This document shows positions 1 through 64,000 of a stretch of DNA of 64,000 nt, piece after piece. The translations under genes and the position numbers were made by a program. This DNA comes from Candidatus Thorarchaeota archaeon. GTDB taxonomy: Archaea; Asgardarchaeota; Thorarchaeia; Thorarchaeales; Thorarchaeaceae. A model generated the notes under the pieces. The model did not search any database. It was not told where the DNA came from and saw only the letters and a list, made by a program, of their open reading frames with translations. The number at the start of each line of letters is the position of its first letter. Position 1 is the first letter of the stretch. Location: assembly GCA_003345545.1 (NCBI GenBank), contig PRDH01000044.1, positions 125,793 through 189,792 on the forward strand, in the 5' to 3' direction.

Positions 1-1
1 A

Positions 2-421
2 AGCAATCCAGAAGACAGAATCACTCTGATTGGAGCCACGAACCTACCGTGGGAGCTGGACTTTGCACTTCGGTCGAGATTTGAGAAGAAAATACATGTT
101 CCACTTCCTGGACGAGAGGCAAGAACAGCAATCTTTGAAACCCATATGGAAGACATCGAGGTTTCTCCGACCATTGACTACGAAGAGATGGCAGATCTGA
201 CCGAAGGGTACAGTGGTCGAGACATAAGCATCGTCTGCCGAGAGGCAGCAATGGAACCAATCCGAGACCTTCAGCGCACTGGAAGAATGGACGATGAGAG
301 AGAAATCTTGGACATCCGGCCCGTTTCAAGGGAAGACTTCTTGAGCGCCATCGAGAACATCAGACCTGCAACTCCCCCAGAGGATGTCAGGAAATACATT
401 GACTGGGCGGAGGGTTCTTAG
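2..421 (+). CDS. vps4: Vps4-like AAA+ ATPase, C-terminal part (truncated by the window edge)
   Basis: The frame is open from base 2 and reads GATNLPWELDFALRSRFEKKIHVPLP ... TEGYSGRDISIVCREAAMEPIR, which are meiotic-clade AAA (Vps4/katanin) SRH and lid motifs. It lies directly upstream of Vps25. Confidence 0.85.
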   Translation, partial: SNPEDRITLIGATNLPWELDFALRSRFEKKIHVPLPGREARTAIFETHMEDIEVSPTIDYEEMADLTEGYSGRDISIVCREAAMEPIRDLQRTGRMDDEREILDIRPVSREDFLSAIENIRPATPPEDVRKYIDWAEGS

Positions 422-424
422 AGG

Positions 425-1162
425 TTGGGCATGAGAGAGAAGCGGAAAGAGAAACGAAGAGAAGAGGCCCAGGAAGAACCAGAAGATACTGAGGTGGTCA
501 GGACAGTTCAGGAGGCAGAGACCTCCCCAGTAATAGAGGAAGACATTCACACACCCGAGGTCATCATTGGGAAGCCCGATGCGACTGAAGTAGTCTCTGA
601 GAATGAAGCTGTCACAGACGAAACCGAAGCAGAGAAACTTCAGAGCGTACCAGTCGTTTCGATGCCCCCTTGGGGTAGCCCCGAGGAGAGCGAATGGATG
701 TACGGTGTTCCTCCAAGAGAAGAGGATAGAATCTTGTGGGCAGAGGAGTGGTCAGATTATCTGCTTCAATGGGCAGAACTCAAACAGATCCATGTACTAT
801 CCCTTGCTGTGTTCATTAGTGAACCTCCTTTCAATGATTTGAGAAACAAGGTCGACTCCTTCAAGATGATTTCCGAGGTCCTCATCGATAAGGAGGTGGC
901 GGAATGGAGTGATAGGCGAAGACGCCAACTCAGAATCTTTTGGAAACCACTTGAGGACTGGGCGGACCTGATATATGAGTGGTCCCTGAGAACAGGAAAG
1001 CTAAGACTAGATGTGAAGTCCATAGTGATACAGGAGTCAAAGGAGAGCTTTGCAAAGCTTCCTGAAAGAGACCTCCATGTTGTTATGGGGTTGATGGTAG
1101 AGAAAGGATTTGCTGAGTGGATTGATAAGAAGAAGGGCGCAGTCCTGGTATCGACTCAGTAG
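425..1162 (+). CDS. vps25: ESCRT-II subunit Vps25/EAP20-like, with an acidic disordered N-terminal extension
   Basis: AEWSDRRRRQLRIFWKPLEDWADLIYEW matches the Vps25 pattern EWLDK..FLIMWRRPEEWGKLIYQW. It starts 4 bp after vps4. Confidence 0.85.
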   Translation: MGMREKRKEKRREEAQEEPEDTEVVRTVQEAETSPVIEEDIHTPEVIIGKPDATEVVSENEAVTDETEAEKLQSVPVVSMPPWGSPEESEWMYGVPPREEDRILWAEEWSDYLLQWAELKQIHVLSLAVFISEPPFNDLRNKVDSFKMISEVLIDKEVAEWSDRRRRQLRIFWKPLEDWADLIYEWSLRTGKLRLDVKSIVIQESKESFAKLPERDLHVVMGLMVEKGFAEWIDKKKGAVLVSTQ

Positions 1163-1914
1163 GCTCCTTGGTTTGAGGTTTCAGGTTTATCTCGTGCTCT
1201 GAGACCCGGAAAATAATACCTCCCGCCTGTTGAGAAACGGATATCTGCAACTGCCATTCCGGTTTCTACGAGGCTCGTGAGCACTTGACGTGCATGATCT
1301 TCGGACCATTTGAGCTGCATCATCACGTCTTCTACTGAAACATGACCTTTCGATGCTGCCAGGTTGACCACATCAGCTTGATCACGGCGGAGTTCGAGCG
1401 GCCTTAGCTCTACGACCTTCACTCCTCCACGAAGAGTCCGAATGCCAGGCAACAGACCGTTCTCTGACACCCGATTGACTGCCTCGATTACATCATTGTA
1501 TGTAACGGATTTCATCTCAGGAAGACGGCGTACGACCTCGACAATGAGCTCCGCAAGCCCCATTAGTCCCTTCGAAGCGTGCTCAGTCGCAACATCAAGT
1601 ATTGCTAAGCCAATATAATCATAGTACTGGTCAGCATTCATTCCCTGATAGGACGTTGCGGAAGCACTCTCGCGGAGCCTGAGAAGGTCAGCAGCATCTG
1701 GAAAGACCTCTGTTATCCGTTCGCCTGCAAAGAAGCCCCCGACATCCAGTCCGCTTCGCTTCAGATTATCAATATGGCTCCGCACCTCCTGAAGGAGTGC
1801 TTGTGATTCTCTCTGGAATGATCCAATATCAACAGCACCCAGGTCATACAGCTTCTTCAGCTGGTCAAGCGTGGCAATGGAGGCATAGAGTTCTGTTTCG
1901 AATCGCTCCTGCAT
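1156..1914 (-). CDS. EAP30/Vps22-Vps36 family ESCRT-II protein with a Vps28-like N-terminal region
   Basis: The C-terminal part (DQYYDYIG..GLMGLAEL..VTYNDVIEAV..PLELRRDQADVVNLAASKGHVSV..LKWSEDHARQVLTSLVETGMA..YYFPGL) is the EAP30 tandem winged helix. The N-terminal part (ELYASIATLDQLKKLYDLGAVD..F) resembles the Vps28 N-terminus. Start placed at MQERF; the ORF extends to 1980. Confidence 0.8.
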   Translation of the reverse strand: MQERFETELYASIATLDQLKKLYDLGAVDIGSFQRESQALLQEVRSHIDNLKRSGLDVGGFFAGERITEVFPDAADLLRLRESASATSYQGMNADQYYDYIGLAILDVATEHASKGLMGLAELIVEVVRRLPEMKSVTYNDVIEAVNRVSENGLLPGIRTLRGGVKVVELRPLELRRDQADVVNLAASKGHVSVEDVMMQLKWSEDHARQVLTSLVETGMAVADIRFSTGGRYYFPGLRARDKPETSNQGAY

Positions 1915-2010
1915 CGGTGATAGTTCCTTCTCTATTCTGAAAGTCCGCACAATGCTGACAAGACTCATTAAATTGCTCATGCTTTAAGTGAGAGTATTAT
2001 CTCGCTACTA

Positions 2011-3369
2011 CTAGGGTGTGAGTCTGTCTCTGTCTCGCGGTAGAAGTGTGGCCTCACGGATATTATCAATGCCAAGAATCTGCATGGTAAGCCGCTCGAC
2101 TCCAAGGCCTAGTCCACCATGTGGCGGAGCACCATACTTGAAGGGATCCAGATAGAAACTGAAGTCTGGAGGATTGAATCCCTTTGCTTTGAACCGCTCA
2201 ATGAGAAGGTCATACAGGTGGATGCGTTGGCCTCCGGTCGTGATCTCCATTCCCTTATACGTGAGGTCAAAACTCTCGGTCATTCCTTCATCAGTTAGAC
2301 TTGGCATGGTGTAGGCAGGTCTCAGTTCCAGAGGGTAGTGAGTAATGAAGACCATATCAGTGCCATATTTCTCTGGGAAGATTTGTCCAAGCAACTGCTC
2401 ACATTCTGGGTCAAGATCGTCATTGATAGCGAGCTCTTTTCCGGCATTGTTGAGAAGTCCAATTGCTTCGACGTACTTCACTCTCTTGAAGGGCACTCGA
2501 GGTACCTTAAGGTCTATGCCAAGTTGTGCGAACTCGTGTGCAGCTGCCTTCTTTGTCTTCTCGAAGGAGTAGTTGAGCATTCGTTCTTCCATCTTCATGA
2601 CATCCTCTACTCCGCTGATCCAAGCCATTTCAAAGTCAAACGATGTATACTCGTTGATGTGACGTCTTGTATTATGCTTCTCAGCCCTGAAGACAGGCGC
2701 TATCTCGAAGACTCTGCCGAATCCAGCAAGCAGCATGAGCTGTTTGTAGAACTGTGGGCTTTGTGCGAGGTATGCTTTCTTCTCGAAATACTTGACTTCG
2801 AATAGGTCTGCACCGCCCTCTGTGGCTTCTGCTACAAGCTTGGGGGTATGAATCTCTACGAAGTCATTCTTCTCAAGATACTCCCGGGCATAACGGACCA
2901 GGCTATGTTGAATCCTGAAGATTGCGTTGATAGTCGGTTTACGAAGGTCTAGAATACGATGATTGAGGCGTGTGTCTAAATCAATGTCTACCTTTCCCTC
3001 TACAATATCGATTGGAAGGCGGTCAGCAGTGTTCAGGACGCGTATCCTTGTCGGGACTATCTCGACACCGTTAGGAGCCTGCGGCGAGGCGACCACATCG
3101 CCATGGACGGCAACAACCGTTTCAGGTTTCAATTGTCCGGCAACCTCAAAGACCTCCGCGGGGACCTTCTTCTGGGGAATAGCGACTTGCACAGTGCCAT
3201 GCTCGTCTCGTAGAACTAGGAATTTGATCTTCCCCTTGTCTCGCAGGATGTGGGTCCATCCCATGAGTATAACCTGAGTGCCTGCAAGTTCCGGTGTTAT
3301 CTGATTGCTGAAGTGGGTGCGCTGCTCACTGCCGATTGGGACAACGCCCGCTGTCTTGTAGAAATCCAT
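2011..3369 (-). CDS. aspS: Aspartyl-tRNA synthetase, archaeal type, probably non-discriminating
   Basis: OB-fold N-terminus, LAQSPQFYKQ, motif 2 FRAE, GQRIH and motif 3 PPHGGLGLGVERL. His in GWTH and Pro in QAPNG are the non-discriminating-type residues. Confidence 0.95.
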   Translation of the reverse strand: MDFYKTAGVVPIGSEQRTHFSNQITPELAGTQVILMGWTHILRDKGKIKFLVLRDEHGTVQVAIPQKKVPAEVFEVAGQLKPETVVAVHGDVVASPQAPNGVEIVPTRIRVLNTADRLPIDIVEGKVDIDLDTRLNHRILDLRKPTINAIFRIQHSLVRYAREYLEKNDFVEIHTPKLVAEATEGGADLFEVKYFEKKAYLAQSPQFYKQLMLLAGFGRVFEIAPVFRAEKHNTRRHINEYTSFDFEMAWISGVEDVMKMEERMLNYSFEKTKKAAAHEFAQLGIDLKVPRVPFKRVKYVEAIGLLNNAGKELAINDDLDPECEQLLGQIFPEKYGTDMVFITHYPLELRPAYTMPSLTDEGMTESFDLTYKGMEITTGGQRIHLYDLLIERFKAKGFNPPDFSFYLDPFKYGAPPHGGLGLGVERLTMQILGIDNIREATLLPRDRDRLTP

Positions 3370-3498
3370 TGGTTACGCCTCAGTCTGATTAGTTCCATCC
3401 GGAGCGTTGCAGATTAAGAGGCTTTTGGAGTGAGTCAATCAGGGAGGTTGAAGATGGTCTGAGCGTATCTCAAGACCACCTTCTAGTACTCGCCTGTA

Positions 3499-3744
3499 CT
3501 ACATGGGCGTCTGCACCAGCTCGTAGACCCGCTCCCGCGCATCCTCTTTATGCCCTGCCTCTTGAATCAATCCCATGGCTTTCAGCCGACTGATGCCATA
3601 GTTGACCGTTCTGGGAGGCAGATATGTTGTGCTTATGAGGTCCTGCCGGGTCATCCGGCGCTGACTCTTAAGAAGCACATAGAGAAATTTCGCGGAAGGA
3701 GGCAAAGACATGAACGAGCGTCTGGCAAACGCTATCCCACCCAA
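3499..3744 (-). CDS. Small winged-helix (MarR-like) transcription regulator
   Basis: LPPSAKFLY..MTRQDL...TYLPPRTVNYGISRL...GLI....DARERVY is a typical archaeal wHTH pattern. Confidence 0.75.
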   Translation of the reverse strand: MGGIAFARRSFMSLPPSAKFLYVLLKSQRRMTRQDLISTTYLPPRTVNYGISRLKAMGLIQEAGHKEDARERVYELVQTPM

Positions 3745-3830
3745 TGATTATTGCCATGACTTTAGTACCTCCGTGAAATTTGCGATTCTGAAGACCTGTT
3801 TGCTGATAAATCTTGGCATCATCTGGTGGC

Positions 3831-5183
3831 CTATCGCGGCTTTTCGAGAACTATTACCCATTCACCGAGCATTCTCTCTTTCCGAGGGATTCGAATGAAA
3901 TGGCGAATCAACTTGGAGAAGAACACTCTGTCAAGCTGGAATCCTGTCCTTTCGGTCGCAATCTCCGTGAGAATCTCGTGCGATTTCACTAACACGCCAC
4001 GGATGAGATTGCTACCTATCGCAATGCAGTAGTGACCTCCAGGCTTCAGGACTCTCATGGTCTCTGTCAACTGTGCTTCCATGTCGTCAAAGAACTTGTA
4101 GACAATGTATGAACGTCTTGGGTCTGTCTCGAATATTCGCGCAAGTATTGGATCAAGTGTTTCCAGATTGGTGACTCGAAGACCCTGATAGTCCGTCTTG
4201 TAGACTGCTTCTGTTCCAATGTAGCGTCGTTTCACGTTCGCGAGAGGGCCATCCTCGTCGAGCAAGTCCAACCAGTACATCTCCAGTTGATGAGTACGCG
4301 GGTAATCTACGGCATTGATGTAAGGGGGCGATGTTACTGCCAAGTCAATGCTCTCTGAATCTAGGCCCGTATGTATTGCAGTACTCTTGGGGAGCTGAAC
4401 ATCCCACCTCGCAGAAGACGAGTAGACCTCCCAGAGCTCGTTCATTGCAGCTACTTGCTTTGAAAGTGTGGTGAGAAATCTGGATATCGTGTCACCTGGG
4501 GCAATCTTCTTGATGATTCTCTTTCTGAGCACTGTCCGGGTGCAATGTGAATCTGCATTCGAAACGTCACGGATAATCGAAGACAAGACGACTCTCAGGA
4601 AGTCTCGAATATCAAAGAGCAGGTCCCGCTCCATGTCAGCGTACAGTCTGGGGACTTCGTCGATGCATTTCTTTAGCATGGCCAACTCCTTGAGCACAAA
4701 TGGTCGAAACCAACTGTCACGGTAGTTGAACTCTGGGATAATGCCATCGAACTCGCCATCCTTGTCAATGGATTGGATACTCGTTGAGAGGGATGACACC
4801 ACATTTTTGAGAAGACTCGGACAAACGGGAGTAGTCTTCACCTTTGTGAGGAGCTGTGCAATTGCATCCACATCAATTCCTACTCCTCTCCGGTTATTCA
4901 GTACTGCCTCAAGAACGGCGGTGCCACTTCCACACATTGGATCTAGCACCGTATCACGTTCATTGGAGAACCTGCGAATTAGATACCGAGGGAGTTCCGG
5001 AAAGAATTTTGCAGGGAACTTGTGAATTCCATGTGTAAGATAGGACTGGTCCTTGCTGACAATTAGGATGCTTGACCCATCAGGAATCACGGTTGTTGGG
5101 TCAATGTCTCCGATGAACTCCAAATGACTCTGGGAATCCCGAGCGACTTCTGTTGACTCCAGATTAGAAACTCGATTTACCAA
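3831..5183 (-). CDS. DNA amino-methyltransferase (likely N4-cytosine), orphan
   Basis: HKFPAKF, SAM-binding DPMCGSGT, catalytic TSPPY and RVLKPGG. No restriction nuclease is adjacent. Confidence 0.85.
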   Translation of the reverse strand: MVNRVSNLESTEVARDSQSHLEFIGDIDPTTVIPDGSSILIVSKDQSYLTHGIHKFPAKFFPELPRYLIRRFSNERDTVLDPMCGSGTAVLEAVLNNRRGVGIDVDAIAQLLTKVKTTPVCPSLLKNVVSSLSTSIQSIDKDGEFDGIIPEFNYRDSWFRPFVLKELAMLKKCIDEVPRLYADMERDLLFDIRDFLRVVLSSIIRDVSNADSHCTRTVLRKRIIKKIAPGDTISRFLTTLSKQVAAMNELWEVYSSSARWDVQLPKSTAIHTGLDSESIDLAVTSPPYINAVDYPRTHQLEMYWLDLLDEDGPLANVKRRYIGTEAVYKTDYQGLRVTNLETLDPILARIFETDPRRSYIVYKFFDDMEAQLTETMRVLKPGGHYCIAIGSNLIRGVLVKSHEILTEIATERTGFQLDRVFFSKLIRHFIRIPRKERMLGEWVIVLEKPR

Positions 5184-5344
5184 GGAGGCACAGTCTTCCT
5201 TACTTTGTCTATTCCATCGAATGAAATCCTTAGAAGATAATAAGCTAGCCGCCCACTCCCAGCTGAGAGGCGATTACGGGGTCTTGATGCTAAAAAAGTC
5301 AATTCTTATCAGGATTTCGGGCAAATACGGTCCATCGATAGTCC

Positions 5345-5353
5345 TATATATAA
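5345..5353 (+). promoter_or_regulatory. TATA box upstream of the structured leader and the 5545 gene
   Basis: TATATATAA in an intergenic region about 190 bp upstream of the next + strand start. Confidence 0.55.
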
Positions 5354-5372
5354 CCGCCATTCAAGCATACGT

Positions 5373-5522
5373 CGATTCTGAACGGCAGCAAACAGGGTGT
5401 TGCCCAATGGCATGTAAGTTCTGACGCGCCAGAAAACGCCAATTCGCATAGCGTAGTGAAGGGGCTGCGCATCACGACTTCTTGCCTGAAGGTGATTTCC
5501 CGTTAGCTTGTTTGTGAATCTC
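5373..5522 (+). ncRNA. Putative structured cis-regulatory 5' leader or small RNA (family not recognised)
   Basis: GAUUC..GAACG..AGC.AAC.GGG pairs with CCCGUU.GCUUGUUU..GAAUC and encloses four hairpins (UGCC/GGCA, UUCUG/CAGAA, GCGUAGU/GCUGCGC, AUCAC..CUUC/GAAG..GUGAU). Folded by eye. Confidence 0.45.
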
Positions 5523-5544
5523 GAAAAAGAGGAGATAAAACAAA

Positions 5545-5874
5545 ATGTCAGATCTGAAGAAAATCGGAGACCTACTGATACTCATCGGTGCTATTATTGG
5601 ACTCATTGAGGGTATTCTGACCGCTCTGCGTATCACAACTTTGGCATTCCTACCGTACCCAGCCTTCGGACTCGATCCCCTGATAACGGGTATCCTAGGA
5701 ATCATATTTGCGCTGATTGCCCTAGTGAACAGTGGTACAATTAAGATTAAGATACTTGAATTCAGCAACAAGTGGCTAATCGTCCTCATCATGGGTATTC
5801 TCATGTATGTGTTTGCTAGCGGACTGGGTGGAATCCTAGTTATCATTGGGTCTCTTCTACTACTAGTCAAATAG
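5545..5874 (+). CDS. Small four-TM membrane protein, unknown function
   Basis: 109 aa, almost entirely hydrophobic Gly/Ile/Leu helices. It has a GAGGAG ribosome-binding site and its own terminator. Confidence 0.85.
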   Translation: MSDLKKIGDLLILIGAIIGLIEGILTALRITTLAFLPYPAFGLDPLITGILGIIFALIALVNSGTIKIKILEFSNKWLIVLIMGILMYVFASGLGGILVIIGSLLLLVK

Positions 5875-5880
5875 AGTATG

Positions 5881-5934
5881 ATTGCTCAACATGATTGACG
5901 TTCAATCAGTGTTGAGCAATTGCTCTTTTTTTTC
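5881..5934 (+). terminator. Strong hairpin plus T-tract terminator
   Basis: ATTGCTCAACA-TGATTGA / TCAATCA-G-TGTTGAGCAAT inverted repeat, followed by a T9 run, between convergent genes. Confidence 0.75.
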
Positions 5935-5943
5935 TTCCGAAAA

Positions 5944-7290
5944 TCAGATTTCTTCAGAGATTGCTTTGTCAACTCTTCCAACAGCATCTTCGATGTTCTC
6001 TCTGGTGATGGTATAGCTGGGAGTGAAACGAATCACGTTCTGACCAGCTCCAAGCACCCAGAGGTGTTGCTTCTGAACCGCATTCTTGACGACAGCATCT
6101 CTCAGCTTCCGATTCTTCTCTCGGGTCTTCTTGTCCTTCACTAGTTCGACGCCGATCATAAGGCCCAAGCCACGAACGTCTCCGACGACTTCGTACTTGT
6201 CTTTCAATTCACCAAGTAGTCCTAATAGGTACTCTCCGTTCTCCTTGTTCTTCCTCAGGAAATTCCCATCCTCCATATGCTTGAAGATCCACAGCGACAA
6301 GAGAGACATCTTGGGTTCTGCAGAGAAAGTTTCAGAGTGCCGAGATGCACCAGTGTACATAGGAGCAGGACCGATTGATGCACCCATTGGGTATCCACCT
6401 CCGATTGCCTTGCCCATGGAGATATAGTCCGGAACCACGCCATGGTACTCAATCGCGCACCACTTCCCGGTTCTGCCCATGCCTGCCTGTACTTCATCTG
6501 ACATGAAGTATGCTCCCACTTCCTTGCTCAGCTCATAGATACCCTTTACTGCCTTGGCAGGTGGAACAATGAGCCCGCCTTCACCGCAGAGAGGCTCCAT
6601 CACCGTAGCCGCGATGTCGTTACCCTCAACTTCCAAGGCATATCTCAGGGCTTCAACACACTCAAGACTACAATCTTCCTCATCTGTGCCACAGGGACAC
6701 CTGTAACAGTACGGATAGGGCACACGAACGACATCAACACCCTGGGGAAAACCTGACTTGTGCCTTGAGTTCGATGATGTAAGAGAGAGAGCGTAGCCTG
6801 TTCGACCATGAAATGCGGGTCGAAATGCAACGAATCTTCTACGACCAGATAAATCCATTGCGGACTTCATGCAACCTTCGACCGCCCGTCCCCCGGAAGT
6901 CGTGAACATTACTCGTTTCTTATGGTCCCCAGGAGTGATTGCAGCAACACGCTCAGCAAGAAGCGTCTGAGGAATCGCATCGAAATCCTGTCCTGGAAGC
7001 TCATTAATCACATCAATTAAACTCGCCTCAAAATCGAGGAATGGCTTGTAACGAAGCCCAAATGCACGAACGGCCACGCCACCTGTGACATCAAGGTATT
7101 CCGTGCCCTCGATGTCGAAGACACGCAGACCCTCGCCTGTGGTGTGGTCAAGACAGCCATACACATCTCTGTCTTGAGTAGTAAGCGCCAGAGCCTCTGC
7201 AGCGCGCCTCTTCCAATAGTCGTTTGTCAAATCCTGTCGACGAATATTGAATCCCAGATACTCGAGAGTCTTGATGTGTTTCTCTTCCAT
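5944..7290 (-). CDS. Class III PLP-dependent aminotransferase (GabT/ArgD family)
   Basis: YLDVTGG, FHGRT, EPLCGEGG, DEVQAGMGRTG, GKAIGGG and DVRGLGLMIGVELV. Confidence 0.92.
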   Translation of the reverse strand: MEEKHIKTLEYLGFNIRRQDLTNDYWKRRAAEALALTTQDRDVYGCLDHTTGEGLRVFDIEGTEYLDVTGGVAVRAFGLRYKPFLDFEASLIDVINELPGQDFDAIPQTLLAERVAAITPGDHKKRVMFTTSGGRAVEGCMKSAMDLSGRRRFVAFRPAFHGRTGYALSLTSSNSRHKSGFPQGVDVVRVPYPYCYRCPCGTDEEDCSLECVEALRYALEVEGNDIAATVMEPLCGEGGLIVPPAKAVKGIYELSKEVGAYFMSDEVQAGMGRTGKWCAIEYHGVVPDYISMGKAIGGGYPMGASIGPAPMYTGASRHSETFSAEPKMSLLSLWIFKHMEDGNFLRKNKENGEYLLGLLGELKDKYEVVGDVRGLGLMIGVELVKDKKTREKNRKLRDAVVKNAVQKQHLWVLGAGQNVIRFTPSYTITRENIEDAVGRVDKAISEEI

Positions 7291-7373
7291 AATGCCACTG
7301 TCCTCTGATAGCTGGTTCGAGTGGAGATGCTCACCATTATCTAATTTCCTATACCGGAACGCCGATTCTGTAT

Positions 7374-7745
7374 TCAGGACTTTGCTAGTAGAAGAATACC
7401 CCCGAGGAGTATCATGAACCCTGCAAGAGTGTCAAGACTTTGCAGCCAAGCGAATGGGTCAAGTGTGATTCCTGGCCAGGACACAATCAGAATGATAACG
7501 AAGCCAAGAAGTGCCAAGAGAAGCCCAGATCGGTGAAGCTTCCAATGAGTAAATCCGCATGCATCAAATGCTAATGCGACTAGGATTATGACTATAAAAC
7601 CCAAGACTATCTGCATTAAGCCTTCGACTGTTCCGGGGCCTGGTGAGTTGATGTTATTGATGATTCTCTGCAGTGAATATAGGATGAGTACTATGCCACC
7701 TAAGACTGTGTAGCCTTGTGCCGCGCCTTCTGCTTTGCAGCCCAT
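7374..7745 (-). CDS. Small four-TM membrane protein, probable distant paralog of 5545-5874
   Basis: Four hydrophobic segments. The C-terminus LAGFMILLGGILLLAKS resembles LGGILVIIGSLLLLVK. Start placed at MGCKA. Confidence 0.7.
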   Translation of the reverse strand: MGCKAEGAAQGYTVLGGIVLILYSLQRIINNINSPGPGTVEGLMQIVLGFIVIILVALAFDACGFTHWKLHRSGLLLALLGFVIILIVSWPGITLDPFAWLQSLDTLAGFMILLGGILLLAKS

Positions 7746-7909
7746 GATTATGATACCTCCATGGAACCTATTGATCCCATTGTCTGTGAATCTAGAACTC
7801 ATTGAGATATTAAAGTGTCCCCTATTCATACGACCTCAGGTAATACATACCATTGTATTGTTCAGAGAGAATGCTCGTATGACAGCAAAATGGTCATCTA
7901 GTGGTGGTC

Positions 7910-8758
7910 ATGACAACGTATCCTACTTACGATGGAAACAAGGTCACTGAGAGACCAGTGAGACTTGACAAGACTGAGGGGAATGTAATCATTGAAGGAA
8001 GGACATATCCAGCAAGAGAACTCATTGAGGCACTTGCTCAGAGCGGCTATGCTGAACTGAGAACTGTTGGTGACTCCATTGTGCTGGGCAACAAGAGAAT
8101 CACGCCCATTTTCAAGTCTCGCCAGGAACGTGCCATGGCGGCTCTGTGTCACAGCAGCCTGGCCTATTGCTGCCCGCTCTCAAAGAGATGCGCTGAGCGA
8201 GATAGAGCCCTCGAGATAATGGGTCTGACACCCAATGAGTACGAAGACCTGAAGAAGAATGAGCATTTCAAATATGTTGAAACAGCAAAAGGAATCGGAG
8301 CCGAAGACCCCCAATGGACAAATCAGGCGCCTAGAGACCGAATTGCCAATCGACCTGCCGTTGATCCCGGATATGGCTCGGAAGACTACAGACGTGATTT
8401 CGAAACTCTAGAGAAAACAATGGTACCGGAAGAAAACCGCTTCGATGGAAGAGACACGACATGGCGAGATTCTCGAGATGATAGAAACACACAGCAATAC
8501 CGGGAGAGAGAGAGCAGGGACATCTATTCAGATCTACAGGGAGCAGTCCCCACAGAAGACGAACGCAGTCGCAGTGTCTGTAGCATAAAGCGAGACGAGT
8601 CTGTCGACGGGATTGGCGCGCTCTTCACTCAGGGCGAACTCAGTCCGTTCCTTGACGACGCTCGAAAGGAGAACCAAGAACAGAAGTTTTGCTTCTCCTG
8701 TGGAAGGAATATCAGAGCTGGTAGCAGAGTGTGCCCATACTGCGGCTCACGTCTATGA
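7910..8758 (+). CDS. Hypothetical protein with a Cys-cluster motif (methanogenesis marker 9-like) and a C-terminal zinc ribbon
   Basis: CHSSLAYCCPLSKRCAERDRAL..MGLT..EY..LKK motif, a charged disordered middle, and CFSCG..CPYCG at the end. Confidence 0.7.
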   Translation: MTTYPTYDGNKVTERPVRLDKTEGNVIIEGRTYPARELIEALAQSGYAELRTVGDSIVLGNKRITPIFKSRQERAMAALCHSSLAYCCPLSKRCAERDRALEIMGLTPNEYEDLKKNEHFKYVETAKGIGAEDPQWTNQAPRDRIANRPAVDPGYGSEDYRRDFETLEKTMVPEENRFDGRDTTWRDSRDDRNTQQYRERESRDIYSDLQGAVPTEDERSRSVCSIKRDESVDGIGALFTQGELSPFLDDARKENQEQKFCFSCGRNIRAGSRVCPYCGSRL

Positions 8759-8770
8759 AGAAACAAATCC

Positions 8771-9829
8771 CTAGAAGTTGCCAATCGCACTCTCTCGTCT
8801 GCGAGAATAGTCAGAGGGGTAGTGGAACGTTGTTACAATTCTATCAATTCCAACATCCTTACCCAATGCCTTGATCTCTTGGAGCTGTTCCAAGGTCGTT
8901 ACGCCCCAACGGAAGAGGGATGCTCTTCCTCCTCTCCTCGTAAACTCATTCACAAAATAGAGTGCCTCTACGAGCTCGCTGTACTCAGAGGTTCCCTTGG
9001 CGGGGATATCCGGAGACCATGGGAAGAGGTTAATCAAGACGTTCTTCGTAATCTCTCCGATCCTAGTGTAATCATAGCCATACTCGTTCTTTGCACCCTC
9101 TGAGAGACCCGTTTCAGGATCAAGGAGTACTTCAACTGAGAGCCTCAGAGGTTTCTCTCTTCCAGTCGCATCATCTGCCTCCACAGCTGCATCCTGCAAG
9201 TAGGTAAGCCCCTGATGCACCTTTTCACTCCGAAACTTGTGCCATTTCTCGTGATATTCCTGATTCTCAGAAATGTACTGGTAGGTGAGCCGACCTGGCT
9301 CTTGATCGACCATGGGTGCGAACTCCTTTCGGCAACGGTCGCAGAAGCAAAACTGATCTCTGATATAACCCCCTCCAAAGAGAAGAATCTCATCGATTGG
9401 ATATGACCCGATTTCCTTCACTATCTCAGCACCGTACTGCCAGAACTCCGGGCGATTGGGGCAGATCTGATGTTCCATCTTTATGCCCCTATCATTCATG
9501 GTCTGGTACTTCGGGTCTCGAGCGAACCATCCATCAGTATACATATCCAGCCCAACAACTGCATTAATGTCCAAAGCGTCCGTAAGGCGCACCCATTCCT
9601 CAAAGAATGGAACATGCTGTTCTCTGACTGGCGCTGTCTTGCTGGGGTATATTGCATATCCATCAGGACCCTTGCCGACTATTCCGACAGCATCCATGTA
9701 AGAAGCATATGTCGAGATGAAGTCCTTTGCTGACATCTCAATGTCTTCGGGTTTGAACATGATGAGCATTTTTTGCATGAAAAACTCGCGGTAATTCACT
9801 TTCATTGTCAAATACCCCGTCGAAAGCAT
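8771..9829 (-). CDS. Glycoside hydrolase-like TIM-barrel protein (GHL10/GH42-related)
   Basis: GYAIYPSK, ICPNRPE and FCFCDRCRKEF..W.KFR motifs. The true start may be at MQKM. Confidence 0.6.
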   Translation of the reverse strand: MLSTGYLTMKVNYREFFMQKMLIMFKPEDIEMSAKDFISTYASYMDAVGIVGKGPDGYAIYPSKTAPVREQHVPFFEEWVRLTDALDINAVVGLDMYTDGWFARDPKYQTMNDRGIKMEHQICPNRPEFWQYGAEIVKEIGSYPIDEILLFGGGYIRDQFCFCDRCRKEFAPMVDQEPGRLTYQYISENQEYHEKWHKFRSEKVHQGLTYLQDAAVEADDATGREKPLRLSVEVLLDPETGLSEGAKNEYGYDYTRIGEITKNVLINLFPWSPDIPAKGTSEYSELVEALYFVNEFTRRGGRASLFRWGVTTLEQLQEIKALGKDVGIDRIVTTFHYPSDYSRRRESAIGNF

Positions 9830-9913
9830 AGTATGTCAGGCTCAAGGTCTCCTTGCGTGTATCACGCTTCGGCTATAAGAATTTCTTATTCAAACCCTCA
9901 TACTGCTATGTCG

Positions 9914-12748
9914 TTAGAAAAACTTGTCTAGGGTGGTGAAACCAAGAAACTCGCTGAAGTCGAGGCCTAGAGAGTCTAGAACTTGATCGAAGACGCCCCT
10001 CAGTATATCAATGTAGACGTCTTTGTCCACCCAGTAGGACGTTTGCTTGGCGAGTTCAACAGGAAGTACACCACCAGGCCCTTTGGTCCGGATGAACTCA
10101 ATGATTGTCCCGGGTAGCACTCGATTGGGGTCTTTCGTTTTCTCGACCAGCATCTTTGCCGCTCTGACGTGTGGCGTATCAGTTGGATACTCAGACAGAC
10201 GCTTCGTTATCTGAATTCGAAAAGCCAGCTCCTCAGGAGAGTAGCCTTCAGTCTTCCCCTCAAGCCTATCGATGACATGATTCACAATCTGACGTATTCC
10301 AGCTTTTGCTGTTTCGAATCCCTCTGCGTCATCAACTCGACTCAGTACCTCAAGCATCTCTCTAAATGCCTGTTGGGCATAGTCCGGTGTGTTCCGCTTC
10401 TTCCCGCTTAATCCTTTGACTTCCACCTTCCCATCCGGATAGACACCAATGTAGTTCTTCTTTCTGTCTGAGAGCGCTACATACTTGTAGGTCTTATCAA
10501 CTTCAAGATCAATACCAAGAGCTTTTCGCGACCATTGAACTAATTCCTTCTGCTGCTCCTTTGATGGATTGTCCAGGAAGACCGAGTCTGTATCACCATA
10601 GAGCACCCTGATTCCCATATCCTCTGCCTTCGCCTTGGCCCGCTGAATAGCATCACGCCCGAAGGCAGTGATACTCTCTGCAGCTGGCATGCAAAAGAGC
10701 TCGAAATGTCTGGCTCCTGTGACACCGTAGGATGCATTGACGAACACCTTCAATGCTTTCTCCACGACCGAGTACCAGTTCCTAGTACGTTCATCCACTG
10801 TTTTGTCCTTGCTCTTGGGTTTGAACCACTTCACACGGGTGTCCCGGAAGAAGCCTATCGTCTGACTGATCATCCCTCGTCGTTTCTTACAGACCCAGTG
10901 GTCGGTCTCCGGAACTCGATTATCATCCGCATTCTTACATTCCTCATGCGGGCAGTCAATCGTTTCGTAGCTGATATTGTGTGTTTTCATGATTGTTGGG
11001 TATAGACTGGCGAAGTCTAACACTGTCGCCTTGAAGTGCACGCCAGCCACAGGCTCAATCACAATGGCTCCCTTGAACGCTTTCCCGCCAATCAATGCTT
11101 CAGTCTGTGCGTCAGATTGCTTGACTGTATCAATATCGACACGTCGCGGAATAAGCTGGCTATGGGCTCTGTGTTCCTGCCTGAACAGTGATTGAATCCA
11201 AGAGGAGATGTAGAATCGAGTGACCTCACCCATTGACATCCTAGAGACACGCATGAGAAGGACGATGAGTCTGAGCAACAGGTTGTTCTCATACATTGTG
11301 AATCTGAGAACGAGATTCGAATCGAGCCAGCAGTAGTGAGCAAGTTCATGGTAGGATAATGCAGAGATGTTATCGCTCAGCTGGAGTTTTCGCTCACCGA
11401 GAATACCCTCTGCGATGGTGTCCAGATTCTCACGTTGATATGCACCTGAGAGTGCATAGATCTTTATTGAGGGATTGGTGAAGAACTTGTACATGTCAAC
11501 ATGTATTCCACGTTTCAGGTCAGCCTGCTCTCGTCGCGGGTCCTGATTGCCGCGAATCACGATTGGACAGTACTTGTCCATGTCCATATGCAGACTCTTC
11601 GCACGGTTGTAGAGGTATTTGAGGTCGAAAGTGTCCCCAACGAAGGTCAGTACAATTGGATACTTATCAATGATTTTGAAAGCCTCGACCAACATCTCAG
11701 TTTCGTCATCAAAGTATACTAATTCAAGCTCTTTGGGGAATTTCTTGCCCTTCTTTCCTTCGGATATTCCGGCTCGACGAAGCACAAGACACTGATTGAG
11801 CCCATCGCTATCGGACAGACCTATGGCTGTGACAGGATATTGGGACACCCGAGCATCAGGAACCCTATTGACGATGGGGGTATAGACCTCGATATCAACC
11901 GCGATTCTCCTGATGTCCGGAACTTCAGTGAAAAACATAGGGGAGTATGTAGATATGATAGACTCGAGACCCTCTTCATCAGCGATTGTCTTCTTGAACT
12001 CATTGAGGATCTTTGTGTCTACATCAGGCTGGCAGGCAATTAGCTTCCCCTTCTCTATCTTGTACATGAGGCCGGGTACGAAACCCCTATCATACGTATA
12101 ACACAGATGATAGCGTATGGTGGCTTCCCATGCATGGCTCACATTGTTATCATCAATGAGCTTCTCCCTCATCGATGCAGCACCACCACCAATGCTGAGC
12201 GGATTATCACCGATGAGTTTTGTCATCGTCACATGCTTATCATGCAGGAGATCATGAAGCTTAATAGTTTCGGTTCTCACAAACCCAGGATTGCCGCGTA
12301 CCTTTGACTCAACGACCTGTGGCGGCCAGTCAGTATAGAGGAATGGTTTATGCCCTGTATTATCAATCCAGAAGCAGACCCTCTTTGATTTTGGTTCATA
12401 GAGCCGAGCAACTGCCTTGTTTAGTGGGCCGGAGTAGTCAATAGACAAGAGAAAGGAGGGGGACAACTCCTTTGGTTTGTCCATTTCTCCGATATTGAAG
12501 TGAATTGATGGTTCTTCGACATCTTCCTCGGCTATTTCATCCTCCTCATCGTTTGTCGACTGAGTTTCTGGAAAGGGAGTTGAAGTAGGTGATTCCAGAG
12601 GGGCGCCTCGCCTAGATGCGGCTGCTTTCTTCTCCCGAGAGCCTTTTGCAGAAGGCACAGGAGGAGCCTCGGTTTCTTCTGCTCCGAGGAAGTCCTCTAA
12701 TGAAGACTGATTAACATCTGTCGGTTTCTCATCCTTCATTAAGGTCAT
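9914..12748 (-). CDS. polB: Family B DNA polymerase (PolB1-type)
   Basis: Exonuclease DIEV and FDLKYL; polymerase DFASLYP, KVFVNASYG, YGDTDS and KKNY; PIP-like QSSLEDFL and TTLDKFF. Confidence 0.96.
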   Translation of the reverse strand: MTLMKDEKPTDVNQSSLEDFLGAEETEAPPVPSAKGSREKKAAASRRGAPLESPTSTPFPETQSTNDEEDEIAEEDVEEPSIHFNIGEMDKPKELSPSFLLSIDYSGPLNKAVARLYEPKSKRVCFWIDNTGHKPFLYTDWPPQVVESKVRGNPGFVRTETIKLHDLLHDKHVTMTKLIGDNPLSIGGGAASMREKLIDDNNVSHAWEATIRYHLCYTYDRGFVPGLMYKIEKGKLIACQPDVDTKILNEFKKTIADEEGLESIISTYSPMFFTEVPDIRRIAVDIEVYTPIVNRVPDARVSQYPVTAIGLSDSDGLNQCLVLRRAGISEGKKGKKFPKELELVYFDDETEMLVEAFKIIDKYPIVLTFVGDTFDLKYLYNRAKSLHMDMDKYCPIVIRGNQDPRREQADLKRGIHVDMYKFFTNPSIKIYALSGAYQRENLDTIAEGILGERKLQLSDNISALSYHELAHYCWLDSNLVLRFTMYENNLLLRLIVLLMRVSRMSMGEVTRFYISSWIQSLFRQEHRAHSQLIPRRVDIDTVKQSDAQTEALIGGKAFKGAIVIEPVAGVHFKATVLDFASLYPTIMKTHNISYETIDCPHEECKNADDNRVPETDHWVCKKRRGMISQTIGFFRDTRVKWFKPKSKDKTVDERTRNWYSVVEKALKVFVNASYGVTGARHFELFCMPAAESITAFGRDAIQRAKAKAEDMGIRVLYGDTDSVFLDNPSKEQQKELVQWSRKALGIDLEVDKTYKYVALSDRKKNYIGVYPDGKVEVKGLSGKKRNTPDYAQQAFREMLEVLSRVDDAEGFETAKAGIRQIVNHVIDRLEGKTEGYSPEELAFRIQITKRLSEYPTDTPHVRAAKMLVEKTKDPNRVLPGTIIEFIRTKGPGGVLPVELAKQTSYWVDKDVYIDILRGVFDQVLDSLGLDFSEFLGFTTLDKFF

Positions 12749-12844
12749 CCACAGAATTAGTGGAATGATGTTGACTGATAAGCACTTCCCATCGGCGCGG
12801 CGTCCTCCGTGACCTTCATTAGTGGAGCATGTCTAGCAGCACCC

Positions 12845-13276
12845 ATGGTTCGCGTACACACTACGAAAGCGACGGGAAGAGTACTGGTCGCTCGACTCTT
12901 GCCTGGCGAGGATATTCTCAGCTCAATCGAGAAGATTGCAGATGAAAACAAGATTCAGTCAGCGCATTTCAGCATGATTGGTGCGGTTTCAAGAGTCCAT
13001 TTGGGTTACTTTGACAGAGAGCTGAATAGCTACAAGGATTTCACTGTAGAAGAAGACCTTGAGGTTGTTTCGGGCATTGGCAATGTCTCAAGGCATGATG
13101 GGAAGTACGTAGTGCATGCACATATCGTCGTAGCAGACGAAATCGGCAGGTGCTATGGCGGTCATCTTCTGGGAGGATGTGAGGTTTCGGTCACCATCGA
13201 GCTCGTTATCACTGAGATTCCTGAGATGACGAGAACTCGTGATGAGAAGTCAGGACTCAACCTGCTCAACATCTAG
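12845..13276 (+). CDS. PPC/DUF296 domain protein
   Basis: RLLPGEDI, IGAV, LEVVSGIGNVS, HAHIVV and GGHL. Confidence 0.9.
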   Translation: MVRVHTTKATGRVLVARLLPGEDILSSIEKIADENKIQSAHFSMIGAVSRVHLGYFDRELNSYKDFTVEEDLEVVSGIGNVSRHDGKYVVHAHIVVADEIGRCYGGHLLGGCEVSVTIELVITEIPEMTRTRDEKSGLNLLNI

Positions 13277-13701
13277 AATGACTTTCTGATTCGTTTTGAC
13301 ATCCGATCCAACTCGTCTCGCGGAGCCATTGAGTCGTGATACCCTGGTGGAAACTTGAAACCAAATGGGTCGGCATTGTTTCTGGGAATCACGTGAAAAT
13401 GCAGGTGTGGCACGTCTTGCCCAGCACCCTCACCATTTGCTATGACATTGATTACACCGTCTGCTCCCGTCGCTTTCGATACTGCCTTTGTCAGCTCTGA
13501 CAGTTTCACAGACATATGAGAAAGAACATCATGGTCAACATCCATCATGTTGACAAAGTGCCTTTTCGGTATGAGTAGACAGTGTCCGGTTGTTATTGGA
13601 AAGACATCCATGAAGGCCATACAGATGTCATCCTGATATATCACGGAGGATGGCACATCACCTTGAACAATCTTGCAGAAGATACAATCCTTTGAACTCA
13701 T
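13273..13701 (-). CDS. hit: HIT family nucleotide hydrolase
   Basis: CIFCKIV, GHCLLIPKRH and GQDVPHLHFHVIPR. Confidence 0.93.
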   Translation of the reverse strand: MSSKDCIFCKIVQGDVPSSVIYQDDICMAFMDVFPITTGHCLLIPKRHFVNMMDVDHDVLSHMSVKLSELTKAVSKATGADGVINVIANGEGAGQDVPHLHFHVIPRNNADPFGFKFPPGYHDSMAPRDELDRMSKRIRKSF

Positions 13702-13820
13702 GTCTCGGTACTTTGAATAAGTGCGAAATAAAGAATTCGAAGTGCTTGAGTGACGTGCGCACAAGTCTAATTAGCGTGATTGACCCGAATGAGAATAACA
13801 GGTTACTTGGGTGCATCCTC

Positions 13821-15011
13821 TTGAGCGGAAGAAGGCCAAAGGTTTACTTCGACCAGACACAAAATGAGCGCGGAAAGCTGGACAGTACATACTCTGAACT
13901 GGGTCAAATCCTGAGGGATAACGACTTTGACGTAGAACCCTATACAGAATTCATGCTTCTTGCCAAGAATCTGAGAGAAGCGGATGTCCTGGTATTCGGA
14001 TGTCCTAATAGCTCCAAAGTACGACCTCCTGAGATAGATGTTTTGCAGAAGTACGTCAAGAATGGGGGCGGTCTGATGTTACTATCGCTCTCAGGTGGCG
14101 ATAGAGGCCTCATGAATAATATGTCACAGATATCACAGGAGTTTGGAATCTCTTTCGACAATACAGCAGTCAAGGATGACAGGAACAACGCGGGGATTCC
14201 CACCATGCCAGTCATCAGCGACATTGTCGCTCATCCGACGACCGAGAACGTGGGAGAACTTCTCATCCCTTCTGCCTGCAGCCTTCATGTCAGTGGCAAG
14301 GCAGTCGCTCTGGCCCGGACATCACAGGTGGCAGAACCAAGTAGGGCGCCCATTGTTGCAGCCGCAGAGGTTGGAAAAGGCCGTATAATGTGCATTGGGA
14401 GCTATGAGATCTTCAGAAAGGGCGGGGGTCTGAAGCACGAAGGGAATACGACATTTGCAATTAATGCATTCAAGTGGTTGAGTAGAGAACTGCAGGCAAC
14501 AAAGCCCAGCACTGCTGCCACGGAGCAAACAAAGACAGAGAGTGCCAAGGCAAGAGGGGAGCTAAGAGAGGCTGATACTGTGCCTACAGCGGAGATCGAA
14601 AAGACACTTAGAAGGCTGGTCAATGCTGTGGTTGACCTTCAGAAAGACATCTCCAAGATGAATGAACAGGTCGGGAATGTTGAATCCCATATTGAGCTTC
14701 TTAGAAGTCAGTTCCAAGAGTTTGCAGAGAAGACACAACAACAACTGGGTGTCATGATGCCAGCAAAGCAGTTCAAGACTCCCGAGGAGAATAGGGCTGC
14801 AGATATTGAGGCAGACATCAGATCCCTACTAAAAGAGACAGAATCAATTCAGCAGCTCTGCGAACATATCGAACAGAGGTATGCATCTGGAGCCATGGCA
14901 AAAGAAACCTATACCGAACAGATGGAGAGTCTAAACGCCAGAATCGTTAGTATAGGGAAGAAGATTGAGAAGAAAGAGAAGGAGCTTGAACAATTCAAGA
15001 CGGAGGGCTAA
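13821..15011 (+). CDS. GIFT/IFT52-GldG-like domain protein with a C-terminal coiled coil
   Basis: VYFDQTQNE, DVLVFGCP, EIDVLQKYVKNGGGLMLLSLSGG..NN..ISQEFGISFDNTAV, GKGRIMCIGS and N..FAINAFKWL, followed by heptad repeats. Start placed at TTG 13821. Confidence 0.75.
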   Translation: MSGRRPKVYFDQTQNERGKLDSTYSELGQILRDNDFDVEPYTEFMLLAKNLREADVLVFGCPNSSKVRPPEIDVLQKYVKNGGGLMLLSLSGGDRGLMNNMSQISQEFGISFDNTAVKDDRNNAGIPTMPVISDIVAHPTTENVGELLIPSACSLHVSGKAVALARTSQVAEPSRAPIVAAAEVGKGRIMCIGSYEIFRKGGGLKHEGNTTFAINAFKWLSRELQATKPSTAATEQTKTESAKARGELREADTVPTAEIEKTLRRLVNAVVDLQKDISKMNEQVGNVESHIELLRSQFQEFAEKTQQQLGVMMPAKQFKTPEENRAADIEADIRSLLKETESIQQLCEHIEQRYASGAMAKETYTEQMESLNARIVSIGKKIEKKEKELEQFKTEG

Positions 15012-16508
15012 ATTCATCCTCTTGCACAGCAGTGACGGTGCATTCTCTGCTTCTTGATATCGACTGCCTGAGAGAAACGAGGCGGCATCGTAGCCATCAC
15101 TCGCGACCTCCAGCACGACAGAGAACTGCCTATGACAGATGTATCCCAGAAGCATAAGGATTATGAATGCAATGTATACATAGCGATTGGGTGTCAGAAT
15201 CAAAAGTCCAAACAGTATTGGATTCAATAACATGAATATCGATGGTTTCACTGTCTGCTTCTTCACTGAGATCATGCTTGACACAGACTGTATGGAGAAG
15301 AATGGGATAAGTGCGACACAGTAGTACTTGTACATTCCACGTGGTGAGAAGATGTGCACACATAGTATGAGAAGCAGTGAAAGGAAGAACATGCGGCGCC
15401 AGTATGCGGGAAGATTGTTGTCATCCTTGACCTGAAGCAACATCAATACTAGAAGCGTGAGTATAGAAATCGCCAAGAAGATGTTGTAGTATGTCGCCTT
15501 GTTCACAATGTCGACTAGCCAAGTTGGTGCGTCTAAGAAAATCAAAAGAACAGCCGGTGATATCGGCTGGGACACATCGGGAAGATTGGTGAGGTCCTCC
15601 AGTAGAAAGCCTCCTGGTCGCTGAAAGATGTAGTAGAGATAGTTCTGCAAGTCAAAGAGATATGGCAGAGACACTACTGCGATATATACCAGAACAGCCA
15701 GAGCTATCTTAGCAAATCCTCTCAAGTCAAGTTCGTCGCCGGGAGGTCTCTTGCCACCGACGACTTCAGGCTGTTTCGTCGGAGCCCTCTTCAGAATGTA
15801 GGCGATAAGTGGAAGGGCGAGAAAGAAGGCGGTCTGCTTGAAGAGTGCGGCTGTTACCATCGCCAGAGTTCCTGAAAGCCGTCTACCCTTCATCAATAGA
15901 TAGAATGACAACATCACAAAGAACACGAAGGGTGCTGGATTGAGCCATTTGAATGTGGTGTAAAAGAGCACGAGTGGATTGAATAGATACGTGATGACGG
16001 ATATTTCTCCGACCCTTCTGTTCTGTGCCAGATAGGCACTGATACCATAGATTGGAAATGCAGTCAGATATCCGAAGAGACTGATCATGAATCCAATTCC
16101 GAAGGGATCGATGGGCAAGACCAGACCGAATGCACACATGTAGACATAGAGCGGTGGATAGAAGTATGGTGTGTTCCACGAGGTTCCATCTACAAAGGTC
16201 TTGTCGAATGTGTCCGTGTAGGGAGCTATGCCGCTAAGAAATTGCTCACCCCAGGAGTAGTAGTAATAGTCATAGTCCACATAGCCCTCAAAGTCGTAAT
16301 AGACGGTATATCCGAATAGGTCGAACTGACCCACGCCGCCCCAAGTCCCCCTGAATGGTCGGCTTCCATCTGCGATAAAATCGGAGGCGGCCCATGTAAA
16401 GATCAAGATCCATACGATAGCAGCCACCACAAGGATGAGTATCAGGACTATGTTCGTGCGTGCAAGTGCTCCGAGTCGAGCGATGCGGGATTCGTTCTCA
16501 GTGGACAT
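14931..16508 (-). CDS. GT-C superfamily integral membrane glycosyltransferase (GT87/PIG-M-like)
   Basis: Lumenal loop EGYVDYDYYY..WG..PY, YPPL, NPLV, FKQTA and about 10 or more TM segments. Confidence 0.7.
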   Translation of the reverse strand: MSTENESRIARLGALARTNIVLILILVVAAIVWILIFTWAASDFIADGSRPFRGTWGGVGQFDLFGYTVYYDFEGYVDYDYYYYSWGEQFLSGIAPYTDTFDKTFVDGTSWNTPYFYPPLYVYMCAFGLVLPIDPFGIGFMISLFGYLTAFPIYGISAYLAQNRRVGEISVITYLFNPLVLFYTTFKWLNPAPFVFFVMLSFYLLMKGRRLSGTLAMVTAALFKQTAFFLALPLIAYILKRAPTKQPEVVGGKRPPGDELDLRGFAKIALAVLVYIAVVSLPYLFDLQNYLYYIFQRPGGFLLEDLTNLPDVSQPISPAVLLIFLDAPTWLVDIVNKATYYNIFLAISILTLLVLMLLQVKDDNNLPAYWRRMFFLSLLLILCVHIFSPRGMYKYYCVALIPFFSIQSVSSMISVKKQTVKPSIFMLLNPILFGLLILTPNRYVYIAFIILMLLGYICHRQFSVVLEVASDGYDAASFLSGSRYQEAENAPSLLCKRMNLALRLELFKLLLFLLNLLPYTNDSGV

Positions 16509-16519
16509 GAACGCACCTC

Positions 16520-18787
16520 CTAGATTGGCATTGATTCAGTCGCTTTCGGGAGCACAGAGACTCCTGAAGATTCCACAGAAGCACTTTGAACAAAAACAGT
16601 GCCAATGGTCAGCAGGAGATGAATTACTAGTCCTGCGATACAGGTCCATCCGAGAAGCATGAGCAGGACATCGCCAAGCGAAGACCAGACCCACGCCCCG
16701 ACTGCACACCCCAAGATGAGAAAGATGTCAGCTAATAGCCTGGATATGTTCGCAACACGTATCACAAGTCCCAAAGTCCACATAACTAGCAGCATACTAG
16801 AGACAACCATGAGCTGGCTTTCGAGAAGACCACCAACAGTCCAGCTGAGAACGTAAGTATCGATTCCAAAGATAATGAGAAGAGCTGCCAATGTGAATGA
16901 CAGTGTCCTGACGACATAATCGAGATCACTCTGTCGGGCCTGTTCTGATAGAAGCCCGTTGCTTGCTATTGAGAGAATCTGCATACCCGCGAAGACCATC
17001 GCTCCCATCAGCAGCATGGACTGTATGATGACTGCAAGGGATGCAGTCAATCGGTCGAAACACACGGACATGCCCAGTACAAGAAGCGCAGAGCCACACA
17101 CCATAGACACGACAATCGTGATCATCCGCAACACCTTGAATGATAGGGATTGAGTCTGCCCATGAAGCTGGACAGTGCCGAAACGTAGGCGGAGATGGCC
17201 TGCAAGGTGAGTCTTCAGGTACGAGAAGGGACGTTTGATGAGACCATAGAGTCGATCAAACAGGGGCGAGAGGCAGTAAGAAATGAAGATCAGAAGGACA
17301 TATCCTAGGTAGTAGTTGCGGTCGGGAAGCAGAATCATGAGTGAGAATAGGATTGGCATCCATATCATCGAAGCCGAGAACGGCACATGTTCTCCTTTTC
17401 CACGAATCATCTGAGCCGACGAGAGAATCGCAAAGAAGGGACCGAACATCGCGAAGTAGTACTTGAAGACCCCTCGAGGACCGGCCAAATCGGTCCACAG
17501 CATGAGAAGCATTGTGAGGAAGAGTATTCGACGCAGATACACATGTTCTTCGCCCTTGTACTTGTCAAGGAGGACCATCAGCCCTGCGAATACGACGATT
17601 CCAAAGAAGAGTGGACCCTGTGTAGTGAGAGCAATATCAAGGAGCTCTGCAAACTGAGGCATGTCATACATTATAGGAAGCATAGGCAATCGCACAGGAT
17701 TGCCATAGGGCACTGGTTCCACGTAATTAGCCAGGGGAAAATGACCTAGTGCCAATGACCAGAAATTGAGGAAGTCTGGTTGGGCTAGAATGAAGGGCAG
17801 CATGATTGCTCCTGCGTAGGAGAGTGCCACAATGATACTCATTCCGAAGCCTCGAAAATCAAAGTACTCGAACAAGAAGTCGAAACTTTTGGCCTGCGGC
17901 TTCATCTCCCCATCATCGCCGAGCACACCATTGTCATAGTTGTTCAGAACAGGTTCCTCTGTGACCTTTGTCTTCCTGTCGCGAGCTCGCACGAGTAGAT
18001 AGATGACAAGGGGAATTCCAAGAAACCACGCAGTCTGCTTGAAGAGCGCAGCAGTCACTATCAGTATCGTTGCAGTATGCCGCCGTTTCTTCAAGAGAGC
18101 ATAGAAGCCTGCAAAGAAGAAGAAGTAGAAGGGCGCAGGATTGAGCCAGATATAGTCAATATGATAGAGTACTAGGGGATTGATCGCGTACATTAGAGCT
18201 GCAATCTCCCCTACTCGCGGATTCTTCGATAGCTCTTTTGCAATTCCGTACACTGGAAGAATGGTGGCATAGCCAAATACTGCAAAGAGGAGTCCAATTC
18301 CCCAGTTTCCCGGCCCGATTATTCCTTCCAGAGCAATGCCAAGAGCATAGAGATAGGCTGTAAGAGGCGGGAACATGTAGGCGCCATTCTGGTTGACTAT
18401 CCCATCCATGTCTAGATAGCCAAAGTCCCCTGAGTATGGCATGACTCCATTGAGCATGTTGTATCCCCAGTGGACATAGTAGTAGGAATAATCGCTGTAG
18501 CCCTCGAACTGGTACTCTATGATATAGCCGTAGAAGTTGAACTCACCAGGATCGGGGAGCGGACCTAGCCATGCAGACCGTCCACTCCAGAAACGAGTGT
18601 TAAGATAGTCAACTAGTGCAATATTGAAGACAACCGACCAGACCACGAAGCCGATTAATAGCACTGCGATGAGATAGCGATACTCACTGAGGAATCGCGA
18701 CAGACGACGTCCACCCTGAAGAAGCGTGTGATCAATCCGGTGAACCGACCCTGTAATCCGAAACCTACTCGCAATCTCAGTGCCCAT
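16520..18787 (-). CDS. GT-C glycosyltransferase paralog with extra C-terminal TM helices
   Basis: Shares EGYSDYSYYY..WG, FPPL, NPRVGEI, WLNPAPF, AALFKQTA and PRG..KYY with the neighbouring gene. Confidence 0.7.
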   Translation of the reverse strand: MGTEIASRFRITGSVHRIDHTLLQGGRRLSRFLSEYRYLIAVLLIGFVVWSVVFNIALVDYLNTRFWSGRSAWLGPLPDPGEFNFYGYIIEYQFEGYSDYSYYYVHWGYNMLNGVMPYSGDFGYLDMDGIVNQNGAYMFPPLTAYLYALGIALEGIIGPGNWGIGLLFAVFGYATILPVYGIAKELSKNPRVGEIAALMYAINPLVLYHIDYIWLNPAPFYFFFFAGFYALLKKRRHTATILIVTAALFKQTAWFLGIPLVIYLLVRARDRKTKVTEEPVLNNYDNGVLGDDGEMKPQAKSFDFLFEYFDFRGFGMSIIVALSYAGAIMLPFILAQPDFLNFWSLALGHFPLANYVEPVPYGNPVRLPMLPIMYDMPQFAELLDIALTTQGPLFFGIVVFAGLMVLLDKYKGEEHVYLRRILFLTMLLMLWTDLAGPRGVFKYYFAMFGPFFAILSSAQMIRGKGEHVPFSASMIWMPILFSLMILLPDRNYYLGYVLLIFISYCLSPLFDRLYGLIKRPFSYLKTHLAGHLRLRFGTVQLHGQTQSLSFKVLRMITIVVSMVCGSALLVLGMSVCFDRLTASLAVIIQSMLLMGAMVFAGMQILSIASNGLLSEQARQSDLDYVVRTLSFTLAALLIIFGIDTYVLSWTVGGLLESQLMVVSSMLLVMWTLGLVIRVANISRLLADIFLILGCAVGAWVWSSLGDVLLMLLGWTCIAGLVIHLLLTIGTVFVQSASVESSGVSVLPKATESMPI

Positions 18788-18847
18788 GATGCATTGTCAA
18801 TCTGCGTTGCTCATTAATATTTGGCCCTAAGCGAAAAGAGCAGTATA

Positions 18848-20929
18848 TCACAACTCCAAAGTTGCAGTGCTCCCCAGACCAGCCTTGGCCACTTCAACAA
18901 TGGGAACACCTTCCCATCCCTGCACATCGGTGTGTGTGATCAACAGAATCTGTTCGAAATTGTTGTCATTCATCAGATTGGAAACAACGGACTCTCTACG
19001 AGCCTTATCAAGCCCTCCTAGCGGCTCATCAAGCATCACTGTCTTGACGCGAGGAGTGATGATGGGGCTGTTTTTCAGGGGACGAATTCTGCTCATGGTA
19101 CGGCTAATTCCAAGTCTGAGCGCGAGGCTTATTGCAGTCCTGTCTCCAAAGCTGAGCTGTGAAGTCTTCTTCCACGCTTGGTCGCGTTCATCCCATATCT
19201 TGAGAAGCAGTCCAGCGCCGGAGCGTTTCGTGGCTGGAGTTGGTTCGAGGTCGATGCGTGTGTACTGACCGTTGGTGAAGGACTGAACATACTGATTCGT
19301 TGCACTCCTGATGATGCCAATCAGTCTCTTCTGAAAGACGTAATCTGCGACAAATCCGTTCACAAGATTCCGACGTACGTATTTTGCATGCACATTGAGG
19401 TTCTCCAGTTCCTTTATCTCAGCGCCCATCTGTCGCATCTGGACTTCCTTCCCTTCCAGTTCTGAGATGAGCGTCTGTTCCTTTCGAATGTTCTCTTCGA
19501 TTTCAGAGGTTCCTCTCTTTGCCTCTCGAAGAACAGCTTCCAAGTTGCCAATCTTACTGTGGACTTCCTCAAGCGTTGATACTCCGAACTTCTTGAGGAG
19601 AGATTTCACATCAGGAATGCCTAAAGCCCTAAGCAGGTCCGACAGTTCCTGCTCGGATTTCTTAATGGATAGTCGTATGTTCTGCATATGTTCCTGAATT
19701 GACTTTATCTTCTCCAACGCATTGGTGGAGAGAGCGATGGCTGACAGCCTCTGCTCGAGCTTCTTGACTTCGATTATCTTCAGCTTCCGCTCTTTGTCAA
19801 GCTCTTTAGCACTTAATTCACCATCACGCAATGACTTCTTGTAATTGGATACAAGACTGTCACGCTCCTTCGCTGACAGAGGTTTCGAGCAGGTTGGGCA
19901 TATCGCTTCATCCTTGCCATCACGAGTTCTAGTGAGCATGTCTATTTTCTCATTCAGATCTTCGTGCATCCCGGTGACCTTGCCCATCTTCTCAGAGATG
20001 CCTGTCACATCAGCATTCAGGCTCTCCCGCTCTGAGTCTACTCGCTCCTTCTCTCTCTTGAGTGATTCTGAACGTGCTTCGATGATTGCAGCTTCAGCAT
20101 CGAGTATGCCTGCCTGCGGGAGGTTCGTGTCAATCTCTTTCTGACTGAGATCAAGTTCATGTTCTTTCTTCTCGATCTCATCAGATATTCTGCTGACTGT
20201 TTTCAGTGTGGCACTATCAGGAATACCCCTTAGCTGCTTCTCAACTGAGACTATCTCTTTACTCCGGCTCTTTATCGATGCCTCATAGTCCTTGATTCGT
20301 GCCCTATTTTGACCTATCTGCTCCTTGATATCCTCAGGTGACCGATAGTCATCACGGAGATTCTTGATTCTCGTATCAAGATTCGACTCGAAATTCTCAA
20401 GATGACTGGACATGCGATTGAGCAGCTCAATATCATAGATTTCAACCAAGAGATTTCGAAGCGCCACAGGACCTGCTGTAGATATCGTTGCAACCTCGCC
20501 CTGGCGGACCAAGAGCGTGTTCTGGGCCTGCTTCCACTCCAAGCCTAGAATCTCGTCTATCTTCGCTGCAACAGACTGAGTCTTGTCGGCAATTCTCTTC
20601 CAAGCACGCCCAGACTTTATGTAGAGTACTGCATTTGTCTTGTCTGCAGAACTGTATGACCTCTCTATCTTATACTGCGCTCCTACCACATCAAATGTCA
20701 GAGTGGCACTGCAGAATGTCGAACTGAAACTGACGAGTTCGTCATTATTCAGTCCCAGGGCGTCCGAGCCCCACAGAGCCCAGAGTATCGACTCAAGAAG
20801 AGATGACTTTCCAGTAGAGTTTGGCCCTCGTATGATTATGAGCCCATTTGGGAGATTAGATTCGTCACTCGGCAGAGTTAGCTCCCGAAATGGCTTGAAA
20901 TTGTGGACCTCTATCTTCAAGAGCTTCAT
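18848..20929 (-). CDS. rad50: Rad50/SbcC-type SMC ATPase
   Basis: Walker A GPNSTGKSS, Q-loop VRQGE, coiled coils, zinc hook CPTC, signature LSFGD, Walker B LDEP and ITH. Confidence 0.9.
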   Translation of the reverse strand: MKLLKIEVHNFKPFRELTLPSDESNLPNGLIIIRGPNSTGKSSLLESILWALWGSDALGLNNDELVSFSSTFCSATLTFDVVGAQYKIERSYSSADKTNAVLYIKSGRAWKRIADKTQSVAAKIDEILGLEWKQAQNTLLVRQGEVATISTAGPVALRNLLVEIYDIELLNRMSSHLENFESNLDTRIKNLRDDYRSPEDIKEQIGQNRARIKDYEASIKSRSKEIVSVEKQLRGIPDSATLKTVSRISDEIEKKEHELDLSQKEIDTNLPQAGILDAEAAIIEARSESLKREKERVDSERESLNADVTGISEKMGKVTGMHEDLNEKIDMLTRTRDGKDEAICPTCSKPLSAKERDSLVSNYKKSLRDGELSAKELDKERKLKIIEVKKLEQRLSAIALSTNALEKIKSIQEHMQNIRLSIKKSEQELSDLLRALGIPDVKSLLKKFGVSTLEEVHSKIGNLEAVLREAKRGTSEIEENIRKEQTLISELEGKEVQMRQMGAEIKELENLNVHAKYVRRNLVNGFVADYVFQKRLIGIIRSATNQYVQSFTNGQYTRIDLEPTPATKRSGAGLLLKIWDERDQAWKKTSQLSFGDRTAISLALRLGISRTMSRIRPLKNSPIITPRVKTVMLDEPLGGLDKARRESVVSNLMNDNNFEQILLITHTDVQGWEGVPIVEVAKAGLGSTATLEL

Positions 20930-22236
20930 GGATCATCCCTCGTGAGCGACTCGGAAGTCATCTTCCCATCTCTAGTACCGACTGAGAACTCAAGAGAAGT
21001 AACTGCAATCTTGGTGAGTATATCGAGATCTAGACTCTTGTCGACATCCAGCGTACTGAGATAGTCACGAAAGTCCTTTTCTGGGTCCTCAATTAAATAC
21101 TCGGACTCAATCTCAGGGTATGATGCTGCAGCGTACTCAGAATCGACTGATTCTTTGGTGGACCAGACAAACTGAGCTACATTGTACTCAGAGTCCTGCG
21201 ATAGCACCCTCAACCTGAAGGTTTCAAGAGCCACGCCTAGATCAAAAGCACCCACTCGGCTTGAGCCGCCCTCTAGGACAATACGAACTCGTGCGGCAGT
21301 GTGCGGGTCCCAAGGAGCAATGAGACCCTCCTCAGAGAACCAAGCGCGTAGTTTCTCCGTGACGGACTCAGCTGTATCATCCTCAGCCAACACTATCTTC
21401 TCATTCAGTACAGGACGAACAAACTCCAAGATGTGTGGAGTGACAACCGGGTCTTCATTGACCTTGATATCGACGACTAGAAATCCCTTCTTATGCTCGG
21501 ATTCGTCGAACCGCCATCTCTCAGGACAACCTGCATACCATGCCTTTTGCGACTGTTTCGCCTGTTTATGGTCGTGACCGAGAGCTATGTAGTCATAGTG
21601 CATGCTGAACACTACGTTGTAGAGAGTCTTGTCCAAATCCATACCGTGAGCAACGCCAACTGCTGGTCGCAGGCGCTCTCGCTTCTGCTGGGTAAGAATC
21701 CAATCATCAAACCTAGGAAGCATGCCTGACGACCGCAGCACTTCATGATCGATGAAGGGAAAGCAAAACACATCGAGCTTCTCATAGGAGTACGATAGTG
21801 GCTTATCCTCACGAATTGCGGCCTTGATGTCTTGTTGGGTTGCGACATCCAATCCCGGCACTGCCATCTTGAGGCTATCCAAGAGGGAAACCTCAAGCAG
21901 TCTATAGAGACCGTGATTGCCCTCGATTATTAGAACAGGAATGTGTGTCTTCTTGATGAAGCCTTGAAGCACCGATATTGCAGTTTCCTGAGCAACAACA
22001 GGGGGTTGCGACGGGTTACCCTCCCATGGGGAGTTGTAGAGGTCACCTGAGTGGACTACCAAGTCGACAGGGGGGTCGAGTGCAGCAATTCTCTCGAAGA
22101 TCTCAGTAAATCGCTCATAGAAGTCATTCTCCAAGAGCTGAGTTCTCATCTCCTGGCCCCATACATTGGGGCGAACACCATCCCGAGGTCGGGCTCCCAG
22201 ATGGGTGTCAGAGATGTGAGCGATTCGAGCGGACAT
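20926..22236 (-). CDS. mre11: Mre11/SbcD-type phosphoesterase nuclease
   Basis: HISDTHLG, HSGDLY, GNHG, YIALGHDH and YAGCPER. Overlaps the rad50 start (ATGA). Confidence 0.9.
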   Translation of the reverse strand: MSARIAHISDTHLGARPRDGVRPNVWGQEMRTQLLENDFYERFTEIFERIAALDPPVDLVVHSGDLYNSPWEGNPSQPPVVAQETAISVLQGFIKKTHIPVLIIEGNHGLYRLLEVSLLDSLKMAVPGLDVATQQDIKAAIREDKPLSYSYEKLDVFCFPFIDHEVLRSSGMLPRFDDWILTQQKRERLRPAVGVAHGMDLDKTLYNVVFSMHYDYIALGHDHKQAKQSQKAWYAGCPERWRFDESEHKKGFLVVDIKVNEDPVVTPHILEFVRPVLNEKIVLAEDDTAESVTEKLRAWFSEEGLIAPWDPHTAARVRIVLEGGSSRVGAFDLGVALETFRLRVLSQDSEYNVAQFVWSTKESVDSEYAAASYPEIESEYLIEDPEKDFRDYLSTLDVDKSLDLDILTKIAVTSLEFSVGTRDGKMTSESLTRDDP

Positions 22237-22245
22237 TAGCAGGCC

Positions 22246-24018
22246 TCATATGATATGCTCTTCTGTCTTCTTTGGCTTAGCATCCTTGTATCTATGCTTA
22301 TCCTTTTCATAGATATCATTGAAAAAGGGAATCCGAACTGGCAAGGGCAGTTCCCGATACGATGCTGTGAGAATGGCCTCACCACGAGCCATAACTCGAA
22401 ATTCGCTCTCAAAGCCAGAGATGTTCACACTGGCATTATCAATGCACGCCTTTATCTCACGTTCATTTCCCAGCCTGAGATTGATCTCGGTGTTCATCTG
22501 ACTTAGGATGACATTATCGAGAACGCTGACTTGCTGACTCACGACTAGGAGGCCAATGTTGAACTTACGTCCCTGACGAGATATGTCCTTGAACACAGAC
22601 TGCCCCCGCATCAACTCAGGATTCAGAATGGTTGGCGCCTCCTCTACAGTGACCTGAATCACAGGAAGCGACCTAGGGTCACGGACCTCGGCACTATCCC
22701 TTCCGCCGCCCTTACTATAGAACGCGCGAGCCCGTTCTTTCACCCGGTTGAAGAAACTCCTTGGAAGCCGCATCTCACCCTGACGTTCAAAGTCACCAAG
22801 ATTGCCACTGCTCTTTAGAGCTCGACGCATGTCCGACAGGGTGCGCGTGACTACTGTGGTGAGTAAGAACTGCTCTTGGTCGCCCATGAGGCTTGTGTTG
22901 ACAACAAGAATGCGACCGGTTTCCATGGCGCAATAGATGTCCTCAAGTATGGAGCTGCCTTCTCTGATGAAAATCGGAGAGCGTTCCAAGAATCTCAACC
23001 TGCGTTTTACTGCTCTGAGGGTCCCCTGTGAGTCATCACTGCTTTCATCCATATCGATTATTGTAGCTATCCAATCCTCATTGGAACCACCATTATACTG
23101 TGCGTCAATGAACGACGACATCTGCGGAGAGAACTCCATGATTGAATAGAGGTCTCTTGGCTGAATCTCAGACCATAGAATGCGAATCTCACGAGCATAC
23201 CTGCCAATTTCGCGGACAGTCGCGCTTCTGTGCGTCGTCAGATAGTAGAACTCGCCGATTACCTCGGAGCGCATTTTGTCGCTCATGTCCTCCACAATGT
23301 TTTGAATGCCAATATTGTCAACACCCTTTGCAAACTCATCATGGGGATCGATACAGAACGCCGAAACTCTGGTGCTTTTCCTATTTGGATTGCGGGCTGC
23401 ATCAAGGTTCGTGTCGATCATTGACTTGATGAGAACCATCATGAGATTGCTCTTTCCTGAACCGGTCGACCCGAAGATGCCGACATGCATGGGCAAATAC
23501 TTGCACGGGATTCTAACAGGCACATCCAGAGTGTCTTCTCCGACCTGCAGGTCGCCAACGACGATCTCTCCGTCCGTCTGACATTCAAGCATTTCACGTA
23601 CAGACTCGTCAGAGAGGCCGGGCATCGGGCGGTACACCGAGGCCAGATGGTCCGGCATGCGCCGCGGGGCCTTGAAAGTCCACTCTCCCTTCTTGTCCTT
23701 TTCCGCAAATCCAAGCATTCTTCCGCCAACTGAGAGGAGCATGTTGCGTTCAATACCTGAGAGATAAGCATCTCCTTCAACCATGAGTGTGCTTGCGACT
23801 CGGGATATATCATCTACTTGTCGAAGGTAGTTTTCTAAGTCCAAGACTCTGAAGAAGAATACCCGCTCGTGGTCATCACGTTTGGAATAGATCATGAATA
23901 TCTCGCCCACACTTATGTCGCGGTTATTCCCCATTATGCCGAGGGAAGTCTGATTTCCCACCCCGACCTTTCCATAGAGTTCACCCAGTTTTTCTCTATC
24001 CAAATCCATTACTATCAT
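22246..24018 (-). CDS. herA: HerA helicase/translocase
   Basis: HVGIFGSTGSGKS, DPHDEF, EEAP and RQGRKF; located between nurA and mre11. Confidence 0.9.
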   Translation of the reverse strand: MIVMDLDREKLGELYGKVGVGNQTSLGIMGNNRDISVGEIFMIYSKRDDHERVFFFRVLDLENYLRQVDDISRVASTLMVEGDAYLSGIERNMLLSVGGRMLGFAEKDKKGEWTFKAPRRMPDHLASVYRPMPGLSDESVREMLECQTDGEIVVGDLQVGEDTLDVPVRIPCKYLPMHVGIFGSTGSGKSNLMMVLIKSMIDTNLDAARNPNRKSTRVSAFCIDPHDEFAKGVDNIGIQNIVEDMSDKMRSEVIGEFYYLTTHRSATVREIGRYAREIRILWSEIQPRDLYSIMEFSPQMSSFIDAQYNGGSNEDWIATIIDMDESSDDSQGTLRAVKRRLRFLERSPIFIREGSSILEDIYCAMETGRILVVNTSLMGDQEQFLLTTVVTRTLSDMRRALKSSGNLGDFERQGEMRLPRSFFNRVKERARAFYSKGGGRDSAEVRDPRSLPVIQVTVEEAPTILNPELMRGQSVFKDISRQGRKFNIGLLVVSQQVSVLDNVILSQMNTEINLRLGNEREIKACIDNASVNISGFESEFRVMARGEAILTASYRELPLPVRIPFFNDIYEKDKHRYKDAKPKKTEEHII

Positions 24019-24027
24019 CTCACATTA

Positions 24028-25320
24028 TCATAGGTTGTAGTCAGTCCTCAATGATTCCGTCTTACGATCATCGAATCCTAATTCCAGACGCACGTCTCGC
24101 GCTATCTCTTTGGCAAGACGAAGGTCCTCGAAGCTTAGTTTGCAGTTCTCATGAGCTAGAGCGAGAGCGACAGGATAACCGTACCACCGAGCGTCTCTAG
24201 ACATGAACTCAAGCTCTCTGAAGAGTGCCAATTCATTCTCTCGCGTTGCCTGTGGGTCGCCATCAACGAAGATATTCTCTGACCACCAGACTCTATCAAA
24301 ATCGATTCGCGATGGTCTGTTGTCCCTTGAGAAACTATAGAGATAGGGAACAGCTAGAATCGGAGGGATGTATGCTCTGTCCTCAATGATATGGAGACCG
24401 CCACCAGGATCTTCTTTGGAAGGAAGATGGCAGAACCATTTTGCACCCTCTCCCAGCTCTTCCTTCGCTACACTCGCAATACGATGAGCAAAGGGAATTG
24501 TGTGATTCTTGCTTACTGCACATAGAATCACTTCCTTTCGACGAGCAAGAGAACAGAGGTCTCTAAGCATGAATCCACTAGGCATTGAGGGATAATGCCT
24601 GACGAAGTGCATGAAGATCGACATGGCACCGTCCAGTAACAGGTACTTCGGGCACAGGTCACTCTCAAGAAGGCGACGTGCTGCCGCATATTCGCTGACT
24701 TTTCTCAGCTCCTCATGGACTGCTGCATTTGTCAGGGTCTGTGTGCGTGAGATGAGTGACCTCATCACTTGAAGACGCGATCCAAACGGCGCGAACTCAG
24801 TGTCTGAAATATCTGTGATTGAAGATATCTTGCCACCTGTATAGTCACAGAAGAAGGGGAGGATAAGGCTGACCATATCTTTCAAGGGGTAAATCTCAGC
24901 CAACGATTCAGCCATCTTTTCTCTGGCATCATTTCTCACACTGGAATGCCAGTGCACATCGATATGGGGTTGTTCTCCAATCTCGCTCTCAACAGTGGCA
25001 CGGTCCACCATTGAAAATAATGACTCACGTTGAGTGTCGGTATTGAGCACTATAGTCGATGTACTCAATAGATGAACACGAATGTCATCAAGAGTAACAA
25101 GACTCTCTGTTCCTGAGCCATCGACAGCTGCGACCAGAAAATCTTCACTCAGAACAGTATCCGAGGGAAATGCGTGAATTCTGGCAAGCAACTTCTCCCG
25201 GATTCGTGCTTCATCCTTAACGAATTCAGCCTCATCTCTGCGATCCTGCTGATTATTGATGTCTGAAAACACAAGTTTCAGAGTGTTCCTGAACTTCTCA
25301 GCAAGTATCTTCTCAAGCAT
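24028..25320 (-). CDS. nurA: NurA 5'-3' nuclease
   Basis: AAVDGSG, LLLDG, VSK and GYPVALALAH. Start placed at MLEKI. Confidence 0.85.
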   Translation of the reverse strand: MLEKILAEKFRNTLKLVFSDINNQQDRRDEAEFVKDEARIREKLLARIHAFPSDTVLSEDFLVAAVDGSGTESLVTLDDIRVHLLSTSTIVLNTDTQRESLFSMVDRATVESEIGEQPHIDVHWHSSVRNDAREKMAESLAEIYPLKDMVSLILPFFCDYTGGKISSITDISDTEFAPFGSRLQVMRSLISRTQTLTNAAVHEELRKVSEYAAARRLLESDLCPKYLLLDGAMSIFMHFVRHYPSMPSGFMLRDLCSLARRKEVILCAVSKNHTIPFAHRIASVAKEELGEGAKWFCHLPSKEDPGGGLHIIEDRAYIPPILAVPYLYSFSRDNRPSRIDFDRVWWSENIFVDGDPQATRENELALFRELEFMSRDARWYGYPVALALAHENCKLSFEDLRLAKEIARDVRLELGFDDRKTESLRTDYNL

Positions 25321-25561
25321 GGTATCGACACTCTCCGCCGAATGGCAAGAACGCAGAGTCCTATGATTCGTTGTCTTGACCGAGTCATAAAAAGCTAGCA
25401 CTCGACCCTGAAGAGAGTCCTCTAGATGGAGAAAACCGCGCCGGATTACGGGGCAGATATGTATAGAGTCGCAATTTCCTTTTAAGGAACCATCACAACG
25501 GTTCAATGACAGAGGCAGTTCTGGCGCGACCGTGCTAGTGAAACTGACGGGAAGTGATCGT

Positions 25562-26257
25562 TTGCTGAACATCACCTACTTTGGACACACATCATTTGCA
25601 TTAGAATCAAAGGGGACAGTAGTTCTACTTAATCCAGGAATCTGGAAGAAGGAACCAATAGTCCCGAATGATTTTAGCGCGAGAGTGGTGGTGGCAACAA
25701 ACAAGGAAGATGATGCATTAGGAAACGCAAGCACAATATCTGTGAACTCAAAGGCGTGGTTCCTTGGCAACAAGGAGGCCGTAGAGAAGGCTACTGCACA
25801 GGGTGTTAAACCCTGGCTTCTTCATGTTCTTGAGAATGAGGTTCCCTATGAGATACCCAATGTCCGTTTCGTCCCCTATGCTCTCTCAAGGATTGACGAA
25901 ACGAAAGGTGGACATATTGGTAATCTCGGTCTCATGATTCAGATTGGAGGCATGAAAGTTGGCTATCTGGGGGATACAGCAATTCGCGGCCCATTCGAGC
26001 ATCTAGAAATGGATATCCTCATCACTCCTATCGGGGGAGGAGCCACATTTCCAGTGAAGGATGCGGTGAGTCTTTGCATAGACAGTAAGCCGCGTATCAG
26101 CATACCAATGCGATGGACTTCAGATGAACAGCCTGTCAAATTCTCAAAGTATCTTGAGCAGTTTGGACAGGGAATCAAGGCAGTAGTGATGATGCCAAAC
26201 CAGAAACTCACAGCTCAGTGGGCAGCAGGTAACGAGTTTAGATACGAGCTAAACTGA
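25562..26257 (+). CDS. Metallo-beta-lactamase-fold protein (UPF0173-like) with degenerate metal ligands
   Basis: ITYFGHTSF, YLGDT, PIGG and IPM are present, but THxHxDH is replaced by TNKEDDA. Confidence 0.75.
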   Translation: MLNITYFGHTSFALESKGTVVLLNPGIWKKEPIVPNDFSARVVVATNKEDDALGNASTISVNSKAWFLGNKEAVEKATAQGVKPWLLHVLENEVPYEIPNVRFVPYALSRIDETKGGHIGNLGLMIQIGGMKVGYLGDTAIRGPFEHLEMDILITPIGGGATFPVKDAVSLCIDSKPRISIPMRWTSDEQPVKFSKYLEQFGQGIKAVVMMPNQKLTAQWAAGNEFRYELN

Positions 26258-26333
26258 TATTCTCCGTTTGAGTCAGTACGGAAGGCAGAAGATTCCCTGA
26301 ATCGGTGAGCATATGACAAAGGGTGTGCATTAG

Positions 26334-28121
26334 ATGGGTGACAATGATAAGAAGAATGTGATTATTGACCTCGAAGAGTCCGAAAAAGCTCAACTTGGTA
26401 GACTTAGCGAACTCGAGAACGTTGAAACCTCAGGAGTTCTGAGCGTCATCAATACGTCAAAGAGGTGCCGTATTTGGAATGTGAAGGTACACCTTGGCAA
26501 CTCTCGTGGTAACACTGATATCGGCAAAGAACCACTCGCAGCAGGAGAAATTGATATTGGTGGAAAATGGGAGAAGCGATACAAGGTAACAACGCGTGCA
26601 CCAATGGTGACTCTCTCAGAGATTTATGATACCTGCGGAGACCTTGAGACTGAAGGACCTCACTGGGCATATGTCAGCGGCAAAGATAACCAGGTGAAAA
26701 TCAAGATATCCATCAAGAATGAAACCGATGGAGAAATCGATAACATTATTCTCAACAAGACTATTCCACCGGAATTATCAGATATTGAAATCCTCTCAGC
26801 AAAGTCAGGTAAGGCAGAGTACGATGAAGGCACCAAACAGATTGTCTGGAAGGACTTTGTCATCTACCCACACGAAGACACAACCCTTGTCATCAAAGCG
26901 ACAGGAAGAGTGGAGAGTACTGATTTAAGGAGTGGAGGCGAAATCGTCCTTACCTACAGGGGAGAAGGACAGCAGAGATCAGTCTTAGATCCCGCTCTCA
27001 CAGCGCTCACTGAGTTTCTGATGGGAATTGAAACTGCTGAAACAAAACCGAATCAGTGGGAGTGCACGCTCGAATGCTCTAACGAGAGCGACCTGATAGT
27101 GCGACTTGACAAGGCTGTAGTCTTCGTGACACCTGAAGGCGGTGGCGAAAAGAAGAAGATGCTCAATGCATCACCCTCCGTAGAGATGGCACCAAATCAA
27201 CAATGGAAAGCCTCCTTCAAGGTGGCGAGCCAGAATACTCCAAAATGCAAACAGGACCTCCTCTACACGCCCGTCAGTGTTGTTACCAAGAGAGTGCTTG
27301 GCACAATTGAGAAGTCGCCTCAGATGGTGTCGGTGTGTAAGATTGATTGCACAAAGACATTCGACCCGCCTTCTGTGAGCAGCTTCGACAAGACCCCGGT
27401 TGAAGTCACTATCGAGATGACCAATACTGGAACAGCTCGATTCAATGAGATTGTCATCACGGATAACCTCCCAGACGACGTCATGCCTCCTACGAGTGAG
27501 CATGTTACGGTTTGGATCAAGGGAAAGAAGTACACCGGGCCATATGAATTCATCATTGATCCCAAGAACCAAGACCCCGAAAAGCAACACAAAATCACAT
27601 TCAAGGTCGAAGGTCTGAAGGACTCCGTAGGTGAACTAGAGCCTGGTGAGAGTGTCAAGATCAACTATGCAGTGATGGCATGGAGAAACAGACCTGAGAA
27701 GGAATATCCCTCACCGATTACCTGTGGCGCAAACACATACCCTGCTGGAATTCAGACCGAGATCAGCAGTCCCAAGGATGGCTACAAGCTTGGTGTCATC
27801 TACAAGAAACGTGCAATCTCGACGAAGAAGGCTATCAACAAGGGTTCGAGCGCAGGGCAATATGTCGTGGTACTCGTTGTGTCAAACAATGGAGAAGTGA
27901 CAGCAGAGAATATCCAGATGACTGATTGGATACCTGCCGCATTCGAGTATGTTTCTACTGAACCTGAGGATGATCAGCCCGTTCTGGCAAAGGTGTCTGA
28001 TGGGACCAACATGGTCTGGAACTGGGCACGCATGAATCCTGGCGACCAAAAGAAAATCAAGGTCTCTGTGCAGGGTGAGGGCGAGTATGAGCGCCGTGAG
28101 CCTGAAGTGACTTCAATCTAG
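26334..28121 (+). CDS. All-beta cytosolic protein: mu-adaptin homology (MHD)-like N-terminus plus DUF11/Ig-like repeats
   Basis: No signal peptide or TM segment. The N-terminal strand pattern is like adaptin mu C-terminal domains, followed by NTG..ITDNLP and V.NNG....TDWIP..FEYVS Ig-like units. Confidence 0.65.
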   Translation: MGDNDKKNVIIDLEESEKAQLGRLSELENVETSGVLSVINTSKRCRIWNVKVHLGNSRGNTDIGKEPLAAGEIDIGGKWEKRYKVTTRAPMVTLSEIYDTCGDLETEGPHWAYVSGKDNQVKIKISIKNETDGEIDNIILNKTIPPELSDIEILSAKSGKAEYDEGTKQIVWKDFVIYPHEDTTLVIKATGRVESTDLRSGGEIVLTYRGEGQQRSVLDPALTALTEFLMGIETAETKPNQWECTLECSNESDLIVRLDKAVVFVTPEGGGEKKKMLNASPSVEMAPNQQWKASFKVASQNTPKCKQDLLYTPVSVVTKRVLGTIEKSPQMVSVCKIDCTKTFDPPSVSSFDKTPVEVTIEMTNTGTARFNEIVITDNLPDDVMPPTSEHVTVWIKGKKYTGPYEFIIDPKNQDPEKQHKITFKVEGLKDSVGELEPGESVKINYAVMAWRNRPEKEYPSPITCGANTYPAGIQTEISSPKDGYKLGVIYKKRAISTKKAINKGSSAGQYVVVLVVSNNGEVTAENIQMTDWIPAAFEYVSTEPEDDQPVLAKVSDGTNMVWNWARMNPGDQKKIKVSVQGEGEYERREPEVTSI

Positions 28122-28131
28122 TTTCTTCGCT

Positions 28132-28174
28132 ATGATGAGTAGGCACTGGGTTTCAGCCCGGTGTCTATTCAGAG
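28132..28174 (+). terminator. 14-bp hairpin in the 3' UTR between convergent genes
   Basis: GAGUAGGCACUGGG/CCCGGUGUCUAUUC with G-U pairs that favour the + strand, flanked by AUGAU and AGAG. Confidence 0.55.
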
Positions 28175-28184
28175 TCTACTCCTC

Positions 28185-28523
28185 TTACTCTCGCTCTATT
28201 TCTTCGAGCTCTTTTCTTGTTTCTGCAAGCGCAGCATCAATATCCTCTAGTGGTATGTAGTCCTCTTCTTCCTCAGGCTTGTGAGTGTCTAACCTGTACA
28301 GTACCTTGAAACCGTTCAGTGTCTTATGGATTGCATCTGCAATCTCCACGATTACAGTCCCAAGTTTTGACTCCTTGAGTTCTTCATCGGTATGTTCGTA
28401 TACAAAATCATATGCTCCCTTGACCGGTTTGAAACCCAATTGGAGCAGTTTATGCACTACTCTTGATGGTGATGCACCTTCACTATAGAACCAGACTTGG
28501 ACATGTGTAACATACCTAGACAT
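28185..28523 (-). CDS. Small conserved-looking hypothetical protein
   Basis: SEGASPS.V..KL..LGFKPVKGAYDFVY alpha/beta pattern with an acidic helical tail. Confidence 0.7.
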   Translation of the reverse strand: MSRYVTHVQVWFYSEGASPSRVVHKLLQLGFKPVKGAYDFVYEHTDEELKESKLGTVIVEIADAIHKTLNGFKVLYRLDTHKPEEEEDYIPLEDIDAALAETRKELEEIERE

Positions 28524-28600
28524 GATTGACAACCTCATCTTGGCCGGATACAGGCCTCGCTCTGCACCTGACATATGACTTCTGCTATTAGTCTTTCGAC

Positions 28601-29683
28601 TCAGGTATGAGTCTGCAGGGAGATATCCTCATGTTCAAGTACATGGAGCCATAGCAATCTGCAGTCACAGGCAAGACTCTCGAGTGACCTTACATCTTGG
28701 TCTAGAGAGAATCTACGAATTGCATCCAGAATTGGCGCGTCACACTTCCCACAGTTGTGCGCGCCTCTGCTTTTTCCTGCAGCTACTGGGTCACAGACAA
28801 TATTGATTGTTCCCTCTGCAATCCTATGTGCATGACGCAAGACCTCGACCACACTCCACAACCATGGTGGTCTGAACTTCCCCTTTTCCCATAGGTCTTC
28901 AACAAGGGTGCTCCGCTGCACATTCACAGGATTCAGGGAGATTGTTGACACTCCGAGAGCCAAGGCATCGTTTATCGTGTTCTGAGCATCAAGAAGGGCT
29001 GACCTCTCAGTCAGGAATGGAGGTTTCAACAGAACATATGCGCGCGTTCCGATGCCGTATCGCTTGGCGGTGTTTACAGAGTCAGCGAATGAGCGGAAGT
29101 TGAAGTTCTTGTTGATACAGACAGACCTCACAATATCGCTACTGCTCTCCAGGCCTATACCAAGCTCTACCCGACGGTCTCCAAGGATTCTTCGAACCTC
29201 AGTAAGAACCGAATCTGTCACATACTCCGGTCTTGACTCCAAGACTACCTCCTTGATTCGATCATCATTCGAGATAGACTCTAGCATCTGATTTCGTGTA
29301 GAAGCGGGTATCTCATCTGAGTCCAAGAAACTGCCACTCGTGTATATCTTCACAGAGAGTGGCGCAGTATGTTTATCGAGCTTACTCATTGCTGATTGAA
29401 ACTGAAGGAGAAACTCTTCCTCTGTCGGATTCTTGTCTGTGCCATCCAAGAGGTAGCTGCACATGGTGCACCCACCCTCGCTGCTTCGTGCATGGGCACA
29501 TCCAATGGAGGAAAGCACAATCGAGAGAGCAGTCCCTTGGATTGAACCTATCCGACTAGGTGAAGTCCATGCAGCAGAGGGCCTAGTGAGGCTCTTCGAC
29601 GGCCTCTCAACAATAGACTCACCGCGCGCTCGAATCGACGCCTGCTTCACAGCATTCCGAATCTGCTCAGATAGAGTGTCCAT
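28601..29683 (-). CDS. Radical SAM archaeosine biosynthesis protein RaSEA
   Basis: GC..(x8)..GGCTMC, KIYTSGSFLD, ESRPE, KPPFLTE, RPPWLWS and RGAHNCGKCD; coupled to arcS. Confidence 0.9.
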   Translation of the reverse strand: MDTLSEQIRNAVKQASIRARGESIVERPSKSLTRPSAAWTSPSRIGSIQGTALSIVLSSIGCAHARSSEGGCTMCSYLLDGTDKNPTEEEFLLQFQSAMSKLDKHTAPLSVKIYTSGSFLDSDEIPASTRNQMLESISNDDRIKEVVLESRPEYVTDSVLTEVRRILGDRRVELGIGLESSSDIVRSVCINKNFNFRSFADSVNTAKRYGIGTRAYVLLKPPFLTERSALLDAQNTINDALALGVSTISLNPVNVQRSTLVEDLWEKGKFRPPWLWSVVEVLRHAHRIAEGTINIVCDPVAAGKSRGAHNCGKCDAPILDAIRRFSLDQDVRSLESLACDCRLLWLHVLEHEDISLQTHT

Positions 29684-31626
29684 TAGCCGCCCTCCTCTTT
29701 GTGTCGTACACTCACGGCGCGACCACGCTCCAGTTCAGACATCTCTCTACCGGACATCTCACTCCGACCAACAGCGGTCACCTCATCATGACTGTTGATC
29801 ACAATGACCTCGTCTCCCGGTCGAATAGATTGGTCTGCGTCTCTAACACCGACGGCAAAGATGGATCCGCCCTTGACAGATGGAGCGTCCAGGTGAACCC
29901 AGTAGCGATTCAGTGGTGCTAGGCGTCTTGCGCCACCAAGTGTCAATGATAACAGACCCGTATCAGCCACGTAAGAACAGACCTGCTCCTTCTGGACTTG
30001 ACACAGTATTTGCCTGTAGGGCTTTCCCATGAGCTTGGCGCCTTCAGGGACCAAGGCATCACCAGCTCCTGGGCCAAACTGAAAGTCAGCAGTCGCCCGC
30101 ACAATCTCCTCCAGCTCCTGCGGGCGTGAGCTCCTGATGGGCAAGATGCTCTTCAGATCAACCAAGGTCTCTTGCAGAGACTCCCGAGACTCCCAGCTTG
30201 TAGGTGAGGCTTCCGGACTAGTATAGATTATGCTCTGAGCTATTCTGTGCTCTGCAGTCTTCACAATACCAAGATAGCCGCCTGAAACATGAGCAACCAC
30301 AACAACGTCCGAATCGAACTTCTCAAGATGCGTAGCAAGGGCTTCGGCTGCTAGGTTCGTTTCCTCTGTATCCCATTCACCAGTGACAGGAATATCATAG
30401 TTTGCGGCAGGGTATATGCGCTCCAGTTCACGGGGTACTAGTCCAAGCGGTGATGTCAGGATTATCTGTGCAATCTGGGACGTTGCGCCACTCAACGACG
30501 CTTCTATGGTTTCCAGGAAGCGCTTATGAGACTTTGAGTCAGAGTATGGTTTTCGAGCAGAACAAGGCAGTAGCAGAGCTACCTTCTTGCCACTAGGCGG
30601 ACGATATCGATTGGCTATGTACTCCCTGAATCTCCTGACTGCAGGAGCATTATAGGACTCAGGGCCAATAAGAGGAACAACTGGGGCTCCGCTTGAAGGG
30701 GTGAATTCCTCCACGAACGAGTAGGCCTGCCTGTCAACTCTGCGAAGAATCGATGCGTGAGCTGGACTATAGTGAGTAGTGGATTCGACGAGCCAGCGAA
30801 GACGCCCCGAATTCATGGCATCAATAGCCTCAGAGAGCACGGAGGCATACACGTTCACATTATGCTGCAGAAGGACATCCGTCACCTCAGAGGGACCGAT
30901 GTCCTCAAGATGCTGACAGCTTGTGCAGGCGCAATACCTATGATGCTCGTCAGCACGAATTGTTTCAGCTCCATTGTGCCAGAGACGCTGGTGTTTTGCT
31001 GCAGCCTCTTGAGCGTGGCCTATGTCAATCAGATCAAAGCCCATGTAGTAGAGAAGTGGTATCGTGCCGGGCGCTATCCTGCCGAGCGCAACAGCCAGCC
31101 AAGATAAGGGCAGATGGCTACGTGAGAGCAGAGCATTGAGGTCCGAGTTTCCTAGCATTCCATCAAAGGTAAAGGCACCTGCTCGAACGCCTCGCGAGTG
31201 AGAGTCCTTCAGGTAAGAGGCAAGCGCTTCTGGCCCGATTTCCTCAGGGACACGTAGAATGACACGTGAAGGAGCGATATGAGAACGAATCTCATCAATT
31301 ACGCTCAACTGATGTTTCAGCATGAGAACTCCAGCATCATCTCCGAGAGCAGAGAACGCGGGCAGTGAAGGAAGAAGTAGTGAGTCTGAGTCCCCTACTT
31401 CTCCCTTGAGGGCATCTAGGGATGTTTCAAATGGCAGTGCTAGTAGGTGAGGCTCTGAAGAGTGCGACATGGCTCTTCCAATCGTCTTGTACGGTAGAAA
31501 GCGGTCATCCGACAGGCATGCACTGGTGAGGGCAGGGGTTTCGTAGACTTGAGTTCCCATGATGTATTCTCCAATTCTAGCTGGACCATCGTGTCCGCGA
31601 CCAATTCTGAACTCGGTCAACTTCAT
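29683..31626 (-). CDS. arcS: Archaeosine synthase subunit ArcS (TgtA2) with PUA domain
   Basis: DGPARIG, LLPCSARKPYS.SKSH, TSPLGLVPRELE..YPAA.YDIPVTG.W and a C-terminal PUA domain. Confidence 0.9.
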   Translation of the reverse strand: MKLTEFRIGRGHDGPARIGEYIMGTQVYETPALTSACLSDDRFLPYKTIGRAMSHSSEPHLLALPFETSLDALKGEVGDSDSLLLPSLPAFSALGDDAGVLMLKHQLSVIDEIRSHIAPSRVILRVPEEIGPEALASYLKDSHSRGVRAGAFTFDGMLGNSDLNALLSRSHLPLSWLAVALGRIAPGTIPLLYYMGFDLIDIGHAQEAAAKHQRLWHNGAETIRADEHHRYCACTSCQHLEDIGPSEVTDVLLQHNVNVYASVLSEAIDAMNSGRLRWLVESTTHYSPAHASILRRVDRQAYSFVEEFTPSSGAPVVPLIGPESYNAPAVRRFREYIANRYRPPSGKKVALLLPCSARKPYSDSKSHKRFLETIEASLSGATSQIAQIILTSPLGLVPRELERIYPAANYDIPVTGEWDTEETNLAAEALATHLEKFDSDVVVVAHVSGGYLGIVKTAEHRIAQSIIYTSPEASPTSWESRESLQETLVDLKSILPIRSSRPQELEEIVRATADFQFGPGAGDALVPEGAKLMGKPYRQILCQVQKEQVCSYVADTGLLSLTLGGARRLAPLNRYWVHLDAPSVKGGSIFAVGVRDADQSIRPGDEVIVINSHDEVTAVGRSEMSGREMSELERGRAVSVRHKEEGG

Positions 31627-31636
31627 TCATCTCCTG

Positions 31637-34294
31637 CTATACTAGGGGCTGGTATCCCACGTAACCCTCAGTGTCTACCTTGGTCTCTGCCCTTGACAGT
31701 ATCTTCTCAACGCTCTCAAGAGCTCCTATCTTGAACAGCGGACTGTTATTGTTACCGCAATTGTATGAGTATGTGCACAGAGGACATCCATCGAGGGTGT
31801 TGCAATCGCAGCTCTCTAGTATCCTCTTTGCCCTTCTGAATGCCTCATCTAGTTTTCCAAAGAGGAGTTTTGATGCGCCATTTCCTCCTGGGCTTCCATC
31901 GTAGACAAAGATGATTCCTGAATCGCCCATTGAAACACCACCGATTTCCCGTGTGCCACCTCCTGTAAACATGTTACTAGATTCGATGAGAACGTGTTCG
32001 ACAGCGTGGTAGGTGCCCCCATAGAGTTCAGCAGGTCCCATCACGGCTCTTTCAATGGACGCATACTTTCCTGCGATGTAGTCATTCACTGATTTGCTGG
32101 GCTCAGGTGCAGTAAACGCGAATCCACGTGTCTGATATGTATACAATAGGGGGGTCAGCAGATTCTGCTTGCCAATTATATGCCCACTCCTAGTCTCCTT
32201 TGTCACATAGCCAAACACGGTCTGAGTCATCTCAAGATTGCAGTAGACAGCATCGAGGCCGAGAATCTTGGTCCTCTCGACTATGTCTAGTATCTTGGGC
32301 ATGGTATAGTATAGCGGTTTTGTGTGGGTGCTCCGGTCCCCATGCAACACCACTGTAGCCCTTCCCAACCCAGTCGTGTATTTGAAGTCGACAGACAGGT
32401 AGTTCTTGCCGCCGTGAAGGTAGATTGCTCCTGGGTGCAACTCTTGAGCGGCCATAGGCATCGAACGCTCACCCAGTCCTCTCTTATCAAGACGTATCTG
32501 AACGGTGTCGCCAATCCCTCTTATATTGTAGCTACGCCATGCCTTTCTTGCCCTCTCATCATCAGCAATACGGATTGTTCCGTCCCCAAGTTGCCTGACG
32601 AGACCGTCGTCTGACAGCTTTTGAAGAACCCGATGATGTCTTGAGAACTGAGCTGCATTGAGCCTACCACTCATGGCCGCTGCAATCAATTGATAGTAGC
32701 CGACCACTTCATTCTCGGGTTCTGTGTATGCAGCATCGATATCCGTGAAGTATTTGTCAGGTTCATGCCTGTAGAAGGAGGAGATGGGATCATTTTCACG
32801 GAGTGCAAGGACAGCCACACTCTCCTGTCCTTTTCTACCCGCCCGCCCGATTCGTTGTGTCAGTCGCGTTATTGAGACAATCATGCTCACGACGCTGTTC
32901 AGGTCGCCAATGTCTATCCCCAGTTCAAGGGTAGGTGTTGAAACAATGACTGGTAGCTGCCCGGAACGGAAGCTGTCCTCAACGTTACTTCTGTGTTTCT
33001 TTGAGAGGCCGGCTCTATGAACCATTGATTTCACGCCACTCTCGCCTAGGAGCATGTTCAAGACCTCAGCCTCAGAATGCGTATTTCCGAACACGAGTGT
33101 CTTGAACTGGCCAGACTGTAGCGAGGAGACAATGTCAACAATCATGCCGTACTTGCTTCTCGTCTCAGGATAGTAGATGAGAAAGTGTACAGGACCTCTC
33201 TTGGCGTTCTTTGACTCTATGAGCCTGACCTCTGAGTCAAAGAGAACTTCAGCAAACTCCTTCGGATTGGCTACTGTAGCTGAGGCTCCAATCTTCTGGA
33301 ACTTCCCAGATTCCATTTCGAGCCGCTTCATGATGAAATACACATTTGCTCCCATCGATCCGGTATACAGATGAATCTCATCGAGAACGACAAACTTCAC
33401 GGTTCGAAGAAGAGGCGTCAGGCGCGACTGAGACCACCCAAGGTGATAGTGCAGGACATCGGGGTTGGTCAGCAGGATATCAGGAGGGCTGGCATAGATC
33501 TTGGTTCTGGCATCTTCAGAGATGTCACCATCAAAGAGGGACACTGTAAAACCAGATGCCTTACCAAGTTCCTTGATCTTGTCAAACTGGTCCCTCGCCA
33601 GAGCTTTTGTTGGATAGATGAGAAGTGCTCTCACTCCAGGATTCTTGAATGACTCCTGAACCGAGATGAGAATCTGCCTGATGATGGGTAAGATGAATCC
33701 TTCAGTCTTCCCCTGTGCCGTGGGCGCGACGATGACAACATCCTCACCATTGTTGATGGCATTGTAGGACTCCTCTTGGAACTTGTAGAGAGTGGCAATC
33801 CCTCTGGAGTGCAGAAGCTCCTTGAGTCGTGTGGGTACACTAAGATCATCCGTCTTGATGCCATATTCGGCATCTGTTGAGGGCATGTATTTGTACTTGA
33901 CAAGATAATCGCGACCGGACAGCACAAGTGAGCGTAGTGCCTCAGGAAGGGCATCCAGGGTGCCACCACCTTGTTCTACGATTCTCCTCACCGCCACTTC
34001 AGACTGGACTCTCGTAGAAACGCCTTTCTTGCGGCGTTTCGTCTTGGGAGTATCGGCTCCGCTGCCCAGATACTCTCTCCTCTGCAGGTCAGATTTTGCA
34101 GTGTCATCAGAGAGTCCTTCTCGCTTGATGACCTCGGTATATGCCTCATAGGCATCAAAGAGGTCTTTCCTGCTTCCGTCTACCATGACTTCGACGGCAC
34201 AAGAGGAACACCGTACATACCAGCCCCCTGCCTCTTTCGTGAAGTCAAGACGCGAACCACACTTAGAGCAGTGAAGGACCGGCACAGTACTCAC
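31637..34294 (-). CDS. SF2 DEAH helicase, Hrq1/MrfA (DUF1998) family, with an N-terminal zinc ribbon
   Basis: APTAQGKT, YPTKALARDQ, DEIH, SAT, TLELGIDIG, QRIGRAGR and C-terminal CDC..GCPLC. Confidence 0.9.
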   Translation of the reverse strand: MSTVPVLHCSKCGSRLDFTKEAGGWYVRCSSCAVEVMVDGSRKDLFDAYEAYTEVIKREGLSDDTAKSDLQRREYLGSGADTPKTKRRKKGVSTRVQSEVAVRRIVEQGGGTLDALPEALRSLVLSGRDYLVKYKYMPSTDAEYGIKTDDLSVPTRLKELLHSRGIATLYKFQEESYNAINNGEDVVIVAPTAQGKTEGFILPIIRQILISVQESFKNPGVRALLIYPTKALARDQFDKIKELGKASGFTVSLFDGDISEDARTKIYASPPDILLTNPDVLHYHLGWSQSRLTPLLRTVKFVVLDEIHLYTGSMGANVYFIMKRLEMESGKFQKIGASATVANPKEFAEVLFDSEVRLIESKNAKRGPVHFLIYYPETRSKYGMIVDIVSSLQSGQFKTLVFGNTHSEAEVLNMLLGESGVKSMVHRAGLSKKHRSNVEDSFRSGQLPVIVSTPTLELGIDIGDLNSVVSMIVSITRLTQRIGRAGRKGQESVAVLALRENDPISSFYRHEPDKYFTDIDAAYTEPENEVVGYYQLIAAAMSGRLNAAQFSRHHRVLQKLSDDGLVRQLGDGTIRIADDERARKAWRSYNIRGIGDTVQIRLDKRGLGERSMPMAAQELHPGAIYLHGGKNYLSVDFKYTTGLGRATVVLHGDRSTHTKPLYYTMPKILDIVERTKILGLDAVYCNLEMTQTVFGYVTKETRSGHIIGKQNLLTPLLYTYQTRGFAFTAPEPSKSVNDYIAGKYASIERAVMGPAELYGGTYHAVEHVLIESSNMFTGGGTREIGGVSMGDSGIIFVYDGSPGGNGASKLLFGKLDEAFRRAKRILESCDCNTLDGCPLCTYSYNCGNNNSPLFKIGALESVEKILSRAETKVDTEGYVGYQPLV

Positions 34295-34422
34295 CAGATT
34301 CTATGAGGAGGGGTGCCTATGGCTTATCAAACTTTAGCATAGCTGTAATAGCCTTGACTAAGAATCTCTCCACAAGTTTATGAATTCATAATGCACGACA
34401 CACGTGAGAGAGGAGTACTTTA

Positions 34423-34911
34423 ATGTCCAGTGCATACAAGGCAAACTTACTCACAGCTGCTAGAGCAACTCATCTTGCCAGATTGACTCTTCTTTTGAAT
34501 GGAAGCAGCACCTCTATGGCACCAGTTGTATACTATGGATGGCCCGTTACGGCGTTGTATTTCACATTCTTTCTTATCGATGTGATTCCCTTCTTATTGT
34601 TCTGGTTCTTGAAACCGAACCTGGAACTTGCAGTACGACTTATTGGTATTGCATGGGCAATTCTATTGTTTGCAGTCCTACTCCATATTGGGATGGAAAT
34701 TGGGCTGGCTCTTCTGTTTTTTATTCAGCTAATTGTTCTGGCTTGGCCAAGAATGTATATGACCACTGCGGTGAAGGAAGGGGGTCAGAAAGCCGCGACT
34801 GCATCTAGAATCAAATGTTTCCACTGTGGAGCAACCTATGCATACAACCTCGACACCATTGTGAATGGAGACGTCGTCTGCCAGAACTGTGGAAGGTCGT
34901 TCAGAATCTGA
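34423..34911 (+). CDS. Membrane protein with a C-terminal zinc ribbon
   Basis: Three TM segments followed by CFHCG..CQNCG. Start uncertain. Confidence 0.7.
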   Translation: MSSAYKANLLTAARATHLARLTLLLNGSSTSMAPVVYYGWPVTALYFTFFLIDVIPFLLFWFLKPNLELAVRLIGIAWAILLFAVLLHIGMEIGLALLFFIQLIVLAWPRMYMTTAVKEGGQKAATASRIKCFHCGATYAYNLDTIVNGDVVCQNCGRSFRI

Positions 34912-34991
34912 TTGGCTATAGCGCAATCCTTTTAACGGTTGTGTAAGGAGAACGCACAACCGATTCGCACCAGCGATGGAGTTTGAATATA

Positions 34992-35354
34992 ATGGTAGAA
35001 GACATCAGCTCATCGGAGCTAGATCAAGTAATCGCAAGTAATAGAGTGGTTTTCGTGGACTGTCATGCTGTCTGGTGCGGGCCTTGCAGGACGCTCGGCC
35101 CAATCCTCGAAGAGGTCCATGAAAAGTATCAGGGCAGAGGACTCAAGGTCGTCAAGATAGACGTTGACCATAATCGAGAATTCAGTATGAAGAACCAGAT
35201 AACCGGAGTTCCGAGTGTTTTGATCTATGCCGATGGCAAGAGGGTAGTCTTCGACGATGGCGCTGGCAGAAAGACCGACAAGCTCGTTGGCGTCATGCCA
35301 CCTGAAGTATATGCACAGATAGCAGACGACCTCCTCGCTGAGGAAGCAACATAG
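34992..35354 (+). CDS. trxA: Thioredoxin
   Basis: WCGPC, KIDVD and GVP. Confidence 0.92.
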   Translation: MVEDISSSELDQVIASNRVVFVDCHAVWCGPCRTLGPILEEVHEKYQGRGLKVVKIDVDHNREFSMKNQITGVPSVLIYADGKRVVFDDGAGRKTDKLVGVMPPEVYAQIADDLLAEEAT

Positions 35355-35390
35355 GCGAATTTCTGTGGGTTGACAACAGTTGCAGGAAAC

Positions 35391-35420
35391 TTGGACAAAG
35401 TCGGACAGGTGCTTATATAG
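35391..35420 (+). promoter_or_regulatory. Candidate operator (TTGGACAAAGTCGGACA) plus TATA box (TTATATA)
   Basis: A 10-bp-periodic GGACA repeat just upstream of the TATA box, with an inverted near-copy at 35516-35532. Confidence 0.45.
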
Positions 35421-35433
35421 TCCAGTCTGAAAA

Positions 35434-35596
35434 ACTCCTGTGAGGATAATCTGTCACGAACTCTGTCCTCACGGAGTCCGGCCCAGTGCCGTTCTCTGGG
35501 CGGACAACACTTCGGTGTCCAAGTTTGTCCAACAAACAATGAACGGTACTACGGGGAAGGATTAGTCTTCCCCGTGAGACCTCCTCACTCTTCTTT
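35434..35596 (+). ncRNA. Putative structured non-coding RNA or leader (family not recognised)
   Basis: Consecutive hairpins, a cUUCGg loop, a 10-nt loop-to-downstream complementarity, pairing of the two ends and a terminal pyrimidine tract. Confidence 0.55.
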
Positions 35597-35659
35597 GATT
35601 CACACAATGACAACGTTCAATACCTCGTGAGCGGGAGTCACTATAGGTGTAGGCAGCGT

Positions 35660-36034
35660 TTGGTGAGAGATGTGACCTCCGAAGAAGTGGACGCTGAGAA
35701 GAAGAAGACCAAGCTTCTCTTTGTTGATTGTTGGGCAGAATGGTGCGGACCATGCAAAGCACTCAGTCCAATACTGGATGAGCTAGAAGAAAAGTACAGA
35801 AACAATCAGGATATTCGATTCCTGAAGTTGAACACAGACGAGCACCAAGCATTTGCTATCAGGAACAAAATCAGGGGAATCCCATGTGTGCTCATCTTTT
35901 TCAATGGAGAGCCAGCAAGACTCAAGATAAGGAACAAAGATACGGGAGTCACAACCGTTGTTGATAGGTTGATTGGATTGAGACCTGCAGAGCACTTTGA
36001 GTCTGCTATCGAGTCCCTGCTCAAGGGAAAGTGA
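35660..36034 (+). CDS. Thioredoxin, second tandem paralog
   Basis: DCWAEWCGPC and IRGIP. Start placed at TTG 35660. Confidence 0.9.
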   Translation: MVRDVTSEEVDAEKKKTKLLFVDCWAEWCGPCKALSPILDELEEKYRNNQDIRFLKLNTDEHQAFAIRNKIRGIPCVLIFFNGEPARLKIRNKDTGVTTVVDRLIGLRPAEHFESAIESLLKGK

Positions 36035-36101
36035 CCGTTCCATTGAGCATATGATGTTTTATTAGATATCAAAACCTGTATGCGTCAGTTCAAGTGAAGA
36101 G

Positions 36102-36635
36102 GTGTCAGAAGTGCCAGTACTACCCTTTGGAAAGAACAATCCAAGAATAGATTCGAAGGCATACGTGAGTGTCCAGGCAACAATCGTTGGCGATGTTGAA
36201 GTAGGACCTAGAGCAAGCGTGTGGCCAGGCGCAGTAGTTCGCGGAGACCTTGCTTCAGTGAAAATCGGCGAGAACACATGCATTCAGGACAGTGCCGTGA
36301 TTCATGCGCACAGTGAACATAATCCTGCAATGATCGGCAACAACGTGATTGTTAGCACGGCCGCAGTACTTCATGGCGTATATATTGGTGATAGCGTCTA
36401 TATCGGAGAGGGGTGCGTTATCTTCGACGGCGCCACACTAGGAGAAGGAGTAGTGCTGACACCGGGAAGCATTATTCCTGCCAATGTTGTGATTGCGCCG
36501 CGTACTCTCAACTCAGGAGTTCCAGCAGCTCAGATTCGCGAGATCTCAAGAGAAGAAGTGGATAAGCACGTGACGAGGGCAGAGGCAATGGCCCAAGTCT
36601 TCCAGAAACTGAAGCACTGGCAGCAGAGTGCATGA
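36102..36635 (+). CDS. Gamma-carbonic anhydrase/CaiE-like left-handed beta-helix protein, one Zn ligand missing
   Basis: IVGDVEVG..ASVWPGAVVRGD and IQDSAVIH; the usual GHxAxLHG reads STAAVLHG. Confidence 0.85.
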   Translation: MSEVPVLPFGKNNPRIDSKAYVSVQATIVGDVEVGPRASVWPGAVVRGDLASVKIGENTCIQDSAVIHAHSEHNPAMIGNNVIVSTAAVLHGVYIGDSVYIGEGCVIFDGATLGEGVVLTPGSIIPANVVIAPRTLNSGVPAAQIREISREEVDKHVTRAEAMAQVFQKLKHWQQSA

Positions 36636-37763
36636 TCACATGGTTTCCCTAGCCAAGGTCCCCAAGTCCTCTACGCCGTCATGAGTCACGAGGACAACAT
36701 CTGCCACCTTGGCAGATCCCGCTTCAGGTAGATAACCCGTGGGATGAAGTGTGAAGGTCATACCCTCTCTCAGGGAGTACTGGCTCTCCGGGGAGATATA
36801 GGGCGGCTCATGAAGGTCTAGCCCAATGGAGCTTCCAAGTGGTTGCACAAAGGTACCATGAGGGATGCCTCTCCCTGATTTCTTCAGTACCTGGGCAGCA
36901 ACATCTTCAAGACTCACCTCTGGCTTCATCACTTTCTCTGCCGTCTTGATGGCGTTCAGAACGGACTCATAGAGTGCCCTCTGTCTGCTGCTTGGAGTCC
37001 CCAGATGGATTGTTCGTGCGACCTCTGCGAAGTATCCTGAGTGACTCACAGTGATATCCAAGACCACGAAGTCCTCTTTCCTGATACGATCCGGACCAGG
37101 CTGCGATAGTGGAAAACGGGCATGAGTTCCTGAAAGAACAGCAGCTTGTATTCCCCGCTGTTGACCTCCTGCTCCTCTCATTGCCGCTTCTATTTCTAGG
37201 GAGGCTTCATCTTCAGACTTACCTGGGGCTACAATCTCCAAAGCGGTGCGAACGCCTATCTCAGCCACATTCACGGCCTGGCGAATCGCATCGATTTCAG
37301 CGGGATCCTTTATGTGTCGCAACTTCCACAGGGACTGCGAGAAATCCCGAAATCCAGCCTCAGGAAGACTGGTCTTGATCTTCTCAAACTCTCTTACAGA
37401 CAGCCATTCATGTTGAAGGCCTATCATTCCTTTTGCCCAACCTATTTCATTCAGGACATGCAGTGCTTCATCCCAGAAGGCGTTGCCATGGGCTCGAAAC
37501 CAGTCTTCAGAGGCATCTGTGTTGAAAGAATGAAATGTGCCTATAATAGGCTCGCCAACTGCAGCGGCCTGAAGAGTGTCTGAGAGAATGAGGTGTGGCT
37601 GACTGCCTTCAGCGATTACGCAGCCAATGGGCAAGTTTTGGCCTCTGCTTTGAAAGCCAGTCAAGTACTGCACGTCTTGCCTTCTAGTGACTACCAAGGC
37701 ATCAATCTCATCACGTCGCATGGCTCGATACACTCGGTCCAATCGCTGTGGTGTATGCTGCAT
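36636..37763 (-). CDS. Xaa-Pro peptidase (M24/creatinase-fold) homolog, catalytic ligands degenerate
   Basis: Creatinase_N-type QYLTGF, LRHIKDPAEI and GLDLHEPP are present, but the metal-ligand positions are altered. Confidence 0.85.
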   Translation of the reverse strand: MQHTPQRLDRVYRAMRRDEIDALVVTRRQDVQYLTGFQSRGQNLPIGCVIAEGSQPHLILSDTLQAAAVGEPIIGTFHSFNTDASEDWFRAHGNAFWDEALHVLNEIGWAKGMIGLQHEWLSVREFEKIKTSLPEAGFRDFSQSLWKLRHIKDPAEIDAIRQAVNVAEIGVRTALEIVAPGKSEDEASLEIEAAMRGAGGQQRGIQAAVLSGTHARFPLSQPGPDRIRKEDFVVLDITVSHSGYFAEVARTIHLGTPSSRQRALYESVLNAIKTAEKVMKPEVSLEDVAAQVLKKSGRGIPHGTFVQPLGSSIGLDLHEPPYISPESQYSLREGMTFTLHPTGYLPEAGSAKVADVVLVTHDGVEDLGTLARETM

Positions 37764-37889
37764 CTAGTCTGCATCACTCTTAGCAGGTTACAGAGCCAGG
37801 TGAGCTGTTCTGCTTGCCCTCTGCCGGTCTTGTTACAGCATTTAAGCTTCGTGTCGAGGATTACAGAAGGACTGACCGAGGAAAAGCAG

Positions 37890-37967
37890 TGGCGGGACCG
37901 CCCGGATTCGAACCGGGGACTACCAACTCCGCAGGCTGGCGCCTTATCCAGGCTAGACTACGGCCCC
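37890..37967 (-). tRNA. tRNA-Arg (anticodon GCG), CCA encoded, no intron
   Basis: The reverse complement GGGGCCGTAGTCTAGCCTGGATAAGGCGCCAGCCTGCGGAGTTGGTAGTCCCCGGTTCGAATCCGGGCGGTCCCGCCA folds as a cloverleaf. Confidence 0.96.
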
Positions 37968-38055
37968 ATCTTAGGGGAGGCAGAAGTCGACTCATAAAGT
38001 CTTCGCTGCAAAATCGAGCGCCGGGGCTACAGAGTATCCTGCAGCTGGAGAGAAC

Positions 38056-38262
38056 TCAAACGAGGGGTAACTTCATCACCGTAACAATGGCATGTCCTCT
38101 TCGCTTTGTTACCCTAAGAGTGTGCTCAGCGGTCTGGAGCACAAAATTCTCTCCTTCATCCAAGTTTTGGAGAACACTTTTCCCCAAAGGGCCGTTCAGG
38201 TATTTTGTGAAACGAGTCACTACTTTCTCTTCGTCTGTGACTTGGTTTCCGACTGTGGTCAT
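38056..38262 (-). CDS. Small hypothetical protein between the two tRNAs
   Basis: 68-codon ORF with protein-like composition and an upstream TTTATAT box. Confidence 0.6.
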   Translation of the reverse strand: MTTVGNQVTDEEKVVTRFTKYLNGPLGKSVLQNLDEGENFVLQTAEHTLRVTKRRGHAIVTVMKLPLV

Positions 38263-38337
38263 GATTCGAACCTCAATTCGTAATCCAGTGCCAGAAAGAC
38301 GCATATAAAGTCCGATTTTCTTGTGCGAAGAATGAAG

Positions 38338-38415
38338 TGGCGGGACCGCCCGGATTTGAACCGGGGACTACCAACTCCGGAGGCTGGCGCCTTATCCAGG
38401 CTAGACTACGGCCCC
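38338..38415 (-). tRNA. tRNA-Arg (anticodon CCG), CCA encoded, no intron
   Basis: Same cloverleaf as 37890-37967 apart from the wobble base and one T-loop base. Confidence 0.96.
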
Positions 38416-38457
38416 AGAAGGGTTAGGATGTGGGGTTTCTTAAAGAATTCGCTCCAA

Positions 38458-39009
38458 TCACGCGAGAATCAGATCTGAGTCCACGAGCCACCAAGCTCCC
38501 CGCTTGTTCTTGACATACCCTTTCCTGTACTCCAGAACTGGCGAACCGACTATTGCAGTTGCTCGATTGTTGAGCCTGTCAATCCTGTCCAAGATCGTGC
38601 GTCGCTTATGAGTGTCACCAAGCAGATGTTCTGCCAGCTCTGGAGTCGTTCCTCCCTCATTTCTGACAAAGAACGCCAGCAGTTTTCTATCAAAATCATC
38701 GGTGCATATCTTTTCCTTTGCCGCGGTGTTGAGCTCGCTCAGAAAGACACTCGTTGTCTGTGAACGTTCTAGATGCTCCACGCGGCTCTTGAGCTGAGTT
38801 AGCTCTTCAGAGAGCTCAAGGACCATGGGAGGTAGCTCCTGATCAAGTCGCCACTCGATAGATTCCTGAATGTACCTCTGACGATTTCCTGTGCCCGCCA
38901 CAGCATCTATCCTGTCCAATAGCGACCTCTCAAGACGCACACGAATGCTTACTGATTCGTTCGCTTTTTTCTTTCTCACTTCGTCTACTCCTATTGCATC
39001 CGGCGTCAT
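38458..39009 (-). CDS. Ribbon-helix-helix + coiled coil + winged-helix DNA-binding protein
   Basis: SIRVRLERSLLDRIDAVAG..NRQRYIQESIEWRL (RHH), a leucine-zipper-like segment, and DRKLLAFF...GGTTPELA..L (wHTH). Confidence 0.7.
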   Translation of the reverse strand: MTPDAIGVDEVRKKKANESVSIRVRLERSLLDRIDAVAGTGNRQRYIQESIEWRLDQELPPMVLELSEELTQLKSRVEHLERSQTTSVFLSELNTAAKEKICTDDFDRKLLAFFVRNEGGTTPELAEHLLGDTHKRRTILDRIDRLNNRATAIVGSPVLEYRKGYVKNKRGAWWLVDSDLILA

Positions 39010-39118
39010 GAGCCAATCGTAGTTCAACATACCAAGAACAAAAGCGTTGCCTTCGCTCTCTTTCGACACAGTTATAAAACAAATCATATAACCCGCTAAA
39101 ACGCGATGGTGACTGTCA

Positions 39119-39490
39119 ATGGTGGACAGGAAGAAGCTCGAGCGTGAACGTGTAAAGATTAGAAAGGATCAAAATCCTAAGCAGGTGGATTTCAGAAAAA
39201 TGGACAAGAAGAGAACCGTGAAGACTGAGTACTGGAAGGAGAAAAAGCGAGCCGCCAAGGCTCCAGCTGCAAAAGTGCCCTCAGAGAAGCCCGAAAAGAA
39301 ACCTAAACCTGAGAAGGGAAAGAAGAAGCCTGAGAAGGAAAAGAAACCTGAGAGAGAGCCAGAACTAGAGGTCATTGAAGAAGAACCTGAGATCGAAGAG
39401 ATCGATGAAGAAGCCGAAGACTTATTCACCCTCGATGAAGACCTGGATGATGAGCTCGGCGACGAGGATGACGCCGAAGATCTCGACTAG
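39119..39490 (+). CDS. Low-complexity protein with a Lys-rich N-terminus and an Asp/Glu-rich tail
   Basis: KPEK repeats followed by an acidic tail; upstream TATA-like boxes. Confidence 0.75.
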   Translation: MVDRKKLERERVKIRKDQNPKQVDFRKMDKKRTVKTEYWKEKKRAAKAPAAKVPSEKPEKKPKPEKGKKKPEKEKKPEREPELEVIEEEPEIEEIDEEAEDLFTLDEDLDDELGDEDDAEDLD

Positions 39491-39582
39491 GCTCAATGCA
39501 CTCTGTCTTGCTGCTTATCCAAAAGCATAAGACGGACAGCAATCACTGGACACTCTGAAACCCTTCCAGGAGAAAAGAAGGC

Positions 39583-40413
39583 ATGACCAGTCTTCTCCAG
39601 ATTGTCAAACGTCTACAAGAGCTCTCCCCTAGGGAGATGACAATTCAGGGTCTAGAGGATAGGGTTGAGATAGGTCCCCAGAGCCCCTCCGAACAGGCCA
39701 ACACTACCATAAACAGAGCCTTGATTGCCACTTATCCCTCTGCAAGGGTCATCACGAAAGCGTCGCAGGACAAGTCGAACCTTCTCATTACTTACAGACC
39801 ATTGTTTCCGTTTGCGATTGACAGACTTACCGGCCTCGATCTTGTAAGAGTACGTCTTCTCACCAAGAATTACATATCATCGTACGTCATTGGAAGCGGC
39901 TGGCTCTGTGCTAGGGACGGCTTGAATGATGCTCTCTCAGAGGCACTTGGCTTGAAGAAGGTCGGCGATTTCCTTTCGGAGAGCGATTATGGCCAGTTTG
40001 TGCCATTTGGCAGAATCTGCAGACTAGAAGACGTCAAGAACCATTCCGGTTTCGTCAACTATGTTGCATCTAGAATGAATCTCAACACGGTCTTGTTCTC
40101 AGGGGACCTGGATGACGAGGTTGGAGAGTGCCTGCTGGTCGCTGGAAGTCATGTTGATATGCCACACGTCATCAATGCAAAGAAACAGGACATTGAAACC
40201 TTGGTCACTGGAGAGCTGAATCCAGAGATTAGACTCCTTGCACACGAAGAGGGAATGAACACTCTTGAACTGGGAGCCTTTGTGACTGAAGATCTTGGAA
40301 TGAAGAGGCTCAGAGACAGCATCAGCATCGAGTATCCTGACCTCAAGATAGATTTCATGGCCTCAACTCCTGTTGCGCAGGCACTTAGGCCGTACAAAGA
40401 GGACATGGCATGA
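39583..40413 (+). CDS. Nif3/YbgI-like protein lacking the His metal ligands
   Basis: The Nif3 scaffold is present (GLNDAL...LGL, GRI, VTGE, TE..GM), but HHP reads YRP and GHYxTE reads GAFVTE. Confidence 0.75.
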   Translation: MTSLLQIVKRLQELSPREMTIQGLEDRVEIGPQSPSEQANTTINRALIATYPSARVITKASQDKSNLLITYRPLFPFAIDRLTGLDLVRVRLLTKNYISSYVIGSGWLCARDGLNDALSEALGLKKVGDFLSESDYGQFVPFGRICRLEDVKNHSGFVNYVASRMNLNTVLFSGDLDDEVGECLLVAGSHVDMPHVINAKKQDIETLVTGELNPEIRLLAHEEGMNTLELGAFVTEDLGMKRLRDSISIEYPDLKIDFMASTPVAQALRPYKEDMA

Positions 40414-40426
40414 TGGAACTCAAGCC

Positions 40427-41317
40427 CTAGTCAGCAGCGGGTCTTCGAATCATTATTACATTCTTATTCCTTGGAACTCCGACTTGCCGAGCCACAGGAT
40501 TGCACTTTGTTCTCATGATATGCACGGTTGGACAGTGCGGATCAAACTCAGTCATCGACTCAAAGTTGCCCATACCTTTGGCGACGATGAGTTCTGAGGA
40601 CGTGAAGAGGTTTCTGAACTCATCCGAGCTACGTTCAATATTGACACCTATGGCGGGAGTTCCCGTATCCACAACCCGGTCCGCATAGTCGTTCAGATGC
40701 ACTTCATCAGCATCAATCATGGTTGCATCGTTTAGGACCGGTCCTCCTTTCACCACGGCAGTGACCTCGGCTCCAAGGCGTTTCATCTCCCTAATCAGAA
40801 TCACATCAAGAACAAGTTCGCCGGCATTGTCCATGATGTAGAGAACAGTCTTTGCACTCTGACATAATCGTCTGAATTCCTCAATCTGGTCAATTGCTAG
40901 GTCGTCCTCCACATGGTCTATTGTGGTTTTGAGTTCATTGAGAGAGAAATCACGTCCGGAAACATCGAATTCAATGGAATTAGCAGCAGCAGCAATGAGA
41001 ACAGAGGTCCTGAACCTAGCTTTTGCATTCGACTTTCCATCGACAAGCTGCAGCAACTCTGGAAGAATCCTGAGAGCCATCGCATTTGACTGATGCTTGA
41101 GGCCTTCGTAGGGATCACACCCGGTCATACGTTGGACAAGCAGGTCCCGTTCAGTGCCTATGTGACTTGGCACAGCATCACTATTGAAGTTCTCTCCAAG
41201 GAACCTCGTCATCGCCTCGATGATCTTCATCTGGAGCTCTGGGTCATCAGTTGCTAGTTTTACCTGATTGCCTGCTCGCTCTAGAAGACAGTGTGCACAC
41301 TCAAGGGAAACTTTCAC
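40427..41317 (-). CDS. DUF89/ARMT1-like damage-control phosphatase
   Basis: ECAHC, DPY, DNAGE, PVLNDAT, AKGMGNFE and KC.PVA. Confidence 0.9.
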   Translation of the reverse strand: MKVSLECAHCLLERAGNQVKLATDDPELQMKIIEAMTRFLGENFNSDAVPSHIGTERDLLVQRMTGCDPYEGLKHQSNAMALRILPELLQLVDGKSNAKARFRTSVLIAAAANSIEFDVSGRDFSLNELKTTIDHVEDDLAIDQIEEFRRLCQSAKTVLYIMDNAGELVLDVILIREMKRLGAEVTAVVKGGPVLNDATMIDADEVHLNDYADRVVDTGTPAIGVNIERSSDEFRNLFTSSELIVAKGMGNFESMTEFDPHCPTVHIMRTKCNPVARQVGVPRNKNVIMIRRPAAD

Positions 41318-41371
41318 ATGAATCGCCTACTGACAGTCCTGCCCAATCGGTGAAAAACGAACCGGATTGTG

Positions 41372-42055
41372 CTATTTCTTCAGCGGCGAAACAAGATCTG
41401 AGAGAACTTCCTCTGGCTTGTCAGAATTGGCAACAGCAGACGCCAAAAGCACACCCTGAGCACCAAGTCTGATGGCTGATGCCACATCATCGCCAGTGCC
41501 AATTCCTGCTCCGCACAGAATCACAACGGTCTTGTTCACTTTCCGTATCTTCTCCACAGTACCCTTGATTATTTCGGGCTGTGCCTGAGAGACCGATATA
41601 CCCGACCCGATCAGTTCCGGGGGCTCAACTGCCACTGACCATGGATTCAGGCATGCCGCAGCGACGCTCACCTGTATGTTGTTCGTACAGACCACTGTAA
41701 GGAGGTCAGTCTTGTGTGATTTCGAGATGGACTCTTCAATATCCGCCAGTTGCATCCTCTTCTCAGAGTGGTTGAGAAGCGTGCCAGCGCATCCTGATTC
41801 GACCAAGGCATCAGCCAAGATATGACCAGTGAATCGACCGGGTTCACCGGGATCCATATGCTGTGAGAAGACGGGAATCTTCACAGCCTTTGCTACACGA
41901 TACAGGTCCGGTATTTGAGGTGCCACGAGTATTGGAACATCGTATTTGTTTGAGACCCTTTCGCAGGTACGAGCTAATAGCACAGCCTTCTCGCCTGTAG
42001 CTTTAGTATATGTCTTGAAATTGATGATGACCACGGGAGTTTCAATCTTATTCAA
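41372..42055 (-). CDS. tpiA: Triosephosphate isomerase, archaeal type
   Basis: INFKTY, NHSE, AVEPPELIGSG, CGAGI and GVLLAS. Confidence 0.96.
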   Translation of the reverse strand: MNKIETPVVIINFKTYTKATGEKAVLLARTCERVSNKYDVPILVAPQIPDLYRVAKAVKIPVFSQHMDPGEPGRFTGHILADALVESGCAGTLLNHSEKRMQLADIEESISKSHKTDLLTVVCTNNIQVSVAAACLNPWSVAVEPPELIGSGISVSQAQPEIIKGTVEKIRKVNKTVVILCGAGIGTGDDVASAIRLGAQGVLLASAVANSDKPEEVLSDLVSPLKK

Positions 42056-42140
42056 TCATATCCCACCTGGATGCCTTCAGCAATCTAGTGCCTGATTAAT
42101 ACTTTGCCAGACACTTCGGGAGGAGAGGGTTGTACGCGAA

Positions 42141-42740
42141 CTACCTTGCTGAGCCAATGAGTAGTTTCATGATTGGCACACGGGCGTAACCTCGTCGATT
42201 CAGGTCTGTTATTGGCTTGCGGACCTCAATCTTGATGAACTTGCCAGGTTCAGGAGTCTTGTAGTAGTGCATGAAGACCTTTGAGAACTCAGAGAAATTC
42301 GCCGCAGAGAGAAGGATTGCCGCAACATCATTGGAAATACGCACATGGGCGTCCTGATCAGTCATCGCGCCAACTTTGATTGACACCTTTCCAAGAGGAG
42401 CCTTGCCAATCCAGAATCGCTCTCCCATTGCCATGAACTCGATATAGAACTCATCTGTCCCCTCAATCCCAGAACCAATGGTTGAATCATTGAACATGTA
42501 CATTAAGCGATCCTGAATTGATGCATGGTACGGAATTGTTGGCTGTCGACTTACTGGCGCTTTTTCTGTGACAGTGACTTCCGGAGCTTCAGTGGTTTCT
42601 TCCGCACTGGGCTCTGGAGCCTCAACTGTTTCTTTTACACTGGACTCTGGAACTTCGACTTGGACTTCCTCTACTGGTTCTTCCTCAGCAGTCTTAGCTT
42701 CTTCTTTAACTGACTTCTTGCGTTTAAAGAATCGTGACAT
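42141..42740 (-). CDS. Hypothetical protein: acidic disordered N-terminus plus a small alpha/beta (SCP2-like?) domain
   Basis: Long ORF with an E/P-rich linker. The fold call is weak. Confidence 0.65.
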   Translation of the reverse strand: MSRFFKRKKSVKEEAKTAEEEPVEEVQVEVPESSVKETVEAPEPSAEETTEAPEVTVTEKAPVSRQPTIPYHASIQDRLMYMFNDSTIGSGIEGTDEFYIEFMAMGERFWIGKAPLGKVSIKVGAMTDQDAHVRISNDVAAILLSAANFSEFSKVFMHYYKTPEPGKFIKIEVRKPITDLNRRGYARVPIMKLLIGSAR

Positions 42741-42872
42741 ATTCAGAATTGCTCCTAATTGCAGGGTGAGCAATATGCTCAGCATCGGGTAAGAGATGAA
42801 CTGCTCTTCTGACTCTAATGCCTAGGCAGAAAATCTACTCAGTCACAGAAAAAGATAGCTCAGTTGTATCCA

Positions 42873-43103
42873 TCACGCGGGAGGGCGTGGCTTCTGTATC
42901 TCCGGAATAAGCGCCAGTTTCTCGAGTTGGGTCACTAAAGGAACACCGCCAGACACCTTTCGTTCTCCCCAGAGTTCATCAACAAGAAGGTCTCTGATAG
43001 CTATCCTAATGACCTCTGAGCGATTCGGGTATTTGTTCTGGCCGATGAGTTTGTCCACGCCATCAACATAAGACTCAGGTAAACAGATAGTGACGACTCG
43101 CAT
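42873..43103 (-). CDS. CopG/RHH transcription regulator
   Basis: VVTICLP...VDGVDKLI....YPNRSEVIRIAIRDLL. Confidence 0.88.
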   Translation of the reverse strand: MRVVTICLPESYVDGVDKLIGQNKYPNRSEVIRIAIRDLLVDELWGERKVSGGVPLVTQLEKLALIPEIQKPRPPA

Positions 43104-43181
43104 TATAATCAGTGTCAATCACAACATAGTCTGTAATGAACCGGTGTCTGACTGTAGTGCGTATCAGGGTATTACTCACCA

Positions 43182-44222
43182 TTATGGCAGGAGAAGGATC
43201 TTCCCGAACTGCTCTCCTCGTTCCAAGAGCTCATGGGCCTCTCTCGCCTTTGAGAGCGGATAGACACGGTCGACGACAGGTCGGACTTTTCCTGTCCATG
43301 CAAGCTTCAGAGCAGTACGTAACTCATCCCTGCTGCCCATAGTGGAGCCTAGTATCTCAAGTTGCTTCCAGAATAGAAGGCTGACATTTGTTTCAGCATT
43401 AGGACCAGAGGTGGCTCCACATGTGACTAGTTTTCCGCCCTTTCTCAGACTCTTCAGGCTTTTGGCCCATGTAGCCTGTCCCACTGAGTCAAGTACCACA
43501 TCAACACCACGATTTTTTGTCACACGATAGATCTCCTTATGATAATCAGGAGTCGTATTGTGATTGATTCCAACATCTGCACCCAGCGCACTTGCCTTCT
43601 CCAGCTTTGCATCCGAAGAACTTGTGACTATGACTCTTGCTCCTGCGGCCTTGGCAATCTGAAGAGCTGCAACTGCGACTCCGCCTCCAATTCCAATAAT
43701 CAGGAGATCATCTCCTGGCCTTAACTGAGCCTTAGTAATGAGCATCCTCCAAGCAGTCATCAACGTAAGGGGAAGCGCAGCAGCCTCAGCAAGGTCAAGT
43801 CCCGCATCCTTTGGGATTGGCACCACATTTTGCGGTTCTAGTGCAATATACTGTGCATAACCGCCTCGATAGTGCTCACCTATGATTCCATAGGATGGAC
43901 AGAGAGATTCTTGACCACGCATACAGAACTCGCAAGTTCCGCATGAGATGCCCGGGTCTATAATGACGTGCTGACCGACTTCGAGCGTAGTCCCCACTTT
44001 GCTACCCAGTTCTACGATCTCGCCACTGATGTCACTTCCAAGGATATGGGGCATTTCCAACTTCAGGCCAGGAATGCCGCTCCGAACGAATAGATCCAGA
44101 TGGTTCAATGCAGCAGCCTTGACTCTAATCAGTACTTGACTCGTACGAATCTTGGGATCCTTGAAATCCTCGTAAGAGAGAACTTCAGGAGAACCATGTT
44201 TGTGAAATACGGTAGCCTTCAT
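43182..44222 (-). CDS. Zn-binding alcohol dehydrogenase/quinone oxidoreductase (MDR family)
   Basis: ALNHLD, PHILGSD.SG, CGTCEFC..G..SLC and GIGGGVA. Confidence 0.9.
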   Translation of the reverse strand: MKATVFHKHGSPEVLSYEDFKDPKIRTSQVLIRVKAAALNHLDLFVRSGIPGLKLEMPHILGSDISGEIVELGSKVGTTLEVGQHVIIDPGISCGTCEFCMRGQESLCPSYGIIGEHYRGGYAQYIALEPQNVVPIPKDAGLDLAEAAALPLTLMTAWRMLITKAQLRPGDDLLIIGIGGGVAVAALQIAKAAGARVIVTSSSDAKLEKASALGADVGINHNTTPDYHKEIYRVTKNRGVDVVLDSVGQATWAKSLKSLRKGGKLVTCGATSGPNAETNVSLLFWKQLEILGSTMGSRDELRTALKLAWTGKVRPVVDRVYPLSKAREAHELLERGEQFGKILLLP

Positions 44223-44364
44223 ATCGACCACTCTTTAGAGGGGAACTGACTGCAAACGTAGACATAAAGACTCTCCTTTCAGGGGCGCACTGCATCTGGG
44301 TGGACAAGTTTAAGACGGTCTGAACTCTGGGCTCCCCGTCAGGTTTTCTGAAACAGGTGATTCA

Positions 44365-44655
44365 ATGTCAAAAGCAAAAGCCGGAAAAGTCCGAGCAAGT
44401 CATATTCTGGTTGAAAAGCATAGCCAGGCCCTAGCTCTCATTGGTAGAATATCATCGGGGGAGGACTTCGCAAAGATCGCAAGAGAGTACAGCACATGCC
44501 CCTCAAAGAAGAAAGGCGGTGACCTGGGTTGGTTCACCAAGGGCCAGATGGTACCCGAGTTCGAGAAGGCGGCATTCGGTCTCAATGTCGGGGCAATGAC
44601 CGTAGAGCCAGTGAAGACAAAATTCGGCTACCATATTATCAAGCGGATGGGGTAG
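44365..44655 (+). CDS. ppiC: Parvulin-type peptidyl-prolyl isomerase
   Basis: VRASHILV, YSTCPSKKKGGDLG.F..GQMVPEFE and FGYHII. Confidence 0.95.
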   Translation: MSKAKAGKVRASHILVEKHSQALALIGRISSGEDFAKIAREYSTCPSKKKGGDLGWFTKGQMVPEFEKAAFGLNVGAMTVEPVKTKFGYHIIKRMG

Positions 44656-44690
44656 CCTGAGGATATCTGACTGGTATAGCATGGCAAATA

Positions 44691-44710
44691 GCGGGGTTGA
44701 CCGGCCCCGC
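44691..44710. terminator. GC-rich hairpin between convergent ppiC and fbp
   Basis: GCGGGG..CCCCGC inverted repeat. Confidence 0.5.
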
Positions 44711-44718
44711 ACATATGT

Positions 44719-45882
44719 CTACTCTACCGAGCTTGATTTCTTCTTCTTCTCCGTCTCTTTGCCCTTTGGCACTATCTCTTCATTCACGAACCTGTTCTCA
44801 CAGCGAGCCATAACCTTTGGAAGTGTCGTGTACTCCATTTCTTCTTCGCTGAGCCTGTGAGGCTGGAATGGTCCCTGTCTGCGCAGATAGTCAGCTACCT
44901 TCATACCGCGTTGGCGGCTGATGTCAAATGCAACATCATCAAAGAGGTCTACAGGCCCGACAAGCATTCCATTTGATACTTGGAAACCGAGTGCGACAAC
45001 CCGTGGTGGCCCATCAAATCGCGTACATCGAGAGTCCTTCAATCCAACAGGCAATAGCGGACCAGTGTGAGAACCCCTCATCCAACCAGCAACCAGGTGT
45101 GGGAGAGTGAAAGCCTCTAGAACCTCGCCCATTGCAGGTAGGCCAGAGTGTGCTCGCACAATGGCAACAGGATCATCTTTCCCAACATACTTACCTGCAA
45201 TAGCATGTAGCTTGTCGGTGCTTACTGATGCTGTCACCATTCCATCTCTACGATAGACCTTCTTGATAGTGTATCTTCCTGTGCTTCCCAGAAGTGCGAG
45301 AAGATCGTACGATTCCTCTGGCGTCTTCATCGAGATGAAACAGGGCACTTGTTTTATGACGTCCTGGATGACGAATATGAATCCATCATGCAGGTTTGGA
45401 TCGATGACAAGCCCCGCAGTGTTGAATGGATCAGCATAGATCTTGTAGAGAGGCAGATTATAGGCACCAGGTTCGGTCTTATCGGCCATGAAGACGACAA
45501 CTGGCTCTGACGGACGTTCTTCGAATGTCATCTCCGCAGAACCCGGACCCATACCCTTCACATTCCCGCTGAAGGTGTCAGCAAGCATGTCCTGACCTGC
45601 TGCATAGATCTTGTTCTTTCGCGCAAGCTCTGTACCCTTGATGAAAGTATCCCAGGCAAGTCTGTGGACTTCCGGATTACCCTCTCCCTTATTGTGAGTC
45701 ATAATCAGCTCGAGATCATCGCCTGCATGGGAAACATGAAAGTCGTTGATGATCTTCTTCTCAACGCCTTCCTTCAATGACTTCCTTGCCAGCTCGAGCA
45801 GGAAGTCAGGAACAATAACATGACCGGCTAATGACCCGATATCTGCTTTGATCACGCTAATGGTGGTCTCAACCATTTGCAT
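44719..45882 (-). CDS. fbp: Bifunctional fructose-1,6-bisphosphate aldolase/phosphatase (FBPase V)
   Basis: KADIG, GDD..L, AGQD, DKTEPGA, YVGKDDP, GWMRGSH and MEYTTLP. Confidence 0.96.
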   Translation of the reverse strand: MQMVETTISVIKADIGSLAGHVIVPDFLLELARKSLKEGVEKKIINDFHVSHAGDDLELIMTHNKGEGNPEVHRLAWDTFIKGTELARKNKIYAAGQDMLADTFSGNVKGMGPGSAEMTFEERPSEPVVVFMADKTEPGAYNLPLYKIYADPFNTAGLVIDPNLHDGFIFVIQDVIKQVPCFISMKTPEESYDLLALLGSTGRYTIKKVYRRDGMVTASVSTDKLHAIAGKYVGKDDPVAIVRAHSGLPAMGEVLEAFTLPHLVAGWMRGSHTGPLLPVGLKDSRCTRFDGPPRVVALGFQVSNGMLVGPVDLFDDVAFDISRQRGMKVADYLRRQGPFQPHRLSEEEMEYTTLPKVMARCENRFVNEEIVPKGKETEKKKKSSSVE

Positions 45883-46015
45883 TCTTCTCCTTCTTTACCC
45901 GACTACGATTCTCTTGTGTGGGAACCAAGAAAAAAGATGCGGTTCCTACGGAACTCTGACTATTCTCTGAGCATATAATAGTTCTCATTCCAGAGTATGG
46001 TCAGAAAGTGGTGTA

Positions 46016-46912
46016 TTAGCCACTTTGGAGGCTCTTAATCATGTCTTTGAGTCTCTTTGTCATTGTCAAAGCATCAGTCCACTCTCTCTGCCAGAGATTC
46101 CGACCAAATATGATGCCCGTTGCGCCTTGCTCAAGGCACACCTTTGCTCTGCGAACCACTTCATCATCATTCATCTTTCCGCCGCCAGAGAACAACACCA
46201 AGGTCTTTCCCGCCGACATCACGACCTTGTGCACCATCTCCTCATAGCTCAACTCGAGTTTGTCATAGGGACTAGGCTGCTGAGACCTGGTCTTGGCATC
46301 ATCCACAGGAACATTCAGCTTGACAATATCTGCACCTACCTCATTGGCAACCCTTGCTGCATAGTCAATAGCATAGAGAGAGTCCTTTCCACCTTTGCTG
46401 TCAACTGCTTTTCCCCGAGGATATGCCCAGATGATGATAGGCATACCATAACGCTCGGCATCTGCCTTCACGTGTCTGAACTGGTTCAAGTCTGCAACTT
46501 GGTTCGGACTTCCAACATACAACGTGTATCCGATTGCGTCAGCTCCAATCCGGACTGCATCTTCAACAGAGCCAGTCATTGCGGAGATCGGGTCGTCTGC
46601 TGCGGGGATGCGTGTCTTACCATTAATCTTCAATACAATGGGTATCTTCCCAGCGTGTTTTGGTGCATACTTCTCGGCTAGACCAAGATGCAGAGCGATA
46701 CCGGAATATCCACCCTTCACTGCCAGTTTGAACTGAAACTCAGGGTCTGCAGATGGCGGATTGGGGAAGAAGTCAACAGGACCATGTTCCAGACCCTGAT
46801 CAATTGGAAGAATCATAAGCCGACCGTTCCCAGGTCCGTGCTCGTATAACATGTGGTGAAGTCTGATTCGTTTTCCCAGACTTAGGTGGTCGAGTTCATC
46901 GATTGTTGTCAT
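46016..46912 (-). CDS. fbaB: Class I fructose-bisphosphate aldolase (DhnA/FbaB family)
   Basis: LPIDQGLEHGP, WAYPRG, GADIVK, SGG and IFGRN. Confidence 0.9.
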   Translation of the reverse strand: MTTIDELDHLSLGKRIRLHHMLYEHGPGNGRLMILPIDQGLEHGPVDFFPNPPSADPEFQFKLAVKGGYSGIALHLGLAEKYAPKHAGKIPIVLKINGKTRIPAADDPISAMTGSVEDAVRIGADAIGYTLYVGSPNQVADLNQFRHVKADAERYGMPIIIWAYPRGKAVDSKGGKDSLYAIDYAARVANEVGADIVKLNVPVDDAKTRSQQPSPYDKLELSYEEMVHKVVMSAGKTLVLFSGGGKMNDDEVVRRAKVCLEQGATGIIFGRNLWQREWTDALTMTKRLKDMIKSLQSG

Positions 46913-47037
46913 GATGTCTTGCCTCGGAGTTACAGACTTCTAGATACTACCTTCTTCCTATATGCTTAGCGAGAGTGCCATTCGCTGGATACAAAAGGGA
47001 GTTCGGACTCAGTCGCAGCACAGCGAGAGATGAACAG

Positions 47038-47871
47038 ATGACAGACAAGAAGGTTTCAGCGAGAAAACCGGTGACTGAAGACAGAAGGCAGTATCATCTT
47101 GAGGTCAAGGAGGGCGATGTCGCAAAGACTGTCCTTCTCCCAGGAGACCCGCAACGGGTCGAACGCATAAGTTCTCTCTGGGACTCCTTCAGAGAGGTCG
47201 CATCACATCGCCAGTTCGTGACTCACACAGGTAAGTACAAGGGAGCAGACATCTCTGCATGCTCCACAGGAATAGGGGGTCCAGGCATGGCAATTGTGGT
47301 AGAGGAACTTGCAAATGTCAATGTGGAATCATTCATTCGTGTAGGATCGTGTGCTACCCTGAAGAAGGACATCAGGATTGGAGACCTCATCATCTCAACT
47401 GCAGCCGTCCGTCTTGATGGGACAAGTCAGCAATACGTGCGACCGGAATATCCTGCATCAGCATCTCACGAGGTAGTTCTTGCTCTCATTGAAGCAGCTG
47501 AGAACCTTGGGCTCACGTATCACCTAGGAATATCAGCATCAACTGATTCATTCTACCCGGGTCAGTCACGTCCGGGATATAGGGGATACTTCCAGAGCTT
47601 CAGTGCCACTCTCATTGATGACCTCCAGAGAGCAAACGTTGCCAACATCGAGATGGAAGCAGCGACCCTCTTCACTCTTGGGAATATCTATGGCTTTAGA
47701 ACAGGTGCAGTGTGTGCGGTCTATGCCAACAGAGTGCTTGATGAGTTCGCGGTCAAGGGAGAGATGGATGTCATCAGGTGTGGGAACGAGGCCGTGAAAG
47801 TCCTCGGAGAGATTGATGATGAAAAGAGCGCAGCAGGCAGAGACCACTGGAGCCGTAGAGTCTTGTCATAG
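47038..47871 (+). CDS. udp: Uridine phosphorylase
   Basis: QYHL, PGDPQR, STGIGGP, IRVGS, SFYPGQSR and EMEAA. Confidence 0.92.
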   Translation: MTDKKVSARKPVTEDRRQYHLEVKEGDVAKTVLLPGDPQRVERISSLWDSFREVASHRQFVTHTGKYKGADISACSTGIGGPGMAIVVEELANVNVESFIRVGSCATLKKDIRIGDLIISTAAVRLDGTSQQYVRPEYPASASHEVVLALIEAAENLGLTYHLGISASTDSFYPGQSRPGYRGYFQSFSATLIDDLQRANVANIEMEAATLFTLGNIYGFRTGAVCAVYANRVLDEFAVKGEMDVIRCGNEAVKVLGEIDDEKSAAGRDHWSRRVLS

Positions 47872-47916
47872 GGTCTCGTCAGTCGCATTCTAAGCGTTAC
47901 CCGTGGCTAGGTACTC

Positions 47917-49737
47917 CTATCTTCCCTTTCCTACGTAGTAATAGTCGCCGGATGCCTTCTGTTGTGAGTCAAGCTGGGATCCGTCTTTGTTGACACGTGG
48001 ACGTCCAGTCTGGGGGTCTCGCCGGAAGGTCACACCCATCTGCTTCAAGAAGCTATTCATTCCAATACGCAGAGTAGTGACTGGTGACGCCATACCTGAC
48101 TTCCCAGGAATGCCGCTGAAGATAACGAGGCTGTCACTTAGATAGTCAGCCATGAGGATGGAGTGTTCAACAACAAAAGCCGTCTTCATATTGTTCCGAA
48201 CATGTCTTCTTATCGCACGAGAACTTGCGAGCCGTTGTTCAATGTCAAGGAATGCCGATGGCTCATCCAGTAGATAGATGTCAGCATCCCGCGCAAGGCA
48301 TGCCGCGATAGCTGCTCTCTGCAGCTCTCCACCGCTCAGCTCCTGAAAGTTATGGTCCATTAGATGTTCAAGTTGGAGCTTCTTGATGACCCCCGTTTGA
48401 AAGTCAGCGGAATCGATATTGTGCCCACCTGCTTCGCGCAGGTACAGTCGCAAGTTACCCTCAAAGTCGTTGGGAATGTACTGCGGTTTATAGCTGATTT
48501 TGAGGTCAAGTCCTGTGACAGTCTTCTTCGGTGCCTCTCCCTGTTCGGGCTCGATTTCTCTGGCGAGCATACGCACAAAAGTCGTCTTTCCAATTCCGTT
48601 AGGTCCTAGAATGCCAATGACCTGGCCTTTTGACACACGGCCGCCCTTGACATCGAGAGTGAAGTTCTCAAACTCCTTATGCATATCCCCATACTCTATC
48701 AAGGTCTCGGAGAATGTGAATTCCAAGTCTTCTGTGGACATGCCTTTGAAGGAGATAGATGTGTCCCTGAATCGCATGTTCTCATCAGGAATGAAGCCAT
48801 CCAAGAACTGATTCACTCCAACGCGAGTCCCATGTGGATGGGAGATAATACCATAGACCCCCGGCTCACCATAGAACATGCACACATTGTCTGATACATA
48901 GTCCAGGATTGAGAGGTCGTGTTCCACTACGACCACTGTCTTTCCAAGTTCAGCCAGATGCCGAATTGCCCGTCCGATCCGAAGTCGCTCTCGAACGTCG
49001 AGATATGCGGTTGGTTCGTCGAAGAAGTATATATCGCCCTCACGGACAATGGCGGCAGTGACTGCGACACGTTGAAGTTCCCCTCCACTGAGAATCTTGA
49101 CTGGACGGTCCCAAATATCATTGAGGCTCATGTCCGCCTTCAGGTCCTTCAGACGACCCGAAGAGTCTGATGACTCTAGGAGCTCGCTGATCGGACGGTC
49201 TGCTATGTTCTTGACTTTTGGAAGATCGGTGATGTTCTGTGGCTTAAGAATTGGAACTACCGTGCCAGCCATGACTCTCTCAAAGAAGGGCTGAAGCTCG
49301 GACCCACGATATGCCCTGATGATCTCCTCCCAGTCAGGAGGGTTTTCGACGCGACCAAGGTTTGGCTGCAACTCGCCAGCAAGTATCCTCACTGCAGTGG
49401 TCTTTCCAACCCCATTTGGTCCGATCAGACCGAGTACCTGTCCTTGCTTTGGTATGGGAAGTCGAAACAACTTGAATCCATTGATACTGTACCTATGACT
49501 GGTATCAGATTCAAGCTCTTCAGGAAGATTGACTATACTGATGACATGATACGGGCATTTCTTCACACAGATTGCTTCTCCAGAACAGAGCGATTCAACT
49601 ATGACTGGAGGCTTGTCCTGTCCATCAGGAAACACCACCGTCTCGTCTCCTATACGAACACGGGGGCAGAACCTCCGGCACTCATGAGTACAGTCCTTGG
49701 GCCTGCACCTCTGTCTGTCTACAATGGCGATACGCAT
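47917..49737 (-). CDS. rli: ABCE1/RLI ribosome recycling ATPase
   Basis: N-terminal Fe-S domain, two NBDs (GPNGVGKT, GPNGIGKT, LSGGELQR) and RPRVNK.GS. Confidence 0.96.
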   Translation of the reverse strand: MRIAIVDRQRCRPKDCTHECRRFCPRVRIGDETVVFPDGQDKPPVIVESLCSGEAICVKKCPYHVISIVNLPEELESDTSHRYSINGFKLFRLPIPKQGQVLGLIGPNGVGKTTAVRILAGELQPNLGRVENPPDWEEIIRAYRGSELQPFFERVMAGTVVPILKPQNITDLPKVKNIADRPISELLESSDSSGRLKDLKADMSLNDIWDRPVKILSGGELQRVAVTAAIVREGDIYFFDEPTAYLDVRERLRIGRAIRHLAELGKTVVVVEHDLSILDYVSDNVCMFYGEPGVYGIISHPHGTRVGVNQFLDGFIPDENMRFRDTSISFKGMSTEDLEFTFSETLIEYGDMHKEFENFTLDVKGGRVSKGQVIGILGPNGIGKTTFVRMLAREIEPEQGEAPKKTVTGLDLKISYKPQYIPNDFEGNLRLYLREAGGHNIDSADFQTGVIKKLQLEHLMDHNFQELSGGELQRAAIAACLARDADIYLLDEPSAFLDIEQRLASSRAIRRHVRNNMKTAFVVEHSILMADYLSDSLVIFSGIPGKSGMASPVTTLRIGMNSFLKQMGVTFRRDPQTGRPRVNKDGSQLDSQQKASGDYYYVGKGR

Positions 49738-50300
49738 CTATTCTGTCACACTCGCTGAAGAGCTGTCCGAGATTGGCTCCGGTCACTATTTAGCGCTTTG
49801 GCTTAGTGAAGAAACCAGCCTTATGTTCTCCAAACCAAGATCGACACATGATGTGTCGCCTTGGAAAGCCTTTTGTGCAGTCCCGTTGTCATTGCCGCGG
49901 GATAGAGTAAGATGACCATACTGGACCGATTGTTCGACATGTTTGGGAGAAGACGCGCACTGAGGATGGGAGCAGTATCACCACCTACTGACCTCGTTGC
50001 ATACCTGTACAGAGTACGTGCTGCAACCTACTTCAAGATTACTGGCAAGACTCTGCCCAACCAAAGCCTGCCTGCGGAGAATGGCGTGGAGGACATGACT
50101 CGTGACTTGTCACCCTCTCGCAGACTTGCCAGAAGAGGGCTCTAGAACTATCGAGCCTTTGGGGACTCATGGGACTCGATTCCGCATTTCAGACCCATTA
50201 CAGGGAAGGCAAGCCAACCTATCACCGAAAGAATCCTGCAGACCGCAAAACATCTGATGCAAGAGATACACACATATCGATAGAGGAGTGCCAAGAGACT

Positions 50301-50717
50301 GTGTCACCATTTGTCTGCAACCATGATGGTTCATGCGAAGAGGTTCGGCTCTGCTGCACCGAAACAGAGATGACCCTGACTCGCGAAGATGCCAAGAGAA
50401 TCGAAACGTTAGGTTACAGAAAAGAGGACTTCCTCGTCAGAGTGATGGCGGGGTATTGCGAACTCAAGAATGTTGATGGACATTGTTATTTCTACGACCC
50501 AGATACAAAGGTGTGCCGCATATATGAGAACAGGCCGGAGGGCTGTAAGTACTACCCGATTATCTACGATGCAAGAAAGAGGAAATGCATTCTTGATACG
50601 GACTGCCCCTCTTCGGTGACTGTCACTCGAGAAGAGATTAAGAAGGTCTGCCATAGAGTGAGGCAACTGGTAGAGACCCTTCAACAGGAGGCAGCGCACG
50701 GTGAGAGCCCTTGCTGA
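50301..50717 (+). CDS. YkgJ-family cysteine-cluster protein
   Basis: C..C..CC, HCYFYD..CRIYENRPEGCKYYP. Start uncertain. Confidence 0.85.
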   Translation: MSPFVCNHDGSCEEVRLCCTETEMTLTREDAKRIETLGYRKEDFLVRVMAGYCELKNVDGHCYFYDPDTKVCRIYENRPEGCKYYPIIYDARKRKCILDTDCPSSVTVTREEIKKVCHRVRQLVETLQQEAAHGESPC

Positions 50718-51555
50718 CCTGCATGTACACTCGAACCACTCTGACGGTATCTTCTCTCCAATGCAGCTGGTCGAGATGGCTCTGAAGACGGGGCTCGGTG
50801 GCATTGCACTAACAGACCATGATACCATTGGAGGAAACAGGGAGTTCATTTCTGCGGGCAAAGGAAAGGACATTGTCTGTGTTCCTGGCGTCGAGATCAG
50901 CACAGAATATCATGGCTATGAGCTGCACCTCCTAGGCTATTTCGTTCCAATGGACAATCCTGAACTCGAAGAGGAACTGGCTGCCTTCAGAGATGAGAGA
51001 CATACAAGGTTTCCAAAGATGGTGCAGAAACTCAGAAACCTTGGATTTGATATACCTGAGTCAGACGTTCAGAGAGTCTTGCGGACTGTGGCATCTCCTG
51101 GAAGACCGCATCTAGCACGGATACTCGTTGAGATGGGCGCTGTCACAGACATTGATGAGGCCTTTGCCAAGTACTTGGCAGAGGGTAAGCCCGCCTACGT
51201 AGGACGAGAGAGACCGGACATAATCAAGGGCATAAGGAGACTAAGAGATGTCGAAGCAGTCCCTGTTTTGGCGCACCCCCTCTACTACCATGCAAACGAT
51301 CTCAGGAGTCTCTTGAGGAGCCTCAAGAAGGCTGGTCTAGCTGGAGTGGAGATCGTCTATGACTACGAGAGAGGTACAGACCCGGCAGAGGATACAAGAC
51401 AGGTTCAGACTGCTGCCCACGGACTTGGACTCATTGAAACAGGCGGCACTGATTTCCACGGGGACAGCACACACAACGACCTCGGCAGTATGACGGTCTC
51501 AGTCGATGTCATCGATCAGCTCAGGAAGGCTGCAGAGGAAATCAGGACTGCATGA
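50701..51555 (+). CDS. PHP-domain phosphoesterase (TrpH/YciV-like)
   Basis: DLHVHSNHSDG, TDHD, GVEIS, GRPH, LAHP and GGTDFHG. Confidence 0.92.
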   Translation: MRALADLHVHSNHSDGIFSPMQLVEMALKTGLGGIALTDHDTIGGNREFISAGKGKDIVCVPGVEISTEYHGYELHLLGYFVPMDNPELEEELAAFRDERHTRFPKMVQKLRNLGFDIPESDVQRVLRTVASPGRPHLARILVEMGAVTDIDEAFAKYLAEGKPAYVGRERPDIIKGIRRLRDVEAVPVLAHPLYYHANDLRSLLRSLKKAGLAGVEIVYDYERGTDPAEDTRQVQTAAHGLGLIETGGTDFHGDSTHNDLGSMTVSVDVIDQLRKAAEEIRTA

Positions 51556-51615
51556 TCGAACAGAGAGCGCAGAAACCTTAATCGGTTCTGCGAGTTGTAC
51601 ACTGTTGGGATACCA

Positions 51616-52521
51616 TTGAGAGTTATCGATGCACATGCTCACACGTGGACAAGGGACATCATCAGCGAGCAGGACCGGCAGGCAAGGAAGATTGCAGCAG
51701 AACGAGCAGGCGTAGAACCCCAACTTGATTCTCCTGTTCAGAAACTCAAGGCTGCGATGAATAAGAGCGGCGTTGAGCGAGCGGTTGTCCTGCCAATAGA
51801 CAGCGGCTTCACGCAGACCATGCCGCTGAGCCTCCAGGAGAAGACAGACTGGCACGCTGATGAGGTGGCCGACTTCCCTGACATCATCACATTTGTTGGG
51901 GTTGATCCGAGAAGAGGAGAAGAGGGTCTTCGAGAGCTTGAACGTGCTGTCACAGAGAAGGGATGCCGCGGTTGGAAGATGTACCCACCGAATGGTTTCT
52001 ACCCTGATGATGACTCGTTCTACCCATACTACGAGAAATGCGTGGACCTAGACATTCCAATCGTGATTCATACAGGGTTCACTTCGAGATTCAAACACGT
52101 GAAGTATGGACAGCCAGTCTATGTCGATAAGATAGCCACTGACTTCCCTACGCTGAAGATTGTCCTAGCACATGTCGGAGCCCCGTGGGTAAATGAGGCA
52201 CTAATGGTTGCATCCAAGAATCCAAATGTGTCAGTCGATGTTTCTGGGTGGCAAATCTTCGCCTCGAAAGTGCCAATCAGAGTCTGCCAGATGATTGCAG
52301 AGGCCAAACTGAATCGTGTGTTCCCTAATAGGATGTTATTCGGAAGTGACTTTCCGCTCTTTGAATATGCCTTGCCTCTTGAAAAATGGGTTCGATTCTT
52401 CGCGAAACTCCAGCTGCCGAATGACATGGTGGACCAAGGATATGCACAGATAAGTGAGGATGAGATTGAAACGGTGATGTGGAAAAACGCTGAACGCTTG
52501 TTCTTTGGTGATAGACATTGA
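51616..52521 (+). CDS. Amidohydrolase_2 family metal-dependent hydrolase
   Basis: IDAHAH, IHTG, LAHVG and LFGSDFP. Confidence 0.9.
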   Translation: MRVIDAHAHTWTRDIISEQDRQARKIAAERAGVEPQLDSPVQKLKAAMNKSGVERAVVLPIDSGFTQTMPLSLQEKTDWHADEVADFPDIITFVGVDPRRGEEGLRELERAVTEKGCRGWKMYPPNGFYPDDDSFYPYYEKCVDLDIPIVIHTGFTSRFKHVKYGQPVYVDKIATDFPTLKIVLAHVGAPWVNEALMVASKNPNVSVDVSGWQIFASKVPIRVCQMIAEAKLNRVFPNRMLFGSDFPLFEYALPLEKWVRFFAKLQLPNDMVDQGYAQISEDEIETVMWKNAERLFFGDRH

Positions 52522-53009
52522 CGACATTCATCGTAGATGCCATGCTTGGAAAGCTCGCAACATGGCTCCGTCTCACAGGTCATGATACATTCTATTCCAC
52601 GGTGATGCCTGATGAAGAGATGGTGCGCATAGCACACGAGCAGAATAGGGTCTTGCTCACTTCGGACGCCACTCTCTTCGGCCAGGCACAGGAGGCAGGG
52701 GTTGAAGCGATGCTTGTGAGAGGGTCTGTGGATGAGGGCGTTGCTAGCGTCTTCTCAAAATACGGAATCAATGCCGCGGCGGATCCTGCTACATCAAGAT
52801 GCACAAAATGCAATGGTGACCTTGTTCACATCATGGGGGATGAAAAAGTGCAGATCAAGGACCTTGTCCATGAGAAGACCTACAACTACTATGATGAGTT
52901 CTGGTACTGCAGATACTGCAAGAGTGTCTTCTTTCGAGGTGGACAGTGGATCAACATCGATGCATACATGGAGAGGATATCAGAGCTCATGCGAGATCTT
53001 GAGAGCTAG
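52518..53009 (+). CDS. Mut7-C RNase domain (DUF82) protein
   Basis: FIVDAMLGKLATWLRL.G.D, RCTKCNG and CRYC..F..G. Confidence 0.9.
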   Translation: MTTFIVDAMLGKLATWLRLTGHDTFYSTVMPDEEMVRIAHEQNRVLLTSDATLFGQAQEAGVEAMLVRGSVDEGVASVFSKYGINAAADPATSRCTKCNGDLVHIMGDEKVQIKDLVHEKTYNYYDEFWYCRYCKSVFFRGGQWINIDAYMERISELMRDLES

Positions 53010-53010
53010 A

Positions 53011-53463
53011 CTAACCCTCTCGAATCGAGATGTCATACTGGAACGGTATACAATCCTTGATAGACCTAGTGAGATGGCAATACTCCTTCATGAGAGAGAT
53101 ACACCGCTCCCCAGTCTCAAGCTCATCCTCCCCAACAACGACCTCGCCTGAGATAGTGACACCGGTAATGCGATAGCCAGTACCATCGAAGGCCGACGTG
53201 GCAGTGCCTCGAAGCACAAGTGACTTGAGTTCCATCTCAAAGCGGCGCTGGAAGTCAAGAAATGTATTGTTCAAGCATCCAAGAATCGTGGACACGAATA
53301 ACTCATCTGGACAGATGCCAGTGCCTTTTCCACCATATGCCTCCGGGGTGTCGTAGATAATCTTGCGCCCGGCACTCACTGTTGCAGTACCGCCAGTCTG
53401 ACCGTCCCACTCTGAGGTGGAGTGATACACTATCTTCTTGGGGTATTTTGACTTCAGTCGCAT
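53011..53463 (-). CDS. OsmC/Ohr family protein
   Basis: P..YGG....PDELF....GC ... YC.LTRSI. Confidence 0.85.
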   Translation of the reverse strand: MRLKSKYPKKIVYHSTSEWDGQTGGTATVSAGRKIIYDTPEAYGGKGTGICPDELFVSTILGCLNNTFLDFQRRFEMELKSLVLRGTATSAFDGTGYRITGVTISGEVVVGEDELETGERCISLMKEYCHLTRSIKDCIPFQYDISIREG

Positions 53464-53569
53464 ATTGGAGCCCCTTGCCTACTGCCAAGGAAGCTAGGAT
53501 TAAGCGTTCCGGTAGGTCTAGTCAGTAATTCATTTAAACGGGGATTGTGACCTAGCATCGGGATTATTC

Positions 53570-54613
53570 ATGCCTCGAAGGATGAAAGCAGCCATGTACT
53601 ATGGCATAGGCGATGTGCGGTACGAGGAAACAGATATTCCGAAGATAGGACCAGGAGAGCTCTTAATCAAGATTGGAACTGCCCTTACCTGTGGCACCGA
53701 TGTCAAGACATACAAGAGAGGGCATCCGATCCTGCTAAAGCACATTCCTTCACTCTTTGGACATGAGTACGCGGGGACCGTAGAGGAAGTGGGAAAGGGT
53801 GTGCAGAAGTTCAAGGAGGGAATGCGTGTTGTAGCCACGAACTCCGCCCCGTGTGGTGAGTGCTTCTTCTGCAAGAGGGACGCGCCCAATCTGTGTGCCA
53901 AACTCAAGGATAGTCTTGTCAATGGAGCCTTTGCTGAGTATATCCGAGTTCCTGAAGCAGTCGTCAGGTGGAACACCCATCCGATACCGGACTCGCTCTC
54001 TTTCAGAGATGCTGCTCTCACTGAACCATTGGCATGCGTGGTCCATGGTATCGAAGAATCGAACATCAGACCGGGCGACACTGCAGTCGTCATCGGAGCA
54101 GGACCGATAGGTCAGATGATGGCCATGCAGGCCAAGAAGAGGGGTGCGTCCACGGTCATTGTTTCAGACCTAGTGGACCTCAGGCGAGAGATAGCGAGAA
54201 AGGCAGGAGCAGATGTTGTTATAGATCCCTCCAAGGAAGACCCTGTGGAACGGGTGAAGCAGGAGACCTCAGGGAGGGGGGCAGATGTCGTCATTGAGGC
54301 TGTGGGAATTCCCAAACTATGGGAACAGGCAGTGAGCATGACCCGTGATGCCGGCACCACTGTGCTCTTCGGCGGAGCAGCATCAGGTACGAAGTTCGAG
54401 GTTGACACTGCGAGGTTTCACTATGGAGAACTCACATTGAAAGGTATATTCCACCTCAAGCCACGACACGTGGAGCAGGCACTGCAAATCATCATCGCGG
54501 GCGACATCAAGTCAGATCTGCTCATTTCGCACAAGATGCCTCTAGAGAGGACAAGTGAAGCATTACAGATGATGGGCGAGGGCAAGTCCATGAAGGTCGA
54601 GATTACGCCGTAG
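53570..54613 (+). CDS. Zn-dependent dehydrogenase (sorbitol/threonine dehydrogenase family)
   Basis: CGTD, GHE, CGECFFC..NLC and GAGPIG. Confidence 0.92.
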   Translation: MPRRMKAAMYYGIGDVRYEETDIPKIGPGELLIKIGTALTCGTDVKTYKRGHPILLKHIPSLFGHEYAGTVEEVGKGVQKFKEGMRVVATNSAPCGECFFCKRDAPNLCAKLKDSLVNGAFAEYIRVPEAVVRWNTHPIPDSLSFRDAALTEPLACVVHGIEESNIRPGDTAVVIGAGPIGQMMAMQAKKRGASTVIVSDLVDLRREIARKAGADVVIDPSKEDPVERVKQETSGRGADVVIEAVGIPKLWEQAVSMTRDAGTTVLFGGAASGTKFEVDTARFHYGELTLKGIFHLKPRHVEQALQIIIAGDIKSDLLISHKMPLERTSEALQMMGEGKSMKVEITP

Positions 54614-54631
54614 TCAGAGTATGGTGAGTCT

Positions 54632-55123
54632 ATGACGAGAGATAATGATGACGGCTCACTGCGAGGAAAGGCTGACATCTATAGGACCATAGCAATAGAG
54701 AGAAGACGCTCCATGAAGCTGCGGGACAACGAACGAGTGCTCATTGAGGTAATCCGAAATCTTGACACCAAGCATAAGGGACTGGTTGTCATTGTGGAGG
54801 GAAAACGGGATGCCGCAGTCCTGCAGAACCTAGGTCTGAAGGCGCCAATAGTGAGAACACAGTCGAAACTGCTAAGGTACCAGTTGATTGAGCAGATTGT
54901 TGCAAGAGCAGGAGCGAAGGGGCAGGTGCTTATCCTGACTGACTACGACCAAGCGGGGGAGGATATCTGTAGCTACATTGAGAAAGCACTTGAAACAACG
55001 GGCGTCAGGACCCTGAAGGGTGTCAGAATCAAGATCCGAAAACTGATGGGCAACTGGAGATTCATAGAAGAATTGGTCGCTCTGTTCAAGAGAAGGGACT
55101 CGCCAGAGAACGTGTCAGTGTAG
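54632..55123 (+). CDS. Small Toprim-domain protein (UPF0292/RNase M5-like)
   Basis: IVEGKRD, ILTDYD..GE and IEEL. Confidence 0.85.
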   Translation: MTRDNDDGSLRGKADIYRTIAIERRRSMKLRDNERVLIEVIRNLDTKHKGLVVIVEGKRDAAVLQNLGLKAPIVRTQSKLLRYQLIEQIVARAGAKGQVLILTDYDQAGEDICSYIEKALETTGVRTLKGVRIKIRKLMGNWRFIEELVALFKRRDSPENVSV

Positions 55124-55131
55124 GCAGGGTC

Positions 55132-56160
55132 CTACACAGTGACCTGACTTCCACAATTCGGGCAGATGAACTTGCCACCTGGAATCTCGGCTCCGCATAC
55201 CCTGCAGATCCTAGCCCTCTTTGCCCGCATCGTGTCAACTACCTCAGTAGACTGTGGCACAAGCACGAACTTGTTGTCAACGTACGAGAGCCGAAACTCC
55301 CGCGGACTCCCAGCAAGGTTCAAGAGATCAGTGGGCATGGGCAATCGGCACTTGTCATCCAGGCGTACAATTCTCGTTGTGTCAAGCATGTCAAGGTCAA
55401 TGCCAGTCTGATGGAAACCAGAGATGACACCATCGCGGAGCTCGACCGTCATATCAGCTTTCGATGCAACCTGCTGACTGTGAGTCACAATAAAGAAGGA
55501 TGTACCAATGGTTTCGTTCAGCTCTTGGAACAGATCCAGAATCCTCTCACCGGTTTCCGGGTCCAGATCGCCCGTCGGTTCATCACAGAGGACAAGTCCT
55601 TTCCCTTCGGTATCAAGCAGATTGACGAGCGCACTTGCAATGGCCACACGCGACTTCTCACCGCCGCTCAGAGTTGTTGCCTTGTTGCGCTTTCTCTCCT
55701 CGAGTCCCACCATCTTGATGAGTCTATCCACACGCTCCTTTCGGATAGCACGAGGTACTCCAGCAATCCTTGCAGCGAGCTCCACATTTTGCCATGCGTT
55801 GAGATGAGGCAGGAGATTGTTCAGCTGAAAATGGAATCCGATGAAGTTGCGTCGAGCCTCTGTCAAGACCCTTTCGCTGAGCTTGGTGATGTCAGTCCTC
55901 AGATTGGCCCAGTAGACGCGACCAACAGTCGCCTTTGTGATTCCCCCAATGACGTTGATGAGGGTTGTCTTACCTGATCCGGAGGGACCGACTACTGCCA
56001 TGATCTTGCCCTCTAGAATCTGCAACGATACACCACTGAGGGCGACGACCTCTAACTCCTCAGCCTTATAGATCTTGTAGCACTCGTTCACACTGACTAC
56101 AACGTCGTCAGGCAAGTCACTGTAGAGGTCCAGTTCTTCCTCCGTTTCGGTTATATTCAT
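55132..56160 (-). CDS. ABC ATPase (LolD/MacB-like) with C-terminal AbrB/MraZ-like and zinc-ribbon domains
   Basis: GPSGSGKT, LSGGE and CDEPTGDLD, followed by VRLDDKCRLPMP and CRVCG..CPNCG. Confidence 0.88.
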   Translation of the reverse strand: MNITETEEELDLYSDLPDDVVVSVNECYKIYKAEELEVVALSGVSLQILEGKIMAVVGPSGSGKTTLINVIGGITKATVGRVYWANLRTDITKLSERVLTEARRNFIGFHFQLNNLLPHLNAWQNVELAARIAGVPRAIRKERVDRLIKMVGLEERKRNKATTLSGGEKSRVAIASALVNLLDTEGKGLVLCDEPTGDLDPETGERILDLFQELNETIGTSFFIVTHSQQVASKADMTVELRDGVISGFHQTGIDLDMLDTTRIVRLDDKCRLPMPTDLLNLAGSPREFRLSYVDNKFVLVPQSTEVVDTMRAKRARICRVCGAEIPGGKFICPNCGSQVTV

Positions 56161-56170
56161 TCTTTCTCCC

Positions 56171-59086
56171 TCACATGTTTCTCAATACTTCGGCAGGATT
56201 TGTGTTCGCTGCTCTACGAGCTGGATAATAGCACGCCGCTATCATCACTGTACACTCCAATAGGATTGTGAATAGCATAACAAGAAGTGGATACGTCAAC
56301 GCCTTTGGCAGAATAGGCCAGACTGAAGATATCCCAAAGGTGAGTAGTGTCTGTGTGTAGCCGAATAGGACACCCAGGCCAAGACTAATCAGAACTGCCG
56401 CAAGAACGCTCCCTGCGAACTCGCCGAACACAAGACTGATGATTTGTCGTTTCGTACCACCGATCGCACGAAAGAGCGCATACTCGGGTTCGCGTTCCAG
56501 CACAGCAGAACCCAAGAATAGTGCTATTGATGAGATACCCATTGCGGCACACATGATGAAGCTGATCATTGTCAGTCCTTCCAAGCCAGCCACGAACAAC
56601 CCTGTGACAGTATCAGGGCCAAACTCAATTGTTCCTGCTGTGTAGACAGTGGTGTACTGCAGGGATTCAAGGTGTGCGATCAGTTCTACAACATCGTCGA
56701 GTGAGGATGCACCCACAAAGAAGGTCCCAGTGGTCGTGGCGCTGGTTTCATATGCGAGATCTTGGAGATTGACTAGTGCAAATCCGCCGAGACCCGGCTG
56801 GAACCCAAAGAATGCGCCAAAGGGGATGCCCTCAAGGTCCCTTGTTGATGCCATTCCAAAGCCAGGTGCACTGATCATCATTCCTACCACTTGAAAGTTC
56901 ACTATCTTATGACTCGTTGTTGTTGTCACATCGATGGACAGAGTGGCTCCCACTGTGAGGTTCCAAGCCGTGGCATAGTCCTCGCTTATGATGATGCCAT
57001 TTTCCGTGTTGTCGAGGGCCGTAAGAATGATATCAGAGCTGCTCCCGACGAAACTCGTGGATTTGAAATTCCCTATGTCCCTGTAGTGCGCCGCATCAAT
57101 TCCTTCTAGATAGAATCCTTCTTCGCCAACATGGGACAAAGCCTCAATCACAGGGGTCCCACCATCAGCCTCGGAGTATCCTGGAAGACCGTCAAGCCAG
57201 TCGAGAGAGTTGCGAGTAGTTTCGATTCTCAATGTTGACCCAACCGCATAGTCTGCCTCGTTCGCGAGCGTGTCTTCGAAACTTGCAGTCTGAATCAGCA
57301 TCATCGTGGTTGTCGTCAGAGTCAGTGTCAAAATCACAAGAAGCGGGATGAACTGCCCTTTACGTCTGCGCAGACTCTGAGTGAGATAGAGCCTCTTCTC
57401 ACCCATGATTCGAGCCACTCTTTCTGATGCCTCCGCTGTGATCAGTCTCATCGCCCGTGAACCCAAGTATGCTGCTGCAAACAGGAGAAACGTCGATATC
57501 AGAATCTCAAGGATGGCAGTCTGACCTGTCGGATTGAGCAGAATTGGCATCACGAGCAGCATGACGAGCGCCGCACCCAATCCAATAGCGTAGTGCGAGA
57601 AGCGAACGGTCTCAGGAACCTCATAGGTCAATCGAGTCGTGGGCTGTCCAATCTCAGTGACATCAATCCGTCTTGAAACATGGAATAGGTATGTTGCAGG
57701 AAGGAAAAGTGCGATGATTGTAGCAAGAATCAACGCATGTGATGGGATTGCAAGTTCATTCAGGAACACATAGTAGCTGGGGAGATCAAAAGACAGGAGC
57801 CCCGTTGAGGACCCCATGAGTGGTGCCATCAGAGAAGTGAAGCCTAGCCCGATGAGCAAGCCGGTGGCGGCAAGGATTAGAGACTCCCAGATGAGTGTGC
57901 CGAAAACTTGATTGAAGGAGGCACCCTTGGACCGAAGGGCACTGATTTCGCCCTTCTTCTGTGAAATCGAGGTTTCTGAGGTGAAGATGGTCAACATCAG
58001 GCTCATGACCATGATTGGCAGAGCTAGGAGAATCAAGACCTGACTTGCCACATATGTGTCGATGTGGGTCTGAAGAATCTTGATGTTGTTCAGACCCCGA
58101 ACAGAGAGAGTCTCATCGCTCTCCTCTATTTGTGTTTTCAGTGCCAGCATGTTCACTGCTGCCTCAGTTGGTCCAGCTGCAATGAGGCCATCTGCCGACC
58201 CCCTTACAAAACCCACCGGCGAGAAGAAACCATTGTAAGTAATCATCTCAACCGATTCATCGCCAATCTCGTCAGCCAACATGAGAACTGAATCACTGAT
58301 TCCCATGACACTCTCCGTGGGGCCAAATGAGTCCCAGTTTTTACGGGATACATCAGAAAATGAAATGCTCACTGTTGAAGACTGAAGAACCTCATAGATT
58401 CCAGCAACCGTCAGATTCCGCACTACCTGCCGGTGCAGAAGCAGAGGGTCAAACGGATGACTCTGGGAGGGCGCATAGTTGGTACGGAGCACGTCGATGC
58501 CAATTTCAGATCCGATTTGGATATTGACATTGTTGTTAGTGACCTCCTGAGCAGTTTCCACGAATCTGCGAGAGACCAATATCTCTCCGGGGCTGAGCGA
58601 GAAATTGCCTTCCCAATCAAGCTCCTTAGACCAAACCGCAAGAATCTCAGGGGTCACAATAATGACTCTTCCATCTTTGATTCCATGTGCATAGTTGACA
58701 TCTGTTGTGTAGTAAGACTCCCATTCGGTGGTAATCCCGTCAACTCTAAGGATGCCCACGGTAGTAGGGGTAATATGAGCGTACTCGGCAAACGGGCTCT
58801 TCAGAATTAGCTCTTGGGCATCAAAGAGCCGAGTATAGACGGGAGCCTCTGGTTCGTTTTGAACGCTGAACTGGTAGGCATTATCATCAAAATACTCCCT
58901 AATGGCGAGCCTCGTACCGGTGTTGGTCCATGTGAAGACTGTGGTCGGAAGTGCTATACTGATTGCGAGGACGAACGCAATTCCCATGTTCCGTGTTCTA
59001 CTATTCTTCAGAGAGGTGAACGCATAACCCAATGACCACAGACGATTACCTCGCAGCAGTCTTGGGTTGTTGCTTTTCTCGGACAT
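56171..59086 (-). CDS. FtsX/MacB-like ABC permease with two extracytoplasmic domains
   Basis: EISALRSKGAS..QV and ERE.EYALFRAIGG..RQI motifs, ending in PAEVLR. Confidence 0.88.
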   Translation of the reverse strand: MSEKSNNPRLLRGNRLWSLGYAFTSLKNSRTRNMGIAFVLAISIALPTTVFTWTNTGTRLAIREYFDDNAYQFSVQNEPEAPVYTRLFDAQELILKSPFAEYAHITPTTVGILRVDGITTEWESYYTTDVNYAHGIKDGRVIIVTPEILAVWSKELDWEGNFSLSPGEILVSRRFVETAQEVTNNNVNIQIGSEIGIDVLRTNYAPSQSHPFDPLLLHRQVVRNLTVAGIYEVLQSSTVSISFSDVSRKNWDSFGPTESVMGISDSVLMLADEIGDESVEMITYNGFFSPVGFVRGSADGLIAAGPTEAAVNMLALKTQIEESDETLSVRGLNNIKILQTHIDTYVASQVLILLALPIMVMSLMLTIFTSETSISQKKGEISALRSKGASFNQVFGTLIWESLILAATGLLIGLGFTSLMAPLMGSSTGLLSFDLPSYYVFLNELAIPSHALILATIIALFLPATYLFHVSRRIDVTEIGQPTTRLTYEVPETVRFSHYAIGLGAALVMLLVMPILLNPTGQTAILEILISTFLLFAAAYLGSRAMRLITAEASERVARIMGEKRLYLTQSLRRRKGQFIPLLVILTLTLTTTTMMLIQTASFEDTLANEADYAVGSTLRIETTRNSLDWLDGLPGYSEADGGTPVIEALSHVGEEGFYLEGIDAAHYRDIGNFKSTSFVGSSSDIILTALDNTENGIIISEDYATAWNLTVGATLSIDVTTTTSHKIVNFQVVGMMISAPGFGMASTRDLEGIPFGAFFGFQPGLGGFALVNLQDLAYETSATTTGTFFVGASSLDDVVELIAHLESLQYTTVYTAGTIEFGPDTVTGLFVAGLEGLTMISFIMCAAMGISSIALFLGSAVLEREPEYALFRAIGGTKRQIISLVFGEFAGSVLAAVLISLGLGVLFGYTQTLLTFGISSVWPILPKALTYPLLVMLFTILLECTVMIAACYYPARRAANTNPAEVLRNM

Positions 59087-59095
59087 CTTTTCACC

Positions 59096-61996
59096 TCACA
59101 TATTTCGTAGTACGACAGCTGGCTCAGTTCTAGATGCTTCCCGAGCTGGCAGAAAGGCTCCAATCACCATGGTCACAATCTCGAGGAATAGCACGATCGA
59201 TAGGAATTGTAGTGGAAACGAGACTGTAGTGGCAAGGGTTCTTGAGAACGGACTCATGTTGTTAAGCAGGATTCCCATGACATAGGCGAAGACCGCACCA
59301 AGAAGCAGACTGAGAACAAGAGAAGCGATGACGACGCCTGTAAACTCGGAGAAGACCATTACTACAACCTGTCTACGTGAACCTCCAATTGCTCGGATTA
59401 CAGCATATTCCTTCCTACGTTCTCTCACCACCGAACCCAGAGAAACTGATAATGCGAATATGCTGAGGATGAGGGACATCACGAATCCAATCGAGAACAG
59501 ACCTTCCACCGTGTTCAGGAATAGAGCAGTACTGAGAGACCGGCTTTTGAGGTCGAATTCTTGAGGAGTGTTCGGATAGACTCCCGGTAGCAGCCGCAGT
59601 TCAGTGGTCAGAAGTGTACGATTGACATCATCCTGAAGGTCTACAAGAAACAGGTCTGTTGTGTGACTATCGATTTCGGTTTCGATGTAGCCCAGATTGG
59701 CTACTGCAAACCCAGCATATTTCGCCTGATAGCCAAATCCAGCTCCAAGAGAGGATGGTGGTATGTCCGTGACCGATGCATATCCAAATCCAGGTGCGCT
59801 GTAGACTATTCCAACGACGATGAACTCGACAATCTGTGTTGCTCCAGGACCACTCATCTCAAGATTCAGAGTGTCTCCTTCAGTCTTGTTCCACATCGTT
59901 GCATAATACTTGCTGATGATGATACCATTGGGTACTGCAGCCAATGTTGAGAGGACCTCTGATGGTTCCTCGCCGTAAAAACTCGATTGATCAAAGTCGC
60001 CTATCAGAGCATACTGCTCTGGGTATAGAGCCTCAATTGTGAATAAGTCGGGGCCCAATCGTGCCCAAGTTCTCAGGACAGGCATAGCGCTCTCTATCCC
60101 GCTGTAATTGCCGAGTGTGTTATTGAAGCCGAACTCTCTGATTGTACAGTCTATGCGCAGGTCTGCACCGACTGCATATTCGACCTCTCTTGTCAGGTCC
60201 ACGCGAAGGCTTTCCGACTGGACTGCAAATGCAATTGTTGTAGACATCGTGAGAGCGAGAACTACCATCAGTGGTATGATTCGTCCCTTTCTCATCTTGA
60301 GGTAGCCTGCTGAGATGAGGTTCTTTTGTCCCAATAGGAAGGATAGTCTCTCAGAGACCTTGGCAAGCCCGACTCTTGAAACCTTGGAACCATTGTATGC
60401 TATGAAGAACCAAGCCGCAGTCCCGAGAGCAAGTTCCATCATGAAGAAGATAGGACTCCTAGGCAGAATCAGCATCATCACGATGGCGATAATCAGGAGG
60501 ACAATGGACGCTCCAATTGTGAATCCGTGAGACTCTGTCTGTTCAGCGGAGTCTGCTGTTGCTTCCATGAGTGTAAGTCCAATCTCTGCCTGAGCATCTC
60601 TTCGGGCACGATAGAGAATGAATAACATGCTCGGCAGAACTGTCAGACCGACTGCTCGTAGAATCGTACCCGATGTCAATACAGTATTGGAGAGATAGTA
60701 GGCATAGACACTCCAATCGAAAGTCATGAAATTGATAGAGGCAGGAATCAGCGGGGCAAACAGAATACTAAACACTACACCCATAAAGACAGCAATAGAT
60801 GAAATGAACAAGGTTTCCCAGAGGAATACTGAGGACACTTGAGAATAACTGGCACCCTTTGAACGGATAATTCCAATCTCTACAGTCCTCGGTGCCATAA
60901 AGGTGTCAGCCGCAAAGACCGAGAAGAAGAGGGCAAGAAGTATGACAGGGAGCGCAAGGATGGAGAGCGAGAGAGTCGACACATAGGTATTGACTGAACT
61001 CTGCATCTCGTTAATCTTATCAGAGCCAAGCCAACTGACGCGAAATCTCTCTTCAGTGCGGTATATCATGCCGAATAGATTCATTGCCACATTCTCAGGG
61101 CCGGCAGCCGCTAGGGCCGTTGCAGACACACGAACGAGAGTTGATGACTCAAAGAATCCGTTCTCCGAGAGTATGTCAGGGGAAATAGAGTCCTTCAGGA
61201 TGAAGACACTATCCCGGATGCCCAGAACAGGGTATCGCATGTTGGTGATATTCAGGTTCTCTCGGTATATGGAAGGCATTGCTTGCTCGAGCATAGAATT
61301 GCCTGTTGTTGGATCGTAGATGCCAACAATCGTCAATGAGGTCAGACTGACTCTGCCAAGGGTTCCAATCTGTACTGGTATGGCTGTTCCCTCACCCGTG
61401 AGGAGTTCAATATCAATCTCATCTCCGAGTTCGAGATTGGTCTTGAAGACATAATCAACATAGGAGATGAACTGGGATGAAACAAGTATCTCACCAGCCT
61501 GTAGCTCGGATAAGCCCTGATACAGGAACTCATTGGCAGTCAGAGCGAGAAAATCATTGTCCACAAAAACGACTCTGGTATCCTTTAGTCCCTCCGTATA
61601 GACCGAACCATCAAAATCATACAGAGTTGTATTCGGCAGCTCTGTCCCCCAGACCAGGCCAATCGTGGAGTTCAAACGGTAAGTGCTCTCAACAAAAGGG
61701 TCCTGCATCATATAGGACTGGGCCAACACAAGATCTTCAGGATAACCGGCCTCTGCGCTCACATCAAGCTGGTATGAGTTTGCCTCAAGGTACTCATAGA
61801 TGCTCACGTATACCCCCGTGTCTCCCCACACCATTGTCGAAGCAAAGAGGCTGATACCTAGACTGAGTGTCAGCGCCAGACTGACTGCCCTGAAGGGATT
61901 CGCACGAATCGTACTGAGTGCATAAGACAGTCCATACCTGGTATTTCCCTTGGACTTCAGTCCTGTTGATCTCCTTGTTGCAGCCAATAGTATCAC
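59096..61996 (-). CDS. FtsX/MacB-like ABC permease, paralog of the neighbouring gene
   Basis: EIGIIRSKGAS..QV and ERRKEYAVIRAIGGSRRQV, ending in PAVVLRNM. Confidence 0.88.
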   Translation of the reverse strand: MILLAATRRSTGLKSKGNTRYGLSYALSTIRANPFRAVSLALTLSLGISLFASTMVWGDTGVYVSIYEYLEANSYQLDVSAEAGYPEDLVLAQSYMMQDPFVESTYRLNSTIGLVWGTELPNTTLYDFDGSVYTEGLKDTRVVFVDNDFLALTANEFLYQGLSELQAGEILVSSQFISYVDYVFKTNLELGDEIDIELLTGEGTAIPVQIGTLGRVSLTSLTIVGIYDPTTGNSMLEQAMPSIYRENLNITNMRYPVLGIRDSVFILKDSISPDILSENGFFESSTLVRVSATALAAAGPENVAMNLFGMIYRTEERFRVSWLGSDKINEMQSSVNTYVSTLSLSILALPVILLALFFSVFAADTFMAPRTVEIGIIRSKGASYSQVSSVFLWETLFISSIAVFMGVVFSILFAPLIPASINFMTFDWSVYAYYLSNTVLTSGTILRAVGLTVLPSMLFILYRARRDAQAEIGLTLMEATADSAEQTESHGFTIGASIVLLIIAIVMMLILPRSPIFFMMELALGTAAWFFIAYNGSKVSRVGLAKVSERLSFLLGQKNLISAGYLKMRKGRIIPLMVVLALTMSTTIAFAVQSESLRVDLTREVEYAVGADLRIDCTIREFGFNNTLGNYSGIESAMPVLRTWARLGPDLFTIEALYPEQYALIGDFDQSSFYGEEPSEVLSTLAAVPNGIIISKYYATMWNKTEGDTLNLEMSGPGATQIVEFIVVGIVYSAPGFGYASVTDIPPSSLGAGFGYQAKYAGFAVANLGYIETEIDSHTTDLFLVDLQDDVNRTLLTTELRLLPGVYPNTPQEFDLKSRSLSTALFLNTVEGLFSIGFVMSLILSIFALSVSLGSVVRERRKEYAVIRAIGGSRRQVVVMVFSEFTGVVIASLVLSLLLGAVFAYVMGILLNNMSPFSRTLATTVSFPLQFLSIVLFLEIVTMVIGAFLPAREASRTEPAVVLRNM

Positions 61997-61998
61997 TC

Positions 61999-62775
61999 CT
62001 ACGAAACCCTTTCTCTACTGTCTGACTTCTTGTACTCCTTCTTCGTTGCTACATCGACTCTGCTGGTCTTGAAGAAGTCACCAACAAGTTCGTCTACAAG
62101 AACACCGTCACGTAGGAGAAGAATTCTATCTGCCATGCGAGCAGTCTCAGGATCGTGGGTTGCAGCGATGACTGCGCGATTCTGATTCTTTGCAAGGTCT
62201 CTCATCAGTTGAATGATCTCACCGCCAGTCCTGTGGTCAAGATCCCCCGTGGGTTCATCACAAAGCAGAACAGCAGGATTATTGGCCAGAGCTCTTGCCA
62301 GAGCCACCCGAGAACGCATACCACCCGACAACTCATGGGGCATATGTTGGAAACGGTGACTAACTAGGACTGACTCCAGGAGTTTCATTGCCCTCTCTCT
62401 GCGTTCCTCAGCGGGAATATCATCGAGAAGCATTGGAACCTCAACATTCTCAAGTGCTGTGAAAATGGGTAGCAGATGTTGATCTTGAAAGAGAACACCA
62501 ATCTTGTGCCGTCGTACTTCTGACATGGCATCGTCATCGAGCTTGGTGATGTCTTGTCCATCGACAATAATGGATCCAGAAGTGGGAGTATCAAGACCAC
62601 CAATCAAGTTCAGGAGAGTTGTCTTCCCAGAGCCACTCGCACCTACGATTGCGACAAACTCCCCGCGGTTCACAGTGAGGTTAGTCCCCTGAAGGACTCT
62701 GATGACCCGCGAGCCATCCTGGAACTCCTTACGTACATCGATGCATTCTACGGCGGCTTGCTTCTCGATGGCCAT
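61999..62775 (-). CDS. ABC ATPase (LolD-like)
   Basis: GASGSGKT, LSGGM and CDEPTGDLD. Start placed at MAIEK. Confidence 0.9.
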   Translation of the reverse strand: MAIEKQAAVECIDVRKEFQDGSRVIRVLQGTNLTVNRGEFVAIVGASGSGKTTLLNLIGGLDTPTSGSIIVDGQDITKLDDDAMSEVRRHKIGVLFQDQHLLPIFTALENVEVPMLLDDIPAEERRERAMKLLESVLVSHRFQHMPHELSGGMRSRVALARALANNPAVLLCDEPTGDLDHRTGGEIIQLMRDLAKNQNRAVIAATHDPETARMADRILLLRDGVLVDELVGDFFKTSRVDVATKKEYKKSDSRERVS

Positions 62776-62908
62776 GAGTGATTCACTGGCCTCTCGAAGA
62801 ATTGCACTCCGTTTTAAGGAAACTGCTTTGAGCACTTCATTCACAGTCATCAACAGGCAATCCCGAACGAAACGCCCATATGCACTATCAACACCTCTCA
62901 GAGATGCC

Positions 62909-63406
62909 ATGCGAGCCTTTGCAGTGTCCGGATATTCAGGAACAGGAAAGACCACACTAGTGGAACAGATTGTTAAGCGACTGGTCAAGCAAGGGCATGT
63001 CGTGGTGACAGCAAAGAGTTCCATGCATGAGATTCATGATACAGAGGGCACAGACTCCTGGAGGCATAAGCGAGCAGGCGCGGCAGTCACGGTCATTCTT
63101 GGCCCCCACAGCTCGGCCGTCACACACAATGATAGAAAGAGCCTGCGTGAATTACTCTCTGGAGTCACAGCAGACTTCCTTATTATTGAGGGACTGAAGG
63201 AGATTGAAGTACCAAAGCTCTGGTGCGTTGGCAATGCGGAGAGTGAAGTCGGCAAATTACCTGAATCTGTGAAAGCGGTAGTCACTTGGTCTTCGAACAC
63301 ATTCGAGAGCGACCAACGTATTCCAGTCGTATCATCAAGTGAGATTGAAAAGATTGTCGAACTCATCAGACAAGAGGCAGTCGATCTCGAGTCATTGACT
63401 GTCTAG
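62909..63406 (+). CDS. mobB: Molybdopterin-guanine dinucleotide biosynthesis protein B
   Basis: AVSGYSGTGKTT, GTDSWRH..AGA and IIEGLK. Confidence 0.88.
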   Translation: MRAFAVSGYSGTGKTTLVEQIVKRLVKQGHVVVTAKSSMHEIHDTEGTDSWRHKRAGAAVTVILGPHSSAVTHNDRKSLRELLSGVTADFLIIEGLKEIEVPKLWCVGNAESEVGKLPESVKAVVTWSSNTFESDQRIPVVSSSEIEKIVELIRQEAVDLESLTV

Positions 63407-63626
63407 TGACTGATGAAGGTGCGGCTCAGATACCCCTAAGGTCGATCATGTGTTCACAATCTCGCAAATAAGGAGCTCATCACTGCCGCCATCATACTAC
63501 TGATGACTTTCAGGTATTAGTGTTGCTCTTTAGCCATATGGGCAGAGGATGCGCATATGCTGAGCATCTCTTGTTGGCTTGGTCGGAGGACAATCCTCAT
63601 TTCAATGGGAAACAGGATAAGTACTG

Positions 63627-64000
63627 ATGAAACACCTCAAACTTGAACGATTCAATCTGGTCGACACCGTCGAATGCGGACAGACATTTACCTGGGTGCG
63701 AGAGGGTGAGGGATATATCAATGCTGACCTCGGACAGGCAGTGTACGTCGAGCAGAGAGGAAACGCTTTGTTCTACGAGACTTCGTCGTCAGACGCTGTT
63801 CCGCTGAGGAGTGTTTTCCGTCTCGAGGACCCACTCGACGAAATTCAGAGGAGTATCACGCAGGACGGTATCATGCAGCAGAGCATCGCTTTCGCACCAG
63901 ACCTCAGAATAATCCATGATCCCTTCTTTCCCTGCCTCATCTCGTTCATGTGCTCGACGTGTAAGAATATCCCGGCAATCCATAGAATGATGAGCAATAT
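63627..64000 (+). CDS. ogg: 8-oxoguanine DNA glycosylase (OGG1-type), N-terminal part, runs off the window
   Basis: Translated by hand: MKHLKLERFNLVDTVECGQTFTW ... LRIIHDPFFPCLISFMCS..KNIPAI, which are the OGG_N GQxFxW and LRxxxxxxxExLxSFIxS motifs. Confidence 0.85.
   Translation, partial: MKHLKLERFNLVDTVECGQTFTWVREGEGYINADLGQAVYVEQRGNALFYETSSSDAVPLRSVFRLEDPLDEIQRSITQDGIMQQSIAFAPDLRIIHDPFFPCLISFMCSTCKNIPAIHRMMSN

Follow-up and report, generated by a model that had tools for sequence, protein, structure and literature searches.

How do ESCRT-I and ESCRT-II come together in the Asgard archaea, and does the gene that adjoins vps25 in this stretch of Thorarchaeota DNA join parts of both complexes in one protein? 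Among prokaryotes, the Asgard archaea have the ESCRT proteins most closely related to the eukaryotic membrane-remodelling machinery, and the coupling of ESCRT-I with ESCRT-II belongs to the history of eukaryote origins. A chain that spans the boundary between the two complexes is a natural Rosetta stone for their contact. The DNA analysed here (the window) is a stretch of 64,000 nucleotides on contig C44; the genome measures 2.69 Mb and is 93% complete. An initial annotation of the window described the gene as a Vps28-like N-terminal hairpin of about 80 residues joined to EAP30 (Vps22/36) winged helices, and we follow that description here.

The gene, which we call vps28N-vps22, most likely occupies window positions 1156-1914 on the minus strand and encodes a product of 252 amino acids. 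The enclosing open reading frame (1156..1980, minus strand) is longer, at 274 amino acids, but a start at 1980 was rejected because homologues are mostly 245-260 amino acids long and begin at the methionine of MQERFE (about 100 of the 120 listed), while the in-frame extension 5' of that methionine differs in length between relatives. The coordinates first assigned to the gene therefore hold, and the open reading frame coordinates also bear out the convergence on vps4-vps25 that had been described, with 7 bp (1156-1162) shared between vps25 and vps28N-vps22. The vps25 gene (425..1162, plus strand) is identified by its match to the Pfam ESCRT-II family (PF05871, 2.3e-13), and the 3' end of vps4 (2..421, plus strand), carrying AAA_lid_3 and Vps4_C, precedes it. 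Upstream of the window, the contig holds the rest of vps4 (MIT, AAA and Vps4_C in all), a divergent Snf7/ESCRT-III gene and the gene for a 536-aa protein of Znr-CC-PH-SB type that is discussed below, so that the locus reads Znr-CC-PH-SB (+), ESCRT-III/Snf7 (-), vps4 (+), vps25 (+), vps28N-vps22 (-). By gene order, then, the protein is associated with Vps25, ESCRT-III and Vps4, as expected of an EAP30/Vps22 family member. The Vps25 encoded here has an acidic, probably disordered N-terminal extension of about 100 residues, with the Pfam ESCRT-II match starting at residue 106; Asgard Vps25 proteins with extra N-terminal subdomains have been published, and the extension agrees with them.

The winged helices are indeed present, and they are of the Vps22 type. 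The EAP30 core covers residues ~89-240; with the stop codon and the short disordered tail that follows the core, it takes up positions 1156..1650 (minus strand). Residues 88-224 match EAP30 (PF04157) with an E-value of 1.4e-13 and 51.5 bits, against a cut-off of 26.8, and in a profile of 20 orthologues query positions ~88-240 match both human SNF8/Vps22 (E 1.5e-19) and, less strongly, yeast Vps22 (E 8e-4). The full-length AlphaFold model (pLDDT 76) contains two winged helices, and in a Foldseek search with that model Vps22 (3cuq_A, 2e-9) comes ahead of Vps36 (3cuq_B, 5e-5). The tandem winged helices of the family are thus matched above the gathering score, but the PF04157 match spans only profile positions 82-218 of 219. 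Because it begins at position 82, the usual EAP30 N-terminal helices (profile positions 1-81) are missing from the protein.

What stands in their place is a helical domain of 85 residues (1660..1914, minus strand) with two long helices (2-24 and 30-53) and, after them, short helices as far as residue 85. When the orthologue profile was compared with 1.84 billion representative proteins, three Vps28 proteins were matched (E 9e-11, 1.5e-9 and 2e-8), each match being confined to query positions 4-89. All three are full-length Vps28 by Pfam (PF03997 at 1e-14, 2e-11 and 3e-17, above the gathering score), and for two of them there are cluster members source-labelled Odinarchaeia and Jordarchaeales. 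An HMM of the N-terminal domain alone gives 55-65 bits to these Asgard Vps28 proteins, whereas ordinary Asgard Vps22 proteins, in which EAP30 is matched along the entire profile, score at most 5 bits at their N-termini. The domain aligns with Vps28 over 85 columns without a gap, sharing the motif E.ELYA.IATLD...G.ID...Y.R....L...G.D...F...FP.A, and the best four PDB matches of its profile are yeast Vps28 N-domains (E 0.0024-0.0039). In the reverse direction, a Jordarchaeales Vps28 used as query finds the N-domain of vps28N-vps22 as its best match in the genome (E 2e-7, query positions 18-100), the one other match being a weak one to the C-terminal hairpin of a GIFT-domain protein (E 0.03). Judged from sequence, the Vps28-like pattern of residues 1-85 goes beyond what chance would produce. 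Family profiles are needed for this signal because the single-sequence match is weak or absent: residues 1-90 of the window protein match Pfam VPS28 at E 0.16, below threshold, and the full-length protein has no Pfam VPS28 match at E<=1. Sub-threshold PF03997 matches were obtained for 14 of the 20 orthologues, and one, from another family of the same order, lies above the cut-off at 26.9 bits.

Fold comparisons required some care, since the two parts of the protein are flexibly linked. In the full-length model residues 82-88 have a pLDDT below 50 and the pTM is 0.39 even though both modules are confident, which fits two modules on a flexible tether; the linker (residues ~86-96; 1627..1659, minus strand) is poorly conserved in the alignment. 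The protein consists, in other words, of two modules with a flexible linker between them, and for this reason Foldseek with the full-length model returned only Vps22 and generic winged-helix matches of high rmsd. The N-domain was therefore modelled separately, and the resulting AlphaFold (AF2) model of residues 1-90 has a pLDDT of 89 and a pTM of 0.78. Its matches at ranks 1-12 in the PDB are all Vps28 N-domains (TMq 0.57-0.75), although the Foldseek E-values for a domain of 90 residues are only 0.05-0.9. Human Vps28 (6VME) is the best match, with TMq 0.75 and an rmsd of 2.6-2.7 A over 81 columns, followed by the yeast chains 2CAZ_B, 2F6M_B, 2P22_B and 2F66_B and then by Vps23 steadiness-box hairpins.

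Could residues 1-85 simply be the ordinary N-terminal domain of Vps22 or Vps36, the one that pairs the ESCRT-II stalk subunits, with a likeness to Vps28 that any helical hairpin might show? The first 80 or so residues of eukaryotic and other Asgard Vps22 proteins are helical too, some alignments of the profile with ordinary Asgard Vps22 reach back to query positions 33-41, and the full-model Foldseek alignment with 3cuq_A extends over 233 columns. Against these points, the EAP30 profile is matched only from position 82, the N-domain HMM separates Vps28 from ordinary Vps22 N-termini by the wide difference in bits given above, and no Vps22 or Vps36 chain occurs among the top 50 Foldseek matches of the N-domain model, the first twelve being Vps28. 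Moreover, an independent HHpred analysis assigned PF03997 with a score of 99% (Makarova et al. 2024). A generic hairpin is thus a very improbable reading that has already been largely refuted. Sequence profile and fold agree that residues 1-85 form a genuine N-terminal domain of Vps28, as the initial annotation had proposed; an alignment with the ordinary Vps22/Vps36 N-helices, which that annotation had named as the outcome that would speak against it, is not what was found.

While the helical-hairpin core of Vps28 is present, the C-terminal four-helix-bundle domain of Vps28 is not, and the chain goes on into the winged helices. Neither PF03997 nor the Jordarchaeales Vps28 query detects a Vps28 C-domain anywhere in the genome (93% complete). 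The gene therefore carries a Vps28 domain and yet is not a Vps28. Comparison with the eukaryotic proteins makes the arrangement clear. The tandem winged-helix core is common to the window protein and to eukaryotic Vps22/SNF8/EAP30 (3CUQ_A, 2ZME_A, 1U5T_A), and the gene adjoins vps25; but eukaryotic Vps22 has its own N-terminal helical domain, which packs on Vps36, and the window protein has the Vps28 N-domain instead, with no separate Vps36 bearing a GLUE domain alongside the fusion. The window N-domain has the hairpin fold of Vps28 (PF03997; 2F6M_B, 2CAZ_B, 2P22_B and 6VME), with an rmsd of 2.6-2.9 A over 81-83 columns and a TMq reaching 0.75, and shares with it the motif E.Y..I.TLD...K.Y....ID...Y; a Vps23-like hairpin is its predicted partner. 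The C-terminal four-helix bundle, which in eukaryotes binds ESCRT-II Vps36 NZF or Vps20, is absent in the fusion, where the ESCRT-II core follows directly. ESCRT headpiece modules that eukaryotes have on separate chains are also joined in the UEV-Vps23-Vps28 protein of Heimdallarchaeota (Hatano et al. 2022, PMC9192718). [quoted passage not shown]

The architecture is not new, and the initial annotation overstated its novelty. Makarova et al. (2024, mBio, PMC10936438) described the fusion of a steadiness box to Asgard Vps22 proteins; in Table S3 of that paper, residues 1-70 of the Thorarchaeota Vps22 KXH75178.1 are listed under PF03997 (HHpred 99) as 'VPS28 protein (N-terminal domain - SB)'. 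Because that paper had already published the architecture, the present finding is a correct rediscovery. The published protein ('Vps22#', asCOG cog.002769; KXH75178.1 from Thorarchaeota SMTZ1-45) has N-terminal ~70-85 residues of Vps28 N/steadiness-box type followed by two winged helices, as in the window gene, and KXH75181, three accession numbers away, is an ESCRT-III protein, which is consistent with the gene order in the window. By architecture and ESCRT locus the window gene belongs to the cog.002769 steadiness box-Vps22 family. The Vps28N-Vps22 fusion is not mentioned in the bioRxiv paper on UEV-Vps23 (10.1101/2023.07.25.550441). The present analysis adds three modest points to the published fusion: a complementary phyletic distribution, with the Vps28-type N-domain fusion in the window's order and canonical Vps28 in other Asgard archaea; a proposed origin by deletion between adjoining vps28 and vps22 genes; and a named predicted partner, the steadiness-box end of the Znr-CC-PH-SB protein of the same locus.

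The distribution was examined in 301 Asgard genomes, of which 77 belong to the window's order (76 to its own family and 1 to a sister family) and 224 do not. Full-length matches to the fusion (query 1 to ~248) were found in 75 of the family's 76 genomes and in the one genome from the sister family; in other Asgard families the matches listed all start at query position 20 or later, mostly at 72-94. Conversely, PF03997 is found above its cut-off in 185 of the 224 genomes outside the order, typically over profile positions 2-188 in frames of 205-235 amino acids, and in only 1 of the 77 genomes inside it, where the match is a 410-aa helical protein and not Vps28. By this cut-off, canonical Vps28 was not found among the 77 sampled genomes of the order. 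A survey of just this kind, for the fused architecture and for stand-alone Vps28, had been suggested with the initial annotation. Of 136 homologues, which are clustered proteins from many independent assemblies, nearly all of the named ones are labelled Thorarchaeota. The fusion is, then, the typical form of Vps22 in the window's own lineage, the Thorarchaeota.

Makarova et al. treated the fusion as general to Asgard Vps22. Here, by contrast, the N-domain was detected only in the window's order and in single proteins labelled Ranarchaeia (P0130, 315 aa) and Odinarchaeia (P0131, 299 aa), and Vps22 proteins of other families (for example one labelled Baldrarchaeia) showed ordinary EAP30 N-helices. 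Both P0130 and P0131 combine a Vps28-type N-domain (26-31 bits) with the EAP30 winged-helix pair, with a linker roughly 45-70 residues longer than that of the fusion in the window's order; they may be independent or intermediate fusions. The helical proteins of about 410 residues that come near the PF03997 cut-off in relatives were considered and rejected as canonical Vps28, and probably belong to the published 'BAR-SB' family. This genome, too, encodes an all-helical protein of 410 residues (L020:1501-2730, plus strand, corresponding to G000:C37:20180-21409) that is 61% identical to the relatives' proteins, which graze the cut-off over the N-terminal half; it is not a canonical Vps28 and is probably a member of the same Thorarchaeota 'BAR-SB' family.

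How might such a fusion have arisen? Loci taken from one genome in each of three other Asgard families all have vps28 (221-303 aa) immediately 5' of vps22 (235-245 aa) in the same orientation; the two genes are 17-60 bp apart, and the Thorarchaeota N-domain HMM scores 54-68 bits on these neighbouring Vps28 proteins. The same adjacency is seen from coordinates in at least 30 further genomes. The simplest course would be an in-frame deletion that took out the Vps28 C-domain together with the gap between the genes and the Vps22 N-helices. Judged by gene order, the fusion probably arose in this way, since vps28 so often adjoins vps22 upstream in other Asgard genomes. The same adjacency of co-directional genes, with the same short gaps, might raise the suspicion that assembly or gene calling has merged vps28 and vps22 artificially. 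However, the uninterrupted frame of 245-260 amino acids recurs throughout the family, in 75 of the 76 genomes sampled, and among the 136 clustered proteins from independent assemblies; moreover, the Vps28 C-domain and the Vps22 N-helices are both missing, so that the protein does not correspond to the two complete genes read through. An artefact is refuted by this conservation and has practically no chance of being the explanation.

A candidate partner for the N-domain is encoded three genes away. It is the 536-aa protein mentioned above, whose gene (L007:11599-13206, plus strand) lies on contig C44 roughly 1.6 kb before the window begins. The protein starts with Cys-rich Zn ribbons, has a coiled coil and a conserved domain in its centre, and ends in a hairpin in which R497, G499, E504, F506, R508, Y510, L513 and S517 are invariant. 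It is conserved across Thorarchaeota, matches no Pfam family, and fits the Znr_CC_PH_SB family (cog.011556) described by Makarova et al. (PMC10936438). The assignment of its C-terminus as a steadiness box is a weak one made from sequence: Vps23_core and Mod_r (Vps37) recur there as weak matches (Pfam E 0.002 or worse), and a profile of the hairpin meets yeast Vps23 in the PDB at a non-significant E of 0.6-1.1.

Prediction of a complex between the N-domain and this C-terminal hairpin gave an ipSAE of 0.79, against 0.01 for the best of three controls. It passes a mark that 58 of 80 solved complexes and 2 of 110 mismatched pairs had reached. The runs had 100% of their contacts in common, with a partner pLDDT of at least 83. 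The predicted interface sets helix 1 of the N-domain (residues 3-29) against residues 493-522 of the 536-aa protein, and many of the residues involved are invariant or nearly so: A11, A14 and T15 are invariant and E8, S12, Q18 and L19 nearly invariant in the N-domain, and R497, E504, F506, Y510 and S517 are invariant on the partner side. Because Vps23:Vps28 headpieces have already been solved, the pass may reflect what the prediction model has learned from them, and we read the prediction as a likeness to those headpieces, with binding putative. There is a related observation from another Asgard lineage, in that a steadiness-box protein of Lokiarchaeota binds Vps22 in the two-hybrid assay (Hatano 2022, PMC9192718).

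The mechanism suggested by these observations is as follows. The N-domain would pair hairpin to hairpin with the steadiness box of the Znr-CC-PH-SB protein, as Vps28 does with Vps23 in eukaryotic ESCRT-I, and the winged helices would, from what is known of the family, bind Vps25, which in turn would recruit ESCRT-III and Vps4. Because the N-domain is fused to the winged helices and is predicted to pair with this partner, a cargo- or membrane-recognition module would be tied directly to ESCRT-II within a single chain, and the bridge formed in eukaryotes by the Vps28 C-domain and Vps36 would not be needed. Of the initial claim that ESCRT-I and ESCRT-II are hard-wired here, the single chain and the lack of a Vps28 C-domain in the genome stand as observed, while the coupling itself is an interpretation that the predicted complex favours.

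An alternative is that the Vps28-like N-domain mainly serves to homodimerise Vps22, making up for the missing Vps36, with no docking on a separate steadiness-box protein. Steadiness-box hairpins can self-associate, which would suit this reading. Moreover, Thorarchaeota Vps22 interacts with itself in the yeast two-hybrid assay, and Asgard genomes have a single Vps22/36-like gene (both PMC9192718). Heimdallarchaeota Vps22, however, homodimerises without a Vps28-type N-domain (PMC9192718), the heterotypic model is confident and has the invariant face of N-domain helix 1 in its interface, and another protein of this genome, of 784 residues with a Vps22-like winged-helix pair at its C-terminus, could be a second stalk subunit. 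On balance homodimerisation as the main role of the domain seems unlikely. The explanation that best accounts for all of the data together, and that we regard as quite probable, is a lineage-typical Vps22 in which a Vps28 N-domain has replaced the N-helices, which docks on the steadiness-box partner, binds Vps25 and arose by deletion.

The 784-aa protein is encoded elsewhere in the genome (L021:495-2849, plus strand, corresponding to G000:C19:64994-67348). Its winged-helix pair takes up the C-terminal ~160 residues, a CarboxypepD_reg-like Ig domain lies in the centre, and relatives of 760-805 amino acids match the Vps22 profile at E 1e-22 to 1e-13. It could be a Vps36-like second subunit of the ESCRT-II stalk.

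Perhaps the Thorarchaeales have gone further still and have an ESCRT system with no free-standing ESCRT-I at all. The Znr-CC-PH-SB protein would be docked on the Vps22 N-domain, a GIFT-domain protein encoded 12 kb away would maybe supply a third hairpin, and a single in-frame vps28-vps22 deletion would have produced one continuous ESCRT-I/II supercomplex. This proposal is tentative, and we would put its chances at somewhat under one half. If it were true, the lineage would be a natural experiment in which the Vps28 C-domain bridge had proved dispensable.

The GIFT-domain protein itself is a product of 453 amino acids encoded within the window at positions 13650-15011 (plus strand). An IFT52 GIFT domain (PF23355, 2e-15) is joined by a linker to a coiled coil, and the C-terminus forms a hairpin that has a weak likeness to the Vps28-N/steadiness-box type (PF03997 E 0.03-0.1; Jordarchaeales Vps28 E 0.03) and is a candidate for the third hairpin of the headpiece.

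Follow-up and report, generated by a model that had tools for sequence, protein, structure and literature searches.

The gene at positions 13821-15011 of the window (the whole stretch of 64,000 nucleotides that was analysed) encodes a soluble protein of 396 aa that combines a GIFT head with an ESCRT-type tail. Its head is an apparently non-catalytic GIFT domain, homologous to the N-domain of IFT52 as well as to many prokaryotic GIFT domains, while the C-terminal hairpin belongs, on profile comparisons linking it via Asgard homologues, to the steadiness-box (SB) family. The overall anatomy, consisting of GIFT head, linker, stalk helix and SB-family hairpin, is well supported and very probably correct. 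Since an IFT52-type head is here joined to a helical stalk and an SB-related hairpin, a plausible but unproven role for this GIFT/SB protein is that of an accessory adaptor in archaeal membrane remodelling.

Both GIFT domains and steadiness boxes are familiar modules, and the literature searched yielded no description of a protein in which a GIFT head is joined to a stalk and SB like those of Vps23. As a class, Asgard proteins that combine an SB with further domains have already been reported (PMC10936438), and the text and searched supplements of that paper do not contain the combination of GIFT and SB (GIFT, IFT52, DUF4350, GldG); amidotransferase and ThuA are not mentioned in its main text.

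Gene call and protein layout

The gene lies in an open reading frame listed from 13650 to 15011 on the + strand, starts with TTG and ends with a stop codon at 15009-15011. The TTG at 13821 was taken as the start because the orthologues begin with MSGRR, matching that TTG, and a longer frame opened by ATG would run into the divergent HIT gene. The features of the gene are as follows.

13809-13813, + strand: GGGTG, a possible ribosome-binding site 8-12 nt 5' of the TTG (direct sequence reading)
13821-15011, + strand: whole gene of the soluble GIFT / coiled coil / SB-hairpin protein, 396 aa (ORF, translation, orthologue alignment)
13821-14486, + strand: GIFT domain, aa 1-222, class-I glutamine-amidotransferase-like alpha/beta fold (Pfam, PDB, AF2 model with Foldseek)
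14487-14582, + strand: T/E/A-rich linker, aa 223-254, predicted disordered (composition, pLDDT, poor conservation in the alignment)
14583-14747, + strand: long helix, aa 255-309, candidate stalk or coiled coil (AF2 helices)
14748-14780, + strand: short conserved inter-helix break, aa 310-320, GVMMPAKQFKT (alignments; non-helical in both models)
14781-15005, + strand: C-terminal helical hairpin of steadiness-box type, aa 321-395 (pLDDT about 95; hhalign to Asgard SBs; genome-wide SB HMM)

The protein shares 65-76 % identity with most of the listed Thorarchaeota orthologues. Hydropathy analysis gave neither a signal peptide nor a transmembrane segment, with the Kyte-Doolittle 19-residue mean peaking at 1.38 and no hydrophobic segment, in agreement with the preliminary description, which had seen no signal peptide. 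The GIFT domain is thus expected to be cytosolic, unlike those of GldG and OST48. The proposed succession of domain, linker, coiled coil and SB-like hairpin was likewise borne out by composition, AF2 helices and pLDDT. Linker residues 226-255 had a pLDDT below 50 in the AF2 model, and the stalk helix returned only coiled-coil noise from Pfam and NCBIfam. Within the break that follows, G310, P314, Q317, F318 and T320 are invariant among the aligned Thorarchaeota. When the tail was modelled alone, the hairpin was predicted with a pLDDT of about 95, its helices spanning residues 321-355 and 361-395 around a turn at S356-G357; S342 and G357 are conserved, and the string IEQRYASGAMAKETYTEQMESLNARI, to which the preliminary description had drawn attention, spans the turn.

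The GIFT head and its relation to IFT52

The IFT52-type GIFT domain that had been read from the N-terminal sequence was confirmed by Pfam, PDB and Foldseek searches. The Pfam family PF23355 (IFT52_GIFT) scored 57.6 bits on the whole protein and 60.2 bits on aa 1-228 (cut-off 27.2), while DUF4350, ABC_transp_aux and ThuA each stayed below their own cut-offs (24.8-27.1 bits against 34.7 for ABC_transp_aux, PF09822) and OST48_N gave no Pfam match. The best PDB match in phmmer was IFT52 (2.2e-14 for the Chlamydomonas and 1.6e-6 for the mouse protein); a conserved GIFT core of 72 residues aligns to CrIFT52, and the segment singled out earlier corresponds to IFT52 residues 54-124. Similarly, the top Foldseek matches were to IFT52N (5fmr_A, E 7.1e-15), with TM scores by target of 0.75-0.83 (0.79-0.83 for 5fms), followed by OST48 chains (E 1.9e-9), and the closest shapes in the ESM Atlas included IFT52 clusters. 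The nucleophile position, assigned by topology as the loop after strand 4 rather than by superposition on a GATase active site, reads L-S-G-G-D and has no Cys. In IFT52 itself the N-domain is non-enzymatic and does not bind sugar, and it contacts the TPRs of IFT88 and the coiled coil of IFT57/38 (PMC4818760, PMC9753473).

The suggestion that the protein is a prokaryotic relative of an IFT-B core subunit held only in so far as the GIFT domain is homologous to IFT52. A special link did not emerge, since membrane-anchored archaeal and bacterial GIFT proteins match IFT52 or PF23355 equally well. One membrane-anchored GIFT protein matched CrIFT52 at 2.9e-15 and mouse IFT52 at 2.8e-14, as well as or better than the GIFT/SB protein, and fell outside the Asgard cytosolic clade in a GIFT tree built without eukaryotic IFT52. 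This protein is probably euryarchaeal (Archaeoglobi/Halobacteriota-like), its lineage being assigned indirectly, from loci matched mostly via the DUF2341 part. Further membrane-anchored GIFT proteins also exceeded the PF23355 cut-off, including two from clusters named Bathyarchaeota or Thermoprotei, and the domain occurs in Thermoplasmatota and bacterial clusters of the ESM Atlas.

The terminal hairpin: steadiness box and SHOCT

The steadiness box keeps the ESCRT-I headpiece assembled; SHOCT is a generic hairpin, also found well outside ESCRT. The C-terminal hairpins of 20 Asgard Znr_PH_CC_SB proteins served as the reference SB set; they match the SB of yeast Vps23 at 1.4e-7 and that of TSG101 at 7.7e-4, and 12 of the 20 match Pfam Vps23_core (PF09454). 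Aligned with these Asgard SBs by hhalign, the family-wide GIFT tails reached a probability of 96.2 % (E 2.7e-9) over 64 columns covering both helices. The tails from Thorarchaeota only gave 92-94 % against Asgard SBs and 94.2 % (E 1.2e-7) against SBs from outside Thorarchaeota, as compared with 2-7 % for reversed alignments and 5-6 % for the stalk helix. When an HMM made only from the SBs outside Thorarchaeota was run over all six-frame ORFs of the genome, the tail of the GIFT/SB protein was the top match (E 3e-6), and none of the other coiled-coil proteins fell below E 0.1. The SB-like hairpin proposed from the sequence is thus statistically related to genuine SBs.

Direct searches with the tail gave no Vps23_core or Mod_r match in Pfam, and VPS28 reached 14.7-14.9 bits (E 0.024-0.026), below its cut-off of 24.5. 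No ESCRT-I chain occurred among the 60 matches listed of the 194 that a tail profile obtained against the PDB at E<=10. Nor did hhalign detect profile similarity to the divergent Znr_PH_CC_SB hairpin of Thorarchaeota themselves, or to the N-terminal hairpin of the Vps22 protein encoded at 1156-1914, the proposed partner; binding needs no such similarity. Structural comparison was not diagnostic: Foldseek returned nothing significant for the tail, the ESCRT-I hairpins in its output (E 0.5-0.9) being mixed in with generic helical hairpins, and the VIA-align match to the CdvA filament (Z 10.9, rmsd 0.9 A over 72 residues) belonged to a tie at Z of about 10-11 that also included CHMP4B/Snf7, prefoldin, SMC and seryl-tRNA synthetase. 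A complex prediction with two copies of the tail (aa 254-396) scored 0.03 and gave no answer, speaking neither for nor against self-association.

The preliminary description had allowed that the tail might be only a SHOCT motif, and this proved to be half true of the family. SHOCT (PF09851) was matched by 8 of 25 family tails (best 4.1e-5) and also by three of the 20 genuine SBs, which indicates that SB and SHOCT-like hairpins overlap, yet homology to SBs was recovered by both hhalign and the SB HMM. The CdvA hairpin model (PF18822) was weakly matched by 7/25 family tails at E<=1, and the tail of this protein itself matched neither SHOCT nor CdvA at that threshold. An assignment of the tail as merely SHOCT-like or plain coiled coil, as Pfam, PDB HMMER and Foldseek would have had it, was dropped after the profile-profile and genome-wide SB-HMM tests.

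Genomic setting, possible roles and known systems

The window contains ESCRT genes as well as the immediate neighbours of the GIFT/SB gene.

2-421: 3' end of vps4, preceding Vps25 (AAA_lid_3 and Vps4_C)
425-1162, + strand: Vps25, ESCRT-II (Pfam ESCRT-II, 2.3e-13)
1156-1914, - strand: Vps22/EAP30 protein with an N-terminal hairpin, the partner proposed in the preliminary description (Pfam EAP30, 1.4e-13)
9914-12748, - strand: family-B DNA polymerase, named from the orthologue in a related locus (942 aa, DNA_pol_B and exo1)
12809-13276, + strand: PCC-domain protein (Pfam)
13273-13764, - strand: HIT hydrolase (Pfam)
14931-16508, - strand: polytopic membrane protein, convergent, its 3' end overlapping the GIFT/SB gene by 81 nt (ORF list)

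A paralogue of the downstream membrane protein is encoded at 16520-18787, and neither of these polytopic proteins has a Pfam match. A Znr_PH_CC_SB gene, at 122598-124205 of the same contig, lies 15.4 kb upstream of the GIFT/SB gene, and another contig of the genome (C6, 15031-15588) encodes an SB-PCI protein. The Vps22 protein, whose orthologues have about 252 aa and whose N-terminal 90 aa, encoded at 1645-1914, match VPS28 only (E 0.16), corresponds to a form of Asgard Vps22 fused to an SB that has been described (PMC10936438).

The adaptor reading starts from the observation that the GATase1-like fold of the head, in IFT52, is a protein-binding platform. A flexible linker leads from the head to the helix of about 55 residues, and stalk and SB hairpin would dock onto other SB-bearing proteins of the archaeon's ESCRT-I/II set, the candidates being Znr_PH_CC_SB, encoded upstream, and the Vps22 form with an N-terminal SB. 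The GIFT head, along with any partner bound to it, would in this way be held at the ESCRT assembly, and the protein would be a ubiquitin-independent accessory adaptor in the style of Vps23/Vps37. This is in line with Makarova et al., who link CdvA to the SB and predict ESCRT-I docking for Asgard multidomain proteins that contain an SB (PMC10936438). The statement as a whole, a soluble three-part scaffold whose stalk and SB dock on ESCRT and tether the GIFT head, is offered tentatively, and we would not be surprised to see it fail. A stronger version, in which the protein is an ESCRT-I subunit that fills the Vps37-like slot Asgards seem to lack, brings cargo via its GIFT head and is also the stock of IFT52, appears very unlikely to us.

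The tie to ESCRT through gene order and phyletic pattern proved not to be tight, and phyletic coupling is ambiguous. The GIFT family was matched in 331 of 400 Asgard genomes, and at the loci examined its gene was never inside an ESCRT operon. Distances of 5-19 kb separate it from ESCRT or ubiquitin genes in Thorarchaeia, Jordarchaeia and Freyrarchaeia. The distances are larger in closed genomes, with 98 kb to Vps28 and 469 kb to Vps25 in one (G117), and GIFT-ESCRT distances of about 355 kb (G015, G016), 2.3 Mb (G138) and 55 kb (G301, G304) in others. One family bearing ESCRT-II has no GIFT gene (0/22 genomes at E 1e-10, 0/5 at 1e-3). SB-type tails were found in 7/15 families with Znr_PH_CC_SB against 0/3 without, a small sample of related genomes that are not independent, and both kinds of family include GIFT proteins that lack an SB tail. 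The best orthologues in 11 of 18 sampled families have a different coiled-coil tail without SB, which makes the SB dispensable for the conserved core function.

That the GIFT and coiled-coil core persists without the SB tail fits a scaffold independent of ESCRT, in which the stalk and an SB/SHOCT-type hairpin would serve generic self-association (as a dimer or higher oligomer) and several GIFT heads would bind an unrelated partner. Gene position could place this partner in the replication or repair of DNA or, for Lokiarchaeia, in the metabolism of nucleotide sugars. The order PolB-PCC-HIT-GIFT recurs in other Thorarchaeota, in Freyrarchaeia without HIT and in Jordarchaeia without PCC or HIT, and is thus kept in three Asgard classes; Rad50, Mre11 and HerA lie downstream of the GIFT gene in Thorarchaeota and a sister order, and NTP_transferase adjoins it in three Loki-type contigs. 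ARPC4-like genes are also among its conserved immediate neighbours. The SHOCT matches of 8/25 tails point in the same direction. However, the neighbours are mostly divergent or convergent rather than co-transcribed, the full-length, specific match of the hairpin to genuine SBs exceeds a generic motif, and we know of no replication or glycan protein that uses a GIFT domain. An ESCRT-independent scaffold is a possible reading, though less likely than not.

Two further alternatives concern the head. The Asgard cytosolic GIFT / coiled-coil family could be a direct archaeal forerunner of IFT52, placed as sister specifically to this IFT-B1 core subunit, in which case it would add to the eukaryotic signature proteins. 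The cytosolic arrangement of GIFT head, linker and C-terminal helical assembly domain is as in IFT52, and the alignment of the GIFT core to CrIFT52, the best PDB match, the neighbouring ESM Atlas shapes and the wide occurrence in Asgard genomes all agree with such descent. It is nevertheless unlikely, given that the probably euryarchaeal, membrane-anchored protein from outside the Asgard cytosolic clade matches IFT52 better and that PF23355 extends to membrane-anchored archaeal, Thermoplasmatota and bacterial proteins. Moreover, the full protein has no Pfam match to IFT52_central (PF23352) or Itf52_C (PF21178) at E<=0.1, both of which are carried by eukaryotic IFT52 clusters in the ESM Atlas, and the IFT-B2-binding patch is not conserved: R204 of CrIFT52 pairs with Ala176 in the HMMER alignment and K130 falls in an unaligned stretch, R204 being required for IFT-B2 binding and K130/R204 forming a conserved patch in IFT52 (PMC4818760). 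A role as a GldG- or OST48-type subunit assisting a membrane transporter or a glycosylation complex, with the two downstream polytopic membrane proteins as partners, is less credible still, and we consider it highly improbable. GIFT domains do occur in GldG and OST48/Wbp1, OST48 chains come next after IFT52 in Foldseek, two large membrane proteins are encoded convergently, with an overlap at the 3' end of the gene, and one Helarchaeota relative is named 'Gldg family protein' at NCBI. Against this, the GIFT domain is predicted to be cytosolic, lacking signal peptide and transmembrane segment, ABC_transp_aux stays below its cut-off and OST48_N is not matched, and the gene has no ABC transporter gene beside it. 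The genes of the two membrane proteins are convergent, belong to no Pfam family and, while kept in Thorarchaeota loci, are missing from those of Jordarchaeia and Freyrarchaeia.

If the SB of the GIFT/SB protein does dock on archaeal ESCRT-I/II, the protein would be a ubiquitin-independent adaptor and would reveal which partner a cytosolic GIFT domain recruits, giving the IFT52 fold a functional context. If it does not, the result would still help to define the reach of SB/SHOCT-type hairpins beyond ESCRT. Should the reading as both ESCRT-I subunit and IFT52 stock be true, a single archaeal protein would link the origins of ESCRT- and IFT-based trafficking.

Among known systems, GldG (PF09822), DUF4350 and OST48-Wbp1 share the GIFT / GATase1-like fold with the GIFT/SB protein. 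Those proteins are extracytoplasmic and membrane-anchored, whereas the GIFT/SB protein scores too low for the GldG and DUF4350 families of Pfam and is not encoded beside ABC-transporter or OST genes. SHOCT and the CdvA hairpin are, like the tail, short C-terminal modules of helix, Gly-turn and helix; the similarity of the tail to SBs extends over 64 columns and includes the first helix with its conserved Ser, unlike SHOCT, which is a shorter motif than that. With IFT52 (OSM-6/BLD1; IFT-B1 core; 5FMR, 5FMS, 8BD7) the protein has in common a homologous GIFT domain, a cytosolic location and the order of head, linker and helical tail, and it lacks the IFT88/IFT70-binding IFT52_central and the IFT46-binding Itf52_C of that protein. 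Vps23/TSG101 and Vps37 follow the same plan of N-terminal recognition domain, flexible linker, stalk helix and C-terminal SB hairpin, and have the hairpin turn motif G-x-(I/L/M)-x4-(Y/F) in common with the GIFT/SB protein, which, unlike Vps23/TSG101, has no UEV domain. Asgard Znr_PH_CC_SB (asCOG cog.011556) is likewise Asgard-specific and ends in a coiled coil followed by a related SB hairpin, but its head consists of zinc ribbons and a PH/GLUE domain instead of a GIFT domain, and the GIFT/SB gene differs in lying outside the ESCRT operon. Both proteins fit the published idea that proteins combining an SB with other domains dock on ESCRT-I (PMC10936438).

Gene and surroundings

The GIFT gene encodes P0001, a protein of 396 residues consisting of a GIFT head, a linker, a stalk helix and a C-terminal hairpin, without a hydrophobic segment (maximum 19-residue hydropathy 1.38). 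In the orthologue alignment the start is the TTG at 13821, matching the MSGRR N-terminus of the orthologues, and the longer, ATG-started frame would overlap a divergent HIT gene. The named relatives of P0001 are Candidatus Thorarchaeota, with identities of 65–76% for most of the orthologues listed there. Since the window also holds vps25, EAP30/Vps22 and part of vps4, the source genome is an Asgard one, its ESCRT locus some 12 kb away from the GIFT gene. The relevant features of the window and of other retrieved loci (L-numbers) are:

13650–15011 (+), open reading frame of P0001 (ORF listing)
8–12 nt 5' of TTG 13821 (+), GGGTG, read from the sequence
2–1980, 3' end of vps4, vps25 and the EAP30/Vps22 gene (Pfam)
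7901–12748, also L008:2302–6657 and L005:2127–6962, zinc-ribbon/~340-aa protein/PolB block
L008:8228–8824 (Jordarchaeia) and L143:8381–8956 (Freyrarchaeum), ARPC4-like gene (Arp2/3 subunit 4), directly downstream of the GIFT gene and convergent
L004:6764–10452, L142:3448–6081 and L144:5749–9250 (Loki-type contigs), GMPPB/eIF2B-like NTP-transferase, directly upstream of the GIFT gene and co-directed

In Thorarchaeota and in Jordarchaeia alike, the GIFT gene is preceded by a block encoding a zinc-ribbon protein (+), a ~340-aa protein without annotation (−) and PolB (−). Neither of the block's two small proteins has a family assignment. The order PolB-PCC-(HIT) is conserved upstream in Thor-, Jord- and Freyrarchaeia. 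Downstream, tandem paralogous polytopic membrane proteins of 525 and 755 aa are encoded at 14931–18787 (−). The first of their genes shares 81 nt with the 3' end of the GIFT gene, and the pair is kept in other Thorarchaeota loci. Neither protein matched a Pfam family even at E ≤ 1. Thorarchaeota lack an ARPC4-like gene at the position seen in the other two lineages, and carry Rad50-Mre11-HerA further downstream. In two of the three Loki-type contigs, a short GIFT-only second gene (228–230 aa) comes next.

The GIFT head and IFT52

Residues 1–222 of P0001 matched Pfam IFT52_GIFT (PF23355) with 57.6–60.2 bits (cut-off 27.2), while DUF4350, ABC_transp_aux (GldG) and ThuA scored under their Pfam cut-offs. 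A phmmer search of the PDB returned IFT52 chains as the only significant matches (Chlamydomonas, 2.2e-14; mouse, 1.6e-6), and the segment quoted in the preliminary description as an IFT52-like motif indeed aligns with IFT52 residues 54–124. In an AlphaFold2 model built from 22 orthologues the head is an alpha/beta domain, for which Foldseek ranked IFT52N first (E 7e-15, TM by target 0.75–0.83), followed by OST48/Wbp1 and then GATase1-like proteins; SGGD occupies the fold's nucleophile position, as judged by topology. IFT52N itself has neither enzyme activity nor sugar binding and is a platform for the IFT88 TPRs and the IFT57/38 coiled coil (PMC4818760, PMC9753473).

Among 1.84 billion representatives, 1479 relatives were detected by profile search. 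Some 70 representatives scored E < 1e-30, nearly all of them soluble, with the GIFT domain at or near the N-terminus and a helical tail, and every named one is Asgard (Thor-, Hel-, Jord-, Frey-, Loki-, Ran- or Promethearchaeota). The remoter relatives are membrane-anchored or very large surface proteins, with Bathyarchaeota and Thermoprotei among the named clusters, and these too pass the PF23355 cut-off. P0196, the membrane-anchored GIFT protein closest to IFT52 among those sampled, reached 80 bits, above the Thorarchaeota protein, and the E-values of its GIFT domain were 2.9e-15 with CrIFT52 and 2.8e-14 with mouse IFT52. On a probably euryarchaeal contig (ENA ERZ23498365), the P0196 gene follows a Tubulin_2-family gene and one for a CARDB surface protein, and the second domain of P0196 suggests an origin of Archaeoglobi/Halobacteriota type. 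When 125 GIFT domains, eukaryotic IFT52 not among them, were placed in a FastTree tree, the Asgard soluble proteins formed one clade with P0196 outside, and the ESM Atlas look-alikes included PF23355-bearing bacterial and Thermoplasmatota clusters. Profile, PDB and Atlas comparisons, together with this tree, gave no evidence of a special tie of the head to IFT52. The proposal of a prokaryotic relative of IFT52 holds in part: the likeness is real, yet it is common to prokaryotic GIFT domains generally, membrane-anchored archaeal proteins such as P0196 and the bacterial clusters matching IFT52 just as well. The central and C-terminal partner-binding domains of IFT52 are absent from P0001 by Pfam, and R204 of IFT52 pairs with Ala176 of P0001 in the alignment.

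The tail as a steadiness-box-type module

The order domain-linker-coiled coil-hairpin was borne out: the T/E/A-rich linker (aa 226–255) is disordered in the model, and a separate model of aa 254–396 (mean pLDDT 83.6) shows helices at 255–309, 321–355 and 361–395, with a pLDDT of about 95 for the hairpin. For the P0001 tail HMMER found only coiled-coil noise (VPS28 at E 0.024, under its cut-off), neither the tail profile against the PDB nor Foldseek on the tail model gave a significant match, and VIA-align returned generic, tied hairpins. The 25 tails drawn from across Asgard (alignment A3) have one invariant Gly and the common motif L..F.EKKY.SGKI....Y.KQ.KKL; scanned singly, they matched GvpG (12/25), SHOCT (8/25, best 4.1e-5) and the CdvA hairpin (7/25), and none matched Vps23_core.

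According to Makarova et al. 2024 (PMC10936438), Asgard Vps22 carries a fused steadiness box (SB), Znr_PH_CC_SB is a likely ESCRT-I component, the SB is likened to the CdvA hairpin, and multidomain proteins with an SB probably dock on ESCRT-I. The source genome (G000; C, contig) encodes:

G000:C44:122598–124205 (L090:4799–6409), P0479, Znr_PH_CC_SB, 536 aa, ~3.2 kb upstream of the window start
G000:C6:15031–15588 (L173), N-terminal hairpin then PCI domain (PCI 3.6e-6, CdvA 3.4e-4)
G000:C19:60964–61551 (L171), small protein with C-terminal hairpin

P0479, upstream of the window's ESCRT genes, has no Pfam match at E ≤ 0.1, has orthologues at E ≤ 1e-8 in 293 of 400 Asgard genomes and terminates in a Znr_PH_CC_SB-type hairpin, its Thorarchaeota-type SB being LLRDGRLVTEDFIRRYKDL. 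C-terminal hairpins of this family from 20 genomes and 13 families (alignment A5) matched the SB of yeast Vps23 at 1.4e-7 and TSG101 at 7.7e-4, with 12/20 members matching Pfam Vps23_core; by these matches, A5 is a genuine steadiness box. The A3 tails aligned with A5 by hhalign at a probability of 96.2% (E 2.7e-9, 64 columns, both helices covered) and Thor-only tails with non-Thor SBs at 94.2% (E 1.2e-7), compared with 2–7% for reversed alignments and 5–6% for the stalk helix. Across all six-frame ORFs of the source genome, the best match of an HMM built from non-Thor SBs alone was the P0001 tail (E 3e-6). The divergent SB of P0479 came behind it at E 0.024, and all other coiled-coil proteins stayed at E 0.1 or above. 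These hhalign and HMM results indicate that the P0001 hairpin is a steadiness-box-type module; they displaced a first reading of the tail as SHOCT-like, taken from Pfam, PDB and Foldseek. Six short-tailed A3 members, SHOCT-like by eye, matched A5 at 89%, and 3/20 genuine SBs matched SHOCT, so that the two kinds of hairpin overlap and, on these comparisons, that of P0001 is also near SHOCT-like hairpins.

The two small proteins on C6 and C19 of the source genome also carry CdvA/SB-like hairpins and are candidates for membership of the same SB network. The cytoplasmic domain of OST1/ribophorin I from the Asgard archaeon Prometheoarchaeum (PDB 8whn_A) was matched weakly by the GIFT-tail (E 0.053) and SB (E 0.097) profiles and resembles the GIFT tail in fold (Z 10.6), and may therefore contain an SB/SHOCT-like hairpin.

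Possible roles

What the preliminary description saw in the sequence was confirmed in every detail, and its interpretation was partly right. Pairing of the tail with the hairpin of the 1156–1914 protein, like any ESCRT role, is proposed as a candidate only. That protein is EAP30/Vps22 (1156–1980, −), for which a start at 1914 is likelier than 1980 because orthologues have about 252 aa. The sole Pfam match of its N-terminal 90 aa is a weak one to VPS28 (E 0.16), and in hhalign its hairpin reached only 20–45% with genuine SBs and showed no profile similarity to the P0001 tail. This lack of likeness argues against an ESCRT role, as do the non-ESCRT neighbours (in the loci examined the GIFT gene never lies inside an ESCRT operon), the 55 kb to 2.3 Mb that separate the GIFT gene from ESCRT genes in closed genomes, the orthologues with a different, SB-less helical tail in 11/18 sampled families, and one family that has ESCRT-II while lacking a GIFT gene. 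A self-assembling scaffold independent of ESCRT is a serious contender, nearly as likely as an accessory SB-bearing adaptor docking on the archaeon's SB network, the reading tentatively put first although it too falls short of an even chance. We found no published description of an Asgard GIFT/coiled-coil/SB protein family.

In favour of an ESCRT role, ESCRT or ubiquitin genes lie within 5–19 kb of the GIFT gene in three classes: Vps25 and Vps22 at 12–19 kb in Thorarchaeota (about 12 kb in the window), VPS28 plus a UEV gene at 4–6 kb in Jordarchaeia, and ubiquitin, E2 and E1 genes at about 5 kb in Freyrarchaeum. SB-type tails, moreover, were found only in families having Znr_PH_CC_SB as well (7/15 families with it and 0/3 without, a small, non-independent sample). 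The proposed ESCRT-I-like chassis stands at the level of homologous parts, and the order of those parts, also counted in favour, is common to P0001 and Vps23/Vps37.

Follow-up and report, generated by a model that had tools for sequence, protein, structure and literature searches.

A gene on the plus strand at positions 26334..28121 of the window (the whole 64,000-nucleotide stretch of DNA that was analysed) encodes a soluble, all-beta protein of 595 amino acids, the front half of which is, as judged from its predicted structure and from family sequence profiles, a genuine mu-homology domain (MHD), homologous to the MHD of the AP mu subunits, delta-COP, and the muniscins. The open reading frame is intact, and the MHD that it specifies holds an inserted domain and is followed by two DUF11/CnaA-type domains.

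The gene and its product

A homologue search with the 595-residue protein yielded 201 matches. Identity to it is 62–87% among the 120 listed (the protein itself excluded), and the named relatives among the matches listed are mostly from Thorarchaeota, as are the majority, by title, of the 74 loci located in a scan of species genomes. The gene is present as a single copy in its own genome, and no paralogue was found there or in the plasmids searched. Neither a signal peptide nor a membrane helix was detected in the protein, the top 19-residue hydropathy value being 1.02, which bears out the claim of the initial annotation that a secretion signal is absent and supports a cytosolic location for this copy; the sequence segments quoted in that annotation are likewise all present. 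The protein is acidic (pI 5.15), with pI values of 4.4–5.6 among 39 diverse family members. In three metatranscriptome datasets, 12 short contigs lie over the region and cover the genes of both strands alike, demonstrating neither transcription nor an operon.

The predicted mu-homology domain

The AlphaFold2 model of the protein is all-beta, with a pLDDT of 94.4. When aligned by VIA-align, residues 4/5–329 of the model matched the whole of the mu2 MHD (168–435) with a Z of 18.4–18.7 and an rmsd of 3.2 Å, with 225–229 residues aligned (225 of 245), and the corresponding Z values for other MHDs were 17.9 for mu1, 17.5 for mu4, 17.4 for mu3, and 16.6 for both delta-COP and SGIP1. In a fold search independent of Foldseek, the top 10 of 48,161 chains were all MHDs (Z 17.6–14.6). 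Foldseek with the full model placed long Ig arrays on top, but with poor TM-scores and rmsd values of 17–55 Å, while its mu chains had TM-scores of 0.64–0.69 against the full model when normalised by target. Structural sequence identity to the MHDs is only 9–15%. A plain linear tandem of independent Ig domains, the outcome that would have spoken against the MHD proposal, was not obtained; in the predicted model, the two beta-sandwich subdomains are instead intercalated and the final strand lies back in subdomain A, which supports the MHD topology.

The domain as modelled occupies residues 4–329, insert included (26343..27320, plus strand). Its subdomain B, residues ~91–215 (26604..26978, plus strand), is a DUF11-type module by Pfam, matches to PDB sequences, and hhalign. 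As residue 397 of mu3 aligns at ~227 and residue 418 at 329, so that 21 residues of mu3 span ~100 in the archaeal protein, an inserted beta domain can be placed at ~228–313 (27015..27272, plus strand). This inserted beta-sandwich (module C, ~85 residues) is absent from eukaryotic MHDs and, with boundaries drawn from the strand list, would sit in the last hairpin of the MHD, before the last strand. Searched alone against PDB sequences, it gave no significant match (best E 0.14). The initial annotation had confined the MHD-like region to residues 1–230; a whole MHD fold is indeed predicted, but the extent was too short, and the domain runs to ~329 because of the residues inserted near its end.

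At the sequence level, the Pfam profile Adap_comp_sub (PF00928) matches residues 111–173 with an E of 1.7e-4 and 21.4 bits, which is below the curated cut-off of 31.6, and the same profile was matched at E<=0.01 by 28 of 46 thorarchaeotal orthologues; the relative P0132, at 34.9 bits, is the sole one noted above the cut-off. A single-sequence search of the protein against PDB sequences returned nothing relevant. With a profile built from 148 family sequences, the top match in the PDB sequences was AP-3 mu (E 2.6e-4), and a profile of residues 5–230 matched mu3, mu1 (E 0.009), and delta-COP (E 0.012), the delta-COP match being colinear over profile positions 4–195, the longest colinear profile match. 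An atlas search with residues 1–330 returned only leads below 0.9, eukaryotic Adap_comp_sub clusters being among them. Together with the AlphaFold2 model, the Pfam, orthologue, and profile matches (AP-3 mu, mu1, delta-COP) indicate that the likeness to mu first read from short colinear segments exceeds chance. The similarity scores single out no one eukaryotic MHD class: the AP-1/2/3/4 mu domains are alike in the whole two-subdomain fold (Z 17.4–18.7), and the MHDs of delta-COP and of the muniscins SGIP1 and Syp1 follow with Z values of 16.6 and 14.6–16.6, respectively.

Tail domains and internal repeats

Beyond the MHD, domain D (residues ~331–490; 27324..27803, plus strand) is CnaA-pilin/cohesin-like, and domain E (residues ~493–595; 27810..28118, plus strand) is a DUF11-type repeat of subdomain B; folded separately, the tail reached a pLDDT of 95.1. 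Structure matches to domain D include SpaD (Z 14.1), TTHA1873 (13.9), BcpA (13.7), and CLIPPER (11.0), and those to domain E include a carbohydrate-binding module (Z 10.7) as well as residues 282–391 of mu2, which belong to its subdomain B (Z 10.4). Pfam DUF11 was matched by three stretches of the protein, corresponding to modules B, D, and E (E 5e-16), and hhalign within the protein identified these three as internal repeats (B–E P 97%, B–D P 91%); A and C are possibly also repeats, as profile comparison gave P 71%. As subdomain B of the MHD is itself a DUF11-type module, the MHD may have arisen by the nesting of such modules.

The tail had been likened to adaptin appendage or DUF11 sandwiches, of which the latter comparison fits better. 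The appendage likeness appears weak: domain E matches the gamma-adaptin ear profile with an E of 0.0027, adaptin appendages are absent among the best 50 matches to the tail model (which are mostly matches to domain D), and pilin, cohesin, and DUF11 folds match better. Domains D and E contain conserved Lys/Asp pairs (K341/D377 and K499/D531), and N467 is found in 23 of 39 sequences, but no Asn is conserved at the position which we take a CLIPPER isopeptide to require, and the isopeptide triad thus appears incomplete. Although B, D, and E match DUF11, the protein differs from DUF11/CLIPPER adhesin stalks in that it is not exported, has a fixed architecture, and forms no tandem stalk.

Cargo pocket and adaptor features

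In the passages of PMC5694535 that describe it, the YxxPhi pocket of mu2 consists of Phe174, Asp176, Lys203, Trp421, and Arg423. Asp12 of the archaeal protein (26367..26369, plus strand) stands in the register of the mu1/mu2 pocket Asp (mu2 Asp176), as deduced from a HMMER alignment with the mu1 VFLDVIE stretch (a 0.2-bit segment) and from the structural offset of residue 4 to 168. It is kept in 96% of the 46 thorarchaeotal orthologues, but an Asp occurs in just 21 of 44 mixed sequences; Glu15, which is also in mu register, is kept in 41 of the 44. The equivalent of mu2 Phe174 is Ile10, and residues 304–329, where the equivalent of Trp421 would lie, contain no Trp. Of the two pocket residues proposed for inspection, the Asp is therefore present in this copy, though not generally in the family, and the Trp is absent. 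The pocket is degenerate, and canonical tyrosine-signal binding is unlikely.

The protein also departs from AP mu in its ~85-residue insert, its two extra tail domains, and its acidity. No longin domain is fused to its N-terminus, the MHD starting at residue 4, and unlike delta-COP and the muniscins it has neither longin nor F-BAR. The sigma/longin small-chain profile PF01217 returned no match in the genome, in a search that was silent everywhere, and Adaptin_N produced only weak, HEAT-like genome matches of a kind also obtained in 3 of 14 control prokaryotes; HEAT-like genes with such weak matches lie elsewhere in the genome (G000:C26:125890-127083). With the pocket Trp and Phe missing, the Asp in fewer than half of the mixed sequences, an acidic protein, and no recurrent trafficking neighbour, the proposal of a cargo-sorting adaptor or coat-like scaffold is unproven.

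Gene neighbourhood and the predicted partner

Directly upstream and co-oriented, separated by a 76-bp gap, lies a metallo-beta-lactamase-fold gene (25532..26257, plus strand; likely start near 25562) of the Lactamase_B_3 type. Its product shares the fold of PRK00685-type metal-dependent hydrolases (57 bits, against a cut-off of 144) but differs from them in that the thorarchaeotal copies are without the HxHxDH motif and the later His ligands; the copies in families f15 and f16 keep the ligands. The two genes are co-oriented and −107 to 79 bp apart in 66 thorarchaeotal loci, and a gene of this type also adjoins the scaffold gene, as the MHD-containing gene will be called, in families f2, f15, and f16. 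The C-terminal motif W-x-A-G-x-E-F of the upstream protein (26214-26234, plus strand) is invariant across 63 sequences and lies outside the interface described below.

A model of the complex between the two proteins scored 0.69, the best of three controls scoring 0.00, and the runs agreed in at least 92% of contacts, while the partner pLDDT did not fall below 89. Of 157 solved complexes, 116 reach the docking mark, as do 2 of 215 mismatched pairs, a calibration that is only roughly valid with the alignments used. The predicted interface comprises domain D and part of E, does not involve the MHD, and has at its core the DKTP motif of residues 352–355 (27387..27398, plus strand). Interface positions are 95% conserved in the 46 thorarchaeotal orthologues as against 80% overall. 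In five loci outside family f1 that have the partner gene, interface identity to the 595-residue protein is 0.59 (background 0.36), and in 33 loci without it 0.23 (background 0.25). DKTP itself occurs in all 10 loci where the hydrolase-like gene adjoins the scaffold gene and in none of 33 where it does not; the ten fall in one clade, so this correlation amounts to a single inherited event. The predicted binding renders doubtful the earlier description of the protein as stand-alone.

The surrounding context was surveyed in 40 regions from other Asgard families, 38 of which hold a complete scaffold copy. The one recurrent neighbour is the co-oriented metallo-beta-lactamase-fold gene, and across these 38 diverse loci no trafficking gene recurs beside the scaffold; the 121 neighbours include scattered ARPC4-like, E2, Rag/Roc GTPase, roadblock, and SNAP/TPR genes, none of which recurs across families. 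Gene neighbourhoods, which had been suggested as a check, vary and give no clue to trafficking. In loci of family f16 (L076:4376-4939 and L078:3731-4135), an ARPC4-like gene (E 4e-7) stands two genes upstream of the scaffold, and a gene resembling E2 ubiquitin-conjugating enzymes lies some genes downstream. A small neighbour, cluster c5 (L093:9617-9907), is found in five f22 loci; the member scanned has no Pfam match at 1e-4, and the cluster presumably resembles gelsolin repeats.

In Thorarchaeota, the pair is flanked on the minus strand by a Rad50-Mre11-HerA-NurA cluster (18848-25575), ordinary archaeal double-strand-break repair genes found beside the scaffold in most loci, and by a 129-residue gene (28185-28574, minus strand; likely ~117 residues) with no Pfam or NCBIfam match, which is present in 65 of 74 thorarchaeotal loci. 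The latter travels with the archaeosine genes RaSEA (TIGR01210) and ArcS (28601-31626, minus strand), after which a DEAD/H helicase gene (31637-34294) follows on the same strand. Both members of the pair are missing from five thorarchaeotal genomes of two genera (G385–G389, 90–99% complete), in which NurA, the 129-residue gene, and RaSEA persist together on a single contig, flanking the vacant site; in two of the five, nothing fills the gap. A functional link to the flanking genes was rejected because this opposite-strand synteny block persists when the MHD pair is lost.

Distribution and earlier reports

A scaffold profile search of 400 Asgard genomes at E<=1e-10 found the family in 355 genomes, in 77 of 90 high-quality genomes, and in 80 of 85 genera, and the family is near-core in Asgard archaea. 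Among the 355, 348 matched at 3e-49 or better, one at 1e-27, and six weakly (1e-11 to 1e-14); these six are probably unrelated DUF11 repeats. Many genomes of f21 and f22 carry 2–5 scaffold matches each, and the sources further include Jordarchaeales, Njordarchaeia, Hodarchaeales, Heimdallarchaeota, Borrarchaeum, and Ranarchaeia. Since the full core is also found in Poseidoniales/Thalassarchaeaceae, the family is not restricted to Asgard. The upstream-type gene has strong matches in 85 of the 400 genomes, or 88 with three weaker f28 matches.

The novelty that had been left for checking does not extend to the family as such, which is already catalogued. According to passages of Eme et al. 2023 (PMC10307638), Asgard archaea possess the C-terminal domain of mu in unfused form, with AP-domain homologues “sparsely distributed”, and their Supplementary Table 3 contains 44 rows of “Adap_comp_sub (PF00928)” candidate eukaryotic signature proteins. 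Among these rows, 27 of the 34 compared by eye resemble the scaffold family, and the thorarchaeotal rows B59_G1, Thor_24, GBS33_23710, and maxbin2_13 are plainly orthologous on the same inspection. With the identification already published, the gene in the window is one more orthologue. Neither its structure nor its insert, tail, or partner is mentioned in those passages of Eme et al. 2023 (PMC10307638), and no structural or partner description of the family was found in the openly accessible literature searched. Adaptor homologues are likewise patchy in the portion of Koestlbacher et al. (10.1101/2024.07.03.601958) consulted. The near-core distribution revises the sparse picture given in those passages of Eme et al. 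2023.

Function and origin

The reading that we prefer, in which we place about as much belief as doubt, is that of a cytoplasmic scaffold, a true MHD homologue, that links clients to a hydrolase-like subunit which is dead in Thorarchaeota, and that is not part of a heterotetrameric coat. Five Ig-like modules would build this protein-interaction scaffold: A and B would interlock into the MHD, module C would be inserted in its last hairpin, and D and E would form the tail. In Thorarchaeota, and likewise in two further Asgard families, the upstream product is predicted to dock on domain D via the DKTP loop; since the thorarchaeotal partner is without metal ligands, it would serve as a structural or regulatory pseudo-enzyme subunit, and since the partner in the two other families keeps them, the scaffold there would carry an active hydrolase. 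The free end of the MHD would most likely bind peptide motifs in other proteins, cytoplasmic or close to the membrane, rather than canonical YxxPhi signals, so that the scaffold would work like an MHD adaptor in linking client to enzyme-like subunit, outside a heterotetrameric coat. The predicted fold, the sequence-level matches to mu3, mu1, and delta-COP, the lack of an export signal, the gene pairing and joint loss, and the complex model with its conserved interface speak for this reading. Against it, adjacent genes can be co-deleted without their products interacting, and the five losses represent two genera. The partner, found in 85 genomes as against 355 for the scaffold, cannot explain the general role of the family, ~270 Asgard genomes having the scaffold without the partner gene.

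It is possible, albeit doubtful, that the protein is instead a proto-coat cargo adaptor, its MHD binding the tails of membrane proteins and being recruited with small GTPases and HEAT or longin proteins to bend or sort membrane. The complete predicted MHD fold, the near-core distribution with several matches per genome in many f21/f22 members, Asp12 in pocket register, the weak gamma-adaptin ear match, and the N-terminal HEAT_2 repeats of the distant members P0183 and P0239 would all fit; however, the pocket Trp and Phe are missing and the Asp is inconstant, diverse members are acidic, neither a longin fusion nor a recurrent trafficking neighbour was found, five thorarchaeotal genomes dispense with the protein, the family extends to Poseidoniales, and the HEAT matches are short PBS-lyase-type repeats, not adaptin trunks. 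Unlikely, in our view, is a structural polymer or adhesin-like role, whereby the DUF11/CnaA modules form a cytoplasmic filament or lattice, or derive from surface-adhesin stalks, with an MHD free of cargo. DUF11 is, in passages of 10.1101/2025.04.25.650565, the stalk domain CLIPPER of fibrillar adhesins. The best matches to domain D are pilin CnaA domains of Gram-positive bacteria (Z 13–14), and the distant P0256 and P0193 have a signal-peptide- or anchor-like N-terminal segment, but the protein of the window has no export signal, the five-module architecture is fixed with no variable tandem repeats, and the Lys/Asp pairs of D and E are kept with no conserved Asn at the presumed CLIPPER isopeptide position. 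That the likeness to MHDs arose by convergence, with nested Ig modules imitating the fold in the absence of common ancestry, is very improbable and already largely refuted. The low structural identity, the Pfam score under its cut-off, and sequence matches that fall mostly on subdomain B, a generic DUF11-like module, could be read in that way, yet for each class of MHD the match runs through both subdomains, beginning at the first strand and ending at the last, the profile match to delta-COP is colinear, and mu subunits, not adhesins, head the PDB sequence matches.

A lineage can be sketched which, taken jointly in all its parts, we regard as rather unlikely: the eukaryotic MHD would derive from this near-core Asgard scaffold of nested DUF11/CLIPPER-type Ig modules, with loss of the insert and tail and fusion of the MHD to a longin in eukaryotes; the archaeal protein would already have been a peptide-motif adaptor at membranes; and HEAT-fused paralogues would prefigure the mu-adaptin pairing, with the thorarchaeotal scaffold delivering a pseudo-hydrolase subunit. 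To the question of how vesicle-coat adaptors arose, the family contributes a compact, soluble, and well-conserved archaeal MHD for which a specific partner and interface are predicted. Should the scaffold bind sorting-like peptides, cargo recognition would be older than the eukaryotes; should it not, the MHD fold would have been co-opted from an unrelated scaffold of archaea.

Divergent relatives

A midpoint-rooted FastTree phylogeny of 84 sequences separates a mainly compact subfamily, which includes the protein of the window, from one with N-terminal extensions; to the latter belong the clade of marine group II, the HEAT fusions, and two forms that may be exported. The marine group II (Poseidoniales) sequence P0195 and its relatives, of 760–1160 residues, are nested among Asgard sequences in the tree, and several marine group II copies have long proline- or acid-rich N-termini. 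In the distant P0256, which has four close relatives, and in P0193, a complete module lies behind an N-terminal hydrophobic segment resembling a signal peptide or anchor, and both are possibly exported. The HEAT_2 repeats of P0183 and P0239 are fused in front of the module; L097:6055-8265 groups with P0239 in the tree and is listed with these fusions. Lastly, the Borrarchaeum copy (P0219; L105:6157-10167) is fused at its C-terminus to a NACHT-like ATPase.

What the first reader, a model, noticed from the sequence alone, without database searches (positions are those of the whole stretch)
35434..35596. Unannotated ~160-nt highly structured RNA with a possible pseudoknot or switch between two thioredoxins
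Seen, just after a TATA box: hairpin ACUCCUGUGAGGA/UCCUCACGGAGU (35434-35477); hairpin GCCCAG/CUGGGC, whose loop region AGUGCCGUUC (35485-35494) is complementary to GAACGGUACU (35551-35560); ACAC-UUCG-GUGU; and ACGGGGAAGG/UCUUCCCCGU (35561-35575 region, about 10 bp). An alternative nested fold exists: GUGAGGA (35440) with UCCUCAC (35582) and CUCACGG (35468) with CCGUGAG (35572). G-U pairs and the cUUCGg loop favour the + strand, and no credible ORF overlaps it. Inference: a novel small RNA, ribozyme-like element or conformational leader controlling the second thioredoxin.
Basis: partly seen in the sequence, partly recalled or inferred. Interest (0 to 1): 0.7.

Follow-up and report, generated by a model that had tools for sequence, protein, structure and literature searches.

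The report
Guide-RNA mini-transposon between two thioredoxins
The "novel structured RNA" is real, but it is one copy of a 177-base gene-less jumping element of the IS607 family that carries its own promoter and the folded guide-RNA scaffold of a TnpB nuclease, so it is a new archaeal example of a known kind of selfish DNA and not a thioredoxin switch.

Summary
The helices exist and the region folds better than shuffles (z about -3.95), on both strands equally. It is not a locus-specific RNA. Window 35370-35546 is a 177-nt dispersed element. This Thorarchaeota-like assembly holds 6 copies. Thirty of 41 genomes of the same family hold 2-69 copies each.

The sister species G001 has the same trx-trx spacer without the element, as a precise empty site. 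Eight further filled/empty pairs show recent mobility. Every copy lies 3' of (A/T)GGG and ends in ..ACGG, with no terminal inverted repeats.

The left end matches the left end of a 3.2-kb element in G001. That element encodes an IS607-type serine transposase and a TnpB, and has its own empty site in this genome. The right 80 nt match the RNA that overlaps the 3' end of those tnpB genes.

Covariation in 53 copies supports three helices plus two pseudoknots on the + strand. The last pseudoknot abuts the variable flank, which would be the guide. A conserved TATA box precedes the scaffold. One contig from an RNA library covers 35450-35611.

This assembly has no cognate TnpB or transposase, so the copy may be an orphan. 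The 3' hairpin (35551-75) is native spacer sequence, not part of the element. Earlier runs of this scan found the same family on other Thorarchaeota DNA.

The parts
35366..35369 (+). Target / TAM-like motif TGGG abutting the left end. The family consensus is (A/T)GGG.
   Evidence: About 40 copies have WGGG directly 5' of the element. The motif is present in the empty sites. It matches the TGGG target and TAM shown experimentally for an IS607-family IStron (10.1101/2023.11.20.567912).
35370..35546 (+). The whole 177-nt gene-less IS607-type element, from T after the flanking GG to the terminal ..ACGG. The equivalent indel against the sister species is 35371-35548.
   Evidence: Dispersed repeat with sharp ends. 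Precise empty site in G001.
35370..35407 (+). Left end, with two TTGGACA-like repeats (35391-97 and 35401-07). These are likely transposase binding sites. They are inverted relative to two TGTCCAA repeats in the right end.
   Evidence: Homologous to the left end of the transposase-bearing 3.2-kb element in G001:C24 and C22. Conserved in copies. The binding-site role is an inference.
35408..35421 (+). Archaeal promoter-like BRE/TATA (TTATATA at 35413-19) facing the scaffold.
   Evidence: Conserved in position in essentially all copies. An RNA-library contig starts about 30 nt downstream. Promoter activity is inferred.
35441..35471 (+). Helix P1: UGAGGAU (35441-47) with GUCCUCA (35465-71).
   Evidence: Covaries, e.g. 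pair 23-52 with UA:29, AU:10, UG:4, GU:3, GC:2.
35472..35514 (+). Helix P2: CGGAGU (35472-77) with ACUUCG (35509-14). It encloses helix P3: GCCCAG (35481-86) with CUGGGC (35496-501).
   Evidence: Pair 61-113 shows AU:17, GC:17, GU:8. In P2, 6 of 6 pairs change on both sides.
35502..35530 (+). Helix P4: GGAC (35502-05) with GUCC (35527-30). It crosses P2, forming a pseudoknot.
   Evidence: Pair 94-129 shows GC:37, UA:12, CG:1. Only the distal GUCC changes with GGAC. The proximal GUCC and the left-end repeats do not.
35488..35547 (+). Pseudoknot between the P3 loop GCCGUUC (35488-94) and the 3' terminal GAACGGU (35541-47), directly before the variable flank.
   Evidence: 94.5% of cells pair. One copy has the compensatory change CCGAU/AUCGG. 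Several copies keep the pair through G-U changes, which only work on the + strand.
35516..35532 (+). Two TGTCCAA repeats in the right end (35516-22 and 35526-32). They are the inverse of the left-end repeats and overlap the RNA scaffold.
   Evidence: Read directly from the sequence. Conserved in copies and in tnpB-linked right ends.
35547..35566 (+). Would-be guide: the first ~20 nt of unique flank that would be transcribed after the scaffold.
   Evidence: The flank differs in every copy. It matches only itself in this genome. The guide role is inferred from the geometry of TnpB guide RNAs.
35551..35575 (+). Native spacer hairpin ACGGGGAAGG/UCUUCCCCGU, followed by a T-rich run (35588-97). Probably the trx1 terminator. 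It is not part of the element.
   Evidence: Present in the element-free spacer of G001 with compensatory changes, CGAGGAAG/CUUCCUCG. The terminator role is inferred.
34983..35354 (+). Thioredoxin 1 (WCGPC motif).
   Evidence: ORF and motif.
35627..36034 (+). Thioredoxin 2 (WCGPC motif). The true start is probably between 35660 and 35672.
   Evidence: ORF and motif.

Best explanation
Window 35370-35546 is a non-autonomous, internally deleted derivative of an IS607-family insertion sequence.

What it keeps:
- the left end and right end that the serine transposase (TnpA) needs;
- an archaeal TATA promoter;
- the roughly 100-nt guide-RNA (omegaRNA) scaffold that, in the full element, overlaps the 3' end of tnpB.

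How it most likely works:
- Inferred: TnpA supplied in trans excises it as a circle and inserts it at a GG inside (A/T)GGG.
- Hinted, not shown: transcription from its own promoter gives scaffold plus flank, so the flank acts as the guide.
- Inferred from other TnpB systems: a compatible TnpB loaded with this RNA would cut the 'empty' allele (TAM + flank), and repair from a filled copy would restore the element.

This copy landed in the trx1-trx2 spacer, upstream of the native terminator-like hairpin. Neither the cognate TnpB nor the transposase is found in this 93%-complete assembly, so here the copy may be an orphan that is still transcribed.
For: Repeat family with sharp ends: 6 copies in this genome at 78-86% identity, and 30 of 41 family genomes with 2-69 full-length matches each.

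Mobility: the G001 trx-trx spacer is a precise empty site, and 8 more filled/empty pairs exist.

Parent element: G001:C24:10677-13864 reads left end, IS607 transposase, an ORF on the other strand, tnpB, RNA, right end.
- The transposase scores 160.5 bits against NF033518 (cut-off 110), with a MerR-type HTH plus a Resolvase domain.
- Its left end is homologous to the element's left end.
- Its right end matches model R1 at 69 bits.
- It has an empty site in G000:C68.

Seven tnpB genes carry an R1 match overlapping their 3' end.

Junctions are WGGG | T...ACGG | flank, with no terminal inverted repeats. This matches the published TGGG target/TAM and ..UCGG scaffold end of an IS607 IStron.

Structure: 94.4% of cells pair, 17 pairs change on both sides, 0 of 500 shuffles reach this, and slid controls give 30-50% pairing.

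Transcription hint: a 162-nt contig from a metatranscriptome run covers 35450-35611 with 2 mismatches and bridges the right-end junction.
Against: No cognate TnpB and no serine transposase were found in this assembly. Its two TnpB-like genes belong to another clade and have a different 3' RNA.

RNA evidence is a single assembled contig in an RNA library. DNA carry-over is not excluded, and contigs cannot fix RNA ends.

Binding to TnpB, guided cleavage and transposition are all untested.

The scaffold does not match Rfam RAGATH-18 or any other Rfam model.
Confidence: 0.85

Rival explanations
1. Host-kept trans-acting guide RNA or regulatory small RNA. On this view the dispersed scaffolds are a multi-guide set that a TnpB-like protein uses for regulation or defence, or this copy has been co-opted to control trx2.
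For: It has its own conserved promoter. There is a hint of transcription although no cognate TnpB or TnpA is in the assembly. Stand-alone guide RNAs can work in trans (PMC10691335).
Against: Guides match only their own flank and no other site in the genome. Insertions are polymorphic between sister species, not conserved. Neighbouring genes are unrelated. The trx spacer works without the element in G001.
Confidence: 0.05
2. An IS200/IS605-type PATE, moved as single-stranded DNA by a Y1 (HUH) TnpA that recognises subterminal hairpins.
For: It inserts 3' of a short specific motif without target duplication, and it contains hairpins.
Against: The Y1 transposase family PF01797 was found in only 3 of 41 family genomes, and in none of the copy-rich ones. 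The left end is homologous to that of a serine-transposase element. The GG termini and WGGG target are the IS607 signature.
Confidence: 0.03
3. A cis-acting conformational leader, riboswitch or ribozyme of the second thioredoxin.
For: It lies upstream of trx2, is in the same orientation and is highly structured.
Against: It is absent from the orthologous spacer in G001. The same sequence lies next to unrelated genes. The proposed switch helices use non-conserved flank. The RNA-library contig stops at 35611, before trx2.
Confidence: 0.02

Closest known systems
IS607-family insertion sequences and IStrons (serine TnpA + TnpB + guide RNA), e.g. the Clostridium botulinum IStron (10.1101/2023.11.20.567912)
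   Same: The transposase of the parent element is an IS607-type serine recombinase with an N-terminal HTH. The element ends in GG and inserts at a GG within (A/T)GGG. There are no terminal inverted repeats and no clear target duplication. The guide-RNA scaffold ends in ..CGG at the right end, with the flank as guide.
   Different: This copy encodes no protein. It has an archaeal TATA promoter directly in front of the scaffold and no group I intron. The associated TnpB proteins are unusually long (504-731 aa). The host is an Asgard archaeon.
Stand-alone, mobilised guide RNAs of OMEGA systems (Altae-Tran et al. 2021, as summarised in PMC10691335)
   Same: A guide-RNA scaffold is dispersed without effector or transposase, in genomes (G001, G034) that also hold effector-bearing loci with the same scaffold.
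   Different: Here the ends, the target motif and the parent are defined as IS607-type. Copy numbers reach about 70 per genome. This particular genome lacks the effector.
PATEs: gene-less derivatives of IS200/IS605 elements (Haloquadratum, PMC3119063)
   Same: Short gene-less derivatives of a tnpB-bearing insertion sequence, abundant in archaea.
   Different: PATEs depend on a Y1 transposase and on hairpin ends. Here the Y1 enzyme is missing and the ends are IS607-like.
Rfam RAGATH-18 (RNA bound by some IS607 TnpBs, per PMC13565253)
   Same: The same functional class: the guide-RNA scaffold of an IS607-family TnpB.
   Different: No match to the Rfam model even at E <= 10, so the sequence and structure family is different.

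Membership tests
IS607-family transposon (non-autonomous derivative) | Mobilised by a small serine recombinase TnpA with an N-terminal MerR-like HTH | tested here: met
   A parent element with a homologous left end and right end encodes a 200-aa protein. It scores 160.5 bits against NF033518 'IS607 family transposase' (cut-off 110) and carries Resolvase plus HTH domains. The enzyme is not in the element itself, and it was not found in this genome.
IS607-family transposon (non-autonomous derivative) | Ends in GG and inserts at a GG (G-rich target), with no terminal inverted repeats and no target-site duplication | tested here: met
   There are 9 filled/empty pairs and about 40 junctions of the form WGGG|T....ACGG|N. 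A 3-bp GGT 'duplication' cannot be told apart formally from a shared crossover core.
IS607-family transposon (non-autonomous derivative) | Transposes through a circular double-stranded DNA intermediate | not testable with these tools
   Needs an excision assay.
TnpB guide RNA (omegaRNA / reRNA) | The scaffold overlaps the 3' end of tnpB and stops at the transposon right end | tested here: met
   R1 matches overlap the 3' end of 7 tnpB genes and end exactly where copy similarity ends. In the mini-element itself the tnpB part has been deleted.
TnpB guide RNA (omegaRNA / reRNA) | Conserved scaffold followed by a variable guide taken from the flank, with a TAM on the other side of the element | tested here: met
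   Flanks are unique. WGGG lies at the left junction.
TnpB guide RNA (omegaRNA / reRNA) | Pseudoknot next to the guide | tested here: met
   The P3 loop pairs with the last 7 nt, with 94.5% of cells paired, one compensatory change and G-U changes. The comparison with solved TnpB RNAs rests on my own knowledge and was not tested here.
TnpB guide RNA (omegaRNA / reRNA) | Binds TnpB and directs TAM-dependent DNA cleavage | not testable with these tools
   Needs biochemistry or a plasmid interference assay.
MITE in the strict sense | Terminal inverted repeats and a target-site duplication | tested here: not met
   The termini T-TGAC.. and ..AACGG are not inverted repeats. Only the subterminal TTGGACA/TGTCCAA motifs are. 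'MITE' applies only loosely.
PATE (IS200/IS605 derivative) | A Y1 (HUH) transposase is present in the host lineage | tested here: not met
   PF01797 was found in 3 of 41 genomes, and in none of those rich in copies.
Rfam families, including RAGATH-18 and HEARO | Match to the covariance model | tested here: not met
   There was no match at gathering score. At E <= 10 there were only two chance snoRNA hits.

The most novel reading that the evidence does not exclude
In this genome no cognate TnpB or transposase is detectable, yet an RNA-library contig covers scaffold plus flank. The promoter-bearing scaffolds might therefore be kept as working small RNAs. They could be used in trans by a different RNA-guided protein (for example the other TnpB-like clade, each gene paired with an uncharacterised neighbour), or they could act on neighbouring genes such as trx2. 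That would make them more than selfish debris.
Probability: 0.05. Interest if true: 0.6.

Novelty: new member of a known kind. Interest (0 to 1): 0.27.

Why it matters
It removes a false lead: there is no thioredoxin riboswitch or ribozyme here.

It also adds a well-delimited archaeal case of a protein-less IS607 derivative that is essentially a promoter plus a TnpB guide-RNA gene. The case comes with defined ends, a target/TAM of (A/T)GGG, a covariation-supported double-pseudoknot scaffold, a parent element and many filled/empty site pairs.

This gives three practical uses:
- a ready-made guide scaffold and TAM prediction for the unusually long Asgard TnpBs;
- a marker of recent transposition in Thorarchaeota;
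- a warning for annotators of 'novel structured RNAs' in these genomes.

It is not a new mechanism. Earlier runs of this scan had already reached the same reading on other Thorarchaeota DNA.

Tried and rejected
- Rfam at gathering score (whole window) and at E <= 10 (35300-35720) found only tRNAs elsewhere and two chance snoRNA hits.
- Folding energy does not discriminate the strand.
- Idea: the conserved ATG near the right end starts a downstream ORF. Rejected, because stops follow within 5-8 codons in most copies.
- Idea: the element derives from the two TnpB-like genes of this genome (C22, C16). Rejected, because their 3' RNA is different and R1 does not hit them.
- The Y1 transposase as mobiliser is nearly absent from the family.
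- A search for trans targets of the six guides in this genome gave only self matches plus chance 13-17-mers.
- The divergent neighbour protein of the long TnpBs has no Pfam, NCBIfam or PDB sequence match.
- Read laying. DNA run X6 did not cover the element, so it gave no strain-level presence/absence information. RNA runs X18 and X20 covered only trx1 or conserved CGPC-motif pieces. Uncovered parts are not evidence of absence.
- One paper search failed on a term that was too short.

Full report
**1. What is in the sequence**

The finding lies between two thioredoxin ORFs, 34983-35354 and 35627-36034, both with a WCGPC motif.

The 176-nt stretch folds at -65.1 kcal/mol against -48.0 +/- 4.3 for shuffles, z = -3.95. 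The reverse strand does equally well, z = -3.97, so energy does not pick a strand.

Rfam gives nothing, either at gathering scores for the whole window or at E <= 10 for the region.

GAACGGU is at 35541-47.

**2. It is a dispersed repeat**

A DNA search of the window's own assembly and its relatives showed that about 35367-35547 recurs.
- This genome holds 6 copies at 78-86% identity.
- The sister genome G001 holds more than 10, and the same taxonomic family holds hundreds.
- Alignments of the copies show sharp ends. Similarity begins at GGGT-TGAC.. and stops at ..AATGAACGGT, with unrelated flanks.
- I built a covariance model, R1, from 28 copies. It finds full-length matches in 30 of 41 genomes of the family, at 2-69 matches per genome.

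**3. It is mobile**

G001 carries the orthologous trx-trx spacer at 89-91% identity without the element. The two flanks abut exactly, as ..TGTGGGT|CTTCGAGG...

Conversely, 8 copies present in G001 have empty sites in this genome. In every pair the filled site reads (A/T)GGG-T...ACGG-T/N and the empty site has a single GG(T).

About 40 left junctions give the motif (A/T)GGG. There are no terminal inverted repeats. A 3-bp GGT duplication cannot be told apart formally from a shared crossover core.

**4. Parent element**

Weaker R1 matches sit exactly on the 3' end of seven tnpB genes, identified by Pfam PF07282, in G001 and G034.
- From helix P3 to the terminal ..CAAUGAACGGU the RNA is nearly identical to the mini-element.
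- Similarity between tnpB loci stops at that same base.

The Y1 transposase of IS200/IS605 is found in only 3 of 41 family genomes, and in none of the copy-rich ones. Serine recombinase genes are present in G001, G034 and G033.

In G001:C24 and C22 the recombinase gene is preceded by a left end homologous to the mini-element's left end, GGGT | ..ACAGCT....TGACAAAGTTGGACAT. The recombinase is 200 aa. It scores 160.5 bits against NCBIfam 'IS607 family transposase' (cut-off 110) and has an HTH plus a Resolvase domain.

The unit G001:C24:10677-13864 reads: left end, tnpA, a 320-aa ORF on the other strand, tnpB (504 aa), RNA, right end. It is one 3,188-bp insertion relative to this genome, with its empty site at G000:C68:15707-15710.

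So the 177-nt element is an internal-deletion derivative of an IS607-family element.

The published behaviour of an IS607-family IStron fits closely (10.1101/2023.11.20.567912):
- a strict GG core;
- a TGGG target and TnpB TAM;
- a scaffold ending in ..UCGG;
- self versus non-self discrimination at position -3.

Here the target is WGGG and the element's own end is ACGG.

**5. RNA structure**

I counted pairs on 53 aligned copies (A2).

| Helix | 5' strand | 3' strand | Support |
|---|---|---|---|
| P1 | 35441-47 | 35465-71 | covaries |
| P2 | 35472-77 | 35509-14 | pair 61-113: AU:17, GC:17, GU:8 |
| P3 | 35481-86 | 35496-501 | lies inside P2 |
| P4 | 35502-05 | 35527-30 | pair 94-129: GC:37, UA:12; crosses P2 |
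| Terminal pseudoknot | 35488-94 (P3 loop) | 35541-47 | 94.5% of cells paired |

- Overall, 94.4% of cells pair and 17 pairs change on both sides.
- 0 of 500 shuffles reach any of the five measures, and slid controls give 29-50% pairing.
- Many G-U pairs would be A-C mismatches on the other strand, so the + strand is the structured one.

The P4 covariation is specific to the distal GUCC. The proximal TGTCCAA repeat and the left-end TTGGACA repeats do not change with it. This argues for RNA (or single-strand) pairing and against co-evolution of protein-binding sites.

A pseudoknot that abuts the guide is the usual layout of TnpB guide RNAs. That statement rests on my own knowledge.

**6. Promoter and transcription**

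A BRE/TATA-like box (TTATATA, 35413-19) is conserved at a fixed distance in front of P1 in essentially all copies.

In one size-fractionated metatranscriptome run (X19), a 162-nt contig covers 35450-35611 with 2 mismatches.
- It bridges the right-end junction, with 97 nt on one side and 65 nt on the other.
- It ends after the T-rich run that follows the native hairpin.
- The same run shows no other piece of this organism in the 2.3 kb that were laid.

This is a hint of a scaffold-plus-flank RNA, not proof. Contigs cannot fix RNA ends, and DNA carry-over is possible.

**7. What is not part of the element**

The hairpin at 35551-75 and the following T-rich run belong to the native spacer. G001 has them without the element, with compensatory changes. 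They are probably the trx1 terminator, which is an inference.

**8. Status in this genome**

tblastn with the cognate long TnpBs and with the IS607 transposase finds nothing in this 92.9%-complete assembly.

The two TnpB-like genes present (C22, C16) are of another clade with a different 3' RNA. The six guides match only their own flanks.

So here the copies are most likely orphans left by an element that is still active in sister lineages. The alternative is that the partners lie in the unassembled 7%.

**9. Comparison and verdict**

Stand-alone mobilised guide RNAs that work in trans with compatible effectors are already described (PMC10691335). So is the IS607 mechanism.

This is therefore a new, well-delimited archaeal member of a known kind.

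Earlier notes of this scan reached the same reading on other Thorarchaeota genomes, and one note describes copies elsewhere in this genome. I had stated the guide-RNA mini-transposon reading before opening those notes. I then tested the IS607 assignment myself.

The identification of the organism as Thorarchaeota comes from those notes only.

Noticed in passing
L041 1-1113 (-), L043 3401-4501 (+), L044 2-1336 (-); G000:C22:6885-8186 and G000:C16:26038-27276: Every long TnpB-like gene examined has a divergently transcribed neighbour of about 370-445+ aa. The neighbour has no Pfam, NCBIfam or PDB sequence match. It is conserved across two TnpB clades, at 27-41% identity by tblastn. Earlier scan notes call such partners Asgard Cas1-like integrases. 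I did not verify that.
   Followed up: partly
L039 (G000:C22:8443-10113) and L040 (G000:C16:24098-25744): This genome's two TnpB-like genes (557 and 549 aa, 51% identical) each lie next to a tRNA gene. Downstream of each is a shared, conserved non-coding stretch, unrelated to R1, that is probably their own guide RNA.
   Followed up: partly
L073 1914-2876 (-) and L070 4-1311 (+): The IS607-type elements in G001 carry a 320-435-aa passenger ORF of unknown family between tnpA and tnpB, on the opposite strand. The adjacent tnpB (504 aa) lacks about 200 N-terminal residues relative to the 712-731-aa paralogues.
   Followed up: no
L070 1984-2325 (-): In G001:C22 the left end of the IS607-type element abuts the end of a SAM-methyltransferase-like ORF, which stops at the GGGT junction. 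This suggests an insertion into a gene.
   Followed up: no
L059 (G001:C8:82000-84800): Three R1 matches lie within 1.6 kb. Two are close together in opposite orientation (1612-1733 on - and 1813-1928 on +). This is a small cluster or nest of mini-elements.
   Followed up: no
window 35640-35672: A TATA-like ACTATAG lies about 20-30 nt upstream of possible TTG/GTG starts of trx2 (35660-35672). trx2 may therefore be leaderless and start later than the longest ORF (35627).
   Followed up: no
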